This document shows positions 1 through 64,000 of a stretch of 64,000 nt of DNA, in pieces. The position numbers and the translations under genes are program-made. Within the stretch, counting starts at the first letter, position 1. The number at the start of each line of letters is the position of its first letter. Source of the DNA: Candidatus Auribacterota bacterium (GTDB taxonomy: Bacteria; Auribacterota; Ancaeobacteria; Ancaeobacterales; Ancaeobacteraceae); the NCBI GenBank assembly GCA_022711655.1, contig JAKLEM010000001.1, positions 33,727 through 97,726 on the forward strand. Reading direction: 5' to 3'. The notes under the pieces are model-generated. The model was given only the letters and a program-made list of their open reading frames with translations. It was not told the origin of the DNA and did no database searches.

Positions 1-74
1 AAGATAGGCTGACGAGCGTATAACCGGCGGGAGCGCCGTCCGGCGATGCTATGCGGTCAGCGGGCTGACTGGTT

Positions 75-956
75 ATGACGAACTCGATCTCGTGGAATAT
101 CCTGGTCTCGATGCGGCCGCGGCAGTGGTCGAAGAACATGCTCGTCTTTGCCGCTCTGCTGTTCTCGAAACATGTTTTCGATCCCGCCTATGTCCTGAAG
201 TCCCTCTGCGCGTTCGCTCTCTGGTGCGCGGTGTCTGGAGGGGTCTATATCGTCAACGACCTGTTCGACCGCAAAAAAGACACGCTCAATCCCCGTACCG
301 CCCGCCGGCCTGTCGCGAGCGGCGCGCTGAGCCCCCGGGCAGCCTCTGCCGCCGCAGCGGCCCTTATCGTCGGATCGCTCGCGGCGAGCGTCCTCATCTC
401 CGTTCCGTTCGCTGCGGTAATGGCGGCGTATCTCTCGCTGACCTTGTCATATACGCTCTGGCTGCGGAATGTGGTGATCGTCGATATCCTGGTCGTCGCG
501 CTCGGGTTCGTGCTGCGCGCGATCGCCGGAGGCGTCGCGATAGGGGTGGAGGTGTCTGACTGGCTGCTCATCTGCACGATGCTCCTGGCGCTGTTCCTGG
601 TGATCAGCAAGCGCCGGTACGAACTGACCCGGCTCGGAGAGGAAAAGGGGGAGTTCAGGGAAAGCCTGAAAGGGTACAGCCTCAACTTCATCGACCAGAT
701 GGTCGCGATCGTTACCTCGACGACGCTTGTCGCCTACGCCTTCTATACGATCAGCGACGTGACGGTGAACAAGTTCCATACCGACAAGCTCAAGTTCACC
801 ATACCGTTCGTCCTGTACGGCATCTTCCGGTATCTCTATATCGTCTACCACCAGAAGCTCGGCGAAAGCCCCGAGACGATCCTCATCAAGGACCGCCCGT
901 TCCTGATCAATCTTTCTTTGTGGGTTGCGTCGCTGCTTGCGATACTTTATTTTTAG
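75..956 (+). CDS. UbiA-family prenyltransferase (decaprenyl-phosphate phosphoribosyltransferase-like)
   Basis: Multi-TM protein with an N-terminal RPRQWSKN motif and a conserved NDxxDxxxD Asp-rich box (YIVNDLFDRKKD), both typical of the UbiA/DPPR-synthase family. Confidence 0.7.
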   Translation: MTNSISWNILVSMRPRQWSKNMLVFAALLFSKHVFDPAYVLKSLCAFALWCAVSGGVYIVNDLFDRKKDTLNPRTARRPVASGALSPRAASAAAAALIVGSLAASVLISVPFAAVMAAYLSLTLSYTLWLRNVVIVDILVVALGFVLRAIAGGVAIGVEVSDWLLICTMLLALFLVISKRRYELTRLGEEKGEFRESLKGYSLNFIDQMVAIVTSTTLVAYAFYTISDVTVNKFHTDKLKFTIPFVLYGIFRYLYIVYHQKLGESPETILIKDRPFLINLSLWVASLLAILYF

Positions 957-3360
957 TTGCCGCGGTTTTCCCTTCAGCCTTCTTGAAGCTGGTCTCCTTC
1001 AGAACGATCTCCTTCGCGCCGGTTTTTGACGGCTTTGACGTTATCGGAGCGATCGCCGCCGCTGTCGTTTTTTTCGCGGGCGCGCTTTCTTTCTTGGAGA
1101 AGAGAAAGCCGATGAACGGCAATTCGAAGCCGTCCTGTTTTACCGGCTGTTTCACGGCGGCTGCGGCGCGCCGGGGCTCGCTTGCCTGAACGGCCGGTGC
1201 CGTCGCGGCGCTTTTCCCGGCGGCGTTTTGCGCGGGCTGCGCAGTTCTGTCAGAGGTTCCGGCCTTATCGGGCTGTTTCTGCTGCGCTTTAACGGTAGCC
1301 GATGCGGTGTTCTTTGCCGCCTGTTTTTTCTTTGAGCGTTTTTTGGGCCTTTTCTTTTTCGCTTTGGGTTCTTCCTTCGTCTGAGTTTCCTTGGCCGCTG
1401 CAAGAGAGCTTCCCGCCGGCGCGTCTTTTTTCTCCGCAACGGCCGGCGTTCCTAATTGCGGTGCGGGGGCGGCCGCCGGAACCGTCACCGGCTTGTTCTG
1501 CGTGATCCCCGCTTTCACCTCGACGGGCGCTGCCGCCGGAGTGACAGCCGCGGTCAGCGCCGCCGGTTTTTCCTGCTGTGCCGGTGCGGCGATCGCAGGC
1601 GTTGCAGCTGCGGCGGGCGGTACGGTCTTCTTCGCCGGCTCGGGGGGTCTCTTCGATCTCGGTGCGGCCGCCGGCAGCTGCGGCGGCGATACCGTTGCGC
1701 CGACCGAGTCGGCCCAAAACGAAACCGCGCTGCTGAAGGCGCCGATGATGTTCGTCGGGTTCGGCACGGCCGCTGACAGCATGGAGACGGGGTTATGCGG
1801 CGTTTGGGCGGAGCCGGATTGCTGCGGCGCAGCCGGCGCTTGTGTGCCTTGCGTAACCTTCTTTGCGCCGTTGAGGCCTGTCTGCGCGGTGCTTGTTGTT
1901 TTCGGTTTCGCCGCGGCGGCGGCCTGCGCCGGCGATAGTTTCGGGATAGTGATGACGGTGCCCGCGGGCAGGTTCAGTTTTTTGCCGTTCAGTGTTTCCT
2001 TATTCGCCTCGAAGATCGCCGGCCACATGGTGTCGTCGTTGTAGTATGCAGGGTATCCGGCGATGATCCAGAGCGTCTCGCCTTCTATGATCGTGTGCTG
2101 TGCGGGCAGCTCTTTCGGCGCGACGTGCAGCGGGGCTTCGTCTGCGACCGGCTGCTGGTTCGCTTGTTGTTGCCGGCGCTGCTTCTTATTGGAGGGCTTC
2201 TTCGCCGGTGCCGGCGCGACAGGCTTTTTTGCCAGGACGGCCGGGTCGAGCCGCGGGATCTTGAGGACCATGCCCGCCTTCGGTTTTTTGTTCTTGCTCA
2301 ACAGATCCTTGTTCGCTTCATAGATGTATGTCCAGAGGCTGTCGTTGTCGTACACTTCCGGCAGCCCGGCGATGATCCAAAGCGTTTCGTTCTCCCTGAC
2401 GGTATACGTTTTCAGTATGTCGTCTTTGCCGGGTTGCGGCGCGGTTCCCTCTGTGTCCGCAGGCTCCTCCGGAGCTGCCGCAGCTTTGTCTTCGGCCGCC
2501 GCAATATTCCTCGCGGCAACGGCTGCCTCGTCATCGCCGGCGTCAGCGGCGGGAAGGGCGGCGGCGACAGGTCTGTCGCGCAGCTCGTCGGCCTTTATCT
2601 CGTCTTCGACGAGGGCGTTGTCGGGGATCTCTTCCTCCTTCACCGTTCCTATCCGGCTCCGGTCTGAGGCCTCGTCTTCTTTCACGATCTCTTCGCGGCT
2701 GGCGGGCGGTATTCCCGTCTTGCCGCTGAGTTTTGCAATCGATTTTCTCGCGGCGGCGGCATTCTCGCCGGCGGGCGCCGCATCGAGGTAGCTCGCGTAA
2801 TAACCGACCGCCTTCTCTGCGCTGCCGCCGTCCTTTTCATGCGCGAGCCCGAGGTAATAATAGGCCTCGCTGAGGTCGGGGTTGATCTTCAGGACGCTTT
2901 CCAGTTCGTTGACCGCGTTCTGCAGATCGTTCAGTTCCAGCGCGATCAGCCCCAGGCGGTAATGCGCGTAGGCGTATGACGGATTGAGAGCGAGTACTTC
3001 GCCAAGCTCGTCGGCCGCCTGCTCGATAAGGCCCTGCTTGTAGTAGATCATGGCCATGTTGTAATGGATCATGTCGGCGAAGGCCGGTTTCAGCGCCGCC
3101 GCGTGCTTGTATTGAACAAGTGCGTCGTCCAGAAGGCCCCGCTCATCGAGCATCTGGCCCTGCTCGAACATCGATTCGGCGATATCGTTGCTCGCCCGGG
3201 GGAATTCCTGTATCTCTTTTTTCACCTGATCGAGCTTCTGGCGTTCTTTTGCGGAGAGTTTCGGCTGTGAGGCCGGCGTTCCCGCGCGCACGGCGCTCCC
3301 CATGAGGCAAGCAAACGCGAAAACCGCCAGGGCGGTGATACGAAATGTGTATGTATTCAT
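907..3360 (-). CDS. Secreted TPR-repeat protein with two LysM-like domains and a long Ala/Pro/Lys-rich low-complexity tail
   Basis: N-terminal signal peptide (MNTYTFRITALAVFAFACLMGSAVRA). TPR-like helices follow (YYKQGLIEQA.., YYYLGLAHEK..). Two repeats match the LysM pattern (YTVRENETLWIIAG...LKIP and HTIIEGETLWIIAG...ITIP). The C-terminal ~400 aa are A/P/K/T/Q-rich. Confidence 0.65.
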   Translation of the reverse strand: MNTYTFRITALAVFAFACLMGSAVRAGTPASQPKLSAKERQKLDQVKKEIQEFPRASNDIAESMFEQGQMLDERGLLDDALVQYKHAAALKPAFADMIHYNMAMIYYKQGLIEQAADELGEVLALNPSYAYAHYRLGLIALELNDLQNAVNELESVLKINPDLSEAYYYLGLAHEKDGGSAEKAVGYYASYLDAAPAGENAAAARKSIAKLSGKTGIPPASREEIVKEDEASDRSRIGTVKEEEIPDNALVEDEIKADELRDRPVAAALPAADAGDDEAAVAARNIAAAEDKAAAAPEEPADTEGTAPQPGKDDILKTYTVRENETLWIIAGLPEVYDNDSLWTYIYEANKDLLSKNKKPKAGMVLKIPRLDPAVLAKKPVAPAPAKKPSNKKQRRQQQANQQPVADEAPLHVAPKELPAQHTIIEGETLWIIAGYPAYYNDDTMWPAIFEANKETLNGKKLNLPAGTVITIPKLSPAQAAAAAKPKTTSTAQTGLNGAKKVTQGTQAPAAPQQSGSAQTPHNPVSMLSAAVPNPTNIIGAFSSAVSFWADSVGATVSPPQLPAAAPRSKRPPEPAKKTVPPAAAATPAIAAPAQQEKPAALTAAVTPAAAPVEVKAGITQNKPVTVPAAAPAPQLGTPAVAEKKDAPAGSSLAAAKETQTKEEPKAKKKRPKKRSKKKQAAKNTASATVKAQQKQPDKAGTSDRTAQPAQNAAGKSAATAPAVQASEPRRAAAAVKQPVKQDGFELPFIGFLFSKKESAPAKKTTAAAIAPITSKPSKTGAKEIVLKETSFKKAEGKTAATKNKVSQAATQPTKKD

Positions 3361-3468
3361 GCAGGGCTCCTTTGGAAGCCATTACTATACCATTTTCCGC
3401 AGCGGATGCCTCATCTATTTTCTTTGCCATTTTATTCTTTACGTTACGGGTGCGACTTCATAAGATGT

Positions 3469-4152
3469 ATGATCTTTGTCTCGGGGTGGAAGGTGCGCGA
3501 CCGCAAACGTCTGCTGGACATATACGGACTGATGAAGAAAGCGCACGGCCATCAGGGCTGGTGGCCGGGCGACACGCCGCTGGAGATCGCCGTCGGCGCG
3601 ATCCTGACGCAGAATACGGCATGGACGAACGTGGAGAAGGCGATCCGGTGCCTGAAGGCCGCGCACGCGCTTTCCTTGGCGCGGCTGCGGGCGATCCCGC
3701 CGGCGCGGCTTGCCGCTCTGATCCGTGCCAGCGGGTACTATACCGTCAAGGCAGACAGGCTTAAGGAGTTCATCGCGTTCGTAGACGCGCGTTTCGGCGG
3801 GAGCTTCGATCGGATGTTCTCCTGCGATCCCGCCGAACTGCGCGGCCTGCTGCTTGGCGTGAAAGGGATAGGCCCCGAGACGGCAGACTCGATCCTGCTC
3901 TATGCGGGCGGCAAGCCGGTGTTCGTCGTCGACGCGTACACGAAGCGGATATTCGGGCGTCTCGGCTTCCTGGGAGGGGACGAACCCTACGATGAGATAC
4001 AGCGCTTCTTTACAGAGCGGCTCCCGGTCGATACGGCTCTCTATAACGATTATCACGCGCAGATCGTCATGCTGGGCAAAAGCGTTTGTCGGCCGAAACC
4101 GCGCTGCGATGCGTGCCCGCTGAGGCGCCGCGGCTGCGTTATTGAACGGTGA
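3469..4152 (+). CDS. HhH-GPD / endonuclease III-like DNA glycosylase with a 4Fe-4S cluster loop
   Basis: GWWPGDTPLEIAVGAILTQNTAWTNVEKA and LLGVKGIGPETADSILLYA match the HhH-GPD fold. The C-terminal CRPKPRCDACPLRRRGC is a Cx6Cx2Cx5C FeS loop. Start chosen at the first ATG of the ORF (3469), upstream of the conserved RKRLLDIY block; the ORF-track start at 3406 is probably an extension. Confidence 0.7.
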   Translation: MIFVSGWKVRDRKRLLDIYGLMKKAHGHQGWWPGDTPLEIAVGAILTQNTAWTNVEKAIRCLKAAHALSLARLRAIPPARLAALIRASGYYTVKADRLKEFIAFVDARFGGSFDRMFSCDPAELRGLLLGVKGIGPETADSILLYAGGKPVFVVDAYTKRIFGRLGFLGGDEPYDEIQRFFTERLPVDTALYNDYHAQIVMLGKSVCRPKPRCDACPLRRRGCVIER

Positions 4153-4165
4153 CGGAAAGGCCGGT

Positions 4166-4693
4166 ATGGACGTCTACGATGCCATCAGGACCCGCCGGAG
4201 CGTACGTGAATACGCCGCCGGTCCGGTGCCGGCCGATACGGTCGTCCGGCTGGTCGACGCGCTGCGCCTTGCGCCCTCGGCGGTGAACGCGCAGCCGTGG
4301 CGGTTTATCATTGTGGCCGATCAGGCGGCCAAGGAAAGCCTCGTACCGGCGTGCAAAGGCCGGCAGTGGATAGCCAGCGCCGCTCTGATCGTCGTCGCCT
4401 GCGGTTTTCCCGAGAAGGCGTACAAGGCCATGGGCGGGAGCAGGAACAGCGTCGATATCGATTGCGCGATCGCGCTCGATCACCTGAGCCTTGCCGCGCG
4501 GAGCGAGGGGATCGGAACCTGTTGGATCGGTGCGTTTGATGAGGTTGCCGTAAAGAGAACCTTGAAGATACCCGCTGAAGCGCAGATCGTCTCGATGATG
4601 ACGGTCGGCTATCCGGCGAAGGCCGGCGCGTTCCGCGCGGCAGAAGGGCTGAGGAAGAGCAGAGATGAGATCGTTTCGTATAATACCTATTAG
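4166..4693 (+). CDS. Nitroreductase family protein
   Basis: DAIRTRRSVREY N-terminus and a PWRFIIV core motif. Start moved to the ATG at 4166, which has a GAAAGG RBS. Confidence 0.75.
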   Translation: MDVYDAIRTRRSVREYAAGPVPADTVVRLVDALRLAPSAVNAQPWRFIIVADQAAKESLVPACKGRQWIASAALIVVACGFPEKAYKAMGGSRNSVDIDCAIALDHLSLAARSEGIGTCWIGAFDEVAVKRTLKIPAEAQIVSMMTVGYPAKAGAFRAAEGLRKSRDEIVSYNTY

Positions 4694-5804
4694 CGCCGGG
4701 ATCGCGGCGTTGGCCGTTCTTGCCGCAGGCTGCAGCATGCTCAAGTTTACGAGCGCGCCGGCCGAAGAGAAGCCGGCCCCGGTCCGGGACGGCATGAAAG
4801 AATTTCGCGGCGCGCTGCACGTGCATACCTTTTATCCCGCGGACAAAGGGAGCATCGAGAAGCTTGCCCGGACCGCGAATGCCCTGGGGCTCGATTTCGT
4901 GCTGGTCTCAGACCATAATTCTCTTGCCGCTCTGCAGGGCGGCAAAGAGGGGATGTACGGCAAGACGCTGGTGCTGATCGGCGACGAGGTCTCTACCGAC
5001 GAGGGGCATCTCCTCGTCTGCGGTATCTCCCGGCCGATCAAGGGGACGGCGTCTCGGTATGTCGTCGAGCAGATACGCCGGCAGGAGGGCGTTGTCTTCA
5101 TCGCCCATCCTTTCGCGAAAGATTATCGTTGGAAGAACTGGTCGTTCGGCGATTTCGACGGGATCGAGATATACAATACGCAGGCGAACATGCTCGACGA
5201 GGATTTCCTGTCGCTTGCGGTAAAGGGCGTCGCGCTGTTCCCCGACGAGTTCTACCGCTCGATCATCAAGATCTCGCCCGATGCGCTTGCGAGGTGGGAC
5301 AGGCTTCTCATGAAGCGAAAAACCGTCGGTATCGGCAGTACGGACGCGCACGAGAGCCACGGCCTTCCCGGTATGGAGATCGACTCCTACCAGGTCATGC
5401 TCAAGACGATTAACTGCCATGTCATCGCCCGCGAGCTGTCGAAGGCGCAGGTCGTCGAAGCGCTCCGCGCCGGGCGCCTCTTCTTTTCATTCGATATTTT
5501 CGCAGATCCGTCCGGTTTCGCTTTCTACGTCAAGCGGGGCGAGCGCACGTTCCACATGGGTGACACGCTGAAGGCGCAGCCCGGCGACACGCTGTGCGTT
5601 TCGGTGAACAGGAAGACGTACGTCAAGGTGGTGCACAACGGCCGGCCGATCCACGAAGCGGAGACCGACAGGATCGAGATCCCGCTGCGCGGCCCGGGTT
5701 TCTACCGCGTCGAGGTGTATGTCAACCGCCGCCCCTGGATATTCTCCAACCCCATCTATGTCGAGTTATCCGATGAGACGGATAAGGCTGCGTTGAGCCG
5801 CTAA
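4665..5804 (+). CDS. PHP-domain metal-dependent phosphoesterase, lipoprotein
   Basis: Lipobox LAAGC after the signal peptide. HVHTFYPADKG and VSDHNS His-rich PHP motifs (CehA/McbA-like). Confidence 0.6.
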   Translation: MRSFRIIPISAGIAALAVLAAGCSMLKFTSAPAEEKPAPVRDGMKEFRGALHVHTFYPADKGSIEKLARTANALGLDFVLVSDHNSLAALQGGKEGMYGKTLVLIGDEVSTDEGHLLVCGISRPIKGTASRYVVEQIRRQEGVVFIAHPFAKDYRWKNWSFGDFDGIEIYNTQANMLDEDFLSLAVKGVALFPDEFYRSIIKISPDALARWDRLLMKRKTVGIGSTDAHESHGLPGMEIDSYQVMLKTINCHVIARELSKAQVVEALRAGRLFFSFDIFADPSGFAFYVKRGERTFHMGDTLKAQPGDTLCVSVNRKTYVKVVHNGRPIHEAETDRIEIPLRGPGFYRVEVYVNRRPWIFSNPIYVELSDETDKAALSR

Positions 5805-6805
5805 CATATCCGCGGCAGTTGTTCGCCCACCGGCATGTCGACGATCCGCTCTCCGCCCGCCGACGTCCGCATAATGACCTTTCCTTCCGGCCGCGATGTG
5901 ACTTCGCCGACGACGGCCGCATCCGTGCCGAGGAGCTCTTGTTTCAGCGCCCGCAATACGGTTTGCGCTTCGCGCCTCTTGACGATCAGCACCGCTTTCC
6001 CTTCGTTCGCGATATGCAGAGGATCGAACCCCAGGATTTGCGATGCCTCGCGGACGCCGACACTCACCGGCAGCGCATCTTCCTCGATGACGATGCCGAA
6101 GCTCCGGTCCTCGACGATCTCGTTAAGCACCATCGCGACGCCGCCGCGCGTCGGGTCGCGCATGAATCGTATCCCCGGCTCGGCGGCAAGCGCTTTCTGC
6201 AGGAGGCGGTTCAGCGGGGCGCAGTCGCTGCGCAGGCGCGTCGAGAAGCTGAGCTGTTTGCGAGCGGAAAGCGCCGCTATGCCGTGATCACCGATCGTGC
6301 CGGTGACAATGACCGCGTCGCCGGCGCGGATCCTGTCGATACCGAGCCGCAGTCCCTGCGGCACGACGCCGATCCCCGTGGTCGTGATGAACAGCTTGTC
6401 GCATGCCCCCTTCTCGACGACCTTCGTGTCACCGGCGACGACCGGGATGCCGGCCGCTCGGCCGGCGGCGGCCATGGACCTGACGATCTTCTCCAGTGTC
6501 TCGACCGGCAGCCCCTCCTCGATAATGAAGGCGGCGGCAAGATACCGGGGGATCGCGCCGGAAACGGCAAGGTCGTTGACAGTGCCGCAGACGGCGAGTT
6601 TACCGATGTCCCCGCCGGGGAAAAATAGAGGCTGGATCACGAACGCATCGGTGGTGAAGGCGATCCGGCCCGCAGGCATGGCCAGCAGTGCCGCGTCGTT
6701 GAGCTGCTTGATCACCGGGTTGGCGAAATGTCTGACGAAGATCTTTTTGATGAGTTCGTGCGTCCGCCTGCCGCCGCTGCCGTGCGATAGTAGTATCGTG
6801 TCCAT
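5801..6805 (-). CDS. hypE: [NiFe]-hydrogenase maturation protein HypE
   Basis: MDTILLSHGSGG N-terminus and AIR-synthase-like PurM fold motifs. It ends in the invariant C-terminal PRIC cysteine. Start re-derived at 6805; the ORF-track 425 aa version carries an Arg-rich extension. Confidence 0.85.
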   Translation of the reverse strand: MDTILLSHGSGGRRTHELIKKIFVRHFANPVIKQLNDAALLAMPAGRIAFTTDAFVIQPLFFPGGDIGKLAVCGTVNDLAVSGAIPRYLAAAFIIEEGLPVETLEKIVRSMAAAGRAAGIPVVAGDTKVVEKGACDKLFITTTGIGVVPQGLRLGIDRIRAGDAVIVTGTIGDHGIAALSARKQLSFSTRLRSDCAPLNRLLQKALAAEPGIRFMRDPTRGGVAMVLNEIVEDRSFGIVIEEDALPVSVGVREASQILGFDPLHIANEGKAVLIVKRREAQTVLRALKQELLGTDAAVVGEVTSRPEGKVIMRTSAGGERIVDMPVGEQLPRIC

Positions 6806-6813
6806 ATATGTCC

Positions 6814-7899
6814 TTACTGTTCGTATGTATAGTACGCGGCGCAGGTCCCTTCGGACGATACCATGCAGGCGCCGACCGGGTGTTCGGGGGTGCATTTCTT
6901 TCCGAACAGACGGCAGGCGGGCGGCAGGATCGCCCCTGCGAGGATCTCGCCGCACCGGCAGCCGCGCGGTTCGCGGGATACGACATGCGACAGGTCGAAA
7001 ACTTGTTCCGCATCGACGCACGCAAAGCTGCCTCGCAGGCGCAACCCGCTGCCGGGGATGGTGCCGATGCCGCGCCATTCTGCATCGGCCGGCTCGAATA
7101 CGCGCTCGGCAATATCTCGCGCCTTCCGATTCCCTTCGGGGCGCACGACGCGGTCGTATTCGATCTCGACATCATGGCGTCCCTCGGCTGTCTGCACGAG
7201 AAGCATAGCGATCGCCCGCACGACGTCGATCGGCTCGAACCCCGCGACGACGCAGGGGACGTTGTGCCGGGCGGCAATGGCGCGATAGGGAAGAGAGCCG
7301 GTGATCGCGCTGACATGCCCCGGGCACAGGAATCCGTCGAGAGCGGCCTTGCCTCCCGCGAGGAGAGCGTCCATCGCATGAGGCACCGTCTTGTTCGCGC
7401 AGAGGAAAAACAGGTTACGGATCTCAGCGTCGCCGGCGTGCAGTATCGTCGCGGCGATACCGGGCGTGGTGGTTTCGAAGCCGACGGAAAGGAATACGAC
7501 ACGTTTGCCGGGGTTGTCCCGCGCCACCCGCGCCGATTCGATCGGCGAGTAGACGATCCGTATGTCGGCGCCCCGCGCCCGTTCCCGCTCAAGGCACGAC
7601 GCTGTCCCCGGGACGCGGAACATATCGCCGAAGGTGGTGACGACGCAGTTTTTCTCCCGGCACAGGGCGATCGCCTTGTCGACGTAGGAGATCGGCGTGA
7701 CGCAGACGGGGCAGCCGGGGCCGGATGTGAGACGGATATGAGGCGGGAGCATTTTTTTTAAACCGGCGCGCGCGATCTCCATCGTGTGCGTTCCGCACAC
7801 CTCCATGAAAGTAACGCCCTCTCCCGGGACGGGCAGCGTTTTGATGCGCTCGATCAGGGCGCGGATCATCGAGTGATGAGCGCTGTCATGCTTTTTCAT
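6814..7899 (-). CDS. hypD: [NiFe]-hydrogenase maturation protein HypD
   Basis: CGTHT, GPGCPVCV and FLCPGHVS conserved Cys motifs of HypD; 361 aa. Confidence 0.85.
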   Translation of the reverse strand: MKKHDSAHHSMIRALIERIKTLPVPGEGVTFMEVCGTHTMEIARAGLKKMLPPHIRLTSGPGCPVCVTPISYVDKAIALCREKNCVVTTFGDMFRVPGTASCLERERARGADIRIVYSPIESARVARDNPGKRVVFLSVGFETTTPGIAATILHAGDAEIRNLFFLCANKTVPHAMDALLAGGKAALDGFLCPGHVSAITGSLPYRAIAARHNVPCVVAGFEPIDVVRAIAMLLVQTAEGRHDVEIEYDRVVRPEGNRKARDIAERVFEPADAEWRGIGTIPGSGLRLRGSFACVDAEQVFDLSHVVSREPRGCRCGEILAGAILPPACRLFGKKCTPEHPVGACMVSSEGTCAAYYTYEQ

Positions 7900-8122
7900 G
7901 CCGGGCGCGCCTTTCGATCAGCGTGTTAAGAGCCCTGAACATCTGCCGGGCCCGTTTCCGGTCGAGCTTTTCGATGGCGAAGCCGGCATGAACGATCACG
8001 TAGTCGCCCACCGCGGGGCTCTCGATCAGCGAAAGGTCGACCGCCTGCCGGACCGCGTTCATTCGGGCGGTTCCCGTCTCTCCGTCAATATTGATAAGCT
8101 GCATCGGCGCTGCCAGGCACAT
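7886..8122 (-). CDS. hypC: Hydrogenase assembly chaperone HypC/HupF
   Basis: Begins MCLA(A)P, the canonical N-terminal Cys2 of HypC; ~78 aa. AAGGAGG RBS 7 nt upstream. Overlaps the hypD start by 14 nt. Confidence 0.8.
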   Translation of the reverse strand: MCLAAPMQLINIDGETGTARMNAVRQAVDLSLIESPAVGDYVIVHAGFAIEKLDRKRARQMFRALNTLIERRARHEKA

Positions 8123-8173
8123 GCATGATCCTCCTTGCGCTGTTGTTATATTGCTCAATCGTCGGATTATACT

Positions 8174-8189
8174 GCATTACCAGCGCCAA
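8174..8189 (-). promoter_or_regulatory. Candidate sigma-54 (-24/-12) promoter upstream of hypCDE
   Basis: Minus-strand reading TGGCGCTGGTAATGCA against the consensus TGGCACG-N4-TTGCA. GG and GC are spaced by exactly 10 nt, about 50 nt upstream of the hypC ATG. rpoN is present in this window. Confidence 0.35.
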
Positions 8190-8462
8190 CATATATGAAA
8201 AAGACAGGAGGATCCGGCTATGAGCGGCGGCGTTCTCTCATCCTGCGACGCGGTCCTGCGCAAGGGAATGCGTGATTCCGGATGACCGCCTGCATGGGGC
8301 CTTCTTCTGCGGCTGTTGTCTTACTGTTCACATTCTCGGAAAGTTCAGGGTCGATGGCGAGATAATCGCGTTAATTATGTTTGCCTGATCCATTTTTCGT
8401 TAGACATGCGCCGGGAATTTGTGTAGCATTTAGCCAACAGTAAAAAAATAAGGAGGTGTTGT

Positions 8463-8843
8463 ATGAAGAAAGTATTGGCAGTGGTGATAGCGGTTGCGTT
8501 TGTGGCCGGGTATTCCGGTATTGTCTTTGCCGCCTGCGGTAGCTGCGGGATGGGCAAGGCCGAATCGAAAGTTAACAAGGGCCTCAAGAAGGCCGGCAAG
8601 ACGGTCGCCGGCGCCGGTGAGACCACGGGCAAGGTTGCGGGAGGCGCGCTGAAAGAGGGCGGCGTTATCGTCGAGGGCGCGGGGAAGACGACCGGCGAGA
8701 TCGTTGAAGGGGCGGCAAAGACGGCGACGGAAGTCGGAAAAGGAGCAGCAGACAGCACCGGCAAGATCGTCGAAGGAGCAGGCGTTTCATCGCAGGAGAT
8801 CGTCGGCGATGCGGTGAAGAACGTCGAAGGGAAGAAAGAATAA
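8463..8843 (+). CDS. Small secreted Cys-containing protein with 11-residue Gly-rich repeats (paralog 1 of 4)
   Basis: Signal peptide MKKVLAVVIAVAFVAGYSGIVFA, a CGSCG motif, then seven clean 11-mers (GAGKTTGEIVE type). AAGGAGG RBS. Confidence 0.6.
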   Translation: MKKVLAVVIAVAFVAGYSGIVFAACGSCGMGKAESKVNKGLKKAGKTVAGAGETTGKVAGGALKEGGVIVEGAGKTTGEIVEGAAKTATEVGKGAADSTGKIVEGAGVSSQEIVGDAVKNVEGKKE

Positions 8844-8969
8844 ACGTCTGAAAAAATGCGCTCTCCTGTTTCGCAGCATTCGTGCGATGACGGGGAAGCA
8901 AAATAAAACTTTACATTTTTTCAGGTTTCGGTAATAATCTACTCGAAAACAAACAAAAAGGAGGCTGTT

Positions 8970-9353
8970 ATGAAAAAGGTTCTTGCTTTCCTTGTGGTGG
9001 CGTTGTGCGTCGTTGGCGTGGCGGGGATTTGTTTGGCTGGTGGCGATGAAAGGCCGGTAAAGGCAGTGGAGCCTACCGTTCAGTGCGGGCACAACGACGG
9101 TACCTGCGGCGGTGAAGGTTGCTGTCACATTCATGCCAAAGGCGGACAGCATGACAGCAGCCATGGCCAGGCAATGGAACAGCAGTGCGGGGTGTGCGGG
9201 AAAAATCATGGGACCGCTCTGTTGGATGGAGCGTGTTTAATGCATAATCTCGGCTGCTTTGGTACGCAGTTGGGTAACGCCGCTCAGACAACAGTTTGCT
9301 GTGTGTTGGGATTTTTCAAGGATGCCGGGCGGTTGTGGGGATTGTTGGGATAA
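8970..9353 (+). CDS. Small secreted Cys/His-rich protein (paralog 2 of 4)
   Basis: Signal peptide MKKVLAFLVVALCVVGVAGICLA. His/Cys-rich segment CGHNDGTCGGEGCCHIHAKGGQHDSSHGQ. Shares a CC[VL]xGFFK[DE]xG motif with paralogs 3 and 4. Own TTTACA-17-AATAAT promoter and AAGGAGG RBS. Confidence 0.6.
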   Translation: MKKVLAFLVVALCVVGVAGICLAGGDERPVKAVEPTVQCGHNDGTCGGEGCCHIHAKGGQHDSSHGQAMEQQCGVCGKNHGTALLDGACLMHNLGCFGTQLGNAAQTTVCCVLGFFKDAGRLWGLLG

Positions 9354-9451
9354 GGCGCTTTCGCCCGCCTGATGTACCTGTCGAGTAATAGTAGTCGTGA
9401 AGAAGGAAACAAAGTGACCGGGTAAGAAAAACCAAATCAAGGAGGAGTTGG

Positions 9452-10183
9452 ATGAAAAGGTTTCTTGCGTTGTTCGTAGTAGCGTTGTGCGTTTTTAGTA
9501 TGGCAAAGGTTGTTTTGGCCGGTGGCGGAGAAGTTGCGGCTAAGGAGTGCGGCGTTAAGGCTGCTGAGTGCGGTCCGTGCGCGAGCTGCGGACAGTGCCA
9601 TAAGAGCATCCCTTATTCTGAGCCGAAAATGAACGAGAACCTTGCCGGGATGGGAACAGCGACAAAGAATGCCGGCGAGACGTTTGGTTGCTGCGTGTGG
9701 GGTTTCTTTAAGGAATGCGGAACGATCATCGAAGGCGCCGGCAAGACGACGGGCGAGATAGCGGTTGGCGCCGGCAAGACCCTTGGCTGCATGATGAAGG
9801 GCGCAGCTGATCAGACCGGCAGGATGGGCGTTGGCGCTGGTGAGTCTCTCGAAGGCGTCGGCAAGCAGACAGGTGATATCACAACGGCTTCCGGAAAGAA
9901 CCTGGCATGCCATGCGAAAGGCGCTGCAGACACGACCGGCCGTATTTGTGAAGGTGCCGGCGCATCGCTTGAAGGCGCCGGGAAGAACATCGGCGAAATG
10001 GCGACCGGCAGCGGGAAGAACAGCGGCGTGCACACCAAGGGCGCGGCTGACACGGCCGGCCGTATCGTGACGGGCGCTGGCGAGACGACAGAAGAGATCG
10101 TCGAGAAGACCGGCGGCGCGATCATGGGCCAAGGCGAAGCGGCCGCCGTCGAGACGACCGAAGCGAAACCCGAGACGAAGTAA
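9452..10183 (+). CDS. Secreted Cys-rich 11-mer/40-mer repeat protein (paralog 3 of 4)
   Basis: Signal peptide. CGPCASCGQC cluster and a GCCVWGFFKECG motif. Tandem GAGKTTGEI / KGAADTTGRI repeats with a ~40-residue higher-order period. Confidence 0.6.
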   Translation: MKRFLALFVVALCVFSMAKVVLAGGGEVAAKECGVKAAECGPCASCGQCHKSIPYSEPKMNENLAGMGTATKNAGETFGCCVWGFFKECGTIIEGAGKTTGEIAVGAGKTLGCMMKGAADQTGRMGVGAGESLEGVGKQTGDITTASGKNLACHAKGAADTTGRICEGAGASLEGAGKNIGEMATGSGKNSGVHTKGAADTAGRIVTGAGETTEEIVEKTGGAIMGQGEAAAVETTEAKPETK

Positions 10184-10195
10184 GCGGAGGAATTC

Positions 10196-10654
10196 ATGAA
10201 GAAGCTTGTTGCTGTTATTGTGTCGGTTCTTGTCGTAGCCGGGATGATCGGCACGGCGTGTGCGGGCGGATACGAAAAGAAGGCCGTAAAGAGAAAGATG
10301 CCCGTCACAAAGGCGCCGGTTGAGCAACCTGCGGCGGAAGAACAACAGTCGGGAAGCGTCGTGTACGACGAGAAAGACATGAACAAAAACCTCGGCGGGG
10401 CAGGAGAAACGACAGTCAATGCCGGCAAGACGACCGGCGATGCCTTTACCGGTTTCATGAAAGAGACCGGGACGGTCGTCGAAGGCATGGGCAAAACGAC
10501 CGGTGATGTTACGGTCGGCGCGGCGAAGACGGCAGGCGAGTGCGTCAAAGGTTTTTTTGACAGCGCGGGCCGCATGCTCTTTGGCGCTGGAGAGTCGTCC
10601 GTCAAGGTTGCCGATAACAGCGGCAAGATCGTTGCGGGAGAAGAAGGTAAGTAA
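10196..10654 (+). CDS. Small secreted repeat protein (paralog 4 of 4)
   Basis: Signal peptide MKKLVAVIVSVLVVAGMIGTACA. GKTTGD repeats and a GECVKGFFDSAGR motif. Starts 13 nt after paralog 3 with a GGAGG RBS. Confidence 0.6.
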   Translation: MKKLVAVIVSVLVVAGMIGTACAGGYEKKAVKRKMPVTKAPVEQPAAEEQQSGSVVYDEKDMNKNLGGAGETTVNAGKTTGDAFTGFMKETGTVVEGMGKTTGDVTVGAAKTAGECVKGFFDSAGRMLFGAGESSVKVADNSGKIVAGEEGK

Positions 10655-10670
10655 GTTACAGCATAGACGC

Positions 10671-10718
10671 AGAAGCCTGTATCGTTCGATTTGAGCGATA
10701 CAGGCTTTCTGTCTTTAT
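10671..10718 (+). terminator. Rho-independent terminator after the secreted-protein array
   Basis: AGAAGCCTGTATCG ... CGATACAGGCTTTCT hairpin followed by a T-rich tract. Confidence 0.6.
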
Positions 10719-10741
10719 GGGGAACGATCTCGTTTTTGCTC

Positions 10742-10770
10742 TTGACAAAAAAAAGGTTTTGCCCTATAAT
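10742..10770 (+). promoter_or_regulatory. Near-consensus sigma-70 promoter (TTGACA-17-TATAAT)
   Basis: cTTGACAaaaaaaaggttttgcccTATAAT, directly upstream of the structured RNA. Confidence 0.6.
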
Positions 10771-10776
10771 AACACT

Positions 10777-10968
10777 AGAGCCGATAAAGGCAAACCATAT
10801 GAAAGTATGGGGCGCAAAGCCGCAAGCCTAAATCGAGCCGGCGTAGAAGTGCGGTAGATACAGCACGGATGGATAATCCGAGCGATCATACCGGGATCGG
10901 CGCGATACGGTAGTTGGGCTGCCGAAGCGAGAGGCCTGAAGCCTCACGACACCTTTAATCGGCTCTTT
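10777..10968 (+). ncRNA. ssrS: Candidate 6S RNA (SsrS-like), ~190 nt
   Basis: It starts ~7 nt after the -10 box. The 5' AGAGCCGAUAAAGG pairs with the 3' CCUUUAAUCGGCUCU, followed by a U-tract. Internal segments resemble E. coli 6S: GAGCCGAUA..CCAUAUGAAAGUAUGGGGCGC against GAGCCGAUAUUUCAUACCACAAGAAUGUGGCGC, and a 3' CACGACAC. It sits upstream of the folate gene folE, much as ssrS is linked to folate genes in other bacteria. Confidence 0.55.
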
Positions 10969-11079
10969 TTATTTCCTGCAAGGCGAAGTGACTCGCCTTT
11001 TACTTTTCCGTGATACAGCGAATCGTTTGTTAAGTTATTGTACAACAGCGTATTGTAAATACTCACATAGCGGGGTTAC

Positions 11080-11628
11080 ATGCAGAAGCTTGTGACAGAA
11101 ATGCTTTCCCAGGTCGGGGAGGATCCAAAACGGAGCGGCCTTCTAAAAACACCGGCTCGATTCGAGGAATCTATGAGGTTCCTGACGAGTGGATATCGCA
11201 AAGATGTAAAGTCGATCCTCGAAGGGGCTGTTTTTGAAGAACAATACAATGAAATGGTCGTCTTAAAGGATATCCGGCTTTTCTCGCTCTGCGAGCACCA
11301 TCTCCTTCCATTTTACGGAAGATGTCATATAGCGTACTTGCCAAAGGGAAAGCTGATCGGATTGAGTAAGCTTCCTGAGATCGTCGAGATCCACTCCCGC
11401 CGGCTGCAGATCCAGGAACGGCTGACGATCCAGATCGCCGACTGCATTATGGATGCGCTTCAGCCGCTCGGGGTCGGGGTCGTCATCGAGGCGTTGCACC
11501 TGTGCATGGCTATGCGCGGGGTCGAGGAGCGTGACGCGATTGCGGTTACCAGCTCGATGCTCGGCGCTTTCCGGAACGACCGGAGCACGCGTATGGAGTT
11601 CTTGAGCCTGATAGGCAAGAATGCCTGA
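11080..11628 (+). CDS. folE: GTP cyclohydrolase I
   Basis: [10 protein letters not shown] and GLSKL..R signature motifs; 182 aa. Confidence 0.85.
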
Positions 11629-11634
11629 TGCGGG

Positions 11635-12606
11635 CTAAAACCACTTCTTTTTCTTGAAGATCGCAAGGCTGATCAGCGCGATCACTCCCATCGCTCCCAG
11701 GATCGTATAGAACCCGTGCCGCCACTCCAGCTCGGGCGGCAGATGCCGTACGTTCATCCCATAGATCCCGCTGAGCAGCGTCAGCGGCATGATAACCGTC
11801 GTTATGACCGTCAGCGTCTTGACGATCTGATTAGTCTTATGCGAGATCAGCGACAGCTGCAGGTCCTGCGTGCTGAGCACGATATCCTTGAACGTGTCTA
11901 TCGTCTCGCAGATGCGGTACAGCCGTTCATGGATATCGTGAAAGTAGATCTTCACTTTAGGCGAGATGACGGAGATATCTTCCCTGGTCAGACGCAGCAC
12001 GCCGTCGCGCAAGGGGGCGATCGTCCTACGCAGGAATAGTATCTCCTTCTTCAGTTTGAAAAGCTCGAGCGAAACGTCGTGCGCCTTTGCCGAGTAGACA
12101 TGCTCCTCGTTCTTATCGATCCTGTCACCGATCGTTTCCAGCAGTGCGACGTAATGGTCGGCGACCAGGCCGAGGATGGTGTACGCCGCGAAATCGGCTC
12201 CCGCGCCAAGCGTTGCGGCCGGGTTCTGTTTGATGATCTCGAACGCCTCGCCGAGCACCGGGAGGTCGTCGCGGTGGACGGTAATGAGGTGCTGTCCGCC
12301 GATAAAGAGGTGCAGCGGGTAGCTCAGCATCTTTTTCTGACGGGCGTCGTAGTCGAATATGGCGAGCGATACGAACACGCAGTCGTCGAGGTTCATCACA
12401 TGCGGCGCAGCACCAGCGGCGAGGCAGTTGCCGATAGCCAAGGGGTGAAAATGGAAGACTTCGTCGAGCATCGCGATCTCGTCGTTGTCGGGCTTCGAGA
12501 AATCGGCCCATACGTGGCTGCCGCTTTGCGCGATCGCGGGCGCTACCATTTCGCGCGGGAGGTTGAACGAGATCTTGCCGCTGCTGAACAGGACTGTCGT
12601 TATCAT
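11635..12606 (-). CDS. corA: Magnesium/cobalt transporter CorA
   Basis: Two C-terminal TM helices with the YGMN motif (GIYGMNVRHLPE). Start re-derived at MITTV (12606), overlapping the upstream ATP-grasp stop by 4 nt. Confidence 0.85.
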   Translation of the reverse strand: MITTVLFSSGKISFNLPREMVAPAIAQSGSHVWADFSKPDNDEIAMLDEVFHFHPLAIGNCLAAGAAPHVMNLDDCVFVSLAIFDYDARQKKMLSYPLHLFIGGQHLITVHRDDLPVLGEAFEIIKQNPAATLGAGADFAAYTILGLVADHYVALLETIGDRIDKNEEHVYSAKAHDVSLELFKLKKEILFLRRTIAPLRDGVLRLTREDISVISPKVKIYFHDIHERLYRICETIDTFKDIVLSTQDLQLSLISHKTNQIVKTLTVITTVIMPLTLLSGIYGMNVRHLPPELEWRHGFYTILGAMGVIALISLAIFKKKKWF

Positions 12607-13517
12607 TTTTTTGCTTCTTTCTGCGGAAGCAGCGCGTATACGTGAGAGATGATGCACCCTATGAACGTCCGGACGATGTCGTCCGGTACGCCGGTCGCGA
12701 ACACCGATTTCAGCCGCATGTCGCACGGGTCATTGACGTAGTCGACGCAGACGAATTGTCCTCGGACAGATTTGCATATCTCCGTCGAAAAGAAATCGAG
12801 TTTACAGACGTCTGCGATCTTGCGGACGATGACATGCAGCCGCTCGAGCTTATACTGCGCTTCCTGCTCGGCTGTGACCGGCTCGTAAATATGCGTCCGG
12901 TCGTCCCACCAGCAAATGACGGTCTTGCCGCAGCAGAAAAAGACGCGGAACCACGCCCTTTTCCCGTCGACATCGGCGGGGACGATCTGCTCCTGAAGGA
13001 GATATTTGTCGCTGCCGTACTGTTTGCGAGTCTCTATGACGTCGTGCAGGGTCTCTGCCCCGACGACGACGCCGGTCCCGCCGCCGCCGTTCGCCGGCTT
13101 GATGATGAATGGCCTGCCGAGTCCTTCGAGCTCGGTTATCTTGAGGATCGGTTCTTTTTCATACGGCGAGAGGATAACGGTATACGGGACATGTATGCCG
13201 TGCGTCAGGAACTCGAGATGCATCGTGGCTTTGTCCATGGCGCGAAGGCTGTTGCTCAACTCGTTGATCATGCCGGCGTCCATTTTTTTCGCGAGGTCAA
13301 CGAGCGGGAGGAACCGTTCGTCGCTGTCCGATGCCCGGTCGTAGAGTATGCGGAACTGGAGCTCGCCTGCGCGGATCTTCTGAAATGTCTCGTCGATATT
13401 GAACGGGTAGATGAGGTAGGTTGATATCCCCTGCCTGACGCACTCGTTGTTCAGGAGCTGGATGAAATGGTGATCGTATTCCCACTCCCACGCGATCAAG
13501 AGGTCGACGGTGCTCAT
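12603..13517 (-). CDS. ATP-grasp ligase (RimK / glutathione-synthetase-like)
   Basis: FIIKPANGGGGTGVVVG ATP-grasp glycine-rich loop and fold-consistent C-terminus. Translationally coupled (ATGA overlaps) to kamA upstream and corA downstream. Confidence 0.7.
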   Translation of the reverse strand: MSTVDLLIAWEWEYDHHFIQLLNNECVRQGISTYLIYPFNIDETFQKIRAGELQFRILYDRASDSDERFLPLVDLAKKMDAGMINELSNSLRAMDKATMHLEFLTHGIHVPYTVILSPYEKEPILKITELEGLGRPFIIKPANGGGGTGVVVGAETLHDVIETRKQYGSDKYLLQEQIVPADVDGKRAWFRVFFCCGKTVICWWDDRTHIYEPVTAEQEAQYKLERLHVIVRKIADVCKLDFFSTEICKSVRGQFVCVDYVNDPCDMRLKSVFATGVPDDIVRTFIGCIISHVYALLPQKEAKK

Positions 13518-14728
13518 ACGAGGATCTTGGCGTCTTTCGGGGCCGGCACGCCTGCGTCTTTTTCGGTGCCGGGGTCGAAGTACGAGAACTGCTTGTTCTG
13601 GAAATTACGGAGCACCATCTTGCCTTTACGGTACGCGACCACATAGTCGGGGAAGACCGGTATCTTTCCGCCGCCGCCGGGCGCGTCAACGACGAATGTC
13701 GGCACGGCGTATCCGGTGGTGTGTCCGCGAAGCTTTTCGGCGATGCTTATGCCGGCGGAGACGGGCGTCCTGAAGTGTTCTGTCCCGACGGCAAGGTCAC
13801 ACTGGTAGACGTAATAGGGTCGCACCCGGATCTTGATCAGCTCGTGCAGCAGTTTCTTCATTATATAGGTGCTGTCGTTAATCCCTTTCAATAAGACAGT
13901 CTGGCTCCCGAGCGGTATGCCCGCGTCGGCAAGTTTCGTGCACGCCTTGCGCACGTCGTCGGTGATCTCTTTGGGATGCGTGAAGTGTATCGAAAGCCAG
14001 AGCGGATGATATTTCCTGAGCATCTGCACGAGCTCGTCGGTGATCCGCATCGGCAGGGTAACGGGCGCGCGCGTCCCCATGCGCACCATTTCGACGTGCG
14101 GTATCGCGGTGATGTTCTTGAGGATCGATTCGATCTTCTCGTCAGAGAGCATCAGCGGGTCGCCGCCGGATATCAGGACGTCGCGGATCTTTTTATTTGC
14201 CGCTATGTACTTGTACGCATCTTCGAGCCCTTTTTCCGAGAGGATGTCTTCCTTCTTGCCGACCAGCCGCCCCCGCGTGCAGTAGCGGCAATAGGTCGCG
14301 CAGGTGTCCGTGACCATCAACAGGACGCGGTCGGGGTATCGGTGGACCAGCCCGGGGACGGGGGAGTGCGCGTCCTCGCCGCAGGGGTCGACGAGGTCGT
14401 GCGGCGAAACGTCGAGTTCCTCGATCCGGGGTATGATCTGCTTGCGTATCGGGCAGTTCGGGTTCTTCTGGTTGATAAGCGAAAAGAAATAGGGGGTGAT
14501 TCCCATCGGCATCCTCTTTTTTACGCTCTTGATGCCGAGTGTTTCCTGCGGGGTCAGGGGGAGCAGCTTTTCGATCTGATCAAAGCTGGTAATGCGGTTC
14601 TTTAATTGCCACGTCCAATCATTCCACTGTTGCGAGATCGTTTCTTTATCGGAACTACGCGCCGGGTAGTCGTCCTGGCCCATGATGGTTTCATCCTCCT
14701 TGCTTCGGCAACGATTTTTTTCGTTCAT
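13514..14728 (-). CDS. kamA: L-lysine 2,3-aminomutase (radical SAM, PLP)
   Basis: CATYCRYCTR radical-SAM CxxxCxxC motif. Near-colinear similarity to Clostridium KamA (PVPGLVHRYPDRVLL, RPYYVYQCDL, TFVVDAPGGGGK). Both lysine-binding Asp positions (QCDL and VVDAPGGGGK) are retained, which argues for lysine rather than glutamate as substrate. Confidence 0.85.
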   Translation of the reverse strand: MNEKNRCRSKEDETIMGQDDYPARSSDKETISQQWNDWTWQLKNRITSFDQIEKLLPLTPQETLGIKSVKKRMPMGITPYFFSLINQKNPNCPIRKQIIPRIEELDVSPHDLVDPCGEDAHSPVPGLVHRYPDRVLLMVTDTCATYCRYCTRGRLVGKKEDILSEKGLEDAYKYIAANKKIRDVLISGGDPLMLSDEKIESILKNITAIPHVEMVRMGTRAPVTLPMRITDELVQMLRKYHPLWLSIHFTHPKEITDDVRKACTKLADAGIPLGSQTVLLKGINDSTYIMKKLLHELIKIRVRPYYVYQCDLAVGTEHFRTPVSAGISIAEKLRGHTTGYAVPTFVVDAPGGGGKIPVFPDYVVAYRKGKMVLRNFQNKQFSYFDPGTEKDAGVPAPKDAKILV

Positions 14729-15300
14729 GACATTGTGCGCCGGACGATTCCGGTCCTGATCACCGTCTGCGTATCTGCCGGCAACGCTTTCCCGTAGGTG
14801 ATGCGGTCATCGCTGACCCGGTAGAAATCCTTGATTCGCGAGTATTCGCTGAATCCGTTGCGCAGATAGAACTTCCGCGTGTTCTCGTATGTCTGCTTGG
14901 ACGCGGTCTCGATCAGCAGCATGCGCGCGTTCTGCGCGGCGAGCAGTTTCTCGAGATGCAGCATGAGCATATGTCCGACACCGGTGCCCTGGCTGTCGGG
15001 GTGCACCGCGATCCAGTAGAGATAGAAGACAGCGTCCGTGAACGGCGCTTTGCCGTAGCACACGTAGCCGCGCGGCGTGTTATCAGGCGTGACAGCGCAA
15101 AAAAAATCGTAATCGGTTTGGCGCGGATTCGTGAGGTAGATGTCGAGCAGTTCGAGCGCGCAGGCGGTTTCTTCCGAGGTGAACGCGTTGGTCTCGGCGA
15201 GCATCGCGCCGATGAATTTCTTGTCGCTGTCCGTTGCGCTGCGTATCGTCAGCGTATCGTTTGCCGCGGCGCATCTGTCAGATTGCGTACACGCACTCAT
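14725..15300 (-). CDS. GNAT family N-acetyltransferase (candidate beta-lysine acetyltransferase, AblB/YodP-like)
   Basis: GNAT acetyl-CoA motif (IAVHPDSQGTGVGHMLM). It sits immediately upstream of kamA with a 4 nt overlap, the AblA/AblB-type pairing. The N-terminal start is uncertain. Confidence 0.65.
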   Translation of the reverse strand: MSACTQSDRCAAANDTLTIRSATDSDKKFIGAMLAETNAFTSEETACALELLDIYLTNPRQTDYDFFCAVTPDNTPRGYVCYGKAPFTDAVFYLYWIAVHPDSQGTGVGHMLMLHLEKLLAAQNARMLLIETASKQTYENTRKFYLRNGFSEYSRIKDFYRVSDDRITYGKALPADTQTVIRTGIVRRTMS

Positions 15301-15330
15301 AACATCCGTTTCCTTTTGATGTTTGGTGAT

Positions 15331-15360
15331 ATTATACGCATCGAGATGAAAACGCGCAAC
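15331..15360 (-). promoter_or_regulatory. Candidate sigma-70 promoter for the GNAT-kamA-ATP-grasp-corA operon
   Basis: Minus-strand TTGCGC-17-TATAAT, ~35 nt upstream of the GNAT start in the 132 nt intergenic gap. Confidence 0.4.
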
Positions 15361-15432
15361 TCCCTTTTTGAAAAATGCGCATCATTTTTTTATTGTTCGC
15401 TTGGGCGGGCGCGATGCGCGGGGTGTGATTCG

Positions 15433-16464
15433 TCAGCGCGCGGACGGTGATGGATCGAGCAGTCTGCAGCGCTGCAGCGCGGTGTTCAGGACGGTGTTGA
15501 TAAGCGCGGCGTAATCCATCCCTGCGGCTCGGGCGGCTTTTGGGAAGCACGAGTTGTCCTCGGGTTTGGGAAGGATTCCCGGCAGCGGGTTGAGCTCGAT
15601 GATATTCGGAGCGCAGTCATCGTCGAGGCGAATGTCGATCCTGCACCAATCGCGGCAACGTAAAGCGCGGAATGCGTCGAGGGCCGTTTGCGCGATCCGT
15701 CTGCCTAGCTGCGCGTCGACCTGCGCGGGGCAGGAGAATATGTCGAGCGGTTTGCCCGGAACGTCCCACACCCACTTCGCTTCGTACGAGTATATCTTGT
15801 GGGCCATGGGCGGCAGCGAGTCGAACGAGATCTCGACGGCAGGCAGGGCTCGCGCGCCGGCGCCGTTGCCGATCACCGCCACGGTGAATTCGCGGCCGGA
15901 AAGGAACGCTTCGACTATGGCCGGCTGCCGGTACGCTTCGACGATCCGCTCGGTCTCAAGCCGGAGCTCATCCGGCGTGGCGACGAACGACGAGTTGCGC
16001 ACCCCTTTCGACGAACCTTCCCAGAGCGGCTTGACGATGGCGGGGAAACTGCGCCATCGATCGCACGCGTCGGCCGACTCGAGCAGCTCGAAGGCGGGCG
16101 TCGGTATCCGGTGATACTGGAGCGCTTCCTTGGTCCGGCCTTTGTCAAGGCAGATGCCGAGCGTCGTCGGATCGGAGCCGGTATACGGGATCGCGAGCAT
16201 TTCGAGCATCGCGGGGATGCACGCCTCGCGGTGCGGGCCGCCGGCGCCTTCCGCTATGTTGAATACGATGTCCGGACGCGACCGTTTCAGCGCGTCGAAC
16301 GCCCCTAGGTCTGCCTCGATCGGGATAGCCGTATGGTGCCGCGAGATTGCGCTTATGATCGCGTCGATGGTCTCCTGATCGTCCCATTCCGCTTCATGGT
16401 CGTTCAGCGAACCGTCGCAGCGGACGGTCTGTTTCTTTAGGTTGTAGGTGAGGCCGACGCGCAT
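15433..16464 (-). CDS. D-alanine--D-alanine ligase-family ATP-grasp protein
   Basis: MRVGLTYNLK N-terminus typical of Ddl-like proteins. ATP-grasp motifs (AIVKPLWEGSSKGV, ELNPLPG). Start set to M13 of the ORF-track version. Confidence 0.7.
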   Translation of the reverse strand: MRVGLTYNLKKQTVRCDGSLNDHEAEWDDQETIDAIISAISRHHTAIPIEADLGAFDALKRSRPDIVFNIAEGAGGPHREACIPAMLEMLAIPYTGSDPTTLGICLDKGRTKEALQYHRIPTPAFELLESADACDRWRSFPAIVKPLWEGSSKGVRNSSFVATPDELRLETERIVEAYRQPAIVEAFLSGREFTVAVIGNGAGARALPAVEISFDSLPPMAHKIYSYEAKWVWDVPGKPLDIFSCPAQVDAQLGRRIAQTALDAFRALRCRDWCRIDIRLDDDCAPNIIELNPLPGILPKPEDNSCFPKAARAAGMDYAALINTVLNTALQRCRLLDPSPSAR

Positions 16465-16477
16465 GGCGATAAAAAAA

Positions 16478-16505
16478 TGCGGCAGGTTTCCCTGCCGCAT
16501 TTTTT
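16478..16505. terminator. Bidirectional hairpin terminator
   Basis: A7-TGCGGCAGG-TTTC-CCTGCCGCA-T6. It terminates the minus-strand gene 16520-16981 and abuts the start codon of the Ddl-like gene. Confidence 0.5.
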
Positions 16506-16519
16506 CCGATGTTGAGATG

Positions 16520-16981
16520 CTATTCTACCGGCGTTTCCGGGGTGACGGGCGCAGGCACCGCTTCTTCAGCAGCGGGCATTTCCGCCTCTTCTTCCGTGAT
16601 GATCTCCAGATACGTCGCGGTGTTCGATTTGTTCGGGTTGATCTTGTATTCGCCGGCGATCTTGGTCCCGACCGCGAGATCGGAAAGCTTGATCTCGTCG
16701 AACTCGCCCCAGATCGTGGTTGTCTTCGGATCGATCAGGAGTATGGTGGTATTCGTCTTCACGTCGGTGTTCTTGGGATCCTTGACGGTGACCGTGTTCT
16801 CCTTGACGTCAACGGCGGCTACTTCTCCCTGGATCGCTTTCAGATTGTCGACGTCCGACTCCGCTGTCTCTGCAGGCGGCATGTCGGCCTTATCCTGCGC
16901 TTTAATCGCCGGCGCCGCGATCAACGCCGCCGCGACGACGAGCACTGCCATCATACCGAACAAAGGCGCTTTCTTTTCCAT
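16520..16981 (-). CDS. Small secreted protein of unknown function
   Basis: Signal peptide (MMAVLVVAAALIAAPAIKA). Acidic N- and C-terminal tails. Own minus-strand TTGATT-17-TATATT promoter and AAGGAGG RBS. Confidence 0.5.
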   Translation of the reverse strand: MEKKAPLFGMMAVLVVAAALIAAPAIKAQDKADMPPAETAESDVDNLKAIQGEVAAVDVKENTVTVKDPKNTDVKTNTTILLIDPKTTTIWGEFDEIKLSDLAVGTKIAGEYKINPNKSNTATYLEIITEEEAEMPAAEEAVPAPVTPETPVE

Positions 16982-17198
16982 GACATCCTCCTTTTTTATA
17001 CCTGCTCGTGTCAGTTCCGTTCAGTTAACCTTACGACAGTATAGACGACACGCCCCGACTTTTTGTTCGATATAAATATATACGCCGCGAGCGAAACAAT
17101 CAACAAAAAAATGAAATGCGGCCGGCCTGTTTTACGTTGTCTTTGCGGACGATGGTGCTATAATGCCCCACGATGCGAACATGAGAGGGAGATGAGCG

Positions 17199-17582
17199 AT
17201 GGCTGCATATAAAATACTGGTGGTCGATGACGAAGTTGATCTCGTCGAGACGCTGAAGTTCAGGCTCGAATGCAAAGGGTACGAGGTTGTGTGCGCGTAC
17301 GACGGCCAGGACGGGCTCGAAAAGGCCTTGTCAGAGAGGCCGGACCTCATCCTTCTCGACGTCATGCTTCCCAAGCATGACGGGTATTACGTGTGCCGCG
17401 AACTGCGGAAAAACACGACCGTTGCGCGCGTCCCGATAGTGATGTTGACCGCCCGTTCGCAGGATGCGGATAAGAAGACAGGCATCGATCAGGGAGCCGA
17501 TGCGTATGTCTCCAAGCCGTTCGAACCGAAATGCCTCATGGAGAAGGTCGAAGAGCTGCTCTCCCGCGCGAAAAAGGATTGA
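17199..17582 (+). CDS. Single-domain response regulator (CheY-like receiver)
   Basis: ILVVDDE, DLILLDVMLP and VSKPF receiver motifs; no output domain. TTGTCT-16-TATAAT promoter upstream. Confidence 0.8.
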   Translation: MAAYKILVVDDEVDLVETLKFRLECKGYEVVCAYDGQDGLEKALSERPDLILLDVMLPKHDGYYVCRELRKNTTVARVPIVMLTARSQDADKKTGIDQGADAYVSKPFEPKCLMEKVEELLSRAKKD

Positions 17583-17663
17583 GTTATCCCCCGCGTTTTC
17601 AGCAGGTCCCCGGTGAAAAGACCTGATATTGACTTCCTGCCGGACTGTCGTATCTTGTGCGGA

Positions 17664-18014
17664 TCACTTTTTCGGGGCTTTTTCCGCCACACCGAACGTG
17701 TCGATCATCCCCTCGCGCAGCGAATTCAGCGGGCGCATGAACTCGCCGGCGACCCACGACGCCCCGCCGCCGACGCCTCGGGCGGCCGAGCCCGCGGCGG
17801 ACGCAGCCGTCGCGCCGAAGACCTTCGTTCCCGTTACCGCCTGTTTGACCATCCCCTCCGGATTCTTCTTCGGCGGCGGCGCCGGATTGCTCTTGACGTC
17901 AAAGACGGAATCGAAAGGCTTGTCCTCGACGACCGTCGTCGTGGTCGTGCAGCCGGATACGGCCAGCGCCGCCGCGGCGATGAGGATGTGAAGCGTATGT
18001 GAAATACCGCGCAT
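17664..18014 (-). CDS. Small lipoprotein of unknown function
   Basis: Lipobox AVSGC after the signal peptide; Thr/Pro/Gly/Ala-rich. Confidence 0.45.
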   Translation of the reverse strand: MRGISHTLHILIAAAALAVSGCTTTTTVVEDKPFDSVFDVKSNPAPPPKKNPEGMVKQAVTGTKVFGATAASAAGSAARGVGGGASWVAGEFMRPLNSLREGMIDTFGVAEKAPKK

Positions 18015-18160
18015 GGATGGAGTCCCTCTTTATAATATGGTTGACTTCCCCGTATCGTTGCCTATAATAATTTATCTGTAATAAAAGTGAAACGGTTATT
18101 CGTTTTCATTTCCGACTGTGCGGCGGCCGCTCGGCCGATCCTGACGCAGTTCGAACCTAA

Positions 18161-19474
<1,314 letters not shown>

Positions 19475-19637
19475 ACGGTGCGAAACGGCGGAAGCTCGGT
19501 CATCCTCCGCCAGAGTGTAGGACCCGTCTGCTGCGTTGCCGGCACGCTGCCGCGGTCGTGTGCGGGCGCGTTGCGTCTGAACCGTGCTGCGCCGTTTTGA
19601 AAGTAATTCCGCCCGATGGGTGAAAGTGTAATGACGC

Positions 19638-19961
19638 ATGAAGTATCTGCGGAATATTGTCTGGGTTGTCCTTGTCCTGGCGGCGGGCCTGTCCTTCGTA
19701 TATCTGTTCGTGCCCGATGCCGCGAAGTACCTTGACCTGGCGTCGCGGGAGAAGAAACTGACCGAGCGGATCGACGAGGAGGAACGTAAGAACACGGCGT
19801 ACACCAAAGAGGTCAATGACCTCGAGAAAAACCCGGTCTACATAGAGAAGGTTGCGCGGGAGAAACTGGGCCTGTCGCGTCCCGAGGAGATCATCTACAA
19901 GTTCAATAAGGGGAGCGAGCCGGCCGCTGCGCCGGCGAAGCAGGAAGAAAGCAAGCGCTGA
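19638..19961 (+). CDS. ftsB: Septum formation initiator FtsB/DivIC-like
   Basis: Single N-terminal TM plus a coiled-coil; ~107 aa; conserved eno-ftsB synteny. Confidence 0.55.
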   Translation: MKYLRNIVWVVLVLAAGLSFVYLFVPDAAKYLDLASREKKLTERIDEEERKNTAYTKEVNDLEKNPVYIEKVAREKLGLSRPEEIIYKFNKGSEPAAAPAKQEESKR

Positions 19962-19983
19962 CACTCGGCATGGTGGAATACGC

Positions 19984-20916
19984 ATGAAGAATTCGCTGAA
20001 AAATTCGATAAAGGAAGCGATCAGCGGATACTGTTTCATCATGCCCAACTTCATCGGCTTCATGATCTTCACCTTTCTGCCGATTATAGCCTCGTTTTTC
20101 ATAGCCTTCATGCATTGGGACCTCATCACGCCCCCGCAGTTCGCCGGCCTTCATAACTTTGTCAGCCTGCTCGGGTTCCATCGCGAGGGCGGCAGTATGG
20201 TCCCGAACGATCCCGACTTCTGGAAATTTCTCGGTAACACCTGCTTTTTGATGCTCGGCATACCTCTCAATATGGCGGCGTCGCTGCTGATAGCGCTGAT
20301 CATGAATAAGAAACTCAAGGGGATCGTCTTCTTTAGGACGATCTATTTCCTGCCGTCGATCTGTGCGGGCGTTGCAATTTATATGCTGTGGCAGTGGATC
20401 TATAACCCCGATTTCGGACTGCTCAATACCCTGATCCGCAAGCTGTCGTTCGGCGTCTTCAACGGGCCGCAGTGGCTGACCAGCACGCAGTGGGCGAAGC
20501 CGGCGCTGATCCTGATGGGCGTCTGGACCGAGATGGGCGGCTACAATATGATCCTGTACCTTGCCGGCCTGCAGGGGATCCCCCCGGAGTTGTACGAGGC
20601 GGCAGATATCGACGGCGCCTCGCCGTGGCAGAAATTCTGGAACATCACCTGGCCGATGCTGACCCCGACGACGTTTTTCATTTTTGTGATGAGCATGATC
20701 GGCGGGTTCCAGGGCGGGTTCCAGCAGGCGTATATCATGACCGGCGGCGGTCCGGCGGGATCGACCACGACGATCGAGTACTATATCTTCAATAACGTCT
20801 ATGTCTGGCAGCACATGGGGTATGCCGCGGCGATCGCCTGGGTGCTGTTCGCCGTGATCTTTGTCGTCAATCTCGTTATATGGAAATACGGCGGGAAGGT
20901 AATACATTATATATAG
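19984..20916 (+). CDS. ABC transporter permease (carbohydrate, MalF/UgpA-like)
   Basis: Six TM helices and an EAA-type loop (YEAADIDGASPWQKFWNITWP). Start re-derived at MKNSLK (19984). Confidence 0.8.
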   Translation: MKNSLKNSIKEAISGYCFIMPNFIGFMIFTFLPIIASFFIAFMHWDLITPPQFAGLHNFVSLLGFHREGGSMVPNDPDFWKFLGNTCFLMLGIPLNMAASLLIALIMNKKLKGIVFFRTIYFLPSICAGVAIYMLWQWIYNPDFGLLNTLIRKLSFGVFNGPQWLTSTQWAKPALILMGVWTEMGGYNMILYLAGLQGIPPELYEAADIDGASPWQKFWNITWPMLTPTTFFIFVMSMIGGFQGGFQQAYIMTGGGPAGSTTTIEYYIFNNVYVWQHMGYAAAIAWVLFAVIFVVNLVIWKYGGKVIHYI

Positions 20917-20946
20917 GCAGCGAAAAGACGGCGGGGCGCAGCGATT

Positions 20947-22062
20947 ATGAACGCGTATATTAAAGACATTCCGGTCAACGACATGCTCCGGAAAGATGCG
21001 ATGAACCGGTTCATGAGGGATCTGCTGACGTATATCCTGCTGTCAATCTTCGGGATATCGATGCTGGTGCCTTTCTTATGGATGGTATCGACGTCGCTCA
21101 AGGACACCGGCGCTATTTTTACCTTTCCCCCGCAGTGGATACCGGCTGAGACGACCTGGTACGCATCCTCGGACGGCGGGCGCTGCGCGGTGCGTCCGCT
21201 GGGCGACCAGGGCATGGATCGGGTAAAGGTCAAGATCATCGAGGGATCCAGGAAAGACGAGATCGTCGTCGTTTTGAAGAGCGCCGTCACGAAGGAATGG
21301 AAGGTCAAGGTCATGTGGCGCAACTATGCGCGGGCGTGGAAGGCGATCCCGTTCGGCCGGGGGTACATCAATTCGCTGCTGATCACCTTGTGCGTCACGA
21401 TCGGTCAGGTCCTTACCAGCTCGCTGGCTGCATACGCCTTTGCACGCCTCAGGTTCCCCATGAGAGATTATCTTTTCATGGGGTATCTTTCGACGATGAT
21501 GATCCCCGGGGTCGTGACCCTGATCCCTGTCTTTGTCATATTCAAGGTAATGCCCGATATGCTGAACACGCTGTTCCATACATCGTTCTGGACAACCGAC
21601 CTTTACCTGGGCAACTTTTACGTGGGCAAGCCGGTCGGTATCGACTCGTATTTCGCGCTGATCATGCCGGGGCTCTTTTCGGCGTACGGGACGTTCATGC
21701 TGCGGCAGTTCTTCATGAGCATACCCGAAGACCTCGAGGACGCGGCGAAGATCGACGGCTGCAGCCTCTTCGGCATCTACCTGCGGATCATCCTGCCCCT
21801 GTCCAAGCCGGCGCTGGCGACGCTCGTCACCTTCACGTTCATGGGGCAGTGGAAGAATTTCATGTGGCCGCTCATCGTCGCCAACAGCGAAGAGATGATG
21901 CCGCTGCCGGTGCTGCTTGCCTCGTTCAAGGGGCTCTACAGCACCGACTGGTCGCTCTTGATGGCCGGCGGTATCATCGTGCTCGTGCCGATGATCGTCG
22001 TTTTCATCGCTTCTCAGAAATATTTTGTCGAAGGGATACAGCTGGGCGCGCTCAAAGGCTGA
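20947..22062 (+). CDS. ABC transporter permease (MalG/UgpE-like) with a ~100 aa periplasmic insertion
   Basis: EAA loop (EDAAKIDGCSLFGIYLRIILP). Extra extracytoplasmic domain between TM1 and TM2. Confidence 0.8.
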   Translation: MNAYIKDIPVNDMLRKDAMNRFMRDLLTYILLSIFGISMLVPFLWMVSTSLKDTGAIFTFPPQWIPAETTWYASSDGGRCAVRPLGDQGMDRVKVKIIEGSRKDEIVVVLKSAVTKEWKVKVMWRNYARAWKAIPFGRGYINSLLITLCVTIGQVLTSSLAAYAFARLRFPMRDYLFMGYLSTMMIPGVVTLIPVFVIFKVMPDMLNTLFHTSFWTTDLYLGNFYVGKPVGIDSYFALIMPGLFSAYGTFMLRQFFMSIPEDLEDAAKIDGCSLFGIYLRIILPLSKPALATLVTFTFMGQWKNFMWPLIVANSEEMMPLPVLLASFKGLYSTDWSLLMAGGIIVLVPMIVVFIASQKYFVEGIQLGALKG

Positions 22063-22135
22063 TCGTTTTTTTTGTTTCTACTTGACGGTTTCGGCCTTTT
22101 ATGAGAAAATCTTCTAAACAAAAAAGGAGTTGTCT

Positions 22136-23974
22136 ATGAAAAAATGGGTTGGAGTGTTGGTTGCTGTCTTGGTAGCCGCTCTTGTTGTCTATATGCTTGT
22201 CCCGAAAAAGAAGTTCGTGAGCGAAGGTGTGGGCCTGGAGAACCTGATACCGAGCAGCGCGGTTGCGTACTACTCGGTCCGGGATGTTCAGGGGACCTGG
22301 GGCGCGATCAAGGACTCAAACTTCTGGAAGCAGCTCTCGGCTCTCCCGCTCTGGAAAGAACTGAAAACGCAGGAGAACCTTGCGGCCTTTTCCAAGGCGA
22401 TGAGCGACAGCCTCGGCTTTGAGCTTACCGAAAGCCGGCTGATGGACGTCATCGGCCAGGAGGCGGCGCTTGCGGTCGTCGTCGGCGCGCGCAACGATAC
22501 GGAGCCCAAGGTGCTCCTGCTGACCAAGACCGGCCCGCGGACCAAGATCGCGGAGACCGCGGCGAAGCTTGTCGACAAGGTCAAGGGTTCGGGAGCGACG
22601 ACAATCGAGACGTGGAGCTACGGTTCCGTGACGTTGACCAACGTCAAGAGCGCGGACCCGACCGCCCCTGAGCTCAATTACGTGTTTTTGGACAATATCC
22701 TCGCGCTGGGGATCGGCAATACCAAAGAGGTCCTGCAGCAGGTTGTCGACCTTTCGCAGGGGAAATCCAAGGAATCGATATCGTACAGCGAAGGATATCA
22801 GAAGCTCATGTCCCTCGAAAAACGCGCCGGCTCGCGCGTGGTCGGCAAGTTCTACATGGATTTCGAGAAGATCACCCAGACCGTGGGCGGCGTCAATCTG
22901 CCTGTTCCCGGGGCCGCAGCCGCGAACGTGGCGGCTCCTCTCTCGATGCTGAAGAGCATCGGCGGCGTAACGTGGATGGACAACGGGCTGAACACGAAGA
23001 TCTTCGTTATCCCGAATCGTGCGAACATGGACGAAACGACCCGGACTTTATGGGACGTGAAGCCGCAGAAGGCGAAGTCCCTCGAGCTGATCCCCGACGG
23101 GACGGTCCTCTACAGCGTTTCCAATTCGCTTGACGTCGCAGGGCTGTGGAAGATCTGGCAGTCGAACCTTGCCAAGCAGGCACCCGAGCAGGCCAAGGCG
23201 ATCAACGATGCTGTCGCCGAGGCGGAAAAGAATATGGGGATGTCGATCGAAGGGGATATACTTTCATGGATAGGGGACGAGATCGCCTATACATTCAATG
23301 AAGTGAATGTCGAAGGCGTCTTCCCGATCCCGAAGATGGCGCTGATCGTGAAGGTGAAAGACGAAGCAAAGGCGAAAGCGTTCCTGGATAAGCTCGTCGA
23401 GCTGATCAACAAGCAGGGTGCGACTCCTCCGCCTGCGCCGGCCGCCGGCGAGACGGCAGCCGCTCCGGCTCCCGCGCTGCAGCTTAAATTGGACAAATCG
23501 AACTATGACGGCGTCGAAATAAGCTCGATGAACCTCCCGTTGGTGGGCAAGGGGCTCGCCCCGGGGTATGCCTTTGTGAACGGCTACCTTGTCATCGCGA
23601 CCGGAGCGACGATGCTCGAGAAGATGGTCGATGTGACAAAAGGAAAGGCGAACGCGCTTGCCAACGATCCGTCGTTCAAGAAGGTCTCCGCGGTTATCGG
23701 CGGAGAAGTGAACCAGCTCGGATATATCAATACGGAGAAAATGTTCGATGTCGCCGTCGATATCTGCAACTGGGTGGTTTCATTCCAGCAGATGAACCTC
23801 CCGGGAACGCCGCTGGCGCCCGCGCAGGCCGAGGCGACCAAGAAGATCCTGACGGATACGGTCATACCGATACTCAAGTGCCTCAAGACGGTGAAGGTGG
23901 TCGGCATCAGCACCGTTTATTCGAAGGATGGTATCGAGCAGGATATCGTGACCCGTATCGAGGATATCAAGTAA
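22136..23974 (+). CDS. Membrane-anchored periplasmic protein of unknown function (DUF3352-like?)
   Basis: N-terminal TM anchor, then a ~590 aa soluble domain with no recognisable catalytic motif. AAGGAG RBS; ATG at 22136. Confidence 0.45.
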   Translation: MKKWVGVLVAVLVAALVVYMLVPKKKFVSEGVGLENLIPSSAVAYYSVRDVQGTWGAIKDSNFWKQLSALPLWKELKTQENLAAFSKAMSDSLGFELTESRLMDVIGQEAALAVVVGARNDTEPKVLLLTKTGPRTKIAETAAKLVDKVKGSGATTIETWSYGSVTLTNVKSADPTAPELNYVFLDNILALGIGNTKEVLQQVVDLSQGKSKESISYSEGYQKLMSLEKRAGSRVVGKFYMDFEKITQTVGGVNLPVPGAAAANVAAPLSMLKSIGGVTWMDNGLNTKIFVIPNRANMDETTRTLWDVKPQKAKSLELIPDGTVLYSVSNSLDVAGLWKIWQSNLAKQAPEQAKAINDAVAEAEKNMGMSIEGDILSWIGDEIAYTFNEVNVEGVFPIPKMALIVKVKDEAKAKAFLDKLVELINKQGATPPPAPAAGETAAAPAPALQLKLDKSNYDGVEISSMNLPLVGKGLAPGYAFVNGYLVIATGATMLEKMVDVTKGKANALANDPSFKKVSAVIGGEVNQLGYINTEKMFDVAVDICNWVVSFQQMNLPGTPLAPAQAEATKKILTDTVIPILKCLKTVKVVGISTVYSKDGIEQDIVTRIEDIK

Positions 23975-23996
23975 TACAGAGGTTTTATAGCGATCG

Positions 23997-24035
23997 GAGA
24001 ACAGCCATCCTGAACGGATGGCTGTTCTCTTTATG
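23997..24035 (+). terminator. Rho-independent terminator
   Basis: GAGAACAGCCATCC-TGAAC-GGATGGCTGTTCTC followed by TTTAT. Confidence 0.6.
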
Positions 24036-24195
24036 CTCCTTTTTATTTACTTTTCGCCGATGACGCGCTATTATCTCATCCGCGCATGTTCTGAGCGCTG
24101 CACGGCATGCCTCATAAGCCGGCATCGTGTCGATTCAGAGGTCGCGTAACAGGTCTCTCGGGAAGGGCCACGCTCATACAACGCTGAGGGTTATC

Positions 24196-27100
24196 ATGTA
24201 TAAAAAATTATTTATAGTCTCACTGGTGGTGCTTGTCGCGTCTGTCGGCGCTTCGCGCTTCTTTATCGGTGCGCAGCAAAAAGGGGCGCTTGAATCCTGC
24301 GACGCGATGATCGCCCAGGGGAAGTACGAAGAGGCGAAGGTCCTCATTACGCAGCTTGCCGCGGCAAAACCGGGCGATGCCTCTCTCGGAGTGCGGCTTG
24401 CAGCGGTGTTCGACGGTCTCGGCAGCAGCGCGGAGGCGCTGGCAGAGGCTCAGAAAGTACTCTCCAAAGATCCGGCGAATGCACAGGCGCTTTTCATTTC
24501 CGCCCAGGTTCTCAGGAAGCAGGGTAAGAACGACGAAGCGGCGGCGCAGTACGAGGCGCTGCTTAAGATCGATCAGGGGAATGCCGCCGCCCACGCAGGA
24601 AAGGGATGGGTAGGGATCGCCAAGGGCGATTTCGCCGGTGCTGCGGCCGATTTTGACAAGGCGCTTGCCATAAACGCTGACATGGGGGACGCGCTTGGCG
24701 GCAAGGCGATCTCCCTGCAGAAGCAGGGTAAAGGGGCGGAAGCGGTGAAGGTTTTTCAGGATGCGCTTACGAAGCTGCCTGATAACGTGCCGATCCTGGT
24801 TTCATACGGGAGGCTTCTCGATGAGACCGGCAAACCGTCAGAGGCGCGGGGCATGTTCGATAAGGCGCTTAAGGCGGACCCCCAGTCTATAGACGGGACC
24901 GTCGGCATGGCGGGAACGCTTCGCAAGCTCGGCAAGCTGGCTGATGCGGCGCAGCTCGTTGCTGCGGCGTCGGAAAAGATGCCGAATAATGCGCAGATCG
25001 CCCTGGCTTTGGCGGGGGTCTGCCGTGACCAGAAGAGATATGACGAGGCGCTGAAGGCCGGCGAGAAAGCGCTTTCGATCGAACCGGGCAACCTCGCTGT
25101 ATTGGCAGAGTTGGGCCAGACCTGCATCGACAAAGGCGCGTACGATGATGCCGTGAAGTACTTCCAGCAGATCACCGACAAGGATGCTAATAACCTTGCC
25201 GGGTATATCGGCCGTGGTTCGACGCTTTTCAAGCAGGGTGATGTCGAGAAAGGGCTCGAGGAGTTCAAGAAGGGGCTTGCCATACAGCCGAAGAGCGTAG
25301 AACTCTATTACGCGCTGGGTCGCGCATATATCGACAGGAATATGTTCTATGAGGGGATCCAGGAGCTGCAGAAGATATTCGAATTCAGCCCCAAGGAGCG
25401 GCTGATCCATTATACTGTCGGGCTCGGCTTCCTCAAGGGCGGGTTCGGCGATGTCGCCGTCGAGGAGTTCAAGGCAGAGCTGGCCTTGGACCCGGCTCAC
25501 GCGCCGTCTCATTTCAACCTCGGGTTGGCGTACGCGAAGGCCGGCAACGTCGACGAAGCGGTGAAAGAGTACAATAAGGCGCTCGATATCGACCCGACAC
25601 TGTTTGACGCCCGGTACAATCTCGCGCTGCTCGACGCGAAGAACAACCGGGTCGACCAGGCGATAAAAGGTTTTGAGAAGATCCTGGAGATCAGTCCGAG
25701 CGATGCGTCGTCGCTGTACAACCTCGGCCTTCTGTATGCGAAATCCAACAAGGCGGACAAGGCTGTCGATACGTTCAAGCAGTTGATCGCGATCGACGAC
25801 AAGAATATCGATGCCAGGGACAACCTGGCGACGATCTATGAGAGCAAAGGGCAGTTCGATGACGCGATAGCGCAGTATCAAGCGATACTCGCTTTGCCGG
25901 GACTTGAAGCCGCAGACGGGGTTAATAACGATCTGGGCATGATTCTGGTTAAGAAGGGCGATATCGCCGGGGCGAAAAACGCATTCCAGAAGGCGGCGGA
26001 GATCAACCCGAAGAACGTTCAGGCGTATGTCAATCTCGGTCTGGCCAGCGAGTACAACGGCAGCGGCGAGCGCTACGGCGCAGGGTTTGACGCCCAGGCG
26101 TGCATCGGCTGGTATCAGAAAGCGCTGGCGATAGACCCGAACAACGCCCAGGCCGCGGAAAGCCTGAAAACTGTGACGGCGAAGTCCGGCGTCGCTGCGC
26201 CGGGGACGGCGCAGGGGCCGCTGGTCGACGACAACGCGACCAAAGCGAAGGAAAGCGTCATTGCCGGAGAGATGTACTACAACCAGGGAAACCTCGAGCA
26301 GGCGCGCGCTGAGTGGAGCAAAGGCCTTGCGCTAGACCCGGCCAACGAACAGATCAAGAAGAACCTCGCGATGATCGACGACCTGCAGAAGCGCGACATG
26401 CAGCAGGTCGCTCAGGAGAAGGACGCGCAGCGGGCAGCGGCGGAACAGGAGAAGAACGAAGCTCAGAAGAGGATCGATATCGCCAGGCTGCTTGAGTCGG
26501 GGCAGTCGGCGTCAAATGCCGGCGACTACGCGAAGGCCCTCGATGAATGGCAGAAAGCGCTCGCCCTGGATCCCGCCAACGAGATCGCAAAGGCGAACAT
26601 ACAGCGGGCGCAGGAAATGCTCGCTCAGCCGGCGCCTGCTGCGGCTGAAGCCGGGGTCGATAAAGAGAAAGCATTGCAGGCTCAGGAGATAGGCAAGCAT
26701 CTGTCGACGGCGCGCATCTATTTCGAGGAAGGATACGTCAACGAGGCGATCCAGACGTGGCAAAAGGTGCTCGAGCTCGATCCGGAGAACGCGGAAGCGA
26801 AGAAGGGTATCGACGATGCGCAGGCCAAGGCGGCGGCTCCTGCGGCCGCAGAAGCCCCTTCCGCAGCGGCCTCTGCAACGACGCCTGCCGCGGCAGGCGC
26901 GCCCCAGCAGGAAGTCGAGTTGTCGCCGCTCCAAAAGAAGCTGAACGCGCAGCGCATCGCGGACGCGATGTCGACGGCCGATGTGCTCGTCAAGGTAGGC
27001 GATTTCGAGGGAGCGGTAAAGGAATATGAAAATGTCCTTGCGATAGAGCCGAACAATCAGCTCGCCAAACAGCGTATTCAGGAAGCCCGCGAAGGTAAAG

Positions 27101-27582
27101 GCATCGCGCAGGAGAAGAAACTGCAGATGGACGACATGAAGCGTTTCGAGCAGGACAAGGCTGCGGCGGAGCGTGAGAAGGGGAAAATGATCGCGGAATA
27201 CCTGACCACCGGCGAGGTGAAGTTCAACCAGGGACAGTTCGAGGCGGCGGTCGCCGCGTGGAACAACATCATCGCGATCGATCCGACGCATCGGATAGCG
27301 CGCAAGAAGATAGCCGAGGCGAAGGAGCTGCAGATCGCGCAGGAGAACAGGAAGAAACGCGAGACGGAAGCCAAGGAATTCGCCAAGCAGAAGGCGCTGC
27401 TCCGGATCCAGGAGGCGCAGGTCAAGCGGAAGAAGGAGGGTCCCGCGGTTGCACAGAAAACCGGCGGGAAGAAGAAGATGCACGTCGCGAAGAAGCGTGA
27501 CGCGTTCCTTGACGAGAAATACCTTGAAGAGACGCTGGGGAGTATCACCGGAGACGATGAAGGCGGATTGCCTGAGGAATAG
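24196..27582 (+). CDS. Large membrane-anchored TPR-repeat protein with a Lys/Glu-rich coiled-coil C-terminus
   Basis: N-terminal TM, about 20 TPR units (AxxxxxLG, YxxxG patterns throughout), charged C-terminal coiled-coil segments. Start at 24196 (MYKKLF). Confidence 0.7.
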   Translation: MYKKLFIVSLVVLVASVGASRFFIGAQQKGALESCDAMIAQGKYEEAKVLITQLAAAKPGDASLGVRLAAVFDGLGSSAEALAEAQKVLSKDPANAQALFISAQVLRKQGKNDEAAAQYEALLKIDQGNAAAHAGKGWVGIAKGDFAGAAADFDKALAINADMGDALGGKAISLQKQGKGAEAVKVFQDALTKLPDNVPILVSYGRLLDETGKPSEARGMFDKALKADPQSIDGTVGMAGTLRKLGKLADAAQLVAAASEKMPNNAQIALALAGVCRDQKRYDEALKAGEKALSIEPGNLAVLAELGQTCIDKGAYDDAVKYFQQITDKDANNLAGYIGRGSTLFKQGDVEKGLEEFKKGLAIQPKSVELYYALGRAYIDRNMFYEGIQELQKIFEFSPKERLIHYTVGLGFLKGGFGDVAVEEFKAELALDPAHAPSHFNLGLAYAKAGNVDEAVKEYNKALDIDPTLFDARYNLALLDAKNNRVDQAIKGFEKILEISPSDASSLYNLGLLYAKSNKADKAVDTFKQLIAIDDKNIDARDNLATIYESKGQFDDAIAQYQAILALPGLEAADGVNNDLGMILVKKGDIAGAKNAFQKAAEINPKNVQAYVNLGLASEYNGSGERYGAGFDAQACIGWYQKALAIDPNNAQAAESLKTVTAKSGVAAPGTAQGPLVDDNATKAKESVIAGEMYYNQGNLEQARAEWSKGLALDPANEQIKKNLAMIDDLQKRDMQQVAQEKDAQRAAAEQEKNEAQKRIDIARLLESGQSASNAGDYAKALDEWQKALALDPANEIAKANIQRAQEMLAQPAPAAAEAGVDKEKALQAQEIGKHLSTARIYFEEGYVNEAIQTWQKVLELDPENAEAKKGIDDAQAKAAAPAAAEAPSAAASATTPAAAGAPQQEVELSPLQKKLNAQRIADAMSTADVLVKVGDFEGAVKEYENVLAIEPNNQLAKQRIQEAREGKGIAQEKKLQMDDMKRFEQDKAAAEREKGKMIAEYLTTGEVKFNQGQFEAAVAAWNNIIAIDPTHRIARKKIAEAKELQIAQENRKKRETEAKEFAKQKALLRIQEAQVKRKKEGPAVAQKTGGKKKMHVAKKRDAFLDEKYLEETLGSITGDDEGGLPEE

Positions 27583-27603
27583 AGAACAACAGAAAGACGG
27601 AGG

Positions 27604-29055
27604 ATGATCATGAAGCGATTCTTCTTTGTGTGTCTGTGTGCTGTGGCAGTGATCCTTTCGCCGCTCGGTCATGCGCGCAGCGCCGCCCATGCCCAGGAGG
27701 CGCAGAAGGCGAAGAACGTGATCCTGGTCCTGCCCGACGGGCTCGGCTTCGGCGGCCTGACGCTGCTGATCAACTATTCGTACCTCTACAAGAAGCAGCC
27801 GCTGGCCATCAACCAGCTCATGGAGCAGGGCAACACCGGCTATTGCCTGACCACGCCGATGAAGTACGTCGTTCCCGAGGGGTCGTCCGGCATCACGGAG
27901 ATCGCGACGGGGGTCAAGACCGACCTGCTGCGCGTGTCGGTCGACGATAAGGACAACAAGCTCACGACGATCGCCGAGCTGGCGAAAGAGAAGGGCCGCT
28001 CGGTCGGCATCGTGACGTCGCACCGCGTGTCGCACTATACGACCGGCGCGTTCAACGCGCACGTCAAGACCAGGGCGATGGAGAACGACATTGCGTCGCA
28101 GCTCGCAGACGCGGACGTCGACGTCCTGCTGGGCGGCGGCATCAGGAACTGGATCCCCAAAGGCAAGAAGGCGTCGGACGTGGCTGCGCTGTCCGAAAAC
28201 TGCGGCGCGAACGAGCAGTCGGCACGCGCAGATGACGCCGACCTGATCGCCAGGGCGGCGGCCCGCGGCTATCAGCTGGCTTTTACGCAGGCCGACCTCG
28301 ACAAGGTGGCCGGCGGGAAGGTCCTCGGCCTCTTCGCGGGCAGCTCGTTCCCGTTCGTCATCGACCTGCGGAGCGCGAAGGAGACATCGGCGCCCTCGCT
28401 TGCACAGATGACGGCGAAAGCGATCGACCTGCTTAAGGGTAACGAAAAGGGATTCTTCCTCGTGGTCGCGGAAGGCGGCATCGATCAGCTGCTCCACGAG
28501 AACGACCCGGCCGGCGTCCTCGCCCAGCTGGTGGCGTTCGACGAGGCGGTCAAGGTCATCGCCGATTTCGCGGCGCAGGCGCCGGATACCCTCGTGGTCG
28601 TCGCCTCGAGCCACGACGTTGGCGGCGTGACGTTCTCGGCGCGCGAGGACAAGACGCTCGCCATCGAGAACGATTTCGGGTCGCCGCAGGACTTCGGCAA
28701 GCTTGACATGCAGCGCAAGTCGTCCCACGCGCTGCTCCAGGAGATGGGGAAGGACCCCTCCAGCTTGAAGATCAAGCAGGTGATATCCGACTCGACCGCC
28801 TATGACCTGACCAACGAGGAGGCGATGTGGATCAAGGTGTTCCCCGCGGACGCATTCTTCCCGAAGTACATGGGGTATCCGTACGGCGCACTTGGTAAAA
28901 TTATCGGCAAGAAGACCGGGATCGTGTGGGCTAGCCAGTACCATACGGCGCTCATGACCCCGCTGTTCGGTATGGGGCCGGGTTCTGACGGCCTGAAGGG
29001 TATAAAGAGCACGACCGATATATTCGGCGTGATGAAGAAGGCGATAGAAGAGTAG
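27604..29055 (+). CDS. Alkaline phosphatase (PhoA family)
   Basis: Signal peptide. VILVLPDGLG and the active-site region VTSHRVSHYTTGAF, which contains the catalytic Ser; metal-ligand motifs. Confidence 0.8.
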   Translation: MIMKRFFFVCLCAVAVILSPLGHARSAAHAQEAQKAKNVILVLPDGLGFGGLTLLINYSYLYKKQPLAINQLMEQGNTGYCLTTPMKYVVPEGSSGITEIATGVKTDLLRVSVDDKDNKLTTIAELAKEKGRSVGIVTSHRVSHYTTGAFNAHVKTRAMENDIASQLADADVDVLLGGGIRNWIPKGKKASDVAALSENCGANEQSARADDADLIARAAARGYQLAFTQADLDKVAGGKVLGLFAGSSFPFVIDLRSAKETSAPSLAQMTAKAIDLLKGNEKGFFLVVAEGGIDQLLHENDPAGVLAQLVAFDEAVKVIADFAAQAPDTLVVVASSHDVGGVTFSAREDKTLAIENDFGSPQDFGKLDMQRKSSHALLQEMGKDPSSLKIKQVISDSTAYDLTNEEAMWIKVFPADAFFPKYMGYPYGALGKIIGKKTGIVWASQYHTALMTPLFGMGPGSDGLKGIKSTTDIFGVMKKAIEE

Positions 29056-29083
29056 CGGCGCACGGCGCGATCGTACTATTTTT

Positions 29084-29099
29084 TGGATGGGTACATGCT
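29084..29099 (+). promoter_or_regulatory. Possible sigma-54 -24/-12 element upstream of the kdp leader
   Basis: TGGATGGGTACATGCT with GG-N10-GC spacing, immediately 5' of the riboswitch; 8 of 12 consensus positions match. Confidence 0.25.
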
Positions 29100-29103
29100 T
29101 AAT

Positions 29104-29262
29104 TCCTTTCATTATCGCCGGAGCAAAGGCGGGACGTGAAGGGAAGCGGGGGAACCCGGTTTTGATCCCTTGAGGATCTTGGGGCGAATATCTAGAAGCA
29201 TCTGCAGCGCGGCAGATAAGGGTTTGTTCAACCCGAGCCCGACAGCTAACCTCGTAAGCTCA
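29104..29262 (+). ncRNA. Candidate cyclic-di-AMP (ydaO/kimA-type) riboswitch
   Basis: It contains GCGGGGGAACCC, UUGGGGCGAAU, ACCCGAGCC and a 3' CUAACCUCGUAAGCU, matching ydaO-class hallmarks. It sits in the leader of a kdp operon, a known c-di-AMP riboswitch target. Confidence 0.55.
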
Positions 29263-29266
29263 TAGT

Positions 29267-29304
29267 GAGAGAATACACCAGGGGACGTGTTCTCTGGTTT
29301 TTTC
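29267..29304 (+). terminator. Intrinsic terminator (riboswitch expression platform)
   Basis: GAGAGAAUACAC-CAGGGGA-GUGUUCUCUGG followed by U6. Confidence 0.55.
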
Positions 29305-29411
29305 TTTTACCGGGATTTCACCTATGGACATTCTTATTGTTTGCGTGCTGCTCGTGCTGGTGTCCGTCACGGTCGCTTTTATCGTCATGTGCACAAAGGT
29401 GTGAGGTTGCT

Positions 29412-29504
29412 ATGGATGCGATCTATTGGATTGGCGGCATCATTGCCGTGCTTCTGCTGGTATATCTTTTGATCGCGCTGCTGAAACCGGAGCTGTTCTC
29501 ATGA
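29412..29504 (+). CDS. kdpF: K+-transporting ATPase subunit F
   Basis: 30 aa single-TM peptide [30 protein letters not shown], KdpF-like. The stop overlaps the kdpA ATG (ATGA). Confidence 0.6.
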
Positions 29505-31231
29505 CGTGGAGCGCCATCATCCACATTATCGTCTATATTGCCGCGCTTCTCGTATTCGTGAAGCTGCTCGGCGCCTATATGGCGCGAGTGTACGAAGGGA
29601 GACCTTGCGGCATCGACACGTTTTTTGGCCCGATAGAGCGGATGATCTACCGTGCTGCCGGCATCGCCCCCGAGAGGGGAATGTCGTGGAAGGAATATGC
29701 CGTCGCCATGCTCCTTTTCAATATCGCCGGTATCGTTGTTGTCTATCTGCTGCAGCGTTTCCAGGGGATCCTGCCGGTGAATCCGCAGGCATTGCCGGCG
29801 GTCCCGCCGGATCTCGCGTTCAACACAGCCGTGAGCTTCGCGACGAATACGAACTGGCAGAGCTATGGCGGCGAGACGACGCTGAGCTATCTGACGCAGA
29901 TGCTCGGGCTGACGGTGCAGAACTTCGTTTCGGCGGCGACCGGCATGGCGGTGCTCGTCGCATTGATCCGGGGGTTCGCGCAGAAACAGATCGAAACGAT
30001 CGGGAACTTCTGGGCCGACCTGGTCAGGTCGACGCTGTATATCCTGATTCCCCTGGCGCTCATTCTGGCATGCGCCCTGGTCTCCCAGGGGGTTGTTCAG
30101 ACGTTTAAGCATAGCGAAAAGGTTGCGCTGCTTCAGGCAGGACATGGAATTACAGAACAAGTCCTGCCCCTCGGTCCTGCCGCGTCGCAGGTAGCCATCA
30201 AACAGCTCGGGACGAACGGGGGCGGCTTCTTTAACGTAAATTCGGCCCACCCATTCGAGAACCCGACACCGCTGTCAAACTTTATGGAGATGCTCGCGAT
30301 CCTGCTGATCCCCGCCGCGTTATGCTATACCTTCGGCGTTATGGTCCGCGACAAACGGCAGGGATGGGCGCTCCTGGCGGCGATGCTGATCATCATCGTG
30401 CCCTGCCTCTTTGTCTGTGCGGGTATCGAACAGAAGGGGAATCCGCTGCTGAACGGTCTCGGTGTCGACCAGCGTTGGAGCGCCGCGCAGCCGGGCGGGA
30501 ATATGGAGGGTAAAGAGGCGCGGTTCGGCATCGCCGGTTCCGCCGTCTGGGCGGTAGCGACGACCGCGGCGTCGAACGGGTCGGTCAACGCGATGCACGA
30601 TTCCTTCATGCCGCTCGGCGGACTGATCCCGTTGTGGCTGATGCAGCTGGGCGAGGTGATCTTTGGCGGCGTCGGCTCGGGGCTGTACGGCATGCTTGCC
30701 TTTGTGATCATTGCCGTATTCATTGCCGGGCTCATGATCGGACGCACGCCGGAGTATCTCGGGAAGAAGATCGAAGCCTATGAGATGAAGATGGCGTCCC
30801 TGATCATCCTTATTCCGCCGATACTGGTTCTCATCGGGACGGCCGTTGCGGTCGTTGTCCCGCAGGGGAAGGGGGCAGTACTCAACGCAGGGGCGCACGG
30901 GTTCAGCGAGATCCTGTATGCCTTCTCGTCGGCGGGGAACAATAACGGGAGCGCTTTTGCGGGGTTGGGCGCGAATAACTTCTTTTACAATATTGCTCTC
31001 GGATTAGCGATGTTCATTGCGCGGTATTGGCTGATCATACCGATCCTGGCGATCGCCGGGTCGTTGTCGCGTAAGAGGACGGTGCCGGTCAGCCAGGGGA
31101 CGCTGCCGACGCATACGCCGCTCTTCGTCCTGTTTGTGGTGATGGTGGTGCTGGTCGTCGGGGCCCTGACGTTCTTTCCGGCTCTGGCGCTGGGACCTAT
31201 AGTTGAACATTTAATGCTGTACGGACACTGA
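29501..31231 (+). CDS. kdpA: Potassium-transporting ATPase subunit A
   Basis: [11 protein letters not shown]-terminus and full-length KdpA similarity. The ORF-track N-terminal extension (TTG at 29426) was rejected. Confidence 0.9.
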
Positions 31232-31234
31232 CGA

Positions 31235-33313
<2,079 letters not shown>

Positions 33314-33322
33314 GATAACAGT

Positions 33323-33913
33323 ATGTTCCGCGAACATATCAGACCGATGCTTGTCATATTCGCCATTCTTACGGTTATTACGGGGGTGCTCTACCCCTTG
33401 GCCGTTACCGGTGTTGCGCACTGTTTTTTCCGGGATCAGGGGAACGGCAGCCTTGTTGTCCGTGACGGAAGAGCGGTCGGGTCTCGACTGATCGGCCAGC
33501 AGTTCGACGATCCAAAATATTTCTGGGGCCGCCTTTCCGCAACGGCTCCGGTGCCATACAACGGTGCTTCGTCCGCCGGTTCGAATCTCGGTCCGATGAA
33601 TCCGGCGTTCATCGAGGCGGTGAAAGCGAGGATTGCGGCGCTGAAAGCGGCCGATCCCGAGAACACGGACCCTATTCCCGTCGATCTGGTCACCGCTTCG
33701 GGGAGCGGATTGGATCCGCATATCAGCGCGGCGGCTGCGCGCTATCAGGTCGGGCGCGTTGCCCGCGCAAGGGGGGTGTCCCCGGATATCGTTACGTCCC
33801 TTGTGCAGAAGCATACGGCCGGACGTTTTCTGGGCATCATCGGCGAGCCGATTGTCAACGTGTTAGGGTTGAACCTCGAATTGGATGGATACAAGAATAC
33901 AAAGACGGAATAG
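33323..33913 (+). CDS. kdpC: Potassium-transporting ATPase subunit C
   Basis: Single N-terminal TM; conserved KdpC core ([10 protein letters not shown]). Confidence 0.9.
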
Positions 33914-33930
33914 GGTATAATGGGAATACT

Positions 33931-35904
33931 ATGGAACGACCAAATCCTGACGAACTGCTTGCACAGATAAAGGCCGAAGACACAGCGCGCGGCAGGCTGA
34001 AGATCTTTTTCGGCGCCGTCGCGGGAGTCGGCAAGACCTACACGATGCTGGAAGCGGCCCGGAGCCGTAAGAAAGAGGGCATCGATATCGTCGTCGGCTA
34101 TGTCGAGACGCATAAGCGCGCCGAGACGGAGGCGCTGCTCGACGGATTGGAGATACTTCCCTCCAAGCCGATCGCCTACAAGAACGTGACGTTGCGCGAA
34201 TTCGACGTCGATGCGGCGATCGCGCGCAAGCCGAAGATCATACTGGTCGACGAGATGGCGCATTCAAACGCCCCCGGCTCGAGGCACCTCAAGCGTTGGC
34301 AGGACATCGAGGAGTTGCTCGATAACGGGATCGACGTCTATACGACGCTCAACGTCCAGCACTGCGAGAGCGCGAACGACGTGGTGGCGCAGATCACCGG
34401 CGTACGCGTCCGCGAAACGATCCCCGATACCTGCATCGAACGGGCGAACGAGCTGGAGCTCGTGGATCTGCCAAGCGAAGAACTGCTCAAACGGTTGAAG
34501 GAAGGAAAGGTCTATCTCGGCGAACAGGCAGAACGCGCGGCGCAGAACTTCTTCCAGCCCGGCAACCTGATAGCCCTGCGGCAGCTCGCGCTGCGCTATA
34601 CGGCGCATAACGTCGACGCCAAGATGCTGTCCTACAAGCAGGCGCACGCAATCTCGAGAGTGTGGAACGTCCGCGACCGCTTTCTCGTGTGCGTCAGCCC
34701 CAACCCGAACGCCGTCCGGCTGATCAGGGCGGGGAAGCGGATCGCTTCCGACCTCGGGGCCGAATGGACCGTCGTCTTTGTCGAGACGCCCTCCGGCCTC
34801 CGGCCCGGTGACCGGAACAGGGTGTCGGACATGCTCCGGTTCGCCGAGACGCTCGGCGCGCGGTCGGCGACACTGAGCGGGCAGGATGTGGCCGAGACGC
34901 TGGTCTCGTATGCGCGCGAGAAGAATGTCACCAAGATCATCGCGGGGAAACCCGGGAAACGGCGCTGGCAGGAGTTCCTTTTCGGATCGTTGATCGACAA
35001 GCTTGCGCATCGCTGCGGCGATATCGACCTTTATCTGTTGAGCGGGGAAGCCGAGACGGAACAGGTGATCCTGCGGCACGCGCCTGTCGACCGGTTCTCA
35101 TGGAAAAACCTGGGCTGGTCGCTCGGCATCGTTACCCTCTGCGCCGCGATCGGCCATGCCTTGTTCCCGTATCTGGCGCCGGTCAACCTGATCATGCCGT
35201 ATCTTCTTGGGACTGCCTGGATCGCGTCCCGGTACGGGCGCAGAATGTCGATCATCACGTCATTCCTGAGCGTCCTCTGTTTCGATTTCTTTTTCGTCCC
35301 GCCGTATTACCGGCTGACGGTGGCGAACGTCGAGTATGTCTTCACCTTCGTTGTCATGCTCGTGGTCGGCTTCACGATCGCGCACCTGACCGGCCAGCTC
35401 AAACGGCAGACGCTCGCCATGCGCCTGCGCGAAGACCGGACGCAGGCGCTGTACGCTCTCAGCCGTAATCTGTCCGAGAGTTCCTATCCGGACGATCTGT
35501 TCAAGATCGCGAGGACGCACATCGTCGAGGTCTTCAAATGCCGAGCGGTCATCCTGGCCCCGGATGCGGGAGGTAAACTGCAGATCAGGTTCGGCGAGAC
35601 CGGGCATGGCGCGCCCACGGAAAGCGAGATCGCCGTCGCGCAATGGGCATACGAGCATAAGAGGCCGGCCGGTAAGGGGACCGATACGTTGCCCGGATCC
35701 AAGGGTGTCTATCTGCCGTGTGCCGGCGCCGAGAAGGTGGTTGGCGTCGTCGGGGTCTTTCCGGAAACGGATGAACAATTCGAAGACCCCGACCAGTATC
35801 ATCTTCTCGAAATATTCGTCAGACAGGCGGCTTTGGCCGTCGAAGGCGCGCAGCTCGCCGCCTCGGCGCTCGAGGCGCAGTCCAAGATAGTCAGCCGCAC
35901 ATGA
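33931..35904 (+). CDS. kdpD: KdpD sensor protein, N-terminal/USP/TM/GAF portion only (no histidine kinase domain)
   Basis: KdpD-N Walker-A-like GVGKTY motif, a USP-like segment, a four-helix TM block and a GAF-like C-terminus. It ends at 657 aa with no HisKA/HATPase_c. No kdpE is nearby. A tRNA and the convergent rpoN follow. Confidence 0.8.
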   Translation: MERPNPDELLAQIKAEDTARGRLKIFFGAVAGVGKTYTMLEAARSRKKEGIDIVVGYVETHKRAETEALLDGLEILPSKPIAYKNVTLREFDVDAAIARKPKIILVDEMAHSNAPGSRHLKRWQDIEELLDNGIDVYTTLNVQHCESANDVVAQITGVRVRETIPDTCIERANELELVDLPSEELLKRLKEGKVYLGEQAERAAQNFFQPGNLIALRQLALRYTAHNVDAKMLSYKQAHAISRVWNVRDRFLVCVSPNPNAVRLIRAGKRIASDLGAEWTVVFVETPSGLRPGDRNRVSDMLRFAETLGARSATLSGQDVAETLVSYAREKNVTKIIAGKPGKRRWQEFLFGSLIDKLAHRCGDIDLYLLSGEAETEQVILRHAPVDRFSWKNLGWSLGIVTLCAAIGHALFPYLAPVNLIMPYLLGTAWIASRYGRRMSIITSFLSVLCFDFFFVPPYYRLTVANVEYVFTFVVMLVVGFTIAHLTGQLKRQTLAMRLREDRTQALYALSRNLSESSYPDDLFKIARTHIVEVFKCRAVILAPDAGGKLQIRFGETGHGAPTESEIAVAQWAYEHKRPAGKGTDTLPGSKGVYLPCAGAEKVVGVVGVFPETDEQFEDPDQYHLLEIFVRQAALAVEGAQLAASALEAQSKIVSRT

Positions 35905-36087
35905 ATCTTTTGTTGCGGGGCAGACGGATTTGGGTATAATACACCCCATTGCAGGACTTATGAAATACGTTTGTCTTCTGCTGCCGGTGGGTGGACATCA
36001 TTTGTACACCGGGCACACGCAGGCGAACGGCCGGGAAGAATAAGTAACAGATATCGGATTCAAGACCAATAGGTTAAGAGATATATC

Positions 36088-36160
36088 GCTGGTGTAGCTC
36101 AGTCGGTAGAGCAGCGGTTTCGTAAACCGCAGGTCGTCGGTTCAAGTCCGACCACCAGCT
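36088..36160 (+). tRNA. tRNA-Thr (anticodon CGU)
   Basis: Cloverleaf: acceptor GCTGGTG/CACCAGC, D-arm GCTC..GAGC, anticodon stem GCGGT/ACCGC with loop TTCGTAA, T-arm GTCGG-TTCAAGT-CCGAC. CCA is not encoded. Confidence 0.8.
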
Positions 36161-36359
36161 TGATTTTGCTGAAAAAGGCCGGTCTGCTGCGTTGCGTACG
36201 GCGCATCCTCGTCAACGTATTAATCTATACGTTTCCTCGGATGCTTGTACGCGCCTTGCATACCGGCCTTTTTGAGAAGAATTAGTGCCAGGCTTCTTGT
36301 TTTGTACGTTTTCACGGGAGCGGGCGTGCGTCGCGCAGGTTGATGGTTCCGGGATCGTA

Positions 36360-36396
36360 CGAGCGTTTAGAACGGTTGAAGCATGCGCTTCAGCCG
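36360..36396 (+). terminator. Intrinsic terminator downstream of tRNA-Thr (also a 3' hairpin for the convergent rpoN)
   Basis: GAACGGTTGAAGC-ATGC-GCTTCAGCCGTTC followed by T7. Confidence 0.5.
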
Positions 36397-36414
36397 TTCT
36401 TTTTTTCTGCGGCG

Positions 36415-37839
36415 TTATTTCGACTTGCGCAGGTGCGATGGGGGGATGTTGAGCTCGGAGCGGTATTTGGCGATCGTGCGGCGGGCGATGCTGACGCCTT
36501 CCTGCGTCAGCAGGCGGATGATCTGCTGGTCGCTCAACGGGTGCCGCGGGTCCTCGCCCTTGACCAGCTCCTCTATCCGGTTCTTGACGTTCGTCGACGA
36601 GACGTCCTCTCCGGAACTCGTCTCGATGCCCCGCGAAAAGAAGAATTTCATCTGGAAGAGCCCTTGCGGCGTTTCCATGTACTTGTTGGCGATCGCGCGG
36701 CTGACCGTCGACTCGTGGATGCCGATGCGGTCGGCGACCTCTTTCATCGTCAGCGGCTTGAGGTGGTTGATGCCGTTGTCGAGAAAATCGTTCTGGGTCG
36801 CTACGATCTCCGTCGCGATGTTGTAGACCGTCTGCTGCCGCTGCTGGATGTTCTTGATGAACCACATGCCGCCCTTGACCTTCTCTTTGACATACTCGCG
36901 CGTTTCGGATGCGGCGTCCTGCTGGTTCATCAGGTTCCGGTAGACTTTGTTGATGCGCAAATGCGGTATGCGGTCGTCGTTCAGAATGACGATATAGGCG
37001 TTGTTGAACTTCTTGACGATGACGTCGGGTATGACGTACTGCGTCCGGTCCTCGCCGAACATGCGCCCGGGACGCGGCTCGAGGCGGGCGATGAACTCCG
37101 CGGCCTGCTGGACGTCGCTGGGGAGAGCGTCAATCTCTTTTGCTATCTGCTGATACTGTTTGTGGGCGAGCTCGTCGAGGTGGCCGCGTATGATCGACCG
37201 GACGACCGGCGTCGCGCCGCCGAGCCGCTCCGCCTGTATGATAAGGCAGTCGGTCAGGTCGCGGGCGCCGACGCCTACCGGGTGGAATGTCTGGATGATC
37301 TTCCTGATCGCGGCGACGCGCTCGGGTGTGGTTTGCGTTTCCTGCGCAAGCTCTTCGTCTGACGGAGGCAGATACCCGTTCTCGTCCAGGCTGCCGACAA
37401 TGGCTTCCCCGATGCGGCGGTCCTCGTCGCCGAGATCGTGCACCGCGAGCTGCTTCTCGATGTGTTCCTGCAGTGTTTCGTCGCGGGTGATGGAGTTCTC
37501 GATGTAGCGGCGCTTTTCCTCATCCTCGTCGCTTGTGCGCTTGACCGAGGAGGTTTGCTTGAAATACTCTTTCCACTCGTCGTCCATTTCGGCAAGCTTG
37601 TCGAACTCTTCCTTGAACCCCTGTTCGTCATCGAGTTCTTCGGGCGTCTTGAGGTAGTCTTCGCGCTCCTCGGGAGCATCGATGTCTTCCTCGAGCAGGG
37701 GGTTGGTGTTCATCTCCTGCTGAGCCTCCATCATCAGCTCGGCGAGCGGTATCTGCAGGAGGTGTATCGCCTGCTGCATCTGCGGCGACAGGATCAGCTT
37801 CTGCATCTGCTTCTGGATCTGTTCAAGCTTATAGGCCAT
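36415..37839 (-). CDS. rpoN: RNA polymerase sigma-54 factor
   Basis: N-terminal MAYKLEQIQKQMQKLILSPQMQQAI region I. The C-terminal RpoN box (ARRTIAKYR) and an HTH. Start re-derived at 37839. Confidence 0.9.
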   Translation of the reverse strand: MAYKLEQIQKQMQKLILSPQMQQAIHLLQIPLAELMMEAQQEMNTNPLLEEDIDAPEEREDYLKTPEELDDEQGFKEEFDKLAEMDDEWKEYFKQTSSVKRTSDEDEEKRRYIENSITRDETLQEHIEKQLAVHDLGDEDRRIGEAIVGSLDENGYLPPSDEELAQETQTTPERVAAIRKIIQTFHPVGVGARDLTDCLIIQAERLGGATPVVRSIIRGHLDELAHKQYQQIAKEIDALPSDVQQAAEFIARLEPRPGRMFGEDRTQYVIPDVIVKKFNNAYIVILNDDRIPHLRINKVYRNLMNQQDAASETREYVKEKVKGGMWFIKNIQQRQQTVYNIATEIVATQNDFLDNGINHLKPLTMKEVADRIGIHESTVSRAIANKYMETPQGLFQMKFFFSRGIETSSGEDVSSTNVKNRIEELVKGEDPRHPLSDQQIIRLLTQEGVSIARRTIAKYRSELNIPPSHLRKSK

Positions 37840-37993
37840 GATTACTATCCTCATGTGAATCATAGCATAATTCGTGCCGACTTGGAAGACGAATTGGGGG
37901 TGAAACGCGCTCATGGAGTATTTATTGCGGCAAGAAGATCTCAGAGAGGGATTTCAGATGTGTGTGACGGCCGATTTTGATATCATCTTCCAA

Positions 37994-38947
37994 ATGAAAC
38001 GGCTGATTCTGTCCAATCTCTTCCTGATAGGCTTGTTTACGGCTCTCCATGCCGGGGTGTACCTGCCGCACGGGGCGCTGGGGTTCGAACCGTTCAACAG
38101 GTATATCGACTTGCCGTCCGCGCAGACTGCCGTCGAGTATGTCCTGCCGCGGGCTATGCCGTACACGATGAAGTATGTCACGGGGCCGCATGTCGCCGAT
38201 GCGGATATGCGGTTCAGGATAAACGACAGGCAAGTCATCGGAGTGGAATCGGTGGTGCGAGGCGACCATAAGACCTTCCGCTGCGATATCGCGGAGGATT
38301 ATTTTATGCCCGGCCCCAATCGCATCGAGTTCGTCAAGGGCGCTCCAGAGCCGGCCGACGCCGTGAACAAGTTCACCCTGCGGAACTTCAAGAAGAACGT
38401 TTTTGATCTGAATATCTTCCTGATCGACAAGCCGCGCGCAGGGTATCTGTCTCTGCTGCAGGAAGGTGCGATACCGGCGGCGATCGGACAGCTGGCGGTC
38501 TATGGCGCGCTTTTCGTGCTCGTCGCCGTCATCGGCGACGCCGTGTTGCTTAAGATCTGTTCGCTGGAGGCGAGGCGGCTGGCGCGCTATGACATGTGGT
38601 GCAATGCGGCGCTCGTGATCGTCGGCGCCCTTTATGTGCTGTCGCAGGTCGTCCTGCCGTTCTACGTCGTCGCGGTGCCTTTGTACAAGATTTTCTCGGT
38701 GTTTGTCATCCTGCAGACGGCGAAATGGGCCGGAGTGCTGTCCTGTTTCTATCGCGGCGGATGGGCCGACCGGCTGTATGCCGTTTTTCTTGCCCTTTTT
38801 GCCGGTTTTGTGATGCTGCTCCTGACAGACATGGAACAGTTCGCTCGCCCGCTCGCGGACGCCGCGTATCTGTTCTTGGCGGCTGCTGTGGGATGGATGA
38901 CCGTCAGGGCGGTGCGTGAGACGGCTGCGCGGAAGATGGCTGTATGA
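37994..38947 (+). CDS. Integral membrane protein of unknown function
   Basis: Multiple predicted TM helices with no recognisable family motifs; first gene of the polysaccharide locus. Confidence 0.4.
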   Translation: MKRLILSNLFLIGLFTALHAGVYLPHGALGFEPFNRYIDLPSAQTAVEYVLPRAMPYTMKYVTGPHVADADMRFRINDRQVIGVESVVRGDHKTFRCDIAEDYFMPGPNRIEFVKGAPEPADAVNKFTLRNFKKNVFDLNIFLIDKPRAGYLSLLQEGAIPAAIGQLAVYGALFVLVAVIGDAVLLKICSLEARRLARYDMWCNAALVIVGALYVLSQVVLPFYVVAVPLYKIFSVFVILQTAKWAGVLSCFYRGGWADRLYAVFLALFAGFVMLLLTDMEQFARPLADAAYLFLAAAVGWMTVRAVRETAARKMAV

Positions 38948-40752
38948 AAAAAACAGGCGTATTCATCCTTCTGGCGCTCCTCTTTACCTCCGGAACTTGT
39001 CTCCTGTTCCTGCCGGTGATCGGGTTTTTCACGACAAAGCTGCATGGCTTTCCCGGTGATCCCTTCTTCTCGACATGGTTTACCTGGTGGTTCGACTACA
39101 GCCGTGCCCACGGCATTGAATGGCGGCTGCCGTCGTTACTGGCGCATCCGTACGGGCTGGACTACAGATCTTCGCCGCTTTACATTGCACGGACCTACTC
39201 ATTATGGGCGGTCACGCGCGTGCTCGGCGAGATAGGGGCGTACAACTTGCTGGTTTTCCTATCCTTTCCTCTGGCCGGCCTTACGATGTACCTTCTGGCG
39301 TATCGCGTGACTCGCAACCGTTACGCGGCCGCGCTGAGCGGGGTCATGTATGCCTTCTGCCCGTACCACATCGCCCATTCGTACCAGCACCTCTCGCTCG
39401 CCGATATACAGTGGTTCCCTCTCTACCTCTACGGCCTGTTCCGCCTCTACGAGAAGATCGATCTGCGGGGGATCCTGGTGACGGCGGCCGCATTTTTCCT
39501 GATATTCTGCGCGGATTTCTATTACGTCTATTTCGCACTTTTTATGACGGCCGTATTCGTCATGTTTGACGCGGTGAAGAACGGCGTTCCCGCCGCAGCG
39601 CGCCGGGGCGCCGCGATTGGCTGCGCGCTTTTGCTCGCGGGAGCCGCGATCTTGCCGGTGAACATTTCTGTGCTGCGCGGCATGTTCGGCGGCGGACAGG
39701 GAGGCGGTGTGGTTGACAGCCGGTTCCAGCGTTCCCTTCTCGACCTGACGGTGTTTTCTGCCAAGCCGCTCGATTACCTGCTGCCGTCAAAATACCATCC
39801 AGTCCTGGGACGGTTTGTCCCCAATATGGGTATCGGCCCTTGGAAGGGACACCGCTTTGCCGAGCATACGCTGTACGCGGGGGTCGTGCCCGTCGCGCTG
39901 GCGTGCATCATGATCGTCGCCCTCATCAGGCGTGGCGTTATCGTGTCGCGCCGGACGAGGTTCTTTTTCTCGTTCGCCGCGGTGCTGGCAGTGTGCGCCG
40001 GCCTCTGCTCGCTGCCGCCCGTCATACCGCTGGGTGGCTATACGATCGATGCGGCGGCCAGGGAGATCCGTGCCGCGCACATGGCGTACATGCCGTCGTA
40101 CTATCTTTATAAGCTTGTCCCGTTTTTCCGGTGTTACGCCCGTTTCGGCATTCTGGTCATGCTGGGGGTCGCGATCCTGGCTGCGGGCGGCTTCGCTCAG
40201 CTTGTCGGCCGCCTGCGCGGCGGGTTGCCGCGGACTGCGGCCACCGCTCTGACCGTGATGGCTGTTTTCTTTGAATTCCTCACCGTCCCTCCCGTGCGCG
40301 CGGTCGACTCGTCGGCCGTGCCGCCGGCGTATCTCTGGCTGAAGGGGCAGGCGGGCGGTGCGGCCATAGCAGAGTACCCGCTCGGCGACGGCGTCGATCC
40401 TTATACCGTTCAGGAATACCAGTTCTGGCAGCGCGTGCACGGCAGGAAGATGGTGAACGGCGCGGTGCCGGGGACGCCGGCATACGGGTTCCACGACAGG
40501 GTGGTCGATATCACCGCTCCGGGCGTTGTCGGCGAACTCCGCGATGCGGGGGTCGGTTTCGTTGTGGTGCACGAGGGCAAATACCGCTCGGGCAACGACT
40601 ATCTCCAGCTGGATTGGGTCACTGCGCTTCCCCGAGATAAGCGCTTTTCCCCGTGCTATATGAACGGGAAAGCGCCGCGTTTGGGGAAAGAGCACGGCGT
40701 GACGCAGGTGCGGCGGTTCGGCGATACGGTGATATACCGGGTCGACCGGTGA
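38944..40752 (+). CDS. Large polytopic membrane protein, possible GT-C-type glycosyltransferase
   Basis: ~11 TM N-terminal domain plus a C-terminal soluble domain. The architecture resembles YfhO/GT-C enzymes; the assignment is tentative. Confidence 0.35.
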   Translation: MKKTGVFILLALLFTSGTCLLFLPVIGFFTTKLHGFPGDPFFSTWFTWWFDYSRAHGIEWRLPSLLAHPYGLDYRSSPLYIARTYSLWAVTRVLGEIGAYNLLVFLSFPLAGLTMYLLAYRVTRNRYAAALSGVMYAFCPYHIAHSYQHLSLADIQWFPLYLYGLFRLYEKIDLRGILVTAAAFFLIFCADFYYVYFALFMTAVFVMFDAVKNGVPAAARRGAAIGCALLLAGAAILPVNISVLRGMFGGGQGGGVVDSRFQRSLLDLTVFSAKPLDYLLPSKYHPVLGRFVPNMGIGPWKGHRFAEHTLYAGVVPVALACIMIVALIRRGVIVSRRTRFFFSFAAVLAVCAGLCSLPPVIPLGGYTIDAAAREIRAAHMAYMPSYYLYKLVPFFRCYARFGILVMLGVAILAAGGFAQLVGRLRGGLPRTAATALTVMAVFFEFLTVPPVRAVDSSAVPPAYLWLKGQAGGAAIAEYPLGDGVDPYTVQEYQFWQRVHGRKMVNGAVPGTPAYGFHDRVVDITAPGVVGELRDAGVGFVVVHEGKYRSGNDYLQLDWVTALPRDKRFSPCYMNGKAPRLGKEHGVTQVRRFGDTVIYRVDR

Positions 40753-40799
40753 GACGGGCAGCGGCGTTTTTACGCACAGACGCGCGGAAGGGTTGAGCT

Positions 40800-42224
40800 A
40801 TGCTGCGGGAAAAGATCGCGAAGAACACGGCGGTGATCCTGCTCGGCGATATCGTCAATAAGCTGAGCAGTATCGTGCTGCTCTATTTCTTTTCGCGGTA
40901 TCTGGGGGCCGCCGGTTACGGGAAATTCTCGTTCGTCCTGTTCTACGTCGGCCTTTTCAGCAGCCTCACCGATCTCGGCGTGAAGTCGACGATGGTTCGG
41001 GAGCTTTCCCGCGCGCGTGACGACAGGGAGCTGTTTTTCGGCGCATCGCTGTTCCTCGCTTTCTGCGGGTCGCTTGCGGCGGTCGCTCTCTGTTCGGCCG
41101 TCGCGCTTTGCGCGGGGTATGCGCCCGACGTGCGGGTTCTCATAGCGATCGCGTCCGTGACGCTGATCGTATCGTTCAGGGACCTGACGTTCCGGCAGAT
41201 GTTCGAGGCCGTCTTCCAGGTGCAGCTCAAGATGGCCTATCCGACGTTGATCAACGCGCTCAACGAAGTCCTGGTCGTTGCCGCGTGCCTGGGAGTTGTC
41301 GCCCTGCGCGGGTCGATCGGGGCGCTGCTCGCGACGTATACATTTGCGTATGTTCCCGGTTTTATCGCGATCATGCTGTATGCAAGAAGGCTGGTGCGGC
41401 CGCGCTTCACGTTCGACCGCGCATTGCTGATCCAGATATCGCGGATGGCGCTGCCGCTGGGCGTCGCGGTCGCGCTGAGCAGCGTGTACGACAAGATCGG
41501 CGGCGTCATGCTCCGCATGATGCGCGGCGACGAGGCGGTGGGGTATTTTTCGGTCGCGTACCGCATCGCGATATCTCTAAAAGTTGTGCCGGTCGCGCTG
41601 ATGATCTCGGTGTTCCCGCTCCTGAGCGGGGCGTATCTCGAGGACAGAAAAGAGTTTTTGAAAATTCTCAGGACAACTGTTACAGTGGTGATGCTGATCG
41701 GGTTGCCGATCGCGGGAGGTTTCACGGTCTTTTCCCGAGAGATCATTACGCTCGTGTCGGGCCGGGGCTTTCTGCCGGCGTCCGGCGCGCTTGTCTTCGT
41801 GATGTGGGCGGCCGCGGTATTGTTCGTCAACCTGGTGTTCCTGTACGCGTTCGTCGCGATGAACCGCCAGAAGACCGCCATGCTGGTGTCGTGCGTGACG
41901 CTTGCGGCGAACGTCCTGGCCAACGTGTACCTTATCCCGCGGTTCAGCTATCTCGGCGCGACGGCGGCGCTGGTGCTGTCGGAATCGGCAGGCCTGCTGT
42001 GCGGCGTGCTGTTCATCAGGCGGTGCGTGAGCGAGTTTTCGCTGTCGGTCTTTCCCCGGGCGGCCGTTGCGGGCGGCGCAATGGCGGCTGCGCTGTTCCT
42101 GCCGGCGGGGCCTTTGATCCGGTTCCCGCTGGCGATGGCCGTTTTCGCGCTCGCGGCATGTGCCGCGCGTTTGGTCACGCGCGATGAGCTGCTTTTGCTG
42201 AGGTCACTGGTGCGAAAAAGATGA
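40800..42224 (+). CDS. Polysaccharide/oligosaccharide flippase (MOP superfamily, Wzx-like)
   Basis: 12-14 TM helices; N-terminal pattern typical of PST-family flippases. Confidence 0.65.
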   Translation: MLREKIAKNTAVILLGDIVNKLSSIVLLYFFSRYLGAAGYGKFSFVLFYVGLFSSLTDLGVKSTMVRELSRARDDRELFFGASLFLAFCGSLAAVALCSAVALCAGYAPDVRVLIAIASVTLIVSFRDLTFRQMFEAVFQVQLKMAYPTLINALNEVLVVAACLGVVALRGSIGALLATYTFAYVPGFIAIMLYARRLVRPRFTFDRALLIQISRMALPLGVAVALSSVYDKIGGVMLRMMRGDEAVGYFSVAYRIAISLKVVPVALMISVFPLLSGAYLEDRKEFLKILRTTVTVVMLIGLPIAGGFTVFSREIITLVSGRGFLPASGALVFVMWAAAVLFVNLVFLYAFVAMNRQKTAMLVSCVTLAANVLANVYLIPRFSYLGATAALVLSESAGLLCGVLFIRRCVSEFSLSVFPRAAVAGGAMAAALFLPAGPLIRFPLAMAVFALAACAARLVTRDELLLLRSLVRKR

Positions 42225-43780
42225 AAAAATACTTACCTGTCCTTATCCTGGCCGCGCTGGCGGGGCTGAGCGCCGCCCTTCTGACATACCGGCTCGGCAT
42301 GTTCAGCTACTGGGGCGACGAGGTCGGCAGCATCATGTATGCGCGGAACGATCTTGTGCCGATGATCAAGGTGCTCCTCAGGGAAGATGTCCATCCACCG
42401 CTGTACTACGCCATCCTCCACTGGTGGATCTCGCTGTTCGGGGAAGGCGAGGCGGCGCTGCGGTTCCTGTCGGTCATCCCCGCCGTCCTGGCTCTTTTCG
42501 TGACGTACCGCCTGGGAAGAGAGCTGTTCGGCGAGCGGGTCGCGCTCCTGACGGTCCTGCTGCTCGCCGTGTCGCCCGAGCTGCTGCTCTTCGGGCGGAT
42601 GGTCCGGTATTATTCGCTGGCGATGCTCTTCGCCGCGTGTGCGACGCTGTCGTTCTTCCGCTTTCTTCGAGACGGCAGGGCGAGGCACCTGGCCGCATAT
42701 GTGGTCTGGGCGGCGCTTCTGCTCTATACGACATATACCACGCTGTCCGTTGTTATCGCTCACAACCTGATCGTGCTGTTGTCCCTGAGGCGGAACGGCG
42801 GGGTGAGAGCGCGCCTGCTCCCGTGGTTCGCCGGACAGGCGGCGCTGGCGCTGCTTTATGCGCCGTGCATCGTCCTGTTCTGCATGATGATAGCCCGCAT
42901 GTCGCGCGAAGCGCTTCCTCCCTCCGATCTCAGTTCGGGGATCGCGGGCGTTCTGCTGAAATGCGCGTATGCGTTGTATGGTTTTTGCTGCGGCGAGACG
43001 CTGTTCCCCTGGCGCTTCGGAGTCGTCGTTCCGGTTTTCGGGGTGGTTGCGGCGGCGTTCTGGTCTGCGTGCAGGAAGCGGACGCCGGCGGTCATGCCGC
43101 TCGTCCTGCTGGTAGCCGTGCCTGTCGTTTTTACCGTGGCGATCCTGAGCAGCGTCAAGACCAGCTCGTCGTTCCTGTATACGCCGTCGCGCACGCTCTT
43201 TGCGTTGCCGTACTTCTGTATGCTCATCTCGTACGGGTTGTGCGCGCTGGACCGGCCGCGGCTGCGCGCCGCGATGGCCGCCGTGCTCGTCTTCGGCGCC
43301 GCGGTTTCGGCGCGTAATTATTTTACGGCGAGCGATGTCATTATGCCGGCCTATGTCGCTCCCTGGAGCGAGGTGCTGCGCGACATACAGCGCCGCGCCG
43401 ATCCCCAGGACATCGTCGTCGCCGAAGAGACGCGCGAGTTCCTGTATTATTATGACCGGGACAAGTACCGTTTCCGGTTCTTCGCCGACGAAGACGCCGC
43501 CCGCGATTACCTGATCCAGCGGCCGTTCGTGAAGATCTTCTATGTCAGGACCGGTCGCGACCATCAGCCGTCGGGCCTGTCGCCGTCGTTCGGCGGATGG
43601 GTCACCTCACAGTACCGTATGGTGAACCGGACCGGCTATGTGCCGGTCGACCCCGTTTACATGCGGATAAAACAACGCGCCCTCAAGCGGGCGCCCTACG
43701 CGTACAAGATCGAAGTCTTCGAATATCGCCGCAAGGACGGCGAAACGCAGATCGCTTATCTCGGGCGCGATACTCAATGA
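42221..43780 (+). CDS. GT39/GT83 family glycosyltransferase (ArnT / PMT_2-like)
   Basis: N-terminal YWGDE(V) DE-containing loop after TM1, characteristic of ArnT/PMT enzymes; polytopic. Confidence 0.7.
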   Translation: MKKYLPVLILAALAGLSAALLTYRLGMFSYWGDEVGSIMYARNDLVPMIKVLLREDVHPPLYYAILHWWISLFGEGEAALRFLSVIPAVLALFVTYRLGRELFGERVALLTVLLLAVSPELLLFGRMVRYYSLAMLFAACATLSFFRFLRDGRARHLAAYVVWAALLLYTTYTTLSVVIAHNLIVLLSLRRNGGVRARLLPWFAGQAALALLYAPCIVLFCMMIARMSREALPPSDLSSGIAGVLLKCAYALYGFCCGETLFPWRFGVVVPVFGVVAAAFWSACRKRTPAVMPLVLLVAVPVVFTVAILSSVKTSSSFLYTPSRTLFALPYFCMLISYGLCALDRPRLRAAMAAVLVFGAAVSARNYFTASDVIMPAYVAPWSEVLRDIQRRADPQDIVVAEETREFLYYYDRDKYRFRFFADEDAARDYLIQRPFVKIFYVRTGRDHQPSGLSPSFGGWVTSQYRMVNRTGYVPVDPVYMRIKQRALKRAPYAYKIEVFEYRRKDGETQIAYLGRDTQ

Positions 43781-45180
43781 CGCACAAAGACCGTTTCACC
43801 ATACCGTTCGTCTTCCTCAAGCTCTGCTGCGACGTTGCCGTTATCTACGCCGCGTTCCTCTGTTCGTTCTATATCAGGTTCCATGCCGGGCTGTTCGACT
43901 CGCCGCGGGGGATCCCTTCGCTTGGCGATTACCAGCCATTTTTCCTGCTCGGTACGCTGATGATAGTCCTTCTCTTCAGGGGCAAAGGGCTCTACCGCGG
44001 CTTCTGGCGCGGGAAATTCGCAGACGAGATCTTCGAGGTGTGCAAGGCGGTGGCCGCCGGCATTTTTGTGATGATGGCATTCAGCTTCATGTACCGCGGC
44101 TTCACCTTTTCCCGCGGCATCGTCCTGATCGCGCTCCCGCTTGAGATCGTCGCGATCACGATCGAGAGGCTGGTTATCGAGCGCTCCGAGCTGGCGCTGC
44201 GGCGCGCCCGCAGCCTGTTCACGAGGGTGATCGTCGTCGGCGCCGGCGAGCCCGCGCGGAAGATCGCAAGGGGCATACGGGACAACAAGGTGCTGGGGTA
44301 CGAGTTCAAGGGGTGTATCGCCGACGCGGCGGACGCGGGTTCCGTTCCCGGAGAACTGCAGCCGTGCCTCGGCGGGAGGGATAAGCTCGAGGCGGCGATC
44401 GCAGGGGGGGCTATCGACGAGGTCATCATGGCGGAAAAGCGGCTGACGCAGGACGAGATGATGGGCGTCGTGCTGCTGTGCGAAAAACACCTCGTCGCCT
44501 GCAAGCTGGTGCCCGGCATACTCGATCTGCTGACCAACCACCTTAACATATTGAGCATCGAGGGGGTGTCGCTCCTGGATATCCACCGTTTTCCCCTGCA
44601 GAGCCTCTGGGCGCGATCGCTGAAGCGCGCGCTGGATGTCGCGGGGTCGTTCTGCGGCCTTGTCGTCTGCTCGCCGATCTTCGCGTTCGTCGCCGCGCTG
44701 ATCAAGCTCGATTCGAAAGGCCCGGTGTTCTATCTCCAGGAGCGGTGCGGACAGGACGGGGGGACGTTCAACATCGTGAAGTTCCGCACGATGGTCGTCG
44801 GGGCGGAAAAGGAGACCGGCCCGGTCTGGGCGACCAAGGACGACCGGCGCCGCACGCGCCTCGGCGAGTTCCTTCGCAGGACGAACCTCGACGAATTGCC
44901 GCAGCTGATCAACGTCCTCAAAGGCGACATGAGCCTGGTCGGCCCGCGCCCCGAGCGGCCCCATTTCGTCGACCAGTTCAAAGAGGATATCCCCCGCTAC
45001 ATGTCCAGGCACTTCATCAAATCCGGGATGACGGGATGGGCGCAGGTGAACGGCCTGCGCGGCGATACCTCGATCGAGGAGCGCATCAAATACGACCTCT
45101 ATTACATCGAGAACTGGTCGATCTACTTCGACATCAAGATCCTCTTTCTTACCCTCTTTGCCCGCGAAAACGCATATTAA
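43777..45180 (+). CDS. Undecaprenyl-phosphate sugar phosphotransferase (WbaP/EpsB-like, priming enzyme)
   Basis: C-terminal sugar-transferase domain with KFRTM and a PRP(E) motif. N-terminal TM block plus a CoA-binding-like segment. ATGA overlap with the upstream gene. Confidence 0.8.
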
Positions 45181-45297
45181 CCACCTCCTCACACATTGTG
45201 CTGACGCAAGCATTCCCCGCCTGTACCGACTCTCCGATAGACATTTCCTAAAAGATTTGATAGATTTAACCGTTTTTGGGGTATAGAGGAGAGTTTT

Positions 45298-46251
45298 ATG
45301 ACTCACAAAGGCAAAATTCTCGATTTCAGCAAGATAAAGACCTATCCGCTGCGCGAGCGGGAGAATAAGGTGAAGCGCGAGGATTTCGCGCTGGCGCAGA
45401 AACGGGACGGCAAGTTCGGCGATTTTCTGAGCGGACTTCCCAAGATACTCGCCGCCAATGATTTCCGTTCGATCGTCCAGGCGATAATCAACGCCCGCAA
45501 GCAGCAAAAGCCGGTTATTTTCGCGATCGGCGGACACGTGATCAAATGCGGCGTCGGCCCGATACTGATCGACCTGATGCAGCGGGGTATCGTCACGCAC
45601 CTGGCCATGAACGGGTCGGCCGCGGTGCACGACTTCGAGATAGCGATGATCGGCCAGACGTCCGAGGACGTGGCGTCCAGCCTCCGAGACGGCACGTTCG
45701 GCATGGCCGAAGAGACGGGCCGGTTGATGAACAACGCGCTCCGCAGCGGCGTGAAGCAGGGGCTCGGCGCGGGCCAGGCTTTCGGCGAGATGATCCTCAA
45801 GGGCGACTTCCGTTTCAAGGAGCTGAGCGTCCTGTCCCGCGCGATCGAATGCGGCGTCAGCGCGACGGTCCACGTCGCGATCGGGACCGACATCATCCAT
45901 CAGCATCCCGCCGCAGACGGGGCGGTTATCGGCGAGGCGACGTTCAAGGATTTTCAGCTGTTCTGCGGGTCGGTGAGCCAGATGGGGGCGGGCGGCGTGT
46001 TCTGCAACGTCGGCAGCGCCGTGGTCATGCCGGAGGTATTCCTGAAGGCGCTGTCGATCAGCCGGAACCTCGGGTATCCGCTGAAGGGCTTCGTTACGGC
46101 TAATTTCGACATGATCTATCAGTACCGTCAGAGGGAGAACGTGGTGCGCAGGCCGCACGGGGACGACGCGAAAGGGTACGTGATCATCGGGCACCATGAG
46201 ATCATGTTGCCGCTCCTTGCCCGTGCCGTCATCGACAAACTCGATTCCTAA
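45298..46251 (+). CDS. Conserved protein, possibly deoxyhypusine-synthase-like fold (uncertain)
   Basis: Weak motif resemblance to DHS (IVTHLAMNGSAAVHDFE against TTAGGIEHD; AIGTDIIHQH against GGGVxKHH). Strong GAGGAGA RBS. Function not established. Confidence 0.3.
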   Translation: MTHKGKILDFSKIKTYPLRERENKVKREDFALAQKRDGKFGDFLSGLPKILAANDFRSIVQAIINARKQQKPVIFAIGGHVIKCGVGPILIDLMQRGIVTHLAMNGSAAVHDFEIAMIGQTSEDVASSLRDGTFGMAEETGRLMNNALRSGVKQGLGAGQAFGEMILKGDFRFKELSVLSRAIECGVSATVHVAIGTDIIHQHPAADGAVIGEATFKDFQLFCGSVSQMGAGGVFCNVGSAVVMPEVFLKALSISRNLGYPLKGFVTANFDMIYQYRQRENVVRRPHGDDAKGYVIIGHHEIMLPLLARAVIDKLDS

Positions 46252-46267
46252 CGCATACAGGGGTGTC

Positions 46268-47254
46268 ATGAAGACGATTCCGTTGAAGAGGTTGCAGCAG
46301 ATCTTGTCCCGTTTTTCCAAGGCGAGGATACTTGTCGTCGGAGACGTTATGCTCGACCAGTTCATCTGGGGGCAGGTGACGCGCATATCTCCGGAGGCGC
46401 CGGTGCCTGTGGTGAAGGTCGTCCGTGAGTCGTTCATGCCGGGCGGGTCGGCGAACGTGGTCAAGAACATCCACGCGCTTGGCGCGTCGGTATACGTCGC
46501 GGGGGTCATCGGGAACGATCACGCGGGGGAGACGCTCAAGCAGGCGCTCAGCCTCGGCCGCATCAACACCGACGGCCTTATCGTCGACAAGGACCGCTCG
46601 ACGATCCTGAAGACGCGGGTCATCGCGTCGCATCAGCAGGTCGTGCGGGTCGATCGCGACGGGAAGCCGATCGTCGAGAACGAATATATCGAGCGGATCA
46701 TCAAGTATGTCGGCAGAGTTATCGAAAAGGTCGACGGCGTTATCATCGAGGATTACGGCAAAGGGGTGATCACGCAGGAGCTTGTCGATGCGATCGTACG
46801 GCTCGCGCGCGCGCACGGCCGCGTGACGTCGGTCGACCCGAAGGACGGCCATTTTCTCGATTACAGCGGCGCCACGGTCGTGACGCCCAACCACCACGAG
46901 GCCTTCTCCGCCGCGCGCCGTATCGAGACCGAAAAGAACGGGCTCGACGAGGTCGGCAGGCTGCTCTTGCGGAAGTGGAACTGCGAGAATGTCCTGATCA
47001 CCTGCGGCGAGGACGGGATGTGCCTGTTCGAGAAGAACAAGGAATCGTTCAAGATACCGACTGTCGCGCGCGAAGTGTTCGACGTGTCCGGCGCCGGCGA
47101 CACGGTCATTTCCGCGTTCACGACCTGCCTGGCGAGCGGCGCGACGCTCAGGGAATCGGCGATCATATCGAACTACGCCGCCGGAATAGTGGTCGGCAAG
47201 CTCGGCACGGCGACGACGTCATGCGACGAGATCGCCGCGGCGATGAAGAGGTAA
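46268..47254 (+). CDS. hldE: D-glycero-beta-D-manno-heptose-7-phosphate kinase (RfaE/HldE domain I only)
   Basis: PfkB-family kinase with ILVVGDVMLDQFIWG and DVSGAGDT motifs. No fused adenylyltransferase domain. Confidence 0.8.
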   Translation: MKTIPLKRLQQILSRFSKARILVVGDVMLDQFIWGQVTRISPEAPVPVVKVVRESFMPGGSANVVKNIHALGASVYVAGVIGNDHAGETLKQALSLGRINTDGLIVDKDRSTILKTRVIASHQQVVRVDRDGKPIVENEYIERIIKYVGRVIEKVDGVIIEDYGKGVITQELVDAIVRLARAHGRVTSVDPKDGHFLDYSGATVVTPNHHEAFSAARRIETEKNGLDEVGRLLLRKWNCENVLITCGEDGMCLFEKNKESFKIPTVAREVFDVSGAGDTVISAFTTCLASGATLRESAIISNYAAGIVVGKLGTATTSCDEIAAAMKR

Positions 47255-47312
47255 CGTACGCCCGCGCGCATTCGATAGGGTCGCGGGCCACCAGTTGCGG
47301 GTAGCGTGTTGT

Positions 47313-47833
47313 ATGTCGGACAGAGCGGTATTTCTCGATCGCGACGGCACGATCAACGTCGATTACGGGTATGTCGGCAAGACCGACACGTTCACGTTCC
47401 TGCCGCGTGTTCGTGAAGCGCTGGTATTGTTGCAGGGCAGGGGCTTTAAGCTGTTCGTCATCAGCAACCAGTCAGGGGTCAACCGCGGTTATTACACGCA
47501 CGAAGACCTGCAGGCGGTGCACGACAAGATGGTCTCCGAGTTGGGGCGCTCCGGCGTTACGTTCAGCGACGTCTTCTACTGCGTCCACCGGCCCGACGAG
47601 AAATGCGAGTGCCGGAAACCGTCGCCGAAAGCGGTTCGGGATATCGCGGCGCGTTTCGGCATAGACCTCCGCCGGTCGTATTTTGTCGGCGACAGGGAGA
47701 CGGATATTCAGACGGGGAAGAACGCCGGCACAAGAACGGTGCTGCTGTCGACGGGGCCCGCGGCCATCGCCTGCGATCACCGCGCGGCCGACCTGTACAG
47801 CGCCGCGGAGTGGATCATCGGAGACGCGAAGGT

Positions 47834-47837
<4 letters not shown>
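47313..47837 (+). CDS. gmhB: D-glycero-D-manno-heptose 1,7-bisphosphate phosphatase
   Basis: HAD motif FLDRDGTIN and a Cys-rich zinc site (CxHx..CxCRKP). Confidence 0.8.
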
Positions 47838-51072
<3,235 letters not shown>

Positions 51073-51097
<25 letters not shown>

Positions 51098-52089
51098 AGA
51101 AGGGTGTTGATATGTCAAAACTGACTGACGTGCGGTCGTCAAACGACATCGCGAAAATGGTCCTGCAGATCGAGGCGGAGGCGGTCGCTTCGATCGCGAA
51201 CCACCTGGACGACAACTTCGAAAAGGCGATCGATATCCTGCTGAGCTGCCGCGGGCGCGTGATCGTGACCGGGATGGGGAAGCCGGGCATCATCGGCAGG
51301 AAGATATCGGCGACGCTCGCCAGCACCGGCACGCCGTCGTTGTGGCTTCATCCCGCAGAGGCGGTGCACGGCGACCTTGGGATGGTGGTCAAGGACGACG
51401 TGGTTATCGCGATATCGAACAGCGGCGAGACCGACGAGATCAAGAAGCTGCTGCCGACGATCAAGAAGATCGGCGCGAAGCTGATCGCCTTCACGGGGAA
51501 CCTGAAATCGACGCTGTCCGAATACAGCGACGTGACGCTTTACGTCGGCGTCGAGAAAGAGGCGTGTCCCTTCGATCTCGTTCCGACGGCAAGCACGGTG
51601 GCTGCCCTCGCGCTCGGCGACGCGATCGCGATCGTCCTGATGCAGAAACGCGGGTTCCGGCCTGAGGAGTACGCCTTCTATCACCCCGGCGGGGCGCTCG
51701 GTAAACGGCTGCTGCTCACGGTCGGGGACATCATGCGGACCGGCGCCGATATACCGCTCGTCACCGAAGAGACGCTGATCAAGGACGTGCTGTTCGCGAT
51801 CACCGATGCGCGCGCGGGCGCGGCGGTAGTCGTCGACGGAGACAAGCAGCTGATAGGGATATTCACCGACGGCGACCTCCGGCGGTCGATCGAAAAGGAG
51901 CCGAACGTCGGCGCTATGAAGGTGTCGTCGTTCATGACTCGCCGCCCGATCACCATGACACCGGACAAGCTTGCCACCGAGGCGCTCCGTATCATCAAGG
52001 AGCGCAGGATCGACGAGCTGATCGTGGTAGACAAGGACGGCCACCCGATAGGCATCGTCGACGAGAAAGACCTCCTCGGCCTCGGCTGA
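51073..52089 (+). CDS. kdsD: Arabinose-5-phosphate isomerase (SIS + tandem CBS)
   Basis: SIS domain motif GRVIVTGMGKPG and a C-terminal CBS pair. The start could alternatively be MSKLTD at 51112. Confidence 0.8.
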
Positions 52090-52114
52090 TGCGCCACGCA
52101 GAAAGGATGTTCCC

Positions 52115-52639
52115 ATGAGCGAGCACGCGGCAAAATTGAAGAAGGTCAGGATCTTTGTGACGGACGTCGACGGTGTGCTCACCGACGGCCGGTTTATCCT
52201 CGACTACGCGGGGAAAGAGCTGAAGATGTTCCATGTGCACGACGGCGCAGCCGCCAAACTGGCCGCTTCGGTCGGCTTCCAGACGGTGCTGGTGTCCGGG
52301 AGGCGGTCCGAGGTGGTCGAGCGCCGGGCGAAAGAGCTCGGCATCCGCCAGGTATATCAGGAAGCGGACGACAAATGGAAGGTCGTGCAGGAGTTCATGC
52401 ATAAGGAGCGTATCGGCGCCGATACGATATGCTATATCGGCGACGACCTCGCAGACCTGCCGGTGCTCCGGCGCGTCGGCTTTTCCGTGGCGGTGGGCAA
52501 TGCGGTCCCCGAGGTGAAGAAGGCCGTCGATTACGTGACGGAGCGCTGCGGCGGCGACGGGGCGTTCCGCGAGGTTGTCGAGCTGGTCTTCAAGGCGCAG
52601 GGGCGTTGGAAAGAGATCGTCGAACGCTATACGACATAA
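52115..52639 (+). CDS. kdsC: KDO 8-phosphate phosphatase
   Basis: HAD-IIIA motifs (FVTDVDGVLTDG, YIGDDLADLP). Confidence 0.8.
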   Translation: MSEHAAKLKKVRIFVTDVDGVLTDGRFILDYAGKELKMFHVHDGAAAKLAASVGFQTVLVSGRRSEVVERRAKELGIRQVYQEADDKWKVVQEFMHKERIGADTICYIGDDLADLPVLRRVGFSVAVGNAVPEVKKAVDYVTERCGGDGAFREVVELVFKAQGRWKEIVERYTT

Positions 52640-52661
52640 GCCTCATACCGGTCAAACCGCC

Positions 52662-53585
52662 GTGAAGAACAAGTTCCACCGAAAGATCCTGTATGCCGGC
52701 CTGCGCGTCCTGATCGCCGTCGCCCGGGTGGTTCCGCGGCGCGCTTTGCTGCGTTGCGCTTCGGCCGCCGGTTCGGGCGTCTTCAGGCTGCTGCGCAAAG
52801 AGCGCGAGAAGACGCTCCGCAACCTTCGGTCGGTTTTTGCCGCGGAGAAGACTGAGCAGGATATCGTGCGGATCGGCTGCGCCGTATTCGTCAATTTGGC
52901 GAAGAACCTGGCCGAGTGGATACTCCTCGACCGCATGACGGAAGGCGAGCTCGGCCGGCTGGTCGAGATCCGCGGCCGCGAACATATAGAAGGGGTTCTC
53001 GCGCGCGGCAAAGGTGTGCTGGTGTTGACCGCGCACATCGGCAACTGGGAGTTCCTCGCCGCCTATGTCGCCCTCTTTATCAGGCACGGCGGCGTTATCG
53101 GGCGCAAGGTGTACGTCGAGGCATACGACCGGTTGCTCGTTGAAATGCGCCGGAAGAAGAGGGTTGAGACGTTCTACAGCACCGATTCGCCGAAACGTAT
53201 TTTACAGATGCTGAAGGCGAACTGCGTGATCGGGGTCCTGCCGGACCAGGACGTCGGGTATCTGAACGGTGTTTTCGTCGATTTTATGGGACGGCCGGCC
53301 TACACGCCGACCGGGCCGGTGGCGCTGGCGCTGGCGAGCGGGGCGGATATCGTCCCGGCGTTCCTCATCAGGCAGCCTGACGACCGGTACGTCATCCATG
53401 TCGAGCCCCCGGTCGGCATCGCCGCTTCGGGCGATAAGAAGAGCGACCTGCTGGAATATACGGCGCGGTGGAGCGGCGTGTGCGAGAAGTACATACGCGC
53501 CTATCCCGAACAGTGGGTGTGGATGCATAACCGATGGAAGACCAAGCAGCCCGCCGTTGCCGCCCGGACCGGCGCCGGACGGTGA
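52662..53585 (+). CDS. Lipid A biosynthesis acyltransferase (LpxL/HtrB family)
   Basis: HIGNWE catalytic HX4E motif, single N-terminal TM, C-terminal PEQWVWMHNRWK. GTG start at 52662. Confidence 0.65.
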   Translation: MKNKFHRKILYAGLRVLIAVARVVPRRALLRCASAAGSGVFRLLRKEREKTLRNLRSVFAAEKTEQDIVRIGCAVFVNLAKNLAEWILLDRMTEGELGRLVEIRGREHIEGVLARGKGVLVLTAHIGNWEFLAAYVALFIRHGGVIGRKVYVEAYDRLLVEMRRKKRVETFYSTDSPKRILQMLKANCVIGVLPDQDVGYLNGVFVDFMGRPAYTPTGPVALALASGADIVPAFLIRQPDDRYVIHVEPPVGIAASGDKKSDLLEYTARWSGVCEKYIRAYPEQWVWMHNRWKTKQPAVAARTGAGR

Positions 53586-53592
53586 GAACAGG

Positions 53593-54042
53593 ATGGTCAG
53601 GATGATCAAGGTACCGATTAAGACAATACTCGTGCTGAGTGCGCTGGCAGCTGCCGTTTCCACTGCGTGCGCAAAAGACGAATTTCGCGGCACCCTGAAA
53701 GGGTTTACGTTCGAGGTGCCGAATAAGAACGGCGGACGCTGCGCGCTGATAGACGGGAATAACGCCACGACACTCTCCGGCGGGCAGGTCGAGATCACCG
53801 ATATCAAGACCAAGATCTTTTGCGAGGACGGGCGGGAAGTCGACGTGACGTCCCCCCGCGCGGTTTTCAATAAAAATACCCGCGATGTCACTACCGATGC
53901 GCCGGTCAGGGTCGTCACCAGGGACATGATCATCGACGGTATCGGGCTTTTTTGGAATCCGAATAATAAGTTGATTGAAATAAAGGAGAATGTTAAAGTA
54001 GAACTGACGGTCGAGCAGGACGGGAAAGGGTTGTTGCAATGA
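53593..54042 (+). CDS. lptC: LPS export protein LptC-like
   Basis: Small N-terminally anchored beta-jellyroll-type protein immediately upstream of lptA-lptB; positional and size evidence. Confidence 0.55.
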   Translation: MVRMIKVPIKTILVLSALAAAVSTACAKDEFRGTLKGFTFEVPNKNGGRCALIDGNNATTLSGGQVEITDIKTKIFCEDGREVDVTSPRAVFNKNTRDVTTDAPVRVVTRDMIIDGIGLFWNPNNKLIEIKENVKVELTVEQDGKGLLQ

Positions 54043-54539
54043 TTTGTTTCGTACGCATTATCAGTGTGTTATGTTTTATCTTCGCGTGCGGCGACGCCTG
54101 CTTTTCAGCCGAAAAGACGGCTGCTGCTCCGGGTGTCGCCAAGCAGCCGACCGTTATTACGGCCGACGGAGGATTGTATCTCGATTACACGAAGAATATA
54201 GCCCTGTTCAAGCAGAACGTGGTGGTTAAAGACGCGCAGGGTTTTATGAAGGCCGATGAAATGAAGGTCTATTTCGACCCCAAAGGGTCGGCCATCAGCA
54301 AGATCGAGGCGTTCGGCAATGTGTCGATCGACCAGACCGGGCGCCAGGCGGAAAGCCAGAAGGTCGTGATGTATATGAACGAAGGCAAGATTGTGCTGAC
54401 CGGCGATCCCCGGATCAAGCAGGGGACCGACACGTACAGCGCGGAGAAGATCACGATATTCAAAAAGACCAACCAGATAATCTTTCAGCCGAAGGCCAAG
54501 CTGATCATCTATCAGGACGGGAAAGGGGATATTTTTTGA
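54039..54539 (+). CDS. lptA: LPS export periplasmic protein LptA (OstA-like)
   Basis: Signal peptide; OstA-N-like repeats; ATGA-coupled to lptB. Confidence 0.7.
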   Translation: MICFVRIISVLCFIFACGDACFSAEKTAAAPGVAKQPTVITADGGLYLDYTKNIALFKQNVVVKDAQGFMKADEMKVYFDPKGSAISKIEAFGNVSIDQTGRQAESQKVVMYMNEGKIVLTGDPRIKQGTDTYSAEKITIFKKTNQIIFQPKAKLIIYQDGKGDIF

Positions 54540-55288
54540 CGACGCATCACGGCCACGGCCATTCAACTGAACTGCTCAGGACGGAGAACCTCGTCAAGTC
54601 GTATAAGGCGCGTAAAGTGGTGAACGGCGTCAGCATTACCGTCAACAAGGGCGAGATCGTCGGGCTTCTCGGCCCGAACGGCGCGGGGAAGACGACGACG
54701 TTCTACATGATCGTCGGGCTGATCAAGCCGAACGACGGCAAGGTCTCGTTCAAGAAGCTCGACGTCACGAGGCTGCCGATGAGCCGCAGGGCGCAGCTCG
54801 GCATCGGCTATCTCTCGCAGGAGCCGTCGATCTTCCGCAAGCTGACTGTCGAGGAGAACATCATGGCGATCCTCGAGACGCTGCATTTGTCGTACGCGGA
54901 ACGCCGCAAGCGGCTCAAGCACCTGCTCGACGAGCTGAAGATCGGCCATCTGGCGAAGAGCATGGCGTACACGCTGTCCGGCGGCGAACGGCGTCGGCTC
55001 GAGATCACGAGGGCGATGGTCACCAACCCGTCGTTCATCCTGCTCGACGAACCGTTCTCCGGCGTCGACCCGATCGCGGTCTTCGACGTGCAGCAGATCA
55101 TCCTCGAGCTGAAGAAGAAGGGACTCGGCATCCTGCTGACCGATCACAGCGTCCGTGAGACGCTGTCGATCACCGACCGCGCCTATATCATGTACAACAG
55201 CAAGATCCTGATATCGGGTACGGCAGACGAGCTGGTCAACAACCCAAAAGCACGGGAGATATATCTCGGCGAACGGTTCACGATGTGA
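54536..55288 (+). CDS. lptB: LPS export ABC transporter ATPase
   Basis: Walker A GPNGAGKTT, signature LSGGERRRLE, Walker B ILLDEP. Confidence 0.9.
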   Translation: MTTHHGHGHSTELLRTENLVKSYKARKVVNGVSITVNKGEIVGLLGPNGAGKTTTFYMIVGLIKPNDGKVSFKKLDVTRLPMSRRAQLGIGYLSQEPSIFRKLTVEENIMAILETLHLSYAERRKRLKHLLDELKIGHLAKSMAYTLSGGERRRLEITRAMVTNPSFILLDEPFSGVDPIAVFDVQQIILELKKKGLGILLTDHSVRETLSITDRAYIMYNSKILISGTADELVNNPKAREIYLGERFTM

Positions 55289-55321
55289 CCGCGCCGGGCT
55301 CTCATAACCCTGGAGGAGACG

Positions 55322-55666
55322 ATGGAGATACATTTTATCAAGCGTTCGGACGACGTGACGGCGGCGATGAAGGAGTACATCGAGGATAAGCTGACGAAGG
55401 TCGAGAAGCTGCCGATCAATATCATCGACGCGCGGATCATCATGGACATCCACAAGTACCGCCATTTCGTCGAAGTGACGCTGGTGGGCAAGCACCTGAC
55501 GATCAACGCCAAGGACGAGGATAACGACATGTACGCCGCGGTGGACAAGGTCATCGACAAGCTCGACCACCAGTTGAAGAAATTCAAGGAGATCAAGCAG
55601 GGGCACAAGTTCCGCGACGGCGGCATCAAAGAGAAAGAAGCGGTTCAGGAGGCGGAGGAGGAATAA
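55322..55666 (+). CDS. hpf: Ribosome hibernation-promoting factor (short HPF/RaiA)
   Basis: Sigma-54-modulation-protein fold (EKLTKVEK..IDARI..); 114 aa. Confidence 0.85.
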   Translation: MEIHFIKRSDDVTAAMKEYIEDKLTKVEKLPINIIDARIIMDIHKYRHFVEVTLVGKHLTINAKDEDNDMYAAVDKVIDKLDHQLKKFKEIKQGHKFRDGGIKEKEAVQEAEEE

Positions 55667-56622
55667 TGCCGGCGCAGGGCATCACCGTCGATCATTTCTA
55701 CAAGACCTTCAAGGACCGGCTCCGTCTCAAGCAGATCGCCGGCCGGGACGGCATGACACGGGTAATAAAGGTGCCCGAGTTCAACCGGCCGGGACTTGCG
55801 CTCGCCGATTATTTCGAGTATTTCGCGTCGAAGCGGATCCAGGTCATCGGCAAGGTAGAGGTAACCTATCTCCGGTCGCTGTCGAGCGAGGGGCGCAAGG
55901 CGAAGCTGGAGAAGCTGTTCAGACAGAATTTTCCGTGCCTGGTTGTTGCGCGCAACTTCGTGCCGCTGCCGGAGCTGCTCGCCATCGCCGACCGGAAGTC
56001 GATCCCCGTGTTCCGTTCGCACCTGATCACGATGCACCTGATCAACAAGGGGACGGCGTTCCTCGAGGACGAGTTCGCCGAGAGCACCACGATGAGCGGC
56101 GACCTGCTGGAGGTGTACGGCGTCGGAGTGCTGCTGCGCGGTAAGAGCGGCGTGGGCAAGAGCGAGTGCGCCCTGGCCCTCATCAAGCGCGGCCACCGGC
56201 TGATCACCGACGACGTCGTCAGGATCAGGGTAGAGGACGGCAAGCAGCTGATCGGGAGCGGTGCCCAGCTGACGCGCCACCATATGGAGATACGGGGGCT
56301 GGGGATCATCAACGTCCAGACGCTTTTTGGCGTCGGCTGCGTGCGCGACCAGAAGCGGATCGACGTGATGATCACCCTCGAGGAGTGGGACAGCGACAAG
56401 GAGTACGAGCGGCTCGGGTTGGTCGACAAGGTGGTCAATATCCTCGGGATACAGATACCGCACGTGGTCATACCGGTGCGCCCCGGACGGGATATCGCGC
56501 TCCTGGTTGAGACCGCGTCGCTGAACCAGCGGCTCAAATGGATGGGATACCACGCCGCGCAGGACCTAAATAAGAAGTTGCTGCAGGAGATCAAGAAGAA
56601 CAATCAGTCAACGCAACAATGA
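55666..56622 (+). CDS. hprK: HPr kinase/phosphorylase
   Basis: Walker A GKSGVGKSE, plus the LITDD and MEIRGLGI motifs. Confidence 0.9.
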   Translation: MPAQGITVDHFYKTFKDRLRLKQIAGRDGMTRVIKVPEFNRPGLALADYFEYFASKRIQVIGKVEVTYLRSLSSEGRKAKLEKLFRQNFPCLVVARNFVPLPELLAIADRKSIPVFRSHLITMHLINKGTAFLEDEFAESTTMSGDLLEVYGVGVLLRGKSGVGKSECALALIKRGHRLITDDVVRIRVEDGKQLIGSGAQLTRHHMEIRGLGIINVQTLFGVGCVRDQKRIDVMITLEEWDSDKEYERLGLVDKVVNILGIQIPHVVIPVRPGRDIALLVETASLNQRLKWMGYHAAQDLNKKLLQEIKKNNQSTQQ

Positions 56623-56644
56623 CACCCATGTTGGAACGCATACT

Positions 56645-56932
56645 ATGAGAAGCACGAAAGCGCCCCGTATCGAAAAAGAAGTGACCATCGTCAACGAGCT
56701 CGGCATACATGCGCGGCCGGCCGCCATGCTGGTGAAGCTCGCCAACAAGTTCATGTCCGAGATCATGGTCGAGAAGGGTTCGGAGCAGGTCAACGGCAAA
56801 AGCATCATGGGGATCATGATGCTCGCGGCGGGCAAAGGCTCCCGCATCAAGATCTCGGCCGTCGGCGAGGACGCTCCGGCCGCCGTCCGCGATATCGAAG
56901 AGCTGATACAGAACAAGTTCGGGGAAGAGTAG
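56645..56932 (+). CDS. ptsH: Phosphocarrier protein HPr
   Basis: His15 region GIHARPAA and Ser46 region GKSIMGIM. Confidence 0.85.
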   Translation: MRSTKAPRIEKEVTIVNELGIHARPAAMLVKLANKFMSEIMVEKGSEQVNGKSIMGIMMLAAGKGSRIKISAVGEDAPAAVRDIEELIQNKFGEE

Positions 56933-56934
56933 CC

Positions 56935-58689
56935 ATGAGCGAGAAAGAATACTCGGGTATAGCGGCGTCGCCTGGCGTTGCCATTGGTAAGGTTTTCCTG
57001 CTCGACAGCGAAGAGGATGTCATCCTCAAGCGAAGGATCCTCTCCCGCGATATCCCGCACGAGATCACCCGTTTCGAGGCCGCGCTGATCGCGGCCCGCC
57101 GCGAGATACTCGACATCCAGAAGAAGATCGCGAAGGTGATGGGCGGCGAGCACGCCGAGATCTTCAACGCGCACCTGCTGGTACTCGAGGACCGCGCGCT
57201 TATAGAGGAAGTGATCAAGAAGCTCGAGAAGCAGAAGCTGAACGTCGAATATATCTTCATCCAGGTCTCCAAGAAGTACTCGAGGATCTTCGCGCGGATG
57301 GAGGATGATTATCTCAAGGAGCGAGCCAGCGACATTCGCGACGTCTCGCGGCGCGTGCTGCACAAGCTTATCGGCAAGAAGAAGCAGGACCTTGCCAACC
57401 TGGCCGACGAGGTGATCATCGCCGCGTATGACCTGTCGCCGTCAGATACTGCGCTCATGCACAAGGAGCGGGTGATCGGCTTCATTACCGATATCGGAGG
57501 CAAGACGTCGCATACCGCGATCATGGCGCGCTCGCTCGGGATTCCTGCCGTCGTCGGCCTCCACGACGTAAGCAGTAAGATCAGGCCGGATGTGACGCTG
57601 ATCGTCGACGGCAACCGCGGCGTTGTGATCCTCAACCCGTCCAAGACGACCCTCAAGCGCTACGCCGATGAGCAGACCAAGTTCGAGATATTCGAAGAGA
57701 AGCTCGCCGGCCTCAAGAACCTTCCCGCGGAGACCAAGGACGGGTGCCGCGTTTCCCTGGCGGCGAACATCGAGCTGCCCGAGGACGTGCCGAGCGTGAT
57801 CGCGCACGGTGCCGACGGTATCGGGCTCTACCGGACCGAGTTCCTGTACATGAACCGGACCGACCTGCCGACGGAAGAAGAGCAGCTGAAGTCGTACCGG
57901 CACGTCGTGGAAAAGATCGCTCCGCAGTCGGTCATTATCAGGACGCTGGACCTCGGCGGCGACAAGTTCCTGAGCCACCTGCAGTTCCCCCGCGAGATGA
58001 ACCCCTTTCTCGGATGGCGCGCCATCAGGTTCTGTCTCGAGCGCCTGGACGTCTTCAAGGTGCAGCTTCGCGCGATCCTCAGGGCGAGCGCCCACGGCAA
58101 TGTGAAGATGATGTACCCGATGATCTCTGGCGTGCAGGAGATCCGGAAGGCGAATGCGGTCGTGGAAGAGGTGAAAAAGGAGCTTCGCGCAGAGAAGAAG
58201 AAGTTCGATGATAACATGGAGATCGGCGCGATGATCGAGATCCCGTCGGCGGCGACCACGGCGGACATCCTTGCAAAAGAGGCCGATTTCTTCAGCATCG
58301 GCACGAACGACCTGATCCAGTATTCGCTGGCCATCGACCGCGTCAACGAAAAGGTCGCCTATCTCTATGAGCCGATGCACCCGGCGATAATCCGCCTGGT
58401 CAAGTTCGTCATTGACGCCGCCCACAAGGAAGGGCTTTGGGTCGGGATGTGCGGAGAGATGGCGGGCGACCCGGTGAGCGCGCTCATCCTGATCGGCCTC
58501 GGGTTGAACGAGCTCTCGACGAGCTCGGTGATGGTGCCCGAGATCAAGAAGGTCATACGGTCGGTTACTTTGAAAGAGGCCCAGGATCTTGTCGTCAGGG
58601 TCAGTCAGCTGACAACGGCTGACGAGATCAGGCACGAAACGATGAAGCTCCTGAAGAAGGCGGCCCCCGAACTGGCGGCGCTCGAATAG
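56935..58689 (+). CDS. ptsI: PTS enzyme I (phosphoenolpyruvate-protein phosphotransferase)
   Basis: Active-site His region GGKTSHTAIMARSLG; PEP-utilising domain. Confidence 0.9.
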   Translation: MSEKEYSGIAASPGVAIGKVFLLDSEEDVILKRRILSRDIPHEITRFEAALIAARREILDIQKKIAKVMGGEHAEIFNAHLLVLEDRALIEEVIKKLEKQKLNVEYIFIQVSKKYSRIFARMEDDYLKERASDIRDVSRRVLHKLIGKKKQDLANLADEVIIAAYDLSPSDTALMHKERVIGFITDIGGKTSHTAIMARSLGIPAVVGLHDVSSKIRPDVTLIVDGNRGVVILNPSKTTLKRYADEQTKFEIFEEKLAGLKNLPAETKDGCRVSLAANIELPEDVPSVIAHGADGIGLYRTEFLYMNRTDLPTEEEQLKSYRHVVEKIAPQSVIIRTLDLGGDKFLSHLQFPREMNPFLGWRAIRFCLERLDVFKVQLRAILRASAHGNVKMMYPMISGVQEIRKANAVVEEVKKELRAEKKKFDDNMEIGAMIEIPSAATTADILAKEADFFSIGTNDLIQYSLAIDRVNEKVAYLYEPMHPAIIRLVKFVIDAAHKEGLWVGMCGEMAGDPVSALILIGLGLNELSTSSVMVPEIKKVIRSVTLKEAQDLVVRVSQLTTADEIRHETMKLLKKAAPELAALE

Positions 58690-58711
58690 GAACGACCCCG
58701 GGAGAGATGCG

Positions 58712-59506
58712 ATGAAGGCGCTGATCCTTGCCGCAGGTTTCGCAACGCGGCTTTACCCTCTTACCGAGAAGACGGCGAAGCCGCTTCTGCCGGTGGCGGG
58801 AAAACCGATGATAGAGTATATAACCGACAGCCTTCGCGGCCTCTCGGGGCTCGACACGGTCTATGTCGTCACCAACCGGAAGTTCCACGACGATTTCTGC
58901 GCCTGGCGGAAGGGGTATCGCCACGACGCCGCTATCGAGATCATCAACGACGGGTCAACGTCGGACCAGAATAAGCTCGGCGCTATCGGCGACATAGACT
59001 TCGCCGTCCGCGAGAAGGGCATAACCGACGATCTCTTGGTGATCGCCGGCGATAACCTCTTCGATCTGCAGATACCTGAGTTTGTCCGTTTTGCCGAGGG
59101 GCGGGGAGCGACGATCGCGGCATACGACATCGGCAGCGTAGCTGACGCGCGTCGTTTCGGAGTGGTGTCGGTCGACCGAAATAATTTTGTTGAAGGTTTT
59201 GAGGAAAAGCCGTACAATCCTCGCTCTTCTTTGGTCGCGATGTGCCTGTATTACTTCCCGAAGGGCAAGCTGCCTTTGATCGGGAAATACCTCTCCGGGG
59301 GGAACAGCCCGGACGCCCCGGGGAACTATATCGCCTGGTTGAGCCGGGCGGAAAAAGTGGCGTGCTACGTCTTTACGGGCAGCTGGTTCGATATCGGCTC
59401 GTTCGAGAGCCTGGATACGGCAAACAGGTATTGGGAAGGGCGAAAAGAGAAGGGTTGGAATATAGGTCGGAAAACGGAACAGGAAAGCACAAGGAGGAGT
59501 GAATGA
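58712..59506 (+). CDS. Sugar-phosphate nucleotidyltransferase (NTP_transferase family; HddC/RmlA-like)
   Basis: [18 protein letters not shown] is the canonical G-x-G-T-R-L nucleotidyltransferase N-terminus; 264 aa. Confidence 0.65.
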
Positions 59507-60687
59507 GTAAAAGGAAGTTGTTCACGTCAGAAGCGGTCTCGATGGGGCATCCCGACAAGATCGCCGACCAGATATCGGACGCGGTTGTCGATGCGATCTT
59601 CGCGCAGGACCCGATGGCGCGCGTCGCGTGCGAAACGCTGGTCTGTACCGGGATGATCGTCGTCGCCGGCGAGATCACCACGAAGGCCACGGTCAACTAC
59701 GTCGATATCGTCCGCCAGACGGTCAAAGAGATCGGCTATAACGACTCGTCGATGGGCTTCGATTACGAGACCTGCGGCGTCATGGTGGGAATAAACAGCC
59801 AGAGTCCCGACATCTCGCAGGGTGTCACGGAGGGCGCCGGCCTGCACAAAGAGCAGGGCGCGGGCGACCAGGGGATGATGTTCGGATACGCCTGCAACGA
59901 AACGCCCGAACTGATGCCGCTGCCCCTCATGCTGTCCCGGCATCTCGTCGACTATCTCGCTGAGCTGCGCCAGAAGGGCACGCTGCCGTATCTCAGGCCG
60001 GATTCCAAGTCGCAGGTCACGGTGGAGTACGAGGACGGAAAACCGGTGAGGGTGAACACCGTCGTTATCTCGACGCAGCATTCTCCCGACGTCGAATATG
60101 AGACGATCAAGAAGGATGTCATTGAGAAGGTCATCAAGAAGATCATCCCCGCGAAATACCTCGACGACAAGACCATCTATTATGTCAACCCTACCGGGCG
60201 GTTCGTCGTCGGCGGCCCGAAGGGCGACACGGGGCTTACCGGGAGAAAGATCATCGTCGATACCTACGGCGGCATGGGCCGTCACGGCGGCGGGTGTTTC
60301 TCGGGCAAGGATCCAACGAAGGTCGACCGGAGCGCGGCATACGCGGCCCGGTATGTGGCGAAGAACATCGTGGCTGCCGGCCTCGCGGAGCGCTGCGAGG
60401 TGCAGCTGTCGTACGCGATCGGCGTCGCTAAGCCGACCTCGATCGATGTCGATACGTTCGGCACGGCGAAGATCCCCGAACATAAGATCGTCGAGCTGGT
60501 TACCAAGCACTTCGATATGACCCCGAAGGGGATCATCACGGGGCTGAACCTGCGCCGGCCGATCTACAAGGATACCGCGCGTCACGGTCACTTCGGCAGG
60601 ACCGAGGAACGGTTCACGTGGGAGCGGACCGACAAGGCGGATGTGCTTCGCAAAGAGGCGGGGCTGGAGAAGGTTGCTACGAAATAA
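59503..60687 (+). CDS. metK: S-adenosylmethionine synthetase
   Basis: [25 protein letters not shown] and [16 protein letters not shown] motifs. Confidence 0.95.
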
Positions 60688-60740
60688 TAACGCGCATCTG
60701 CGCCGGCCCGATTTGCGGCCGGCGCAGACCGCTTCTGTGA

Positions 60741-62078
<1,338 letters not shown>

Positions 62079-62099
62079 GCGCCGCGCAGTACAGGAAAA

Positions 62100-62138
62100 G
62101 AAAAAAGGCCGAAGGGTTTTCCCTTCGGCCTTTTTTAA
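62100..62138. terminator. Bidirectional rho-independent terminator between the convergent ahcY and ArnT-like genes
   Basis: A6-GGCCGAAGGG-TTTT-CCCTTCGGCC-T6. Confidence 0.7.
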
Positions 62139-62161
62139 TGTAATACCTCTCGCACGCCTTA

Positions 62162-63865
62162 TTAATCCATCTTATTCGTGATGACCAGCCCCTTCGGCGT
62201 CTCCGCAAGGACGGTCATCGGCGGGAGCTCCCCGGATATCTCAGAGAAGCCGTTCTTCTTTATCAGCATGTAGACCGGATCATCGCGCCGCGCGAGCTCC
62301 TTGAATTCGTCCAGAGAGATGAAATACGGCTTATTCCCCGCGGGGTCTGCGTCCCGGCCGAACGTCAGCTCGCCAGCATTGTCGCCGACCACCGTGATGC
62401 GCTGCTTCAGGTAGAAGGCGCAATCGCTCCAGCGTTCGTAGCCGCCGTATGCGCAGACGACGCTCTTGGCTGGCGATGAATTGCGGATCGCCATGGCAAG
62501 GTCCCTGGCGCTTTGCGACGTATTCATCCGCTCCATGGCAAGGATGATCACCGCATAGCCGAACATGAAGAGCATGACGAAGGCGATGAACGGGGCGGCG
62601 CGCAGCCGCCTGGAAGGAGCGTTGCCGGTTTTTTTCCAGATACGGAGGATCACGGCGATGGCGGCCGCCAGGAGAGTGAACAGCGTTATCAGCGCGATCG
62701 CGTGCGGGAAGACAAGCGGCGCGTCGGCGTCGGTCTTCAGGCTGGTGACGAATTCCCAGAGGATGTAGGGGATCAGGCACGCGATGACCGCCGTGAAGAG
62801 CAACAGGCTCTTGCGTATATAGCGCATACCCGACAGTTGCGAATAGAAATCGGAGAGGTAGACGCCGGCGATCATGGCGAGCGGCGGCGTCATCGGGAGG
62901 ATGTACGGCGGCAGTTTAGACTTCGAAAGCGAGAAAAAGACGATCACGACCGCCCACCAGCAGTGAAGGAAGGCGAGTGTCTTCCGCCGCCGCGGGTCGG
63001 AGTCGCTCCACGCCTGTTTCACGAACGCCGGGATCAGCAGTGTCCACGGCAGGAAGAAGACGGCGCCGACGATCAGGAAATAGTAGAAGGGCTCCTCGCG
63101 CTGCGCGATCGGCGTCAGGTACCGCATGAAATGCTCCCGGATAAAGAAGAAGTCGAAGAACGACGGGTGTTTCAGCGTAACGGCGACGAACCACGGGGCG
63201 GTGACGAGCAGGAAAAGCGCCGCGCCCGACGGTATGCGCATGCGGCGGAGCGAGAGGCGCTCGCGCGCGACGGCGGCCCAGCAGAGGATTATCAGGCCCG
63301 GCAGGACGACCCCGATCAGCCCTTTTGTCAGGACGGCCAGCCCCATGAAGACGTAGAAGCCCCTCATGCTCGCCGGGCGGTCATTCATCCAGCCGTCCAA
63401 AAAGCAGAAGAGAGATACGGCGAAGAAGAACGTGAAGGGACCGTCGATGACGAGGAACCTCGAGACGAGGAAAAAACCGATCGTCATCAGAAGCACCATT
63501 GCGCCGATAAACCCCGGACGCTCGCCGAAAAGGCGCCTGCCGAACACGAACGTTGCGACCAGCGTCAGGAGGCCGAGCGCGGACAGCGGGAACCGGGCGG
63601 CCCCCTCATTGACGCCGAAAAGCCGGTAGCTCCCCGCGGTGAGCCAGTACGAGAGCGCCGGCTTCTCGAAATAGAGGACATAGTTCAGCCGGGGGGTGAC
63701 GTAGTCGCGCATCTCTACCATCTCCCGGGGGATCTCCGCGTAGCGCCCTTCGTCTTTGGAGTAGAGTGCCCGGTCGCCGATCCTGAAGAAGAGCAGGAAC
63801 CCGCCCGCGAGGATGATCAGCAGCAGGTAGCGTTGCGATGAGAAAAAGGCATTGAGTGAACCCAT
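62162..63865 (-). CDS. GT39/GT83 glycosyltransferase (ArnT-like, second copy)
   Basis: Polytopic with a DE-containing first periplasmic loop (YSKDEGRYAEIPREM), as in ArnT/PMT; 567 aa. Confidence 0.7.
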   Translation of the reverse strand: MGSLNAFFSSQRYLLLIILAGGFLLFFRIGDRALYSKDEGRYAEIPREMVEMRDYVTPRLNYVLYFEKPALSYWLTAGSYRLFGVNEGAARFPLSALGLLTLVATFVFGRRLFGERPGFIGAMVLLMTIGFFLVSRFLVIDGPFTFFFAVSLFCFLDGWMNDRPASMRGFYVFMGLAVLTKGLIGVVLPGLIILCWAAVARERLSLRRMRIPSGAALFLLVTAPWFVAVTLKHPSFFDFFFIREHFMRYLTPIAQREEPFYYFLIVGAVFFLPWTLLIPAFVKQAWSDSDPRRRKTLAFLHCWWAVVIVFFSLSKSKLPPYILPMTPPLAMIAGVYLSDFYSQLSGMRYIRKSLLLFTAVIACLIPYILWEFVTSLKTDADAPLVFPHAIALITLFTLLAAAIAVILRIWKKTGNAPSRRLRAAPFIAFVMLFMFGYAVIILAMERMNTSQSARDLAMAIRNSSPAKSVVCAYGGYERWSDCAFYLKQRITVVGDNAGELTFGRDADPAGNKPYFISLDEFKELARRDDPVYMLIKKNGFSEISGELPPMTVLAETPKGLVITNKMD

Positions 63866-64000
63866 GCTGTATCTTTCTTTGTGACAGATGCGGCCCTGTC
63901 ACCCGCTGTAGAGACCGAGTCTCAATTATTGACTTTTGCCAGGAACGTCGCCCCGAGCGCGGTGAAAAAAAGGTTCGGCAGCCACGCGGCGAGCAGCGCG

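What the first reader, a model, noticed from the sequence alone, without database searches (positions are those of the whole stretch)
8463..10654. Tandem array of four paralogous small secreted Cys/His-rich proteins built from 11-residue Gly-rich repeats
Four consecutive same-strand genes (126, 127, 243 and 152 aa). Each has an MKK-type signal peptide ending in A-x-A-G-G. Each has a Cys-rich N-terminal segment (CGSCG; CGHNDGTCGGEGCCHIH..; CGPCASCGQC). Paralogs 2-4 share a CC[VL]xGFFK[DE]xG-like motif. Each has a variable number of strictly 11-residue repeats (GAGKTTGEIVE / KGAADTTGRI), organised into ~40-residue super-repeats in paralog 3. An 11-mer periodicity is the signature of amphipathic-helix repeat proteins such as LEA proteins, apolipoproteins and synucleins. 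CxxC/His clusters suggest periplasmic metal binding. The array lies divergent to the hypCDE Ni-Fe hydrogenase maturation genes, and the second paralog is conspicuously His-rich, so a role in periplasmic metal (Ni/Cu/Zn) handling or envelope stress is conceivable. I cannot map this repeat family to a named family from sequence memory.
Basis: seen in the sequence. Interest (0 to 1): 0.72.

Follow-up and report, generated by a model that had tools for sequence, protein, structure and literature searches.

The report
Rare secreted 11-residue-repeat protein cassette
Four neighbouring genes encode exported proteins of an undescribed, extremely rare family built from 11-residue helix-type repeats with cysteine/histidine-rich heads; so far it is seen only in a little-known group of uncultured anaerobic bacteria and one of their phages, and its function can only be inferred.

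Summary
The four ORFs are real and sit at the stated coordinates. Each has a GGAGG ribosome-binding site and a 23-residue Sec-type signal peptide. All are under purifying selection (dN/dS 0.09-0.17).

p1, p3 and p4 share an ~88-residue core of eight in-phase 11-mers. p3 adds 40-residue (11+11+11+7) super-repeats. p2 keeps only the first three units and instead has a head with 10 invariant Cys and 6 invariant His.

The hydrophobic moment peaks at 98.2 degrees, the 11/3 helix angle (z 6.5-7.8). AlphaFold2 gives long helices at low confidence.

No Pfam, NCBIfam, PHROGs, PADLOC or PDB match exists. An exhaustive HMMER scan of 1.84 billion representatives found about 12 true relatives.

Relatives form ordered 2-, 4- or 5-gene cassettes in Candidatus Auribacterota-like genomes. 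One homologue sits in a phage replication module.

The hypCDE adjacency is not conserved, so the hydrogenase/nickel link is unsupported.

Best reading: exported proteins that are disordered until they fold into amphipathic helices, coating or buffering the cell envelope, with thiol/imidazole clusters for soft-metal or sulfur binding or cross-linking. Function is inferred, not shown.

A c-di-GMP-I riboswitch unit is conserved immediately 3' of the cassette in three genomes.

The parts
8401..8429 (+). Promoter-like site of the cassette (TAGACA-17-TAGCAT)
   Evidence: Consensus scan. The same block TAGACATGCGCC...TGTAGCATTT is conserved upstream of the p1-like gene in L096, and a TTGGACA-type site is present in L003.
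8463..8843 (+). p1, 126 aa: signal peptide (residues 1-23), CGSCG, then eight in-phase 11-mers (residues 37-124; nt 8571-8834)
   Evidence: ORF and RBS. Periodicity z 5.4-5.6. Moment peak at 98.2 degrees, z 6.9. dN/dS 0.09-0.12 against orthologues. Annotated by NCBI as a hypothetical protein, HRZ86514.
8970..9353 (+). p2, 127 aa: signal peptide, Cys/His-rich head (residues 39-97; 8 of the 10 invariant Cys), then the first three core 11-mers ending LWGLLG (the last two invariant Cys, CC at 110-111, lie in these units); own promoter-like site at 8910-8938
   Evidence: 10/10 mature Cys and 6/7 His are invariant in four orthologues at ~65% identity. dN/dS 0.12-0.16. Exact sequence is NCBI 'hypothetical protein P5287_01725 [bacterium]'.
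9452..10183 (+). p3, 243 aa: signal peptide, Cys cluster CGPCASCGQCH, core 11-mers (residues 60-147; nt 9629-9892), 40-residue super-repeats (from residue ~115 to ~226), C-terminal tail KPETK
   Evidence: lag 40, z 12.3; dN/dS 0.11-0.14. AlphaFold2 helices 57-184 and 194-226, pLDDT 55.
10196..10654 (+). p4, 152 aa: signal peptide, acidic/Pro linker, core of eight 11-mers (residues 62-149; nt 10379-10642); the most widely conserved type
   Evidence: dN/dS 0.13-0.17. AlphaFold2 helical hairpin 59-101/105-146, pLDDT 59. Orthologues P0003, P0007, P0008, P0025-27.
10672..10708 (+). Intrinsic terminator of the cassette (17-bp stem)
   Evidence: An equivalent hairpin lies at the same place in L002 and L096.
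10742..10999 (+). Conserved neighbour, role relative to the cassette unknown: perfect sigma-70 promoter (10742-10770), c-di-GMP-I riboswitch aptamer (10779-10926) with a ~67-nt insertion, terminator-like hairpin (10980-10999)
   Evidence: Rfam RF01051, 67.1 bits against a gathering score of 35. The same unit lies directly 3' of the p4-like gene in L002 and L096 although the next gene differs.

Best explanation
SHOWN:
- The region is a single transcription unit, with a possible internal promoter before p2. It encodes four Sec-exported paralogues of a previously undescribed protein family.
- The paralogue types are old. Each has its own orthologue, in the same gene order, in related genomes.
- p1, p3 and p4 carry a conserved ~88-residue core of eight 11-residue units. 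The consensus is V-x-G-A-G-K-T-T-G-E-I.
- p3 extends the core with 40-residue (11+11+11+7) super-repeats.
- p2 keeps three units and carries a head with 10 invariant Cys and 6 invariant His.

INFERRED FROM SEQUENCE:
- The units form an 11/3 amphipathic alpha-helix with three features. There is a narrow apolar face of small residues (I/V11, A4, T8, V1). There is a K/E stripe (positions 2, 6, 10). Glycines sit at both face boundaries (positions 3, 5, 9, including a GxxxG).
- With three Gly per 11 residues the chains are probably disordered when free. They would fold into long helices or hairpins on a lipid surface or on each other.

MOST LIKELY FUNCTION (INFERENCE):
- After signal-peptide cleavage the proteins stay in the periplasm/envelope of a diderm PVC-group anaerobe. 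There they act together as a surface-coating or buffering layer. This would resemble the way LEA-3, apolipoprotein, perilipin and synuclein repeats work.
- The Cys/His clusters, above all in p2 and in the metallothionein-like 'p1b' of relatives, would bind soft metal ions or sulfur species, or cross-link the coat.
- The adjacency to hypCDE is a lineage-specific accident.
For: Real genes:
- RBS, signal peptides, promoter and terminator.
- dN/dS of 0.09-0.17 for all four types while dS is saturated.
- NCBI annotates the same ORFs.

Old, ordered cassette:
- L002/L004 carry p1b-p2-p3-p4 and L096/L099 carry p1-p1b-p2-p3-p4.
- L003 and Ca. Ancaeobacter (L008-L011) carry a two-gene array: a p1-like gene followed by a p3/p4-like one (P0003 in L003, p4-like P0008 in L008-L011).
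- Sources.

Repeat and helix signature:
- Lag 11/22/33 z about 5-6, and lag 40 z 12.3.
- Moment maximum at 98.18 degrees, z 6.5-7.8, with beta-type angles near zero, plus the position-specific profile.
- 7-residue inserts preserve helical phase.
- AlphaFold2 models are all-helical.

Cys/His constraint.

Rarity and novelty:
- 3 hits in 5.8 billion proteins with p3.
- 19 hits, about 12 of them true, in 1.84 billion representatives.
- None in GTDB representative genomes or IMG/VR, and one JGI locus.
- No Pfam family is shared by 16 members.

Lineage:
- P0008 is named Candidatus Ancaeobacter aquaticus, phylum Auribacterota, PVC group.
- Four syntenic neighbours are 35-59% identical to the window's.
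- Auribacterota are inferred to be anaerobic fermenters that produce H2 and sulfide, and are drawn with an outer membrane (PMC9324843).

Other support:
- The unrelated 11-mer proteins picked up by the profile place similar repeats next to envelope-type domains. P0016 has them between a predicted membrane-spanning segment and an OmpA domain. P0014 has them after a PBP-superfamily domain.
- hyp genes are absent from the corresponding position in relatives.
Against: - No experiment or expression data exists.
- AlphaFold2 confidence is low (pLDDT 55-59, pTM 0.23-0.28), so the helical fold rests mainly on periodicity arguments.
- Any 11-periodic pattern gives harmonics. The helix harmonic is the strongest, but that is not proof of a helix.
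- Three Gly per 11 residues is unusual for a stable helix.
- Final location (periplasm, outer membrane, or released) is unknown. No SignalP-type predictor was available.
- Metal or sulfur binding is inferred only from invariant Cys/His. These could equally be disulfides.
- Conserved neighbours give no coherent functional theme.
- The phage homologue is not explained by a housekeeping coat role.
Confidence: 0.4

Rival explanations
1. The proteins would be periplasmic metal handlers functionally tied to NiFe-hydrogenase maturation, for example nickel capture for the hyp system, with the His-rich p2 as the nickel binder.
For: - hypCDE lies divergently upstream in the window.
- p2 has 10 invariant Cys and 6 invariant His.
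- A CorA-family gene lies nearby.
- One related lineage has an ArsR/SmtB metalloregulator upstream.
- From my own recall, untested: the CGVCGxxH of p2 resembles the RxCGxCxxxH nickel motif of hydrogenase large subunits.
Against: - In Ca. Ancaeobacter the same synteny block reaches the array with no hyp genes. In L096/L099 the upstream genes are an RND pump set.
- Hyp proteins are cytoplasmic, while these proteins carry Sec signal peptides.
- The hydrogenases inferred for Auribacterota (Group 3b, 4e, 4g) are cytoplasmic or membrane-bound enzymes (PMC9324843).
- p1 and p4 have almost no Cys or His.
Confidence: 0.07
2. The proteins would be structural envelope or matrix proteins. One option is disulfide- or metal-cross-linked wall proteins, analogous to the cysteine-rich OmcA/OmcB of Chlamydiae, another PVC lineage. 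The other is beta-rich fibres with 22-residue strand-turn-strand units, like curli.
For: - PVC-group host.
- Several co-conserved paralogues in fixed order, as with major and minor subunits.
- Cys at conserved positions inside the repeats.
- Lag-22 similarity is as strong as lag-11.
- A c-di-GMP riboswitch lies next door. In other bacteria, from general knowledge, such riboswitches often accompany matrix genes.
Against: - Hydrophobic moment at beta angles is near zero.
- 7-residue inserts fit helices, not solenoids.
- AlphaFold2 gives helices, although it usually finds curli-type solenoids.
- No Curlin_rep or other amyloid Pfam hit.
- No dedicated secretion or assembly genes are adjacent.
- The riboswitch lies downstream of the array behind a terminator.
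- Sulfidic anoxic habitats disfavour disulfide networks (PMC9324843).
Confidence: 0.15
3. The proteins would be secreted antimicrobial or pore-forming peptides: a multi-peptide bacteriocin-like locus of Gly-rich amphipathic helices.
For: - Small, exported, Gly-rich amphipathic proteins in a multi-paralogue array.
- An NHLP-clan RiPP-precursor-like gene and a TolC/RND set lie nearby in relatives.
Against: - Sec signal peptides rather than double-glycine leaders.
- No C39 peptidase/ABC exporter or immunity gene.
- Strong purifying selection and fixed orthologous order across lineages with saturated dS, unlike fast-evolving toxin loci.
- At 100-220 residues with near-neutral pI, the mature proteins are atypical for such peptides.
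Confidence: 0.06
4. The proteins would be ice-binding, type-I-antifreeze-like proteins. An 11-residue helix repeat would present a flat Thr/Ala face every 16.5 angstroms.
For: - Thr at positions 7/8 and Ala at position 4 recur every 11 residues.
- One host lineage was described from Ace Lake, Antarctica.
Against: - Gly-rich rather than Ala-rich, so a rigid free helix is unlikely.
- The phylum was first reported from deep terrestrial subsurface fluid, so it is not confined to cold water (PMC9324843). The habitats of the other family-bearing samples could not be established.
- The Cys/His heads and p2 are unexplained by this idea.
Confidence: 0.03
5. The ORFs would be spurious, or the true genes would be the long antisense ORFs (9437-10345 and 9811-10626, minus strand).
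For: Long open frames exist on the opposite strand.
Against: - Plus-strand RBSs, signal peptides and terminator.
- dN/dS of 0.09-0.17 in the plus frame.
- Collinear orthologues with in-frame indels.
- The antisense frames are the usual stop-free shadow of GGN/GCN/GAG/AAG/ACN-rich coding sequence.
Confidence: 0.01

Closest known systems
Amphipathic 11-mer repeat proteins: group-3 LEA (Pfam LEA_4), alpha-synuclein, apolipoproteins A-I/A-IV/E and apoLp-III, perilipins
   Same: - 11-residue periodicity with an 11/3-helix amphipathic pattern.
- G/A/T/K/E-rich composition (58-70% of mature p1, p3 and p4).
- Expected disorder-to-helix behaviour on surfaces.
- Unrelated proteins with analogous 11-mers, pulled in by the profile, give sub-threshold hits to Apolipoprotein, ApoLp-III, YtxH and Perilipin.
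   Different: - No sequence homology. There are no Pfam hits, and hhalign against alpha-synuclein gives probability 0.15%.
- Exported by Sec signal peptides, whereas synucleins, perilipins and most group-3 LEA proteins are intracellular (apolipoproteins are themselves secreted).
- Gly at the face boundaries instead of Lys.
- No proline punctuation.
- Cys/His-rich heads.
- Bacterial and phage-borne.
SilE/PcoE-type periplasmic 'metal sponge' proteins (comparison from general knowledge)
   Same: Small, Sec-exported, low-complexity proteins thought to be disordered when free and helical when loaded. Multiple metal-ligand residues.
   Different: - SilE/PcoE use His/Met motifs and lie in silver/copper resistance operons.
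- Here the ligands would be Cys/His.
- No resistance operon is consistently linked.
- No sequence similarity was detected in any library scan.
Chlamydial cysteine-rich envelope proteins OmcA/OmcB (PVC group; comparison from general knowledge)
   Same: Exported Cys-rich envelope proteins in a PVC-lineage bacterium, encoded side by side.
   Different: No sequence similarity. The OmcB fold is not an 11-mer helix repeat. The host here is an anaerobe of sulfidic water, where disulfide networks are unlikely.
Pfam DUF3659 (Gly-rich repeat domain of unknown function)
   Same: It is the best, but sub-threshold, Pfam score for p1.
   Different: The score is 13.3 bits against a 24.8-bit cut-off, and only 2 of 16 family members touch it. 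The family is not a member.

Membership tests
Group-3 LEA (Pfam LEA_4, PF02987) | Match to the family HMM (11-mer of the TAQAAKEKAGE type) | tested here: not met
   No LEA_4 hit for any of the four proteins at E up to 10, nor for any of 16 family members at E up to 5.
Group-3 LEA / synuclein / apolipoprotein class (structural class, not a homologous family) | 11-residue periodicity with an amphipathic 11/3-helix pattern | tested here: met
   Lag-11/22/33 z of 3.4-6.4. Moment maximum at 98.18 degrees, z 6.5-7.8, with charged 2/6/10 and apolar 11/4/8/1 positions. True for p1, p3 and p4 only.
Synuclein (PF01387) | Sequence homology, including the KTKEGV-type repeat | tested here: not met
   No Pfam hit.
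Apolipoprotein A1/A4/E (PF01442) and ApoLp-III (PF07464) | HMM match; proline-punctuated 11/22-mer helices | tested here: not met
   No hit for window proteins. No Pro in mature p1; reading the core sequences shows none in the p3 or p4 cores either.
Pfam DUF3659 (PF12396) | Score at or above the gathering threshold (24.8 bits) | tested here: not met
   p1 scores 13.3 bits, E 0.077. Two of 16 members give weak hits.
Sec/SPase I-exported proteins | N-terminal positively charged n-region, 15-18-residue hydrophobic h-region, small residues at -3/-1 | tested here: met
   Read directly from the sequence. All four have MK[KR] plus a hydrophobic stretch plus VFA|A, CLA|G, VLA|G or ACA|G at residue 23. 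The c-region [SV]FAGG is conserved in homologues. No dedicated predictor (SignalP) was available.
Bacterial lipoproteins (SPase II) | Lipobox [LVI][ASTVI][GAS]C with Cys at +1, conserved among orthologues | tested here: inconclusive
   - Window p1 has VFAAC, and L003 p1-like has FAGC.
- L096 and L008 p1-like proteins have no Cys at +1 (SFAGDASC, VFAGSSSC).
- p2-p4 lack a lipobox.
- Pfam LPAM_1 hits are below threshold.
c-type cytochromes | Conserved CXXCH haem-attachment motif | tested here: not met
   p3 (CGQCH), P0001 (CGVCH) and P0002 (CGSCH) have one. The p3 orthologue P0005 has no Cys there, and P0003 has no His. The only PDB hit is a weak match (E 0.0019) to a tetrahaem cytochrome, spanning the signal peptide and N-terminal region.
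Known anti-phage defence or phage protein families | Match to PADLOC or PHROGs models | tested here: not met
   No PADLOC hit. No PHROG below E 0.05. No tblastn hit of the phage homologue in 50,697 phage records.
Hydrogenase-maturation-linked accessory genes | Conserved genomic linkage to hyp/hydrogenase genes | tested here: not met
   hypCDE is adjacent only in the window lineage.

The most novel reading that the evidence does not exclude
The cassette would be a new kind of exported thiol-sponge coat. Hendecad (11/3) helices would assemble on the periplasmic face of the envelope, and their Cys/His heads would carry or buffer sulfur species (polysulfide/S0) or soft metals. The host would be a sulfide-producing PVC anaerobe whose route for bringing sulfur into the cell is unknown. 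Its phages would encode a copy to manipulate this layer during infection.
Probability: 0.12. Interest if true: 0.7.

Novelty: new variant of a known kind. Interest (0 to 1): 0.45.

Why it matters
If the reading is right, this is a bacterial, Sec-exported counterpart of the LEA/apolipoprotein/synuclein type of surface-binding 11-mer repeat. It is combined with invariant Cys/His clusters and found in a candidate phylum (Auribacterota) whose envelope biology is unknown.

It gives a defined, tiny family of about a dozen clusters, with an HMM, orthologue series and a phage copy. That makes it tractable for simple biochemistry: CD with lipids, and anaerobic metal or sulfane-sulfur analysis.

It also removes a tempting but false link to hydrogenase maturation.

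The c-di-GMP-I riboswitch unit conserved right after the cassette, in front of different genes (folE, or an NHLP-clan peptide gene), is a separate small puzzle worth a specialist's look.

It does not by itself open a long-standing question.

Tried and rejected
- Pfam, NCBIfam, PHROGs and PADLOC scans of all four proteins and of 16 family members gave nothing above threshold and no consistent weak hit.
- PDB sequence search with the family profile and with p2 gave only a weak match, over the signal peptide and N-terminal region, to a tetrahaem cytochrome.
- Foldseek of the p4 model against the PDB gave no match. The model is low-confidence, so further fold searches were not run.
- The GTDB representative-genome scan and the IMG/VR scan with the family alignment gave no relatives.
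- An enolase scan of GTDB for taxonomy was uninformative, with at most 74% identity across many phyla. Taxonomy came instead from the NCBI name of P0008 and from synteny.
- The haem-binding idea for p3 (CXXCH) was rejected because the motif is missing in orthologues.
- The lipoprotein idea for p1 was left inconclusive.
- A riboswitch or leader upstream of the array was not found at relaxed threshold.
- Literature searches for the sample accessions and for periplasmic 11-residue repeats found nothing relevant.
- Ice-binding, bacteriocin and curli-like readings were considered and ranked low (see rivals).
Full report
**Observation**

The window holds four consecutive plus-strand ORFs at exactly the stated coordinates: p1 8463-8843 (126 aa), p2 8970-9353 (127 aa), p3 9452-10183 (243 aa) and p4 10196-10654 (152 aa). 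Each is preceded by a GGAGG-type ribosome-binding site.

A sigma-70-like site (TAGACA-17-TAGCAT, 8401-8429) lies upstream of p1, and a 17-bp-stem terminator (10672-10708) follows p4. The promoter block is conserved upstream of the p1-like genes of related contigs.

All four proteins begin with a 23-residue signal peptide: MK[KR], a hydrophobic core, and small residues at -3/-1.

BLASTP shows p1, p3 and p4 to be clear paralogues (E 3e-23 to 5e-33). p2 matches p3 at E 1e-16.

A family HMM built without p2 still finds it at 2e-13, and finds no further member elsewhere in the window. Alignment shows that the last ~36 residues of p2 are the first three 11-mers of the shared core, including CCVxGFFK.

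**Repeats**

Self-similarity is significant against shuffles at lags 11, 22 and 33 in p1, p3 and p4 (z about 3.4-6.4). p3 has a dominant 40-residue super-repeat (z 12.3), made of 11+11+11+7 residues. p2 has no such periodicity.

At DNA level only a 33-bp, 1.9-copy repeat is detectable, so the repeats are ancient.

- p2 is not an 11-mer repeat protein by itself.
- The p3 repeats are not strictly 11-mers.
- p4 has no Cys-rich head (one Cys in the mature chain).
- p1 lacks the A-G-G ending.

**Are they genes?**

Codon alignments against orthologues give dN/dS of 0.09-0.17 for all four types, with synonymous sites near saturation. NCBI annotates the same ORFs as hypothetical proteins (HRZ86514-17, locus tags P5287_01720-01735).

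The long antisense ORFs are the stop-free shadow of Gly/Ala/Glu/Lys/Thr-rich coding sequence.

**Distribution**

The family is extremely rare:
- p3 found three relatives among 5.8 billion clustered proteins.
- A profile run with HMMER over 1.84 billion representatives found 19 hits. About 12 are true members. The rest are unrelated proteins with analogous xGAADxTGxVV 11-mers.
- In those unrelated proteins the repeats lie next to envelope-type domains. One has them between a predicted membrane-spanning segment and an OmpA domain. Another has them after a PBP-superfamily domain.
- No relative was found in 185,579 GTDB representative genomes or in IMG/VR.
- One JGI locus was found.

The genomic contexts show a conserved, ordered cassette:

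| Locus | Genes in order |
|---|---|
| L002 / L004 | (p1b)-p2-p3-p4 |
| L096 / L099 | p1-p1b-p2-p3-p4; p1b is a metallothionein-like, very Cys-rich type |
| L003 | p1-like, then a p3/p4-like gene (P0003), followed by folE |
| L008-L011 | p1-like then p4-like |

Each paralogue type thus has its own orthologues. The duplications predate the divergence of these lineages, and the proteins probably work together.

**Host lineage**

P0008 (L008-L011) is named by NCBI as Candidatus Ancaeobacter aquaticus, phylum Candidatus Auribacterota, PVC group.

Its contigs share four syntenic genes with the window immediately upstream of the array:

| Gene | Identity to window |
|---|---|
| TPR protein | 35% |
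| HhH-GPD | 57% |
| Nitroreductase | 59% |
| CehA/McbA-like metallohydrolase | 46% |

The window's unclassified MAG is therefore most likely a relative. Auribacterota are inferred to be anaerobic fermenters that produce H2 and sulfide. They are drawn with an outer membrane (PMC9324843).

**The hydrogenase link**

In the Ancaeobacter contigs the CehA-like gene is followed directly by the array, with no hypCDE in between.

In the L096/L099 lineage the upstream genes are an ArsR/SmtB-family regulator, a TolC-like protein and a generic RND permease.

The hyp adjacency is therefore lineage-specific. Hyp proteins are cytoplasmic, whereas these proteins are exported.

**Structure class**

I pooled the 8-unit cores of 15 family members. 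The 11-mer profile is:

| Position | Residues |
|---|---|
| 1 | V/A/L |
| 2 | K/V/E |
| 3 | G (67%) |
| 4 | A |
| 5 | G/L/A |
| 6 | K/D/E |
| 7 | T/S |
| 8 | T/A |
| 9 | G (69%) |
| 10 | E/K |
| 11 | I/V/M |

The hydrophobic moment over the whole core is maximal at exactly 98.18 degrees, i.e. 11 residues per 3 turns (z 6.5-7.8). It is near zero at beta-strand angles.

On an 11/3 wheel this gives three features:
- A narrow apolar face: I11-A4-T8-V1.
- A charged stripe at positions 2, 6 and 10.
- Glycines at both boundaries, including a G5xxxG9 motif.

The 7-residue inserts in p3 preserve helical phase, which fits helices and not solenoids.

AlphaFold2 with a 13-sequence alignment predicts a helical hairpin for p4 (59-101/105-146). 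For p3 it predicts a 128-residue helix plus a second one. Confidence is low in both (pLDDT 59 and 55).

Foldseek found no PDB match. I infer chains that are disordered when free and helical on a lipid surface or partner. This is the behaviour of LEA-3, apolipoprotein, perilipin and synuclein repeats.

**Not a member of those families**

No Pfam, NCBIfam, PHROGs or PADLOC model is matched above threshold. No weak hit is shared across 16 members. The best score is DUF3659, at 13.3 bits against a 24.8-bit cut-off.

hhalign against alpha-synuclein gives probability 0.15%. PDB sequence searches give nothing meaningful.

**Cys/His heads**

In p2-type proteins all 10 mature Cys and 6 of 7 His are invariant across four orthologues that are only ~65% identical overall. 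The motifs are:
- CGHxDGxCGGxGCCHxH
- SSHG
- CGVCxxxHG
- DGACxMHNLGC
- VCC

p1b-type proteins carry about a dozen Cys in CxC/CxxC arrays.

A CXXCH motif in p3 is not conserved in the orthologues P0005 or P0003, so haem attachment is unlikely. The signal peptides have no twin-arginine motif, and pre-assembled Fe-S proteins are normally exported by the Tat route (general knowledge), which argues against pre-assembled Fe-S clusters.

The remaining options are soft-metal or sulfur binding, or cross-links. All are untested.

Many homologues end in a conserved [KR/Q]PE[TIVM]K tail, as does p3 here. I cannot explain it.

**Phage copy**

P0010 (163 aa) is collinear with the core. It is 52% identical to p1 over 83 residues (E 4e-20).

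It lies between a late-sigma-factor gene and a primase gene on contigs L012-L015. The same contigs carry a UvsX-like recombinase, a gp32-like SSB, DnaB- and UvsW-like helicases, RNR and endonuclease I.

These contigs come from the same run series (SRR309498xx) as the bacterial locus L004. No known phage record carries a homologue.

A phage-borne exported copy suggests that the protein acts on the host envelope. The direction of that effect is unknown.

**Conserved neighbour**

A c-di-GMP-I riboswitch (RF01051, 67 bits) lies at 10779-10926. A perfect sigma-70 promoter lies just upstream of it and a terminator-like hairpin just downstream. The whole unit sits directly after the cassette terminator.

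The same unit, including a conserved ~67-nt insertion, follows the p4-like gene in L002 and L096. The next gene differs: folE in the window, and an Os1348-family NHLP-clan peptide gene in the other two.

It sits behind a terminator and cannot simply control the cassette. Its persistent linkage is unexplained.

**Verdict**

The amphipathic 11-mer interpretation is supported, and the hydrogenase link is not.

This is a genuine, undescribed, lineage-restricted family. Most likely it is an exported, surface-binding helical-repeat coat or buffer with thiol/imidazole clusters.

My confidence differs by layer:
- About 0.9 that this is a real, new family.
- About 0.65 that the repeats form amphipathic helices.
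- About 0.4 for the full coat-plus-thiol-cluster mechanism.

Noticed in passing
window 10742-10999 (+); L002 2111-2260; L096 8441-8589: A c-di-GMP-I riboswitch with its own consensus promoter, a conserved ~67-nt insertion and a terminator-like hairpin lies immediately 3' of the cassette in three genomes. It stays ~85-90% identical at nucleotide level although the coding dS is saturated. The downstream gene differs: folE in the window, an NHLP-clan peptide gene in the others.
   Followed up: partly
L012 10001-10492 (also L013-L015): A homologue of the family (P0010, 52% identical to p1 over the core) is encoded in a phage replication module. It sits between a late-sigma-factor gene and a primase gene. 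The contigs come from the same sequencing-run series as a bacterial locus carrying the cassette.
   Followed up: partly
window 10163-10183 (p3 C-terminus); L096 and L002 paralogues: A conserved C-terminal tail [KRQ]PE[TIVM]K (or AETK/VETK) ends four of the five paralogues in L096, three in L002/L004, and p3 in the window. It matches no sorting signal I know.
   Followed up: no
window 29118-29276 (+): A c-di-AMP (ydaO/yuaA-type) riboswitch lies directly upstream of kdpA (29426-31231), kdpB (31235-33313) and, further on, kdpD (33931-35904).
   Followed up: no
window 11635-14728 (-): Downstream of folE lies a minus-strand run of genes: CorA-family transporter, ATP-grasp/RimK-like ligase, lysine-2,3-aminomutase-like radical SAM enzyme and a GNAT acetyltransferase. 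From general knowledge this is possibly an ablAB-like N-acetyl-beta-lysine osmolyte cluster.
   Followed up: no
L099 11044-11256; L096 8807-9112; L001 1963-2178: In relatives, a 70-aa Os1348-family NHLP-clan (Pfam Frankia_peptide) precursor-like gene follows the riboswitch. Next to it lies a ~1,900-aa class III cyclase/TPR protein on the opposite strand.
   Followed up: no
window 9186-9212 (p2 residues 73-81, CGVCGKNHG): The invariant CGVCxxxH of p2-type proteins resembles the RxCGxCxxxH nickel-site motif of NiFe-hydrogenase large subunits. This is recalled from memory, is probably a chance resemblance in a Cys-rich protein, and was not tested.
   Followed up: no
window 9437-10345 (-) and 9811-10626 (-): Long antisense ORFs (302 and 271 aa) overlap p3 and p4. 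Equivalent shadow ORFs occur in L096. They are explained by stop-poor reverse complements of GGN/GCN/GAG/AAG/ACN codons.
   Followed up: yes
P0013, P0014, P0016, P0017, P0020: Unrelated proteins from other organisms carry analogous 11-mers (xGAADxTGxVV). Examples include DUF937-repeat-OmpA and PBP-repeat fusions, each with a predicted membrane-spanning segment read from the sequence. No Pfam family covers these repeats.
   Followed up: partly
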